Virus record (IMG/VR): IMGVR_UViG_3300010222_000017
Coordinates: 1 to 24,020 of that record
Strand: one strand, 5' to 3'
Source of the DNA: a virus
Lineage: Duplodnaviria > Caudoviricetes
DNA length: 24,020 nucleotides
In this document: piece by piece, positions 1 through 24,020 of the stretch
Layout of the letters: each line of letters starts with the position of its first letter
How positions within the stretch are numbered: position 1 is the stretch's first letter
Notes under the pieces: model-generated
What the model saw: the letters and a program-made list of their open reading frames with translations, nothing else
Databases searched by the model: none
What the model was told of the DNA's origin: nothing
Made by a program: the position numbers and the translations under genes

Positions 1-955
1 CCCCAATGCCCACCGTGTCCAACCCCACCCTTGACCATGGGCAACCGAGAGACTGCTTCTTTTCGGTCGTCACAGCCGCCACGCGGGTCGTATCTAGGCC
101 AGAATGCGTCTCGGGTGTCGGTAGCACGTTGCCCCTCAGTGTAGCGAAGGCGGTATCATCATCGCCAAAGCGAGCCGGGTCTACGCCGAGCGCGCTCTGT
201 CCCTCCTGTGGCTCGGTATCTTTCGCTCGTTTGATCATGTCATACGTGATCACCTGATCCGGCGCGTCAGAGCGGGCAATCTCTCCGCCGACATATATTT
301 TCTTCATCGACCCGCCGAGGCGCTTGAACGCTGACAGGTATTCATCGCCAACGAAGGGATTATCTTCGTATGTCGTGTGCTGCACGTAAGCATCACCGAT
401 CTCAATCCAGTCTCGGTGCGGCAGATCTTCTTTGTCAACCCCTACGTAGTCAAAGAGGTCGGTCGCGCTGTGAACCGGGTTGAAGGAAAGCACGATGCAC
501 GGATCAAGACCTGAAGGTACCCCGCGCAGCCGAAGATCAAGTTGCGCCAAGTCGTCCTCCTCTCCGTCCGCTTCGGGAAAGTCGAGGTCGGTGGCCTCCT
601 CGACCCAGATGTGCGTCACGCCCGAGATGGACTTCAGCTTCTGCTCGTCGTCGAGACCGGCATGGAGGATTTTGCCGCCGCCGGGAAAGTGAAGCTCCAT
701 CGCTTTCTCCTTGACCCGTACCTCCGAGCGGTTCATCGCCTCCAGCACATCTTTGTACAGCTGGAAGGTTGAGTATCGGCACGTCTTCGCTACCTTCCGC
801 ACCGTGAGAACTCGCACGTTCTCGTTGGCCGCCGCCCGAAGGATCATATTCTGGGCAATATTGACAGACTTGCCCGACCCGGCCCCGCCGTAGAGGGTGC
901 GGTAGCGGGCATCGGTCTCCCAAAATGGCTTGTAGACCGCATTTAGCTTATACAT
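1..955 (-). CDS. terL: Phage terminase large subunit, PBSX/XtmB-like (partial; runs off the left edge)
   Basis: Not in the ORF track; translated by hand from ATG 955: MYKLNAVYKPFWETDARYRTLYGGAGSGKSVNIAQ (Walker A) ... GLDDEQKLKSISGVTHIWVEEATD (Walker B) ... SFNP ... TTYEDNPF ... LGVDPARFGDDDTA (nuclease domain). Overlaps the terS stop. Confidence 0.93.
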   Translation of the reverse strand, partial: MYKLNAVYKPFWETDARYRTLYGGAGSGKSVNIAQNMILRAAANENVRVLTVRKVAKTCRYSTFQLYKDVLEAMNRSEVRVKEKAMELHFPGGGKILHAGLDDEQKLKSISGVTHIWVEEATDLDFPEADGEEDDLAQLDLRLRGVPSGLDPCIVLSFNPVHSATDLFDYVGVDKEDLPHRDWIEIGDAYVQHTTYEDNPFVGDEYLSAFKRLGGSMKKIYVGGEIARSDAPDQVITYDMIKRAKDTEPQEGQSALGVDPARFGDDDTAFATLRGNVLPTPETHSGLDTTRVAAVTTEKKQSLGCPWSRVGLDTVGIG

Positions 956-1331
956 CAGTGTCGTCTACATCTTGAGGGTTGACCCACTGAAACTTAACGG
1001 GCGCCTCATCTGGGCCGCTGTGCTCCTGCTCTTTTTTCTCGTCGGTGAAGCCCTCTGGGTCGTAATTACGCCGAATATCCATCACCGCCTTGTAATGGTG
1101 CTGATGGTCAGGGTCCCGCATCATGCGGACGTGATAGCCTTCAGCCTCAGCAGCAAGGTTGAGCCGCGCCTCTTCAAGTGTCGTTTGCACTGTTGTGTAC
1201 TTGTCGGCATAGCGGTACACCGTGGACGGATCGCACCCTAGAACATTAGCAGCCTGAACGACCACGCCGCCACTCTTGCGGATCGCCTCCCGCATCTCCT
1301 TCGCTGTGTATTCGCCATTGGGATTTGCCAT
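948..1331 (-). CDS. terS: Terminase small subunit-like HTH protein (127 aa)
   Basis: MANPNGEYTAKEMREAIRKSGGVVVQAANVLGCDPSTVYRY is an HTH; C-terminal EQEHSGPDEAPVKF is typical of TerS; lies directly upstream of terL. Confidence 0.75.
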   Translation of the reverse strand: MANPNGEYTAKEMREAIRKSGGVVVQAANVLGCDPSTVYRYADKYTTVQTTLEEARLNLAAEAEGYHVRMMRDPDHQHHYKAVMDIRRNYDPEGFTDEKKEQEHSGPDEAPVKFQWVNPQDVDDTDV

Positions 1332-1357
1332 TGCGCGCGTGTATAGGGGTGTTGCGA

Positions 1358-2564
1358 CTATTCGATCAGTTCGCACTCCAGCCCCGCCCCGCTGCACCGC
1401 TCCAAGATGACGGCACAGTAGCCGGGGTCAATCTCCATCGCGTAGCAGGCGCGCCCCTCGCCCTCGGCGGCGATGATGCCCGTCCCGCTGCCCGCGAACG
1501 GGTCGTACACGTCGCCGCCGTGATTGCGGATGGGGCGCTGGTGGCACTCGACGGGCTTCTGAGTGCCGTGGCCGTGCCCCCTGTCGTCGGCTCGGTTGAT
1601 CTCCCAAACCGTCGACTGGTCGCGCCCCCCCCCTCCAAGATGCAGTTGCCCCGCCGCGGACAGCATATACAAGTGCCTCGTGCTGCCAGTGGTAGTGCCC
1701 ACGTGATAGAGCAAATCGGTCTTTTGACCAAACGATCATTGTGCGGCGCTCAAACCCTACCCGCTCCACCGACTGCGTGACTTCCCCACTGTAGTTGTGA
1801 CCATGCCATACGTAAGCCACCACGGCAGGTGCGTGCTGGAATGCTTCTGACCAGTCCACACGGTCATCATTCTGCACCTCGCCCATCTTGCGCTCGTTTT
1901 CGTTGATCCCAGCTTCTTTTCGCCACTCTGGGTCGTAGCCAACTCCGTACGGCGGGTCGGTCACCATCAGATGCGGCTCTGCCCCATCCAGCAGCCGCTC
2001 TACATCGCTCTCGCCTGTGGCGTCCCCGCACAGCAGGCGGTGGCCCCCGACCTGCCACAGCTGCCCGCGCTCGGTGCCCCACTTCTCCTGTAGCTCCTCC
2101 GCCCGGCTTACCTCCGCACCGGGGTCGTCTACGGTACCATTTTCTGGAATGCGCCCGAGGTCGTCCAGCAGTTCATCCAAATCTCCGTTGTCATACCCAG
2201 TACCCGCCAGTCCATCGGCGGTCGTCTCCAGCGATTCAAGCAGGTCCGCCAACGGCTCCGGCTCCCGCTCAGCTTTCTCGGCAGTTGCATTATCGGCGAC
2301 CAGAATACGCATCGCAGTCTCGTCGTCGCATTCGACGCGCTCAATCGGCACCTCCGTAAGGCCCACCTCCTGCGCCGCCCGCCAGCGGTGTTCCCCAGCG
2401 AGGATCTTGCCTGTGGAGTCTCGGACGACGATCCGGCCGTAAAACCCGTTCTTTCGGATCGACTCGGCAATGGCTCCTATGTCCCCGTCGTTGGGGTTGG
2501 CGGGGTGCGGCTCAATCCGGTCGATGTGCACCCGCTCCTCGGTGCGGTTGATGATCTCGGGCAT
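1358..2564 (-). pseudogene. ParB/Srx N-terminal domain fused to a beta-class N4/N6 DNA methyltransferase; frameshifted in a G9 tract
   Basis: ParB-like HPANPN..IAESIRKNGF..ILAGEHRWRAA and catalytic DPPY are in the 389-aa frame. HGTQKP and the SAM-binding DPFAGSGT are in the 1358..1714 frame. The frames join at C9 (1625-1633); G8 would give a continuous 401-aa protein. Confidence 0.88.
1625..1633 (-). repeat. G9 homopolymer at the methyltransferase frameshift
   Basis: Minus strand reads TGG A GGGGGGGGG CGCGAC; nine C counted on the plus strand. Confidence 0.9.
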
Positions 2565-2565
2565 A

Positions 2566-3267
2566 CTACCAGCTGATCGTAAAGGGTCTGAGCTCAACGC
2601 CCACCGTCACGCCGCGGCTACTGGCCGCCTGCATGTACCCCCCGCTGACCGTCACTCGTCGCCACCGCAGGTTCGCCTCGGCGGTCGCTTGGAGCCCAGC
2701 AGGGGTCGTCGCCGCAGACACGCTCGGCCACAGGTGCCACGAGTCTTGCGGCACTCGGTAGGTCCATTGGCGGCCCCTACCGTCCGGCAGGTAGCCCGAC
2801 AACGTGACCTCGCCTTTGCCCACGGAGAGGCTCGGGGACCCTTGAGTCAGTGGAGTAATGGCGTAGGTCGGGCCACTTGGCTCGCCACGCATCCCAGACC
2901 ATGACCTCAGCTGTCTTTCGGGCGCTTCCCCCCTCTGAATCGCCGAGTCGGAGACTGGTCCGTGCTTGCTTGAGGCACTGGTCGTAGAGCGTGCTAGCCA
3001 TGTCGGCACCTGAATGCATCCTGTTCGCGTCTCACTCGTGTCATGCTTCGTGACCTTGCTCGGCGTCGTGGCCTCCAAGATATCGCCCGGCCCCATCGGC
3101 TCGGACACCGTCACCGTGTCCGGCTCGGGCACCGCCTGCCCCGGCCGCATCCAACGATCCAGTTGTACACTGACCCATGCCACCGGCACGACCACCAGAA
3201 ACAGCACGACCAGCCGCTTCCAGTGGGCGCCGACCCAAGCGGTAAGTCTGCCAAGTAGTGCAAGCAT
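2566..3267 (-). CDS. Membrane-anchored protein with C-terminal amphipathic beta-strands; spanin-like candidate
   Basis: N-terminal TM segment (RLVVLFLVVVPVAWV), a PDTVTV motif, and C-terminal alternating strands ending in W; in the lysis/packaging operon. Confidence 0.6.
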   Translation of the reverse strand: MLALLGRLTAWVGAHWKRLVVLFLVVVPVAWVSVQLDRWMRPGQAVPEPDTVTVSEPMGPGDILEATTPSKVTKHDTSETRTGCIQVPTWLARSTTSASSKHGPVSDSAIQRGEAPERQLRSWSGMRGEPSGPTYAITPLTQGSPSLSVGKGEVTLSGYLPDGRGRQWTYRVPQDSWHLWPSVSAATTPAGLQATAEANLRWRRVTVSGGYMQAASSRGVTVGVELRPFTISW

Positions 3268-4755
3268 CTAATAGTTACGGGTATCGACCGGAAAGACCGC
3301 GGTGAGGCCGTCGTCACTGACCCCATGGCAAGTAGCAATGTCTTTTTTCTCCTGCGACAGCCGGACGCCAAGACTCTCCACGAAGTCGCCCGCTGGCTTC
3401 GGGCTGGGGCTCACGATGATCGGCGGTCCGTTCCACGGAATACGACCGCTGACGTGGTAGTGCCCCATGTAGGCGATGTCGTACTCGTGATCAATCAGGG
3501 TCGACTGCCATTCCTTTCGTCGAGCCGACGTCTCGGCTTGGGGCCGGCGGTGCTGGCCGTGCCGTAGGTGCCCCCGCATCGCCCCGCCTCGAAGCTCAAA
3601 GTTCCGGTAGGGCCGGGCCTGCCCGATCCGAAAGCGGACATTTCGGAGCACCCCACCGTGCTCTTGGATCTGGGCGACGCAGTTGCGGATGTGCTTGTAC
3701 AGGACCAGATCGGCGTTGGCCTGCCGGGACGTGCCGGACGCCCGGTGCTGGCCGTGATTGCCGACCTGACACACCACCTGCACGGCCCGAAAGCGTTGCG
3801 AGAAGGCCTTGAGTTGCCGGATCAGCGGTCCCACGAGCGTGTCGTGCTGCTCGTCGAGCCAAGCGTCGAGGTGTTCGAACTGACCAGCATAAATGCCCTC
3901 ATTGGTCACGAAGTCCCCGCCCCACAGCAAATGACCGGTATCGAAACCGGCCCTGTGCACGTCAGCGAGCCGAAGCGCCTGCCCCGTGGCATAGTCGATA
4001 ATGTCCGGGATCTCATCCGTAGAGTAGACGACCGTGCCGTCACCTTTGCGGACCCGATCGCCAGCGTGCAGGTCGGTGAGGTGGAGCACCCAGTCTTCCT
4101 GCTCTTCAGTCCGGGGCAGGTCCGGGTCGAGAAGCTCAAGTCCGCGGTACTGGCGCACCAGCTCGTTGTGGCGCATCTCCCACCAGCGATTTGCCTTCCG
4201 TGTACGGGTTCCCTTGTGCTCCGAGGACCGCAGGACATTATCCCCCTCAATCGCTACCATCTCCGCGGTATGGTCGACGTACACCTTCCAGCCCCGGCGT
4301 TTCAGGTTCTTCAGGTGCTGCACGACGACAGACGGCCGAGTGCCGAGGTCGTCGACCAGACCTTCCAACGCTGCCCCCTTTTGGAGTCGCGTAGCGATGT
4401 AGCGCTCCCGGTTGGTCAGGTCCGACACGCGGGGCTCCTCGCCGCGGTCGACGCCGCCTAACTCGTCTTCAAGTACCGAAAGCGGATCTTCCTCCGCATC
4501 CGCGGGCCCGCCGTACGCCGGTTCCACATCGTCGGCATCTGGGGCCGACTGCAACCATTCTGTCAAAGAGCGTGTCCTCTCGTCGTCTTCCTCGTATGCC
4601 TGATACCCCCCCCTCCCCCGCAGATCTCGATTCCGCCAGCGGCGGTGCGTGCTGCGCCCCATCCCTATGGCCTCAGCCACCTCGGTGTGCGCACGATCCG
4701 TCTCCTCGGTGACACGGGCAGCCTCCAAGATGAGCTCGTGGAGCTTGCGGTCCAT
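3268..4755 (-). CDS. HTH-containing calcineurin-like metallophosphoesterase (495 aa)
   Basis: MPP motifs DLH (TDLHAGD), GD (GGDFVTNE), GNH, HG (RHGQH) and GHYH. N-terminal HTH-like segments (EVAEAIGMGRSTHRRW; LVDDLGTRPSVVVQHLKNLKRRGW). Confidence 0.85.
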   Translation of the reverse strand: MDRKLHELILEAARVTEETDRAHTEVAEAIGMGRSTHRRWRNRDLRGRGGYQAYEEDDERTRSLTEWLQSAPDADDVEPAYGGPADAEEDPLSVLEDELGGVDRGEEPRVSDLTNRERYIATRLQKGAALEGLVDDLGTRPSVVVQHLKNLKRRGWKVYVDHTAEMVAIEGDNVLRSSEHKGTRTRKANRWWEMRHNELVRQYRGLELLDPDLPRTEEQEDWVLHLTDLHAGDRVRKGDGTVVYSTDEIPDIIDYATGQALRLADVHRAGFDTGHLLWGGDFVTNEGIYAGQFEHLDAWLDEQHDTLVGPLIRQLKAFSQRFRAVQVVCQVGNHGQHRASGTSRQANADLVLYKHIRNCVAQIQEHGGVLRNVRFRIGQARPYRNFELRGGAMRGHLRHGQHRRPQAETSARRKEWQSTLIDHEYDIAYMGHYHVSGRIPWNGPPIIVSPSPKPAGDFVESLGVRLSQEKKDIATCHGVSDDGLTAVFPVDTRNY

Positions 4756-4784
4756 GCTACATGGTTGAGATTCAGCAGTAGCTT

Positions 4785-5126
4785 TTAAGCCGCCTCTCCC
4801 TCTCCGACGCCCCTGAGCTGCTCCGTCTTCTGCTCTAAGACCGGCAGGCAGCGGCGTAGGATCTCGTCGCGCCAGTCCTCGCTGTCCGCCTTCCGCAGCT
4901 GATAACCCACCTGAATCGCATAGATGCCCACCTCGTGGGCAGCCACGTGGTCGCGACGGAGGCGCTCAATTTCCCGCCTAGCGTTCCGCCTCAGCTCGAC
5001 GCTTACGTTTTTGGCAGTCCCGCGCAGGGCCATGGTGATGTCGCGCTGACGGACACCGAGCCGATCGGCCAGCACAACTCGGTCGTAGCACAGGTCGAGG
5101 CGCTGCAGGGCCTTCTTCCACGTCAT
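4785..5126 (-). CDS. Hypothetical protein with possible HTH (113 aa)
   Basis: LADRLGVRQRDITMALRG resembles an HTH; tight spacing within the operon. Confidence 0.6.
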   Translation of the reverse strand: MTWKKALQRLDLCYDRVVLADRLGVRQRDITMALRGTAKNVSVELRRNARREIERLRRDHVAAHEVGIYAIQVGYQLRKADSEDWRDEILRRCLPVLEQKTEQLRGVGEGEAA

Positions 5127-5134
5127 AGTAGAGC

Positions 5135-5317
5135 TTAAGGGCGCTCAACAGTCACGGCGACATGGATACACGCGTCGTCGTCTTCATCCTCAAGCAGTTC
5201 GCTGACCGACTCCTCCACGTGGTCGGTCATCTCCATCACCAGCTCCTCGTCCGGGCGGCGCCGCATCTCGGGCGTGATGGTCAGGTGGCGGTCAGGAGTG
5301 CCGGGGATGTTGGACAT
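5135..5317 (-). CDS. Small acidic hypothetical protein (60 aa)
   Basis: ATG start, acidic composition, fills the gap in the minus-strand operon. Confidence 0.55.
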   Translation of the reverse strand: MSNIPGTPDRHLTITPEMRRRPDEELVMEMTDHVEESVSELLEDEDDDACIHVAVTVERP

Positions 5318-5399
5318 AGCAATCAGGGTTGGGAATCAGTTATTCGTGAGAAGCTTGTTGGGGGCCCTGAGTGCGTGCAAGTCAGTACCTACCTAGAAA

Positions 5400-5885
5400 C
5401 TATTTCGTCACGTCCCCGACCGTCTCCCGAAACTGCCCGATCAGTGCCCCAAGGGGCTGCCCCCAAACGTTCTCAACAGCGCTCCCCCCCTCCCGCACGA
5501 TGATGACCAAGTAACTGAAATCTCGCACCCAGCTAAATACCAGCGATGGCAGCTCGGCCTTCTCCCCCGCGCTGGCAATGGCTGCGAAGGCCACGATCAA
5601 AACGACGTACTTGAGGATCTTGTCGATGACCCGCCCAAAAACGCCGGTCGAAAAGATCTCGCTATCGCCTCGGAGGGCCTTGTAGCAGCCGGTCGCCGTG
5701 TCCAGGCCGATCATCGCAACGGAGAGCCCTAGGAGCGTCGGGCTGAACGCCAGCGCCGCCACCGTGCCGGAGATCGCCGTCTGCACAAAGGACCATAAGA
5801 CGGCGACCGGAAGCGCAATTCTTGCCGCCACCACCAGCTCAGTTAAGTGCTGGCTCCAAAATTCTGCCTTCCACACCGGAATCAT
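5400..5885 (-). CDS. Phage holin (holin_4_1-like)
   Basis: Several TM helices; family-like motifs LDTATGCYKA, KILKY and REGGSAVEN; 4-nt overlap with the endolysin stop. Confidence 0.85.
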   Translation of the reverse strand: MIPVWKAEFWSQHLTELVVAARIALPVAVLWSFVQTAISGTVAALAFSPTLLGLSVAMIGLDTATGCYKALRGDSEIFSTGVFGRVIDKILKYVVLIVAFAAIASAGEKAELPSLVFSWVRDFSYLVIIVREGGSAVENVWGQPLGALIGQFRETVGDVTK

Positions 5886-6325
5886 GGCCGAACCACCTTG
5901 ATCTCTCCCTCTAGTGATGTCGGCCGCACGTCAGCGTGGACCCACGCATCCGCAATGTCTCCATCCTCGATCGCCCGCAGCCCGCAGGCATGCCAGTGGC
6001 CCTCATTGTCCATGATGTCTTGGCGGATGTCATCAGGCGTGAGACCGTCCCGCATCGCGTTGAAGTCGACCGCCGCCCCGAGCTTGTGCTGAGATAACTG
6101 TGCCCCTGTGGACGTCTGTGGCAGCCGGTAGCCACGCTCTGAGAGATCTCCACCGCTAGCCCAAGTGTTGACCTTAAGTGGCCCGAAACACGTACGGAAG
6201 CTACTCAGCAACTGCAGCAGCCGCGGTTGCAGAAACCATGACGCCCGCACCGCGCCATTCTCATGCATCGTCCACACCCGTGGCGGGACGAGCTCTTTGG
6301 CGTGGAAGTGGGGCAAAATCTGCAT
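5882..6325 (-). CDS. Endolysin, peptidase M15 family (Zn D-Ala-D-Ala peptidase fold)
   Basis: HFHAKELV start, RGYR, SQHKLGAAVD (H...D) and WVHADVR (H); adjacent to the holin. Start reassigned to ATG 6325. Confidence 0.88.
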   Translation of the reverse strand: MQILPHFHAKELVPPRVWTMHENGAVRASWFLQPRLLQLLSSFRTCFGPLKVNTWASGGDLSERGYRLPQTSTGAQLSQHKLGAAVDFNAMRDGLTPDDIRQDIMDNEGHWHACGLRAIEDGDIADAWVHADVRPTSLEGEIKVVRP

Positions 6326-6331
6326 GGCGGC

Positions 6332-6397
6332 AAAAAGAAAAGGCAGGCTGGGACGGGCCCGACAGCATATCGCTGCCAAGCTCGCCTCAGCCTGCCT
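6332..6397 (-). terminator. Long hairpin plus U-tract immediately upstream of the endolysin
   Basis: Minus strand AGGCAGGCTG...CAGCCTGCCT (10 perfect bp plus an imperfect extension), followed by TTTCTTTTT. Confidence 0.55.
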
Positions 6398-6420
6398 CGC
6401 AATGCAGGACAAGAGTATGT

Positions 6421-6437
6421 GTATAACGCCGTTATTC
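6421..6437. promoter_or_regulatory. Palindromic site GTATAAC-GCC-GTTATTC (related to 7961-7977 and 18565-18580)
   Basis: AT-rich inverted repeat in GC-rich DNA; related copies elsewhere in the window. Confidence 0.4.
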
Positions 6438-6626
6438 CCCCTCGCAATGGGGAATCGGCACTTTGAGGGTCACCTTTACAAAATCGCGCTGCGGCCCCGA
6501 GTCAACGGACACATCGTCTACTTCCCCGGTGTCAATCCTGTCTCCGTCGCCGAACCGGACGCGCCGCCCGTCGCGGGTGGCCTCAAGGTAGTGCTCTAAA
6601 ATGTCGATGGTGTCCATGCTGGGCAT
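6432..6626 (-). CDS. Small hypothetical protein, first ORF of the leftward operon
   Basis: MPSMDTIDILEHYLEATRDGRRVRFGDGD..., 64 aa, acidic; start uncertain (6626 or 6617). Confidence 0.5.
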   Translation of the reverse strand: MPSMDTIDILEHYLEATRDGRRVRFGDGDRIDTGEVDDVSVDSGPQRDFVKVTLKVPIPHCEGE

Positions 6627-6890
6627 CTTTGCCCAACGCCCGTGAGCACTACCCATACTGAGGTGGCGTGGGCGTGATCCGAGACGACCATCGCGCACGT
6701 GCAGTCGCCTTGAAGAAGTCGGGGTAGGTGGCCGCGCCCCTAAAGAAACCGCCGCTCACTTTGTTGAAGACGACATTAAACAGCACCCCACGGGAAACCC
6801 GTTTCAATACCTACAGTTTGAGGTAGTGAAGAAAGAAGGGAGGGGACGAGACAGACCGCTCATCCGCTATTCACAGACACGATCAGGCCG

Positions 6891-7118
6891 ATGACTACTT
6901 TCAACTCTACAAAGCGCGTTGACGAGATTGAAGCCAAGCTCGAAGAGTGCTATCGTACCGCCTACGAGGCAGGCTTCGATGGGCAGTTTGACGAGTACGA
7001 GTTCACCGCTCCAGACTTGCACTGGGTTACAGAGGAACTCGGCTACAAGCCCACCGAGGAGGAATGGAAAGAGGCCGGACTCGACTGGGTCGGCGGTGCG
7101 CATGTCGCTGATAAGTAG
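6891..7118 (+). CDS. Acidic hypothetical protein (75 aa)
   Basis: ATG start, strongly D/E-rich with protein-like composition. Confidence 0.7.
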   Translation: MTTFNSTKRVDEIEAKLEECYRTAYEAGFDGQFDEYEFTAPDLHWVTEELGYKPTEEEWKEAGLDWVGGAHVADK

Positions 7119-7129
7119 CCGCCTGACGA

Positions 7130-7172
7130 GCCCCACCTTGGACGCAGCTGGGATCGTGCCCCAGCGTGGGGC
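7130..7172 (+). ncRNA. Structured intergenic RNA motif, copy A (tRNA-minihelix-like)
   Basis: GCCCCAC-CTTGGACGCA-GCTGGG-ATCGTGC-CCCAGC-GTGGGGC; covaries with copy B at 12727-12769. Confidence 0.75.
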
Positions 7173-7208
7173 TGGCTCGATAGCCTCTCACGCAACCGAA
7201 AAAAAGCC

Positions 7209-7475
7209 ATGACACGGACCATAGAAGATCTCGATTTCGACGATGCGAAAGAGATACTGCGCTACGCCTACGAGACAGATAGGTCCTCTACGTACCAGGG
7301 CCACTGGGGAGATAAGCGCTACGTGCACGGCTCCATCATCCGTGCGACATGGGATGCCTCCCAGCAAACGGTCACGGTAAGTGCTGGCGCGCTCTCCTCC
7401 GAGTCGGCGCTAGCAGACTACGTTCCGCCTGCATACCGCGACCGTCTCGTCGAGCAGGGGGGCGTCGTGGCGTAG
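7209..7475 (+). CDS. Hypothetical protein (88 aa)
   Basis: ATG after an A-rich leader (GAAAAAAAGCC); acidic, protein-like. Confidence 0.7.
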   Translation: MTRTIEDLDFDDAKEILRYAYETDRSSTYQGHWGDKRYVHGSIIRATWDASQQTVTVSAGALSSESALADYVPPAYRDRLVEQGGVVA

Positions 7476-7520
7476 CCCCGCCTGGACGGGCTAGCCAGCG
7501 TTTGATCCGCTGGCCGGGGC
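7475..7520 (+). ncRNA. Structured intergenic RNA motif, variant copy C
   Basis: GCCCCG-CCTGGACGGGCTA-GCCAGCG-TTTGATC-CGCTGGC-CGGGGC: same topology (13 stacked bp, CYTGGACG bulge, 7-nt loop). Confidence 0.55.
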
Positions 7521-7555
7521 CGACTCTCGTACACCCTCAACACTCCAACTGTGCT

Positions 7556-7867
7556 ATGGGAAAGACAAACACTCGCCCGCGGAAGAACACAAACGCCCTG
7601 ATCGCGGGCATCACGCTGTTCGAAAAGACGATTCGCGAGACTGATGAGGAGCGCTATACCAACGTGGTCGTCCGCGCCTCCGCGCAGGTCGAAGATCAGC
7701 AGGAGGTGTGCGAGCGGTCGATCTCTCATCACGGCCTGGAGGAGGCGCTGCGCCAAGCGTGTGAGTGGCGCTTCGATCGAGCGGACGTGCCCTACGAAGG
7801 CGTCGAGGAGATGACTGAAGCAGCGCTTTCTGAGGTGCCTGACGATATGGAGAAAGAGCGGAACTGA
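7556..7867 (+). CDS. AP2-domain-like DNA-binding protein (103 aa)
   Basis: AGITL...RSISHHGLEEALRQACEWR resembles the C-terminal helix of phage/bacterial AP2 domains. Start reassigned to ATG 7556. Confidence 0.55.
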   Translation: MGKTNTRPRKNTNALIAGITLFEKTIRETDEERYTNVVVRASAQVEDQQEVCERSISHHGLEEALRQACEWRFDRADVPYEGVEEMTEAALSEVPDDMEKERN

Positions 7868-7909
7868 CCCCCCTTTAGAAAAAAGCACACCCCCAATGGA
7901 AAAAAGCGC

Positions 7910-7938
7910 GCCCTCGGCCTGTCGGTCGGGGGCTTTTC
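7910..7938 (+). terminator. Intrinsic terminator of the plus-strand island
   Basis: GCCCTCGGCC-TGTC-GGTCGGGGGC-TTTTC (10-bp stem including G-U pairs). Confidence 0.7.
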
Positions 7939-7960
7939 TACTGCGGCGTGGGACCGGAGT

Positions 7961-7977
7961 GTATAATGCTATTATAC
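7961..7977. promoter_or_regulatory. Perfect palindrome GTATAAT-GCT-ATTATAC between convergent terminators
   Basis: 7-bp perfect arms with a 3-bp spacer. Confidence 0.45.
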
Positions 7978-8014
7978 GGACGTTGGCCCCAAGGCGAAAC
8001 TGTAGTCCAATACG

Positions 8015-8045
8015 AAAAGCCGCCCGCCCTGATAGGCGAGACGGC
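8015..8045 (-). terminator. Intrinsic terminator of the repressor-strand cassette
   Basis: Minus strand GCCGTCTCGCCT-ATC-AGGGCGGGCGGC-TTTT. Confidence 0.55.
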
Positions 8046-8129
8046 CCTTCGTGGAAGATAGAACACCCCGCCATTTGAGGCGGAATGCGCTGGTTACAGT
8101 TCATCCAAGGACAAACTGATAGTCAATCT

Positions 8130-8315
8130 CTACGCAACCGGATAGGTTACTCCCTTAAGCTTTTCCGCCAAAGATTTTCGACCGTTCGTCTTTGTCGCCA
8201 TTTCCTCCGACGTTAAGGGTTGATAACGTTGAGCCTTCTCAGGATCATCGTTCACCTCAACATTGCTGGAGCTGTCGGGGACGTGAATCGTAACGCTGGC
8301 TGACTGATCACTCAT
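8130..8315 (-). CDS. Small hypothetical protein (61 aa) downstream of the protease
   Basis: MSDQSASVTIHVPDSSSNVEVNDDPEKAQRY...; ATG 40 nt after the protease stop; followed by a terminator. Confidence 0.5.
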   Translation of the reverse strand: MSDQSASVTIHVPDSSSNVEVNDDPEKAQRYQPLTSEEMATKTNGRKSLAEKLKGVTYPVA

Positions 8316-8355
8316 GGCTCTAGAGGGCTGGTTTAAGTGAGAGAGTAGAGGCATT

Positions 8356-9255
8356 CTAATCGCTTTGCGCGAGACTGTAACCAATCCCTTCCTCCTCCAA
8401 TGCACTGATTAGCGTTTCAGGATGGACACCTCGACCCACATGAAGAAAGGCGTTTTCAGTCGTTCTTCGCTTTCCTCCATGCTGAATCTCTTCATCAAAT
8501 CCCAGGGGATAGTGCCGCGTACTGCTTTGTATTCCCCAGATGTTTCCTTCAGTGTCAAAAATCGGCCCACCGCTCTGTCCGTTGAGTCCGGGCCGTGAAG
8601 TTTCTATAAACTTCACGTCAAATGGAGGGCCCGTCGAACTGTCTTGGTCAGGAGTAAGCACATTGCGAGTGTAGATTCCCTCGATAGGGAAGAAGGGAGG
8701 GAATCCTTCGATCTGGAAGCCTCCATTGTCAAAACTTACATTCAAGTCTGCGAAGGGGTATCCGAGCTTGCATAGGCTCGTTCCAATATCAAGGCCCTCT
8801 GAGGGGTCGATGATGTCGGGGTATCTGTCCACACAACCTGACCCAAAGTTTTTTATCTTACCGAAGGCAAGATCAGCATTGGGGAATATCTTCAGTTCGT
8901 CGACCTCCGCATCAGGCCGCCCAAATACATTGTCGAAGTGTGAAACCCATGGATGCGGACGCCCCTGCGCCTCACGCTTCAACTGCTTTATCTTACCCTT
9001 CTGCTGCATCGGCCCTTCTCTAAGATCGTCGAGCTCCTCTTGAAAATTCTGCCAGGCCTGATGAGCTTGCCGAAGACCTTGAAGCGGCTGGATTACATGA
9101 GATGCTGTTACGAACCATCCGTCATCGTTCAATATAACCATCGCTCCAATGCTTGAGTCAACCTCCCAGTCATCCCCGGGGTCTTCTTTCATCCGAACGA
9201 CTATGATAAGCGGGCGGGTGTAAGAGGTGTTGATCTCGTACGCGTCTGCAAACAT
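8356..9255 (-). CDS. Trypsin-like serine protease (S1/Trypsin_2), no signal peptide
   Basis: Catalytic triad motifs VTASHV (His), ADLA (Asp) and GQSGGPIF (Ser); lower GC than flanks. Confidence 0.88.
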   Translation of the reverse strand: MFADAYEINTSYTRPLIIVVRMKEDPGDDWEVDSSIGAMVILNDDGWFVTASHVIQPLQGLRQAHQAWQNFQEELDDLREGPMQQKGKIKQLKREAQGRPHPWVSHFDNVFGRPDAEVDELKIFPNADLAFGKIKNFGSGCVDRYPDIIDPSEGLDIGTSLCKLGYPFADLNVSFDNGGFQIEGFPPFFPIEGIYTRNVLTPDQDSSTGPPFDVKFIETSRPGLNGQSGGPIFDTEGNIWGIQSSTRHYPLGFDEEIQHGGKRRTTENAFLHVGRGVHPETLISALEEEGIGYSLAQSD

Positions 9256-9390
9256 TAGCTCGGTCGCAAGATCGCTGCCTGAGTCAGTTAGAATTATTTT
9301 CCCTTGTCGGATTCACATCACACCTTACTCCAGCGCGGAGCATGGCAAGAATAATGGTATTACACCAGCACCCGTCCTGCAGATTATATT

Positions 9391-10480
9391 TCATTCTTCA
9401 TAGAACTTGACAGTCTTGCGAAGGTGGTCCGCATGGTCGTATATGTCATCTAGCGTCTCGATCTCGACCCGCTCCTCGTTCTTATCCTCATCGAAAAGGC
9501 CAATCCGTTTCGTCTCCGAGTGAAAATGAAAGCGGCAAATCGGCTGCCGGTTCGTGTCGTCCAAAAGCACATTGAAGTAGCTCTTCAGGTCACGTTTAGC
9601 GACGCGGTCTACGCCAACCACCTCCCGCAGGATTGCCTGCACGATCCGGAAGCCTTCCAACTCGTCTTCGAGGGTCACGACTTCGCCGTCAACCCTGACC
9701 ACGCCTTCCGGCAGCTCCTCTTCATCCTCTTCCTCGTCTGACGACGAAAGCTCCTCCGCGGCGCTTGCCTGCTCTTCTCGGAGGGCCGTCGAGAGGCGCC
9801 CGCGAACCTTGTCATGAACGAGCTGCTGAAGTGCGCCCTCGACGATGCCGCGGAACTGGTCGCGGACGTTTTGTGTGATGCGACCGTCATACACCTTGTC
9901 CGTGAGCCAGTGAACGAACTCGTCTTCCGGGCTTTGCCACTGCTCCTGCAGGTACTCCAGAAGCGCCTTCCGGTACTTTAAGTCGTGGGCCGCATCAATC
10001 ATCTCGTCCAAGTCGAACGTCGAATTGCGGAGGTTCTTAAGCTCTTCTACGTCTTGCTCGGTGTACTCAAACAGATCCAGTTCGTGAAAGGGCCGCTCGT
10101 CCATCCGGTTCGACTCTTCTAGGTCGGAGAAGAAGCGGTACTTCACCCCATTGGTGAGAATGCCAAATCGGGCTTCTGTAAATTGGAAATACCGAAAGAG
10201 CTGCTCGGCTTGGCTGATCGAGAGCTCCCGGCCGGCGATTTTGCACTCGATCAGCACGGCTGGCTTGCCGTCCTGCAGGAGAGCGTAGTCGACCTTCTCG
10301 CCCTTTTTCTCAGCGAAGTCAGCAGTAAACTCCGGCACCACCTCTTCCAGATCGTACGGGTCGTACCGCACTGATAAACGGGATGAGGAGGGCGTGCTTG
10401 GTGGATTCTTCGTTCCGTATATGCTCCACCTGGTCCTCCGCGCGACTTGCGACTTGACCGATCTCCTCCGTGAGGTCCAT
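9391..10480 (-). pseudogene. HsdR N-terminal-like PD-(D/E)xK nuclease domain protein (prophage type), frameshifted near 10367
   Basis: N-terminus MDLTEEIGQV...NEESTKHALLIPFISA is in one frame; YDPYDLEEVVPEFTADFAEKKGEKVDYAL...LIECK...QLFRYF...ILTNG is in another. The span is 1090 nt, not a multiple of 3. Confidence 0.82.
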
Positions 10481-10545
10481 AGCGCGTATGCCTTGTAGCT
10501 CTGATTGATAAAAGATTTCGAACCGCCTAAAGCTCGTGCCCAACC

Positions 10546-11343
10546 TCAAGGGCTTTTCAGTTGACTTGATTTCACTTCTCCTCCGGCCATTGACCGGATG
10601 ATCTCCGCGACTTGCTTAACGTGCAGTGTGTCCGTCTCCCGGCGGGGGAAAATTACTGACCCGACCGGACGAAGGTCTACCGGTCGACCAGTTTCCTGAT
10701 TAACCAGCTCGGTGTTGTCGTCTGTGGGAACCAGTGTGTAGTTCGGATAGCTGCCGTATTTGTTGTCACTGATAATTTTGTACCCACCACCTGGTATCCT
10801 CTCAACGCGCTTCACGCTGAGGCCGCCGTCGATGAGCATCACGTATACGCCGCCACTACGCACTTCCTCCACCGGCTTATAGAGTACCAAGTCGTCCTCT
10901 TGGATTGTCGGACGCATGGAGTCCCCCTCAACCATGTGAATGCCTACTTTCGATGGCACACTAAACCCGATCAGACTGCTGATAAAGTGCCTCGGCACTT
11001 CAACAGTCCGTTGGGCCTCGTCTGGGTATACGACTCGTCCCTCGCCAGCAACAGCCTTCACATCGGTGTAGACGGTAAGGGTTGTCTGGTCGTTCAGGAG
11101 CGGAATCGAACCGGAATCGTCTTGGTCCTGCAAGTCGGTCCCCTCCTTCTCTGTATCTACGTTCTCAGGGAGGTAGTACGGACCGTTTTTCTTAGGTTGC
11201 GCGAGGTCATCGCCCTTCAGAAGGTCACGCATCTCATTTCTGACTGAGCCACGGTTCTCTTCAATAGCATCTGCGATAGCCTTTGGTGAGGAAGGACCAT
11301 TGCCTTGTCTAAAATAGGTCAATATCTGCTCTTGAATAGACAC
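10546..11343 (-). CDS. Phage repressor: winged-HTH plus S24 autopeptidase (CI/LexA-like)
   Basis: N-terminal wHTH (SPKAIADAIEENRGSVRNEMRDL), A-G cleavage site (AVAG), catalytic Ser (GDSM) and Lys (VKR); divergent from the early operon. Confidence 0.88.
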   Translation of the reverse strand: MSIQEQILTYFRQGNGPSSPKAIADAIEENRGSVRNEMRDLLKGDDLAQPKKNGPYYLPENVDTEKEGTDLQDQDDSGSIPLLNDQTTLTVYTDVKAVAGEGRVVYPDEAQRTVEVPRHFISSLIGFSVPSKVGIHMVEGDSMRPTIQEDDLVLYKPVEEVRSGGVYVMLIDGGLSVKRVERIPGGGYKIISDNKYGSYPNYTLVPTDDNTELVNQETGRPVDLRPVGSVIFPRRETDTLHVKQVAEIIRSMAGGEVKSSQLKSP

Positions 11344-11476
11344 GTCGGTGTAGATACTGTATATACTTACAGCGCTGATTCACAATTGCTTTACTAAAAC
11401 GTAGCTACAACCCGAAACAGAAGTAGCTACTGTAGGTGCAACGTACCGCAACGACGCTAACAACCTACACAGTCAG
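11344..11476. promoter_or_regulatory. Immunity (switch) region with operator-like palindromes
   Basis: AT-rich divergent intergenic region. CTGT-N8-ACAG at 11357-11372; GTAGCTAC at 11401-11408 and 11423-11430; TGTAGGT/ACCTACA at 11431-11437 and 11463-11469. Confidence 0.7.
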
Positions 11477-11650
11477 ATGCCTAACCGCAAGCAAACCGTC
11501 GGCGGTCGCGTGGAGCCGAAGAAGCGAGAGTGGATCGAGCGCGAGGCAGAAGAGCGCGATCGAACCATCTCTTATATCGTCAACGAGCTGATCACGGAGA
11601 GCATCGAGCGCCGCGAGCGGGATCGCGAGGAGGAGGCCATCCCCGCGTAG
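11477..11650 (+). CDS. Ribbon-helix-helix (Arc/CopG-like) protein in the cro position (57 aa)
   Basis: Below the ORF-track cutoff; translated by hand: MPNRKQTVGGRVEPKKREWIEREAEERDRTISYIVNELITESIERRERDREEEAIPA (beta strand, helix, RTIS turn, helix). Confidence 0.8.
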   Translation: MPNRKQTVGGRVEPKKREWIEREAEERDRTISYIVNELITESIERRERDREEEAIPA

Positions 11651-11697
11651 CCACTCCCCACACGCTCGCCGCTGCCCTCCTGTTGCTCAGACCCGAC

Positions 11698-12174
11698 ATG
11701 GCATTTTCTGACCGCAACCCCATCGATATCTGGCGCGACGCCTACCAGCGCCTCTGGCACGACCTCGAAGATGAAGGTCGCAGCCCACGGCACGTAATTT
11801 CCGGATGGGCGGACATCAAGCCCTCCACCGCCGGGGCGTGGAAGCGGGGCGACTGCACGCCGCAGTGGGCGAAAATCCTGCGCCTCTCGCGGGCGGCCTG
11901 CGCGGAGGACTACACGCACCTCTCCACGCTCTTTGTGGACGAGACGCACATGATCGCCAAGCGGGAGCGGGCGGCGATCGTCACGGGCACGCTGCACGAC
12001 AATATCCGCGACCTCGACCAGGTAGAGAGTGTCTTGTGGGAGGTGCAAGAGACTGGAGACGTAGAGCAGGGGCGCAAGGCCGTGAAGGAGCTGCGTGAGG
12101 AGCTTACTGAGTTGGAGGCGGAGCTGGACCGGATGGAGTCGAAGACCACCTGTACCAACGGACAAACTGCCTGA
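11698..12174 (+). CDS. HTH regulatory protein, CII-like by position (158 aa)
   Basis: HTH-like ISGWADIKPSTAGAWKRGDCTP plus a C-terminal coiled coil; second gene of the early operon. Start reassigned to ATG 11698. Confidence 0.6.
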   Translation: MAFSDRNPIDIWRDAYQRLWHDLEDEGRSPRHVISGWADIKPSTAGAWKRGDCTPQWAKILRLSRAACAEDYTHLSTLFVDETHMIAKRERAAIVTGTLHDNIRDLDQVESVLWEVQETGDVEQGRKAVKELREELTELEAELDRMESKTTCTNGQTA

Positions 12175-12245
12175 CATCACCCCGCCTGGAGGGGCGAATA
12201 TCCAGGATCACCTCCTTGCCCCGCTGCCCTAACAGCGGGGCACAC

Positions 12246-12325
12246 GGCCACATAGCTCAAGGGCAGAGCACCCGGTGTCCTAGGGGTCACCGGTTGGTTG
12301 CGGGTTCGAGTCCCGCCGTTGGCCG
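12246..12325 (+). tRNA. tRNA-like gene with aberrant, expanded anticodon arm; isotype undetermined
   Basis: GGCCACA-TA-GCTC AAGGGCA GAGC (D arm), CCGGTG TCCTAGGGGT CACCGG, GCGGG TTCGAGT CCCGC (perfect T arm), CGTTGGCC-G. Acceptor stem has a bulge and a mismatch; no encoded CCA. Confidence 0.7.
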
Positions 12326-12522
12326 CTACCTTCAAAGAAAGCGCCGAAGGCATCCACAAGCCCCTTGTACTACAATCACAACCGGTTTTTTCAAGAGTTC
12401 GCTGGGGACCAGAGACCCCAAGAATTTGCCACGACGAGGTTTGTTGGAAGAGCACAGCGCGTTTTTCCAAACCTACAATTTTGCCTCTGTAGGGCTCCTA
12501 TCACCGCACACACCACTCAGTC

Positions 12523-12714
12523 ATGCTAAAGTCTGACGCTTACACCAAGACTGGCGCCGCAAGACATACGGGAGACATCACCCGCCGATACGAGAGCTCA
12601 ATCACAGGGGGTTACACCGCAAAGCCACACCCGGACCGCACGGAGGACGACCGGCGGCGACTCAAGATCAAGCGCATGAAGGCCAAGATGCAGAACACCC
12701 CGAAAATCGGATAG
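12523..12714 (+). CDS. Small basic hypothetical protein (63 aa)
   Basis: ATG-initiated ORF on the operon strand, followed by RNA motif copy B. Confidence 0.5.
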   Translation: MLKSDAYTKTGAARHTGDITRRYESSITGGYTAKPHPDRTEDDRRRLKIKRMKAKMQNTPKIG

Positions 12715-12726
12715 CATCGGGACACA

Positions 12727-12769
12727 CGGCCACCTTGGACGCGTCGCAGATCGTGCCTGCGAGTGGCCG
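12727..12769 (+). ncRNA. Structured intergenic RNA motif, copy B
   Basis: CGGCCAC-CTTGGACGCG-TCGCAG-ATCGTGC-CTGCGA-GTGGCCG; seven compensatory pair changes versus copy A. Confidence 0.75.
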
Positions 12770-12827
12770 CGAATTTCACTAGAGATGATCACCGACCAGC
12801 GCCCTGGGGCACGGAGCGGAAGCTACG

Positions 12828-12865
12828 AAAAAAGCCCCGTCCGGTGGCCGCCGGACGAGGCGTTT
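12828..12865. terminator. GC-rich hairpin preceded by an A-tract (terminator-like, stronger on the minus strand)
   Basis: AAAAAA-GCCCCGTCCGG-TGGCCG-CCGGACGAGGC-GTTT. Confidence 0.45.
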
Positions 12866-12888
12866 GGTCAAAAAACCAAACCAACGCT

Positions 12889-13287
12889 ATGTCAAATACC
12901 GAGCCACGACAAGGTTCCTACGGGATGCGATTTGCGCGAATGGGAGGACAGATAATCGCTTTTTCTCGCGTCCGGAAGCATATCGGCGGTGAGGGGCGAG
13001 GCAAACATCACCGCATCCGCCTGTTTTCGACGCGCGAGCGCCCAATGGCCGACCTTAAGCCGTCGTCGTTTCAGTCCATGGTAGAGGATGGCCTGATCCG
13101 CCGACTCCAGCTTCCACAGAGCCTGAAGTCACATGCAGAGGACCTCTCAGGCAAGATCGGAGATGTGTACACGCCGCAGGAGGCCTTGGCCCTGCTCCAA
13201 CAGAAGCTGCAAGATCACGCCACGACCCTCGAAACCGACATTGCAACGAGCCCGGCGCCGGTCGGGGAGGGCACCACACATGGCTGA
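12889..13287 (+). CDS. Hypothetical protein (132 aa)
   Basis: ATG after an A/C-rich leader; stop overlaps the next gene. Confidence 0.6.
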   Translation: MSNTEPRQGSYGMRFARMGGQIIAFSRVRKHIGGEGRGKHHRIRLFSTRERPMADLKPSSFQSMVEDGLIRRLQLPQSLKSHAEDLSGKIGDVYTPQEALALLQQKLQDHATTLETDIATSPAPVGEGTTHG

Positions 13288-13540
13288 CGTCGGCAAGAGC
13301 ACACGCGTGACCAACAAGGACCTCCCCGATCCCTGCAGCGAAAAGCGCGAGCTGCGGCGCATGGTGCAGGCAGTTGAAAAGCGTCGGGACCTCTTTGAGA
13401 AACGGCTTCAAGCCCTGGAAACCCCTGAAGAGACTCTCGCTGAGGGTTTGACCGAGCGAGAGAAGGGGTTCAGGTCCGCGTTGCGCTTCTGCCTGAATAA
13501 GATCAATGACGCCCTTGACGGCAGAGGTGATAAATCATGA
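13280..13540 (+). CDS. Hypothetical coiled-coil protein (86 aa)
   Basis: GGGGAGG SD upstream; overlaps both neighbours. Confidence 0.65.
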   Translation: MADVGKSTRVTNKDLPDPCSEKRELRRMVQAVEKRRDLFEKRLQALETPEETLAEGLTEREKGFRSALRFCLNKINDALDGRGDKS

Positions 13541-14082
13541 ACTGGAAAGTCCCAAAAGACATGGTTGATCAGAAAGAGCGCATCCGCGAGCTAGAGCAGG
13601 AGGTGGATCGGCTTTACGAACGGATTTGCACGCTGAAAGACGGCCTTTGGTACATCCGAAGCCAAATGGACTCCGGTGGTGGCACGGACGCTTTTTGGGC
13701 AGACAAACACCTCCGCAGGCTCGTCACCGAGACCGTCTCTGGAATCTTCAGCCGTGACAAAGACACCCTGTCTGAAATCTACGAAAGACTTGAGCACCCG
13801 ATAATGTCACGAGACGCCTTCGACAGCGGAAGCAATGGCAATGAGCCTGAAGACATCAAGGGCATCGTCGGCTTCTCCAACGGCGAGTATCACCTTGCAA
13901 ATGCGGAAATGCAGCCGATGTGTTCAGCTGCGGATGTGACTGTGCAGCAGTAGCGGTGGGCAAAGATGTATGATCCGGGTCGCTCAGATCAAGACCACGA
14001 GGAGGTTCGAAATCGCCTCACCTGCGAAGAGTGCAAAGCCATGCAGTCAAGCGCCCTCGACGGCGGAGGTGATGGCTCATGA
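13537..14082 (+). pseudogene. Hypothetical protein with a C-terminal H-C-CxxC Zn finger, interrupted by in-frame TAG (13951-13953)
   Basis: The frame continues past TAG: YHLANAEMQPMC...QQ*RWAKMYDP...LTCEECKAMQSSALDGGGDGS, ending at a TGA that overlaps the next ATG. Confidence 0.6.
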
Positions 14083-14243
14083 TCCGACGCCTCACCCTCG
14101 GTCGCTAGTCCGACATGCGCCCGGGTCACCTCCGGCGAAGACTTGAGGCCGCGGAGGTGATCGGCCTCACGTCAAGTCTCGCAGCTAAAGCCTACCTGCA
14201 TGTCACCCTCACCGACACCCTAGAAGACCATGCCTCAAGCTAA
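14079..14243 (+). pseudogene. Small ORF with in-frame TAG at codon 10 (14106-14108)
   Basis: GGAGGTGA SD and ATGA coupling: MIRRLTLGR*SDMRPGHLRRRLEAAEVIG...EDHASS; end overlaps the next start. Confidence 0.45.
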
Positions 14244-14676
14244 ACCTAAAGAGCGTCCCGGCGCGGACGTCGATGAAATCTATCGCCGCACGGCCTATGA
14301 GCCTGTGAGCGTTGACTGGACGGGCAAGATCGGCCCATATGTCTACCGCGCCTGGCGCGTCACCAACATGTGCCTTTCACCCTTTGTGCGGGCGGTGGTG
14401 ATGAAAGAGGGCAAGCCGGTTCGTGCCCGTCGCCACGTCGGCCCTACGACTAGCTCAGTGTACCACGAGCAACCCAGCATCGAGGCGTTGCGTCTCTATC
14501 TCCTCGGCAAGGTCCGGCGCAGGCGCGTCCCGCAGGACAATAGCATTCCCAGCCACCCGTGTTGGAAAAAACGCTTGCAGCGGCGGCGTGAGAGGCGTGA
14601 GAAGGAGCGCGGGTGCTACGACGTGAGGACCGAGCGGGCCAATGGAAAAACGCGCAACCGCCTCGTGCACAACTGA
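14230..14676 (+). CDS. Basic hypothetical protein (148 aa)
   Basis: ATG-initiated ORF on the operon strand. Confidence 0.6.
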   Translation: MPQAKPKERPGADVDEIYRRTAYEPVSVDWTGKIGPYVYRAWRVTNMCLSPFVRAVVMKEGKPVRARRHVGPTTSSVYHEQPSIEALRLYLLGKVRRRRVPQDNSIPSHPCWKKRLQRRRERREKERGCYDVRTERANGKTRNRLVHN

Positions 14677-14792
14677 CTGAGCCCTGAAGAGCGGCGAGAG
14701 AGACCGCGAAACGCCTGCGACAATGGCCCCCAGCCGAAGGTGCAGGCGTCGGCATTCACCCTCGTTCTTGATCACAAACACGCTTTTCAGCC

Positions 14793-16049
14793 ATGAGTGA
14801 TCCCGAACAAGCATTACAGAAGACCGGAGGGGATAGCGCTCCGGTACGACAGGCCGACTTCACGCCTCGGTCGATGCAGGAGCTACAGCGATTCGCCGAG
14901 ACGGTCTCACAATCAAAGATGGTCCCGAAGAAGTATCGGGGCCAACCGCAGGATGTTGTCGTCGCCGTGATGCACGGCATGGAATTGGGCCTCCCTCCTC
15001 TTCAGGCGCTCCAGTCCGTCGCGGTGATCAACGGGCGCCCCAGCATCTATGGAGACGCCGCGTTGGCCGTAGTCCGGCGGAGCGGCCTCCTGGCCGACAT
15101 CGAAGAGTGGACGGAAGGCGCCGGAAGTGATATGACTGCCTACTGCCGTGTCATTCGTGCTGACAGTGGCGAGGAGATCCAGCAGAGCTTCTCTTGGAGC
15201 GAAGCCGAACAAGCTGGATTGGCCCAAAAGGGCGGTCCGTGGCAAGATTATCCGCGCCGAATGATGCAAATGCGGGCCCGTTCGTGGTGCCTCCGGGACG
15301 CTTTCCCGGAGGTGCTGAAGGGCATGATGCTCGCGGAGGAAGCAGAGGCGATCCCACAGTCAAATGGGCAGACCATTGATCCGAAAGGCGAGATGGAGCG
15401 CCCCGACGGCCACACGCCGGAAATAGTCGAATGGCAATCGCCACACGGGCAGGTCTACGAGATCCCGCCCGGCAAAAAAGCATCTCTTCAGAACGCCAGC
15501 GAGGCATTGGAAAAAGAAGACGGTGCTGATCTCGGAGCAAAGATTGAGCAGATTCGCGGAGCCTGGGACTGGGATGGGGAAGCTGATACGGCACTGGACA
15601 GCTTGCTCGCTTACCATGAGCTGCACTTGGCTAACCAGCAAGACCAGAAGGCCGAAGAGGCCGCCGCCGAAACGGGAGAGCCCACGCCCTATGACGGTCC
15701 GCAAGATGCGCTCGAAGCCAACTTCGACACGGCGTGGGCCGAGGGCAACGAGGGCCTTGAGCCGATCTCTGAGGCGCAGCTGGAGCGGATGTATGCCATC
15801 GCGGACGACAACGATTGGGACGAGGCCGCCCTGAACCGGCTTGTGAAGGACGAACTCGGGTACGATTCGAAAAAGGATGTGCCCTACGGCGACCCCTATG
15901 AAGAGATCTGCGCGGCCCTTGAAGACGAGCGCCTGCGCTACCACATCAGCCGCGATCCGGATACGCCGGATATGTTTGAGGAGAGCGCCGACGAAGAGGA
16001 AGCCAACCACCCCGAGTTTGAAGACGCCAACGGAGACCTGCCCTTTTAA
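14793..16049 (+). CDS. recT: RecT/Redbeta-family single-strand annealing protein with long acidic C-terminus
   Basis: GMELGLPPLQALQSVAVINGRPSIYGDA...WQDYPRRMMQMRARSWCLRDAFPEVLKG; ends in DLPF. Confidence 0.85.
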   Translation: MSDPEQALQKTGGDSAPVRQADFTPRSMQELQRFAETVSQSKMVPKKYRGQPQDVVVAVMHGMELGLPPLQALQSVAVINGRPSIYGDAALAVVRRSGLLADIEEWTEGAGSDMTAYCRVIRADSGEEIQQSFSWSEAEQAGLAQKGGPWQDYPRRMMQMRARSWCLRDAFPEVLKGMMLAEEAEAIPQSNGQTIDPKGEMERPDGHTPEIVEWQSPHGQVYEIPPGKKASLQNASEALEKEDGADLGAKIEQIRGAWDWDGEADTALDSLLAYHELHLANQQDQKAEEAAAETGEPTPYDGPQDALEANFDTAWAEGNEGLEPISEAQLERMYAIADDNDWDEAALNRLVKDELGYDSKKDVPYGDPYEEICAALEDERLRYHISRDPDTPDMFEESADEEEANHPEFEDANGDLPF

Positions 16050-16052
16050 CCC

Positions 16053-16574
16053 ATGCCTGATCTCACTCGCGACTTAACGGAAACGCAGTCCGGCCGCTAC
16101 CGCTGCCCCTGGTGCGATGCGCGAAGAGGACTTGCCTTTGATTCGGATCAGGGAGATAGCGGAGTATGGCACTGCTTCTCGTGCCAGCGCGGTGGGGATG
16201 GGGTGGAGCTCTACACGGAGCTGCGCAATGCCGACCTCGCCGATGCGCTAGGCGCCTTCGGCATCGACCGGTCGGGGTACTCCAGCGAGGCAAAAAAGAA
16301 GGAGAGCCGCGCCCCGAAGCCGACCCTACCAGAATACAGCGATGCGGAATGGAAGGAGCGGTGTCGGGTGTGGAAAGCGATGACCGTGGAGGAAGCCCGC
16401 CTGCGAACGGCGTATAAGCAAAAGCGCACTGAGGCGCGAGAAGCCCGCGACCGGGACGCTTTCGACCATTGGCAAAAAAAGATTGACGACCTACGCGAAC
16501 ACGTGCTCCGTCGAGAGAGGGTGGGGCACCAGAAAGCACAACGATTCGACGCGAATACACAGCACTTAGACTGA
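16053..16574 (+). CDS. Stand-alone primase-type zinc-binding domain protein (CHC2-like)
   Basis: CPWC...WHCFSCQRGGDGVEL...LADAL; no TOPRIM domain. Confidence 0.75.
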   Translation: MPDLTRDLTETQSGRYRCPWCDARRGLAFDSDQGDSGVWHCFSCQRGGDGVELYTELRNADLADALGAFGIDRSGYSSEAKKKESRAPKPTLPEYSDAEWKERCRVWKAMTVEEARLRTAYKQKRTEAREARDRDAFDHWQKKIDDLREHVLRRERVGHQKAQRFDANTQHLD

Positions 16575-17068
16575 TGGGATACGTCTACATAATCGCAGCA
16601 AAGAACACTGATCTGCATAAGATTGGCATCACGTCACGCCCTCCTAAAACCCGTCTATCTGAGTTACAGACAAGCTGTCCGCATGAGCTTATATTGGGGC
16701 CAAGTTTTGAGATGGAAAGCCCACAAAAGGCAGAGGGGATTATTCATGATCTACTTTCAGATTATCGAACCACTGGGGAATGGTTTGAGCTTCCTGACCG
16801 GAAAGTAATGTTCGCATGCAAAAAGATTAAAGAATTAAAAGAGCGTCAGCACCTTTTTCAAATAAGCCAGTACCTACAAGCCATATCTGAACTCAAGTAT
16901 GGAGTTAGCGCAGTTGCTTATTCTATAATCTTTAGATTTATCACGATGGCAGAACCTTGCCAGATAGTTAAGTCTCTTATTAAGAGCAATGTTTTAGAAG
17001 ACTCGACTAGGCGAAAGTTACAGGCCAAACTCCAAAATAGTGCTGAACCAGTAGAATCACCATTTTAG
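16574..17068 (+). CDS. GIY-YIG nuclease superfamily protein (T5orf172/MUG113-like)
   Basis: GYVYII...KIGIT...RLSELQTSCP...EGIIH...GEWF; markedly AT-rich. Confidence 0.85.
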   Translation: MGYVYIIAAKNTDLHKIGITSRPPKTRLSELQTSCPHELILGPSFEMESPQKAEGIIHDLLSDYRTTGEWFELPDRKVMFACKKIKELKERQHLFQISQYLQAISELKYGVSAVAYSIIFRFITMAEPCQIVKSLIKSNVLEDSTRRKLQAKLQNSAEPVESPF

Positions 17069-17070
17069 TC

Positions 17071-17775
17071 ATGGAATTTGATGTCCGCGATACTCGCAAC
17101 AGTAACTGGCTCTGGATGCGACGTGAACTCGTCAGGGAGGACGGAGATGAGCTTGGGGCCTATGGGATCGCAGTTTATGCCACTCTGGCATCATACGCCG
17201 ATGAGTCGAACACTGCGTACCCAAGTTTAGGGTCTGTTGCTGACATGATTGGTTGCTCTCGGCGTCAAGTGCAACGTGAGATCAAAACGCTGAAGTCGTT
17301 GGGATGGATTGGGTACGAGAAGCGAAGCAAAGATAGTGGCGGCTACACTTCACATTTGTTTTACCTGCTGGAGTGCCCTTATGACTCACAGTCTGATGGG
17401 GGTGTGACTGACAGTCTACCCCCATCAGACTCACAGTCACACAAAGTAGAGAGAAAAGAAGTATCTCACAGTAATAGCGCGGGCGCGAGGGATTCTGATG
17501 CGGTTCAGGCCTACGAAGACGTATTCGCAAGGCAGCTCAAGCCCAATCAGGCTGAGGAGGTTCACGAAAATGTGGACGACATTGATCTCTGGCGTGCTGT
17601 GCTGAAGTGGTGGAACATGAACGACTATCGTGCCAAGTCCGTCGGTCGCATGCTCAACAAGTACCGCCAGACTGATGGCGAAGCGGACTTATACCAGACG
17701 CGAGGCGACGGTGCACCGAGCCAGTCCGAGCACGTCTACTCAAAGCCCACGAACGGAAAGGCCGCGACGCGATGA
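17071..17775 (+). CDS. Phage replication initiator (N-terminal wHTH, HTH_36-like)
   Basis: AVYATLASYA...AYPSLGSVADMIGCSRRQVQREIKTLKSLGWI; internal iterons; upstream of dnaB. Confidence 0.85.
   Translation: MEFDVRDTRNSNWLWMRRELVREDGDELGAYGIAVYATLASYADESNTAYPSLGSVADMIGCSRRQVQREIKTLKSLGWIGYEKRSKDSGGYTSHLFYLLECPYDSQSDGGVTDSLPPSDSQSHKVERKEVSHSNSAGARDSDAVQAYEDVFARQLKPNQAEEVHENVDDIDLWRAVLKWWNMNDYRAKSVGRMLNKYRQTDGEADLYQTRGDGAPSQSEHVYSKPTNGKAATR
17383..17472. repeat. Putative replication origin: iterons inside the initiator gene
   Basis: GACTSACAGTC at 17383, 17406 and 17428, partial CTCACAGT at 17465; perfect 13-bp inverted repeat at 17391-17403 / 17418-17430; purine-rich tract follows. Confidence 0.75.
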
Positions 17776-17930
17776 TCCTCCGCGACTGCGATACATGCGA
17801 GCGCTTCACAGATCACATCCGCCGCCAGTGGGCGGAGACCGATAGCGGCGACCCTGTAATCCAGACCGAATACACCTGCACTGACTGCGGGACTGTCATT
17901 ACCAAAAGCCAGCAGTTCGATGGCGATTGA
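17772..17930 (+). CDS. Zn-ribbon microprotein (52 aa)
   Basis: Translated by hand: MILRDCDTCERFTDH...EYTCTDCGTVITKSQQFDGD; ATGA overlap upstream and overlaps the dnaB start. Confidence 0.75.
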   Translation: MILRDCDTCERFTDHIRRQWAETDSGDPVIQTEYTCTDCGTVITKSQQFDGD

Positions 17931-19272
17931 CTACCCGACCGCACATGACGAGGAGGCCCTTTGCCTGTCGGCGCTGATGCGCTGTGGCGGTGGCCTGCGG
18001 AAGCGAGCAAAGCGGGCCCTCAAGCCCGAGATGTTCGACCGCTACCGCGATTTGGCTCGCGTGGTGCTGGCCACCGATGGGCGCCCGGACGAGGATACCG
18101 TAGCGGCCCGATACGACGGCGACAAGCTGGAGGAGGTGACCGGCCTCCGCCCCGTGCCCAAAAACCTGTTCGCGGGCCGCGGCGATAAGCCCGGGTACGT
18201 CGAGCAAGTGCGGCAAGCCTACGGCTCGTGCCGCACGCTGGAGAAGCTCTACGACCTCGCTGCCGACGTGACGGGCAGCGACTACGCGAGCGTCATTGAG
18301 CGTGCCCAGCAGGACCTCACCGACGTGAGCGCCGAGCTGAACCGTGGGGGCGGGCCGAGTATGACGACGCTGTGCAAGGGCGTTCTGCAAGACCTAGAAG
18401 ACGAGCAGGGACAAACAGTTACGGGCATTCCAAGCGGCTTCCCGCTTTTAGACGACAAGACGAAGGGGTGGCAAGACGGAGACCTGATCATCCCATTCGG
18501 GTCAACCTCCATGGGTAAGACAAGCCTATCGCTCTGCTTCGCCCTCAACGCCGCGAAGGAGGGATATAACGCCGTTATTCACTCCCTAGAGATGCCCGCC
18601 AAACAGCTTACGCGCCGCCTGGTCCAGATGGAAGCGCGGGTCAATCTCCGGCAGACGACGATCCCTGAAAGCGAAATGGATCGCGTTGTGGAGGCGTCCG
18701 CGACGCTGGCGGGCCTTCCCCTGATCGTGCGCGAAGCGTCGGCCTTAGACCCGCTCACGCACAGGAGCAGGCTCCGCCACCTCAATCACGAGCATGGCAT
18801 TGACTTGGCCGTGGTCGATTACCTGCAAGAGATGCGCTCCTCTGACTGGGCGGAAACGAAGCACGACGAAGTGCACGCCGTCGCCTCCGGGCTGAAAGAC
18901 ACGGCGATTGAGCTGGACATCCCAGTGATCTGTCCGTCGCAGACCAGCCGGGCCCCGGACAACCGAAGCGGGTCGAAGCGTCCCAACCTATCGGATCTAC
19001 GCGAGGCTGGGGAGGAGCCTGCGGACACCGCGCTCGGGATCTATCGCCCGGAATACTACGGAATCACACATGACGACGCAGGCGAGCCGACAGAAGGGAA
19101 GGCTGAAATCACCGTCGCTAAGCAACGAAACGGCGAGGCCGGAGCGATGATCAGCCTCGCTTTCGTCGAAGAGCACGCCGCTTTTGAGTCGCTGGACAAG
19201 CGCTCTGGGCCCGCCCAAGCGAATGCTCGGGGCGATGGTGCCCCAGCCACCGAAAACGACGCGCCCTTTTGA
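17920..19272 (+). CDS. dnaB: Replicative DNA helicase
   Basis: TGIPSGF..LD, GSTSMGKT (Walker A), SLEM, VVDYLQ (Walker B), SQTSR, RPNLSDLRE, AKQRNG. Confidence 0.95.
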   Translation: MAIDYPTAHDEEALCLSALMRCGGGLRKRAKRALKPEMFDRYRDLARVVLATDGRPDEDTVAARYDGDKLEEVTGLRPVPKNLFAGRGDKPGYVEQVRQAYGSCRTLEKLYDLAADVTGSDYASVIERAQQDLTDVSAELNRGGGPSMTTLCKGVLQDLEDEQGQTVTGIPSGFPLLDDKTKGWQDGDLIIPFGSTSMGKTSLSLCFALNAAKEGYNAVIHSLEMPAKQLTRRLVQMEARVNLRQTTIPESEMDRVVEASATLAGLPLIVREASALDPLTHRSRLRHLNHEHGIDLAVVDYLQEMRSSDWAETKHDEVHAVASGLKDTAIELDIPVICPSQTSRAPDNRSGSKRPNLSDLREAGEEPADTALGIYRPEYYGITHDDAGEPTEGKAEITVAKQRNGEAGAMISLAFVEEHAAFESLDKRSGPAQANARGDGAPATENDAPF

Positions 19273-19289
19273 TCCAACCTAACTCCGCT

Positions 19290-19730
19290 ATGAGCACCTA
19301 CACACTGTCCGACGCCCAAAGGAATGATCGCTTTCTGGTGGCCTTGTCCAGCAAGAAGAATATCTATCTCGCGGGTCCCATTGGCCAGTGTTCTGACGAA
19401 GAGGCGATGTCTTGGCGCGAAAAAGCGAAGCACGCCTTAGTGGGCCATTACGACATCTTGGACCCGATGCGTCGCGATTACAGGGGGCAATCGGAAGCCC
19501 CCGCGGAAGAGATTGTCACCGGAGACCTCAAGGACATAAAACATAGCGATGTGCTCCTCGCAAATGCCTGGAAGCCCAGTGTAGGCACGAGCATGGAAAT
19601 CTGGATTGCGTCGCAGCAACCCAACACGAAGGTAGTTGTCATTGCCCCTGAACGGTGCTCTCCGTGGCACCGATACTGCGCCGACGGGGTGGTCTCTAGC
19701 TTGCAGGATGCATACGGATTGCTGATATGA
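19290..19730 (+). CDS. Nucleoside 2'-deoxyribosyltransferase / nucleotide N-hydrolase family protein
   Basis: IYLAGPI...WRE...LDPMR...DLKDIKHSDVLL...SVGTSMEI (catalytic Glu). Confidence 0.88.
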   Translation: MSTYTLSDAQRNDRFLVALSSKKNIYLAGPIGQCSDEEAMSWREKAKHALVGHYDILDPMRRDYRGQSEAPAEEIVTGDLKDIKHSDVLLANAWKPSVGTSMEIWIASQQPNTKVVVIAPERCSPWHRYCADGVVSSLQDAYGLLI

Positions 19731-20641
19731 GATTTTTCGTTGGGTGGCATCATCCGACCAGAGCACACAAGGTGGGTAGGCCACACATGCTTAGCGCAAA
19801 TGCCCTGCGCCGGCTCAGCGAGGACTACTCGCTTCCAATCGGGGAGGGGGATCGGTGGATGATGGACTCCGGGGCCTTTAGCCAGATTTCCGGCGAGGCC
19901 GGGTTCTACCAGAGCCCTGCCGAATATGCGATCGAGATTCATCGGTGGTGCCGGTTTGGCACACTCGTGGCTGCGGTCACGCAGGACTACATGTGCGAGC
20001 CTCACATTCTACACCAGCTCGATACCAACGCCAAAGAGCAGCAAGAGCGGACTGTCAAGCGCTACGATGAAATACTCGGGCACCTCTCTCGTCTCGGGAC
20101 GGACACGCATTTGATGCCAGTCCTTCAGGGGTGGGAGCCCCGCCACTATAAGCGGCACTTGGAGATGTATGGCGATCGTCTCACGGAAGACATGTGGGTC
20201 GGGGTCGGGTCGATCTGCAAGCGGAACAGCAGTCCAGCGGACGTAGAGAAAGTGCTTTCTGCAATTACAGACCGCCGCCCCGACCTCCGTCTGCACGGCT
20301 TTGGGATTAAGACCACTGCTCTGCGGCGCAATCCGGTGACCAAGATTTGCGGCACCTCAGGGGAGTGTCTCTGCGGCGCTTTTGATGAAGACGGGCAGGC
20401 CCTTGATGAGCTCAAAGCGCAGTGCAACCTGCTTGGTGAGATGGACCTGTACGAGCGCATCATCTCCCTGCAAGAGGAGGTTTTTGAGGAGTATCCGTGG
20501 CGGTATGATGGGCGTCCCCCGCATTGGTTTGCAGAGGCGCGGAAGGGGCAGATGGCCCTTGAGGGACTGCCCCGATCAGACGATCAAAACCGGGTGGCAC
20601 AGCGGATGTGCGTCGGCTGCGGTAAGCAATCAGTTCAGTAA
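19727..20641 (+). CDS. DpdA/TGT-like base-exchange transglycosylase N-terminal ~200 aa fused to a Cys-rich PAPS-reductase-like C-terminus
   Basis: MDSGAFS, QDYMCEP, PVLQGW, GVGSICKR, LHGFGIK, then an abrupt switch to NPV...SGECLCGAF...MCVGCG. Confidence 0.75.
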   Translation: MRFFVGWHHPTRAHKVGRPHMLSANALRRLSEDYSLPIGEGDRWMMDSGAFSQISGEAGFYQSPAEYAIEIHRWCRFGTLVAAVTQDYMCEPHILHQLDTNAKEQQERTVKRYDEILGHLSRLGTDTHLMPVLQGWEPRHYKRHLEMYGDRLTEDMWVGVGSICKRNSSPADVEKVLSAITDRRPDLRLHGFGIKTTALRRNPVTKICGTSGECLCGAFDEDGQALDELKAQCNLLGEMDLYERIISLQEEVFEEYPWRYDGRPPHWFAEARKGQMALEGLPRSDDQNRVAQRMCVGCGKQSVQ

Positions 20642-20656
20642 ATTAAGGCACACCAC

Positions 20657-21034
20657 ATGACTTCAATCTATCTCGCAGGCGGAATGCAAACCGACTGGCG
20701 CGACCAGGTGCGCGAGCGGGTAGATGCACAGTTCTACGACCCCACAGACCATTGGCTTGATTCCTTGGAGGAGTACGGGCAGTGGGACCTGCACCACGTA
20801 GCCTCAGCAGATGTGCTCTTCTGCTACATCGAGCGGGACAACCCAAGCTGCCTCGGCGCCGCAGTTGAGGCGGGGTATGCTGCCGGACAGGGCACCCTCG
20901 TTGTGCTGGTGCGGGAGCGAAGACACGAGCATTTCCCGGACGAAAAGGTCGCGTTCTTAGAGGCGGTGGCAGACGTTAGCTTCGCTGATCTCGACGACGG
21001 AATTGAGTACTTACTTCACTTTGAACCTGAATGA
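20657..21034 (+). CDS. Second nucleoside 2'-deoxyribosyltransferase-like protein
   Basis: IYLAGGM..DWRDQV..YDP...WDLHHVASADVLF...LGAAVEAGYA. Confidence 0.85.
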   Translation: MTSIYLAGGMQTDWRDQVRERVDAQFYDPTDHWLDSLEEYGQWDLHHVASADVLFCYIERDNPSCLGAAVEAGYAAGQGTLVVLVRERRHEHFPDEKVAFLEAVADVSFADLDDGIEYLLHFEPE

Positions 21035-21243
21035 GAGCCATGCCCCTGACCTCGAACCAACGCGCCTACGCCGCCGCCTATCAGACCGCCCTCGTCGTCG
21101 AGGATGAGGACGAGCCAAACCCCACAGCCTTCGGCATCACCGAAGGCCACGCCGAGATGCTGCAGATCCGCGTCGAGAAGGGCACTGTCGATTTCAGCGA
21201 CGTGCCCGAGATGCTCCGGCCTCCCGAATTCGAAACTGACTGA
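21031..21243 (+). CDS. Acidic hypothetical protein (~70 aa)
   Basis: ATGA overlap with the NDT stop (alternative start 21040). Confidence 0.6.
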   Translation: MRAMPLTSNQRAYAAAYQTALVVEDEDEPNPTAFGITEGHAEMLQIRVEKGTVDFSDVPEMLRPPEFETD

Positions 21244-21244
21244 T

Positions 21245-21610
21245 ATGCCTTTTGAGCGCAGCCGCTACCCGGACGACTGGGACCAAATATCAGACCGCAT
21301 CCGCTTCGGTCGTGCCGGTGGTCGGTGCGAGTGTGAGGGGCAGTGTGGCGACAAGCACCCTGAAGGACGGTGCATTGCCCGGCATGGAGAGCCGCACCCC
21401 GTGACCGGCTCGGAGGTCATCCTCACCGTTGCGCACTGGCCGGATGACGACCCACAGAACACGGACCTCGACAACCTTTGGGCGATGTGTCAGCTTTGCC
21501 ACCTGTCAGTTGACGCGCGCAAGCACCAGCGAAGCCGAAAGTACGGCCGTCACCATAATCGCGAACATCAGCTTGAACTCAAACTCGGCCAATCCAATCG
21601 CTCCAACTGA
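21245..21610 (+). CDS. HNH-type (Zn-binding) endonuclease-like protein (121 aa)
   Basis: RYPDDW..IS.RIRF.RAGGRCEC...VILTVAH...PQN..LDNL.AMCQLCHL. Start reassigned to ATG 21245. Confidence 0.8.
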   Translation: MPFERSRYPDDWDQISDRIRFGRAGGRCECEGQCGDKHPEGRCIARHGEPHPVTGSEVILTVAHWPDDDPQNTDLDNLWAMCQLCHLSVDARKHQRSRKYGRHHNREHQLELKLGQSNRSN

Positions 21611-21616
21611 TAAGTA

Positions 21617-22531
21617 ATGCCTAACCGGATCGTAAAGACACACATTGAGAACGGCCATGCCAGCCAAGTGGCCCAGACCGTCGTCGCGGAGTATCAGTCC
21701 ATCCGCGACGCAGAGGGGGAGATCGAAGATGCGCAGATCAAGGCCCTCTACGCCCGCTACGAGTGGGGCCGGGCGCTGTGTAATGCCGTTACAGACGTTG
21801 AGGCGACGCAGACGGATTTCTGCAAGGAGATCGCTGCGCGGTTGGACAAGTCCGAGAGCTACGTCCAGCATCATCTGCGCTTCGCGAGGGCATGCGTAGA
21901 GGAGCACGCCGATTTTGCGCCCCCCGTGGCGGGCTACATCGCGCACTCCCACGACCAGGGCCGGAAGCTCACGTGGAGCGCGGCGATTCGGTGGATGTCA
22001 TCATCAACCGATCAGGACACTGATGAGGAGAGTGAAGAAGTCCATCACGCGATGAAAGAAGTAGAGCGCCGAATGGAGGCGCTTGAGGAGGCGGCTGAGG
22101 ACCTCTCAGAGCAGTACCTGGATCAAGCCGACTCCTTGGACGCAGGCGAGCGCGAGGCCGTAGAGGGTGTCCTCACGCGGGCGAGGCAAGCCCTGCAGGA
22201 CGAGCGTCACCGGATGGAGACGCTGCCGATTGAGGACGAGGAGCGCGTGGAGTGCGAGCCATACCGGCGGTGGGTGGCTGACCACGCGTGCTGCCACTGC
22301 GGCGTAATCAACGACACGCTGGTAATGCACCACCCGGAGCACGTGTACACAGACGACGGGGGCCACGCGACCAAGATTTCTGATTTCTTGGGAGTCCCGT
22401 TGTGCTTTGATTGCCATCAGAAAGCGGAGGGCCCGGAGGAGCGCTTCTGGGAACAGTCTCAATCTGATCCGCGAGAGGTTGCGGCACGGCTCCAGTCAGA
22501 GTGGAACGCTAAGCTTACACAGACCCAATAG
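21617..22531 (+). CDS. Helical/HTH N-terminal region fused to a DUF968-like (HNH-related) C-terminal domain
   Basis: YRRWVADHACCHCG...HH...TKISDFLGVPLCFDCH; HTH-like EIAARLDKSESYVQHHLRFA. Confidence 0.65.
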   Translation: MPNRIVKTHIENGHASQVAQTVVAEYQSIRDAEGEIEDAQIKALYARYEWGRALCNAVTDVEATQTDFCKEIAARLDKSESYVQHHLRFARACVEEHADFAPPVAGYIAHSHDQGRKLTWSAAIRWMSSSTDQDTDEESEEVHHAMKEVERRMEALEEAAEDLSEQYLDQADSLDAGEREAVEGVLTRARQALQDERHRMETLPIEDEERVECEPYRRWVADHACCHCGVINDTLVMHHPEHVYTDDGGHATKISDFLGVPLCFDCHQKAEGPEERFWEQSQSDPREVAARLQSEWNAKLTQTQ

Positions 22532-22535
22532 CACC

Positions 22536-23261
22536 ATGCCAGCTACCGAAGAGCAGACGGAGGAGCGCCCGATCATCTTTAGCGGGTGGTCCATCCGTCG
22601 CATCTTGACAGGAGAAAAGTCGCAAACGCGACGGATCCTGAAGCCGCAGCCCGATCACGTTCTCCACGAAGGTAAGACTGCTGTAGTTGAAAGCCCAATC
22701 GAAGTCGTAGAGGATGGGCACTCAGTTGAAAAGACCCACGCCGACAACGGGAGTGTCTTTGTTGACGAGATCGAGTGCCCCTACGGGCGGCCCGGAAGTG
22801 TGCTGTGGGTGCGGGAGGCGTTTCGATTGCCAGCGGGCATGGACCACCTCAGTCCGAGCGAGTATCTTGCGGAAACGTCGGATGCGGTGGGCGCGGGGGC
22901 TCCGATTTGCCGATATGAGGCGGATGGAGCGTTCTTTCGTGAGCCTGAGCTGGAGATGGCCTACGAGCGTGATGCATGGGGCCGCAAGCGTCCATCCATC
23001 TTCATGCCCCGCGAGCTTTGCCGCCTGCGACTCCGCGTAGAGGATGTGCGGGTGGAGCGTTTGCATGAGATCAGTGAAGATGATGCAATGGCGGAAGGTG
23101 TGGTGCCAGTCAGGCGACAGAGCACAAGCGTACACGGTGGCACTATCACCAGTGCGTCCGTGGCTTTTAAGGATCTCTGGAAAGAGATTCACGGCGACGG
23201 CGCGTGGGAAGAGAATCCGCACGTTTGGGCTGTAGAGTTTTCCAAAATCGATACTGAGTAG
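22536..23261 (+). CDS. ASCH/PUA-like phage protein (241 aa)
   Basis: PIIFS...ILTGEKSQTRR...CPYG.PG..LWVRE...PSIFMPR...VRVERL..IS..DA.AEG...W..NPHVWAVEF. Confidence 0.8.
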   Translation: MPATEEQTEERPIIFSGWSIRRILTGEKSQTRRILKPQPDHVLHEGKTAVVESPIEVVEDGHSVEKTHADNGSVFVDEIECPYGRPGSVLWVREAFRLPAGMDHLSPSEYLAETSDAVGAGAPICRYEADGAFFREPELEMAYERDAWGRKRPSIFMPRELCRLRLRVEDVRVERLHEISEDDAMAEGVVPVRRQSTSVHGGTITSASVAFKDLWKEIHGDGAWEENPHVWAVEFSKIDTE

Positions 23262-23263
23262 CC

Positions 23264-23467
23264 ATGCTTGACCCGACCGAGATCGCACGGAAACTGAGAC
23301 CAGCAATGGCCAGGCTGATGCCAATATATGGGCACAGGTGGATCTTCGTGGCGACGATGGGGGCGGACCCGAACGAGCATCCATCCAAAACGAAAGCGCG
23401 AGATCGGGCGTGGATGAAGAAGAACGTGAAGGAGCGGAGGGATCGGCTACCGAGCAATAGGCGGTGA
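23264..23467 (+). CDS. Hypothetical protein (67 aa)
   Basis: ATG 2 nt after the upstream stop; no recognised motif. Confidence 0.45.
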   Translation: MLDPTEIARKLRPAMARLMPIYGHRWIFVATMGADPNEHPSKTKARDRAWMKKNVKERRDRLPSNRR

Positions 23468-23511
23468 CAGCACGCTTACGAACAGTGAAATGCAATGACT
23501 CCCACAACGCT

Positions 23512-23889
23512 ATGAGCGAACAGCAAGCCGACGACGATACTGACGACACGGAGCCAACGCCTGGGCCTTGGCACGCAGACAATACATATATTTCAGCAGC
23601 AAGCGGTAGGGCAATAGCTACTGCCGCTAGGTATGGAGATGACCATGAGGGCTCACCAGAAGATTTAGCCAACGCCCGCCTCATCGCCGCCGCGGGCACC
23701 GCCACGTCGGAGCTGCCGGACGAGTACGATCCGGTGGCGGCGCTGGAAGAGCTGCCCCGCCTGTTGGGTGCGCTTCAAACGATTGCCAGGGCAGACGGCA
23801 CGAGGTATGCAGGTACAGATGCGCTTCAGCATGTGGCCGAGAAAGCCCTTGATGCTATTCAAATAGACACATCTGAGACCGATGAGTGA
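23512..23889 (+). CDS. Conserved phage hypothetical protein (TPGPW...ANARLIAAA type)
   Basis: PTPGPW and ANARLIAAA motifs are common in phage early regions. Confidence 0.75.
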   Translation: MSEQQADDDTDDTEPTPGPWHADNTYISAASGRAIATAARYGDDHEGSPEDLANARLIAAAGTATSELPDEYDPVAALEELPRLLGALQTIARADGTRYAGTDALQHVAEKALDAIQIDTSETDE

Positions 23890-24020
23890 TAGCCCCTACG
23901 ATCATTGCCCGCACGGTCCTGATGATGTGAGGAATGACCGCATGACCGCCGACGAGTACCGAAACCGTCACATGAGCGAGGAGGCGATCCACAAGGCCGT
24001 CGTCGACTGGGCCGACCGGC
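23882..24020 (+). CDS. Partial ORF, probably VRR-NUC N-terminus
   Basis: MSDSPYDH...MTADEYRNRHMSEEAIHKAVVDWADR; SE..IH..V..W resembles the VRR-NUC first helix; truncated by the window edge. Confidence 0.5.
   Translation, partial: MSDSPYDHCPHGPDDVRNDRMTADEYRNRHMSEEAIHKAVVDWADR

Follow-up and report, generated by a model that had tools for sequence, protein, structure and literature searches.

The open reading frame at positions 19727–20641 (+) of the stretch analysed here (the window, 24,020 bases, which is the whole virus record) encodes a chimeric protein of 304 amino acids, P0001, whose N-terminal part comes from a short phage DpdA and whose C-terminal part comes from a protein of the PAPS-reductase family. 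On balance, the most plausible origin of this gene is a recent illegitimate crossover between alternative modules, by which codons 1–198 of dpdA would have become continuous with the final 106 codons of a PAPS-family gene, with a product that is predicted to be inactive. The chimera is likely to be a one-off recombination scar of phage mosaicism, a known type of event, and not a new enzyme. The region comprises the following features.

14793–16049 (+): RecT/Bet-like recombinase (PF03837, E 1.3e-9; TIGR01913 weak, E 1.6e-4)
17920–19272 (+): DnaB helicase, left anchor of a variable slot (PF03796, E 2.9e-61)
19290–19318 (+): leader, 10 codons that open a gene; in relatives this gene runs on as the N-terminus of the PAPS-family protein P0128; junction after 19318
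19338–19730 (+): NDT1, nucleoside 2-deoxyribosyltransferase-like (PF05014/PF15891), in frame with the leader at 19290
19727–20320 (+): codons 1–198 (5′ part) of a phage dpdA of the short singleton type, covering strands 1–7 of the barrel, with D47, D87, H144 and H190 kept
20321–20329 (+): right junction, CTGCGGCGC (Leu-Arg-Arg), a tripeptide common to both parents
20330–20641 (+): Cys-rich C-terminal tail from a gene of the PAPS-reductase (PP-loop) family, lacking the nucleotide-binding domain
20657–21034 (+): NDT2, nucleoside 2-deoxyribosyltransferase-like (PF15891, E 2e-11)

The chimeric frame contains no internal stop or frameshift, and its translation carries, in this order, the TGT-fold motifs DSGAF, QDYMCEP, PVLQG, GVGS and LHGFG and the Cys-rich sequence NPV...SGECLCGAF...CVGC, all as listed in a preliminary description of this DNA. 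Residues 2–201 match the Pfam DpdA family (PF23859) with an E-value of 4e-30 over profile positions 4–204 of 291 (105 bits against a cut-off of 27), the N-terminal part also matches phrog_1279, and residues 1–201 are identical at 189 of 201 positions to P0003, an intact short phage DpdA of 253 amino acids; the earlier assignment of the first ~200 residues to DpdA is thereby borne out. Residues 199–304 are identical at 99 of 106 positions to the C-terminus of P0013, an intact PAPS-reductase-family protein of 307 amino acids, and six PAPS-family proteins have C-termini identical to the tail at 86–99 of 106 positions; all three of them that were scanned (P0013, P0128 and P0022) carry PF01507. None of the five cysteines conserved in the tail has been lost. 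On its own, the tail has no match in Pfam or PHROG, because it begins where the Pfam domain ends. Assessed separately, residues 1–200 and 200–304 thus fall to the DpdA family and to the C-terminus of the PAPS family, respectively, and both are still 93–94% like their parents. The proposed PAPS-reductase-type character of the tail is upheld by these identities and by the presence of PF01507 in eight of eight non-self tail matches; a DndC-like origin, also suggested, is not, as P0013 and P0128 have no DndC match in NCBIfam at E ≤ 0.001.

At the right junction the switch from one parent to the other is abrupt and is finished by 20329. The parents read locally TTALRR-ARIRK (DpdA) and ERGLRR-NPVTK (PAPS protein), and the Leu-Arg-Arg tripeptide stands in register in four of four intact members of the DpdA cluster and in six close PAPS-family proteins; when P0003 and P0013 are compared over all 76,555 in-frame pairings of positions, a common tripeptide turns up in only 25, so that coincidence is an unlikely explanation for the one at the join. 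It is precisely at 20321 that contigs from two metagenome runs (X2 and X4) join the window, and the loose end of the X4 contig encodes the ten PAPS residues that precede LRR; the nine-base match is seen in DNA on the PAPS side and deduced from protein on the dpdA side. A switch at ~20325–20335, with CGCAATCCGGT as the microhomology, had been proposed earlier; the actual join lies slightly upstream, at 20321–20329, and CGCAATCCGGT is ruled out in this role because the identity switch is already complete by 20329. The sharp switch and the presence of LRR in both parents do support the broader proposal that two once-separate genes were joined in frame at a short shared sequence.

The join is highly unlikely to be a library or assembly artefact connecting two phage variants. 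The runs holding the stretch are X1, labelled rock, and X2–X4, labelled halite, and the word share of the stretch is 0.96 in X1 and at most 0.18 in five other runs, of which X5 (0.09) and X6 (0.05) do not enter into the evidence; the chimera itself was seen in X1 only, as an artefact might be. A 6,411-bp contig of X1 spans 19000–21138 with 0 differences from the window at a depth of 14.7, and so contains the same join in a second assembly, which is not independent support, X1 being probably the sample from which the record came. An artefact would furthermore require two separate false junctions, and a nine-base overlap is far under usual assembly word lengths.

The second junction, overlooked in the preliminary description, lies at 19318. 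Two contigs of X2 and sequence of X3 diverge from the window after this position, ten codons into the gene behind dnaB, and the diverging sequence, translated by eye, continues in frame as HEA[G/D]RLWDEMP, corresponding to residues 10–20 of P0128. The leader is identical to P0128 at six of the first nine residues, and one of the X2 contigs connects P0128-type N-terminal sequence to the 3′ end of dnaB. A block of 1,002 bp (19319–20320), containing NDT1 and 5′ dpdA, is thus flanked by the opening 10 codons of a PAPS-type gene on one side and by its closing 106 codons on the other. As called, P0013, P0125 and P0127 begin later and do not include the leader, which may be a separate element rather than the true start of the PAPS gene. 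An 18-base direct repeat (83%) is shared by the 3′ end of dnaB (19212–19229) and the left junction (19313–19330); it is one of 23 such families and possibly due to chance.

In the scheme that we favour, two modules are alternatives behind dnaB, namely NDT1–dpdA (module A) and leader–PAPS gene–NDT2 (module B), and crossovers between phages with the alternative modules would have inserted NDT1 and 5′ dpdA into the PAPS gene. On the right, the crossover point would be the nine shared bases (20321–20329), and the piece of A could have entered B as one replacement or by two successive crossovers. The phage RecT is a candidate for the short-homology join; the relevant passages of PMC2327257 describe RecET as joining matches of 5–13 bp at a low rate. 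Module exchange is favoured over deletion within an operon because the second junction at 19318 opens into a PAPS-type gene start. Counting against it are the reading frame, which is kept at both junctions, and the occurrence of neighbouring dpdA and PAPS-type genes in other phages (L014, L006 and L003; L161/L162).

The earlier proposal of a deletion between adjacent genes describes the in-frame fusion of two genes at a short shared sequence correctly, and as a mechanism it seems to us possible rather than probable. An intact dpdA would have been closely followed by an intact PAPS gene, and a deletion between their LRR-coding stretches would have left an equally dead product. A single short-homology event would suffice for the right junction, the two gene types lie a few kb apart in other phages, and, given the later starts of P0013, P0125 and P0127, insertion of an NDT1–dpdA block could have spared an intact PAPS gene. 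However, the left junction at 19318 calls for a separate event anyway, which makes a deletion less likely than an exchange; no close relative with both genes was found, even though intact dpdA lies on contigs of 6.6 kb (P0122) and 11.9 kb (P0123; 11,893 bp) and the PAPS gene on contigs of 8.3 kb (P0127; 8,318 bp) and 9.4 kb (P0128; 9,442 bp); and the profile of the PAPS subfamily of the window matches 0 of 46 dpdA loci. Module exchange and deletion in cis agree that the gene is a broken hybrid.

The composition of the two modules was approached through contig sizes. P0135, a relative of NDT1 (93%), starts at the position equivalent to 19338 and is encoded on a 6,644-bp contig, and the contig of the intact DpdA P0122 equally measures 6,644 bp; NDT1 is likely to be the native partner of dpdA. 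Similarly, four of five PAPS cluster members are on contigs equal in bp to one of an NDT2 cluster member, and NDT2 is likely to be the native partner of the PAPS-family gene. This evidence for module linkage is indirect, as it consists of equal-sized contigs, most of them short. Between the four contigs with intact dpdA and the 15 contigs with the PAPS tail, no two are equal in bp, and close relatives seem to carry dpdA and the PAPS gene on different contigs; the search for relatives with both genes intact, recommended earlier, accordingly yielded no close one. The GC3 content of 19338–21031 is ~0.67–0.70, compared with 0.77 for dnaB, and does not tell the two halves of the chimera apart.

Virus records at large give a similar picture. 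The short DpdA is found in three of 79 records with the PAPS subfamily and in two of the 30 near-complete ones (the positive control matched), so that the ancestral DpdA plus PAPS-reductase pathway that had been inferred from the fusion is not supported. Conversely, four of 36 dpdA virus records match PF01507, these 36 being taken from 37 viral dpdA loci after omission of L005 as a near duplicate. In two of the three, the proviruses L161 and L162 of similar size, dpdA lies ~3–3.5 kb downstream of the PAPS gene of this family, which is the reverse of the order in the chimera, and in provirus L001 an intact dpdA follows dnaB by 1.6 kb in a record without a PF01507 match. A PAPS-reductase-like gene of another subfamily was noted within ~1 kb of dpdA in L014, L006 and L003 (three of the 36 records). 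Where the ORFs around dpdA (150 of 165 scanned) and around the PAPS gene (85 of 122 scanned) match Pfam, most have to do with replication, recombination or DNA methylation by methyltransferases. The two genes have the look of accessory genes that are independent of each other but belong to the same early region; this shared location explains their occasional proximity and leaves room for a deletion in cis. A gene for a preQ0 transporter-like protein (Vut_1) adjoins dpdA in L001 (4992–8756, shortly after dnaB) and in L037 (4584–5120), and a membrane gene directly before dpdA in L161 looks similar.

Each half of P0001 has lost a conserved element of its active site. Modelled from 113 alignment rows with a pLDDT of 91, the intact DpdA P0003 folds as a TGT-like alpha/beta barrel; the final strand (210–213) lies past the join, and the best Foldseek matches of the model are TGTs (E 8e-8); a search of PDB sequences with the DpdA profile gave no significant match, so that the fold search alone placed the family. 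The final 52 residues of DpdA, including strand 8, are replaced in P0001, and with them the S-x-D-S-x-x-W (SADS) motif, whose Asp (D212 of P0003) does not vary in any of the 113 homologues aligned; the absence of this motif with its catalytic Asp, noted earlier from the sequence alone, is thus confirmed. D47 (DSGAF) and D87 (QDYMC), likewise invariant in 113 of 113, are both kept. In the model of P0001, the eighth strand present in intact P0003 is missing, which answers the question of barrel completeness that had been raised; pLDDT is below 50 over most of 202–304, and this low confidence is weak evidence because the model was built with N-terminal alignment rows only, the tail having none. 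On the PAPS side, the SGGxDS PP-loop, present in P0013, P0128 and P0022, is missing from P0001 together with the whole PF01507 stretch (33–206 of P0013). As each half is without a conserved active-site element, the product is probably inactive as an enzyme.

The proposed roles of the DpdA residues derive from a better-studied enzyme. Intact P0003 has the same fold as the DpdA of Salmonella Montevideo and the TGT of Zymomonas. For Salmonella DpdA, PMC10164549 proposes Asp95 as general acid/base and Asp256 as nucleophile, and reports that alanine at either position abolishes exchange. Asp95/Phe99, Asp130 and Asp256 of that protein correspond to D47/F51, D87 and D212 of P0003 by spacing and by a weak NF041059 alignment, not by structural superposition; this alignment covers residues 40–216 of P0003 and profile positions 86–259 at ~20 bits against a cut-off of 200, and the short DpdA family, at ~250 amino acids, is smaller than the 406-position NF041059 model. 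By this mapping, D47 would be the general acid/base Asp and D212 is likely to be the nucleophile; P0001 has no equivalent of Asp256.

Residues 1–201 of P0001 belong to the short, singleton phage DpdAs (PF23859, phrog_1279, DUF7221), which include WP_423825185.1 of Salinibacter ruber and mycobacteriophage genes annotated as 'queuine tRNA-ribosyltransferase'; background on DpdA subfamilies is given in 10.1101/2023.04.13.536721. Among the Pfam matches of 150 neighbouring ORFs at 27 loci there is no preQ0 synthesis gene, and the Vut_1 transporter occurs at two loci, a setting that fits the DpdA-only group as outlined in PMC6884629. Among phages with a singleton DpdA in that study, Orion has no detectable modification and 7-11 has ~50 dADG per million bases; activity is not certain even for intact singleton DpdAs.

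The tail belongs to a subfamily of phage PAPS-reductase-like proteins (PF01507) marked by SGECLCGAF, relatives of which are encoded by Halorubrum tailed virus 29 and by Rhodococcus phage ReqiPine5, and is 93% identical to the C-terminus of P0013; such proteins have the SGGxDS PP-loop and the PF01507 domain, and P0001 lacks both. No Dnd family is found among the Pfam matches of the 85 PAPS-gene neighbour ORFs that were scanned, out of 122 called. A complete DndB domain (PF14072) forms part of P0340, a distant member of the subfamily and thus a PAPS–DndB fusion, and the PAPS family has weak matches to TtuA-type thiolases; together these hint at a possible role of the subfamily in (DNA) sulfur transfer. 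In P0320, a relative of the PAPS parent, a LAGLIDADG intein lies inside the conserved GECLCGAF motif, and this insertion site suggests that the motif is functionally essential.

Searches for proteins of the same architecture bear on whether P0001 represents a fusion family. The full-length search gave 4,724 matches, of which the best 120 are the protein itself, 117 DpdA proteins and two PF01507 proteins; among these 120, only the self match covers more than 87% of the query. The cluster of P0001 has two members, both the protein of the window from two assemblies. A search with the tail only gave nine matches among 28 candidates, the eight non-self ones carrying PF01507 only and ranging in length from 167 to 532 residues, and a tail search without length limit among 50%-identity representatives gave 49 matches, 48 of them non-self (36 with PF01507, 11 with nothing and one TPR protein, for which five of its 14 families were shown). 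The new domain-fusion family that had been offered as an alternative is therefore not supported, as a second such protein is absent from the best 120 full-length matches and from the tail matches, and the DpdA domain was seen in 0 of 8 and 0 of 48 non-self tail matches. Virus scans with P0003, P0013, DnaB, NDT2, P0006, an alignment and two DNA patterns, together with a metagenome scan, a genome scan and a phage blastn search, from which very near records may have been omitted, gave nothing closer than 66% (DpdA) or ~50% (PAPS), and a limited literature search found no published account of this fusion. Four PAPS-family proteins (P0130, P0298, P0299 and P0300) look mosaic themselves, with an N-terminal part like that of P0132–P0134 and the last 45 residues nearly identical to the tail of the window.

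A working fusion maintained by selection, in which a DpdA barrel of seven strands, extended by a Cys-rich tail that binds metal, would bind or modify DNA in a new way, is very improbable. The reading frame is kept at both junctions without stop or frameshift, a longer copy of the junction sequence (11 bases) that would be out of frame lies 50 bases downstream, and X1 yielded no contig with an alternative allele, all of which would suit a selected gene. The single occurrence of the architecture, the loss of the invariant D212 with strand 8, the modelled barrel without that strand and with a tail of low confidence, and the closeness of both halves to their parents argue against it. It is just as doubtful that P0001, its nucleophile gone, has only just arisen as a protein that binds guanine or DNA, such as a decoy or a glycosylase-like anti-restriction factor, and that selection has kept its join in a slot where alternative DNA-modification cassettes are swapped among halite phages. 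Activity of the chimera would make it a new enzyme of a rare sort, both parents being known at >90% identity.

As a recombination scar, the gene resembles the illegitimate or short-homology joins of mosaic temperate phages, such as those treated in PMC2327257, in its abrupt intragenic junction and in the presence of a RecT-family gene; there is no essential difference, and the >90% identity to both parents makes it an unusually clear example of mosaicism cutting through genes at a few shared bases. It is also a warning for annotation, in that the protein is automatically labelled DpdA despite the missing catalytic strand. More generally, the variable slot after dnaB seems to be occupied in turn by genes for short DpdA and for PAPS-family proteins, either one accompanied by an NDT-like gene; the functions of both intact families in these phages are predicted ones.

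By Pfam, PHROG and NCBIfam scans, the right side of the window encodes RecT, DnaB, HNH proteins, a CI-like repressor and an HTH protein of replication, whereas the genes on the left side include those of a holin and of a ParB-methyltransferase; such a gene set points to a temperate phage. The closest named relative of the DpdA of the window is from Salinibacter ruber; hence, the predicted host is likely to be Salinibacter-like. Scans for promoters and terminators gave results at chance level only. Beside the repressor, lower-GC accessory genes at 8356–10371 (−) encode a trypsin-like peptidase and a protein with an HSDR_N domain. In the ParB-methyltransferase gene (1358–2597, −) the reading frame shifts where nine G residues follow one another (1625–1633), and the C-terminal adenine-methyltransferase motifs sit in another frame; this may reflect phase variation, decay or a homopolymer error. 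A 495-amino-acid protein encoded at 3268–4755 (−) has no match in Pfam or NCBIfam and contains a DLH...GD...GNH pattern that we take to be reminiscent of metallophosphoesterases.
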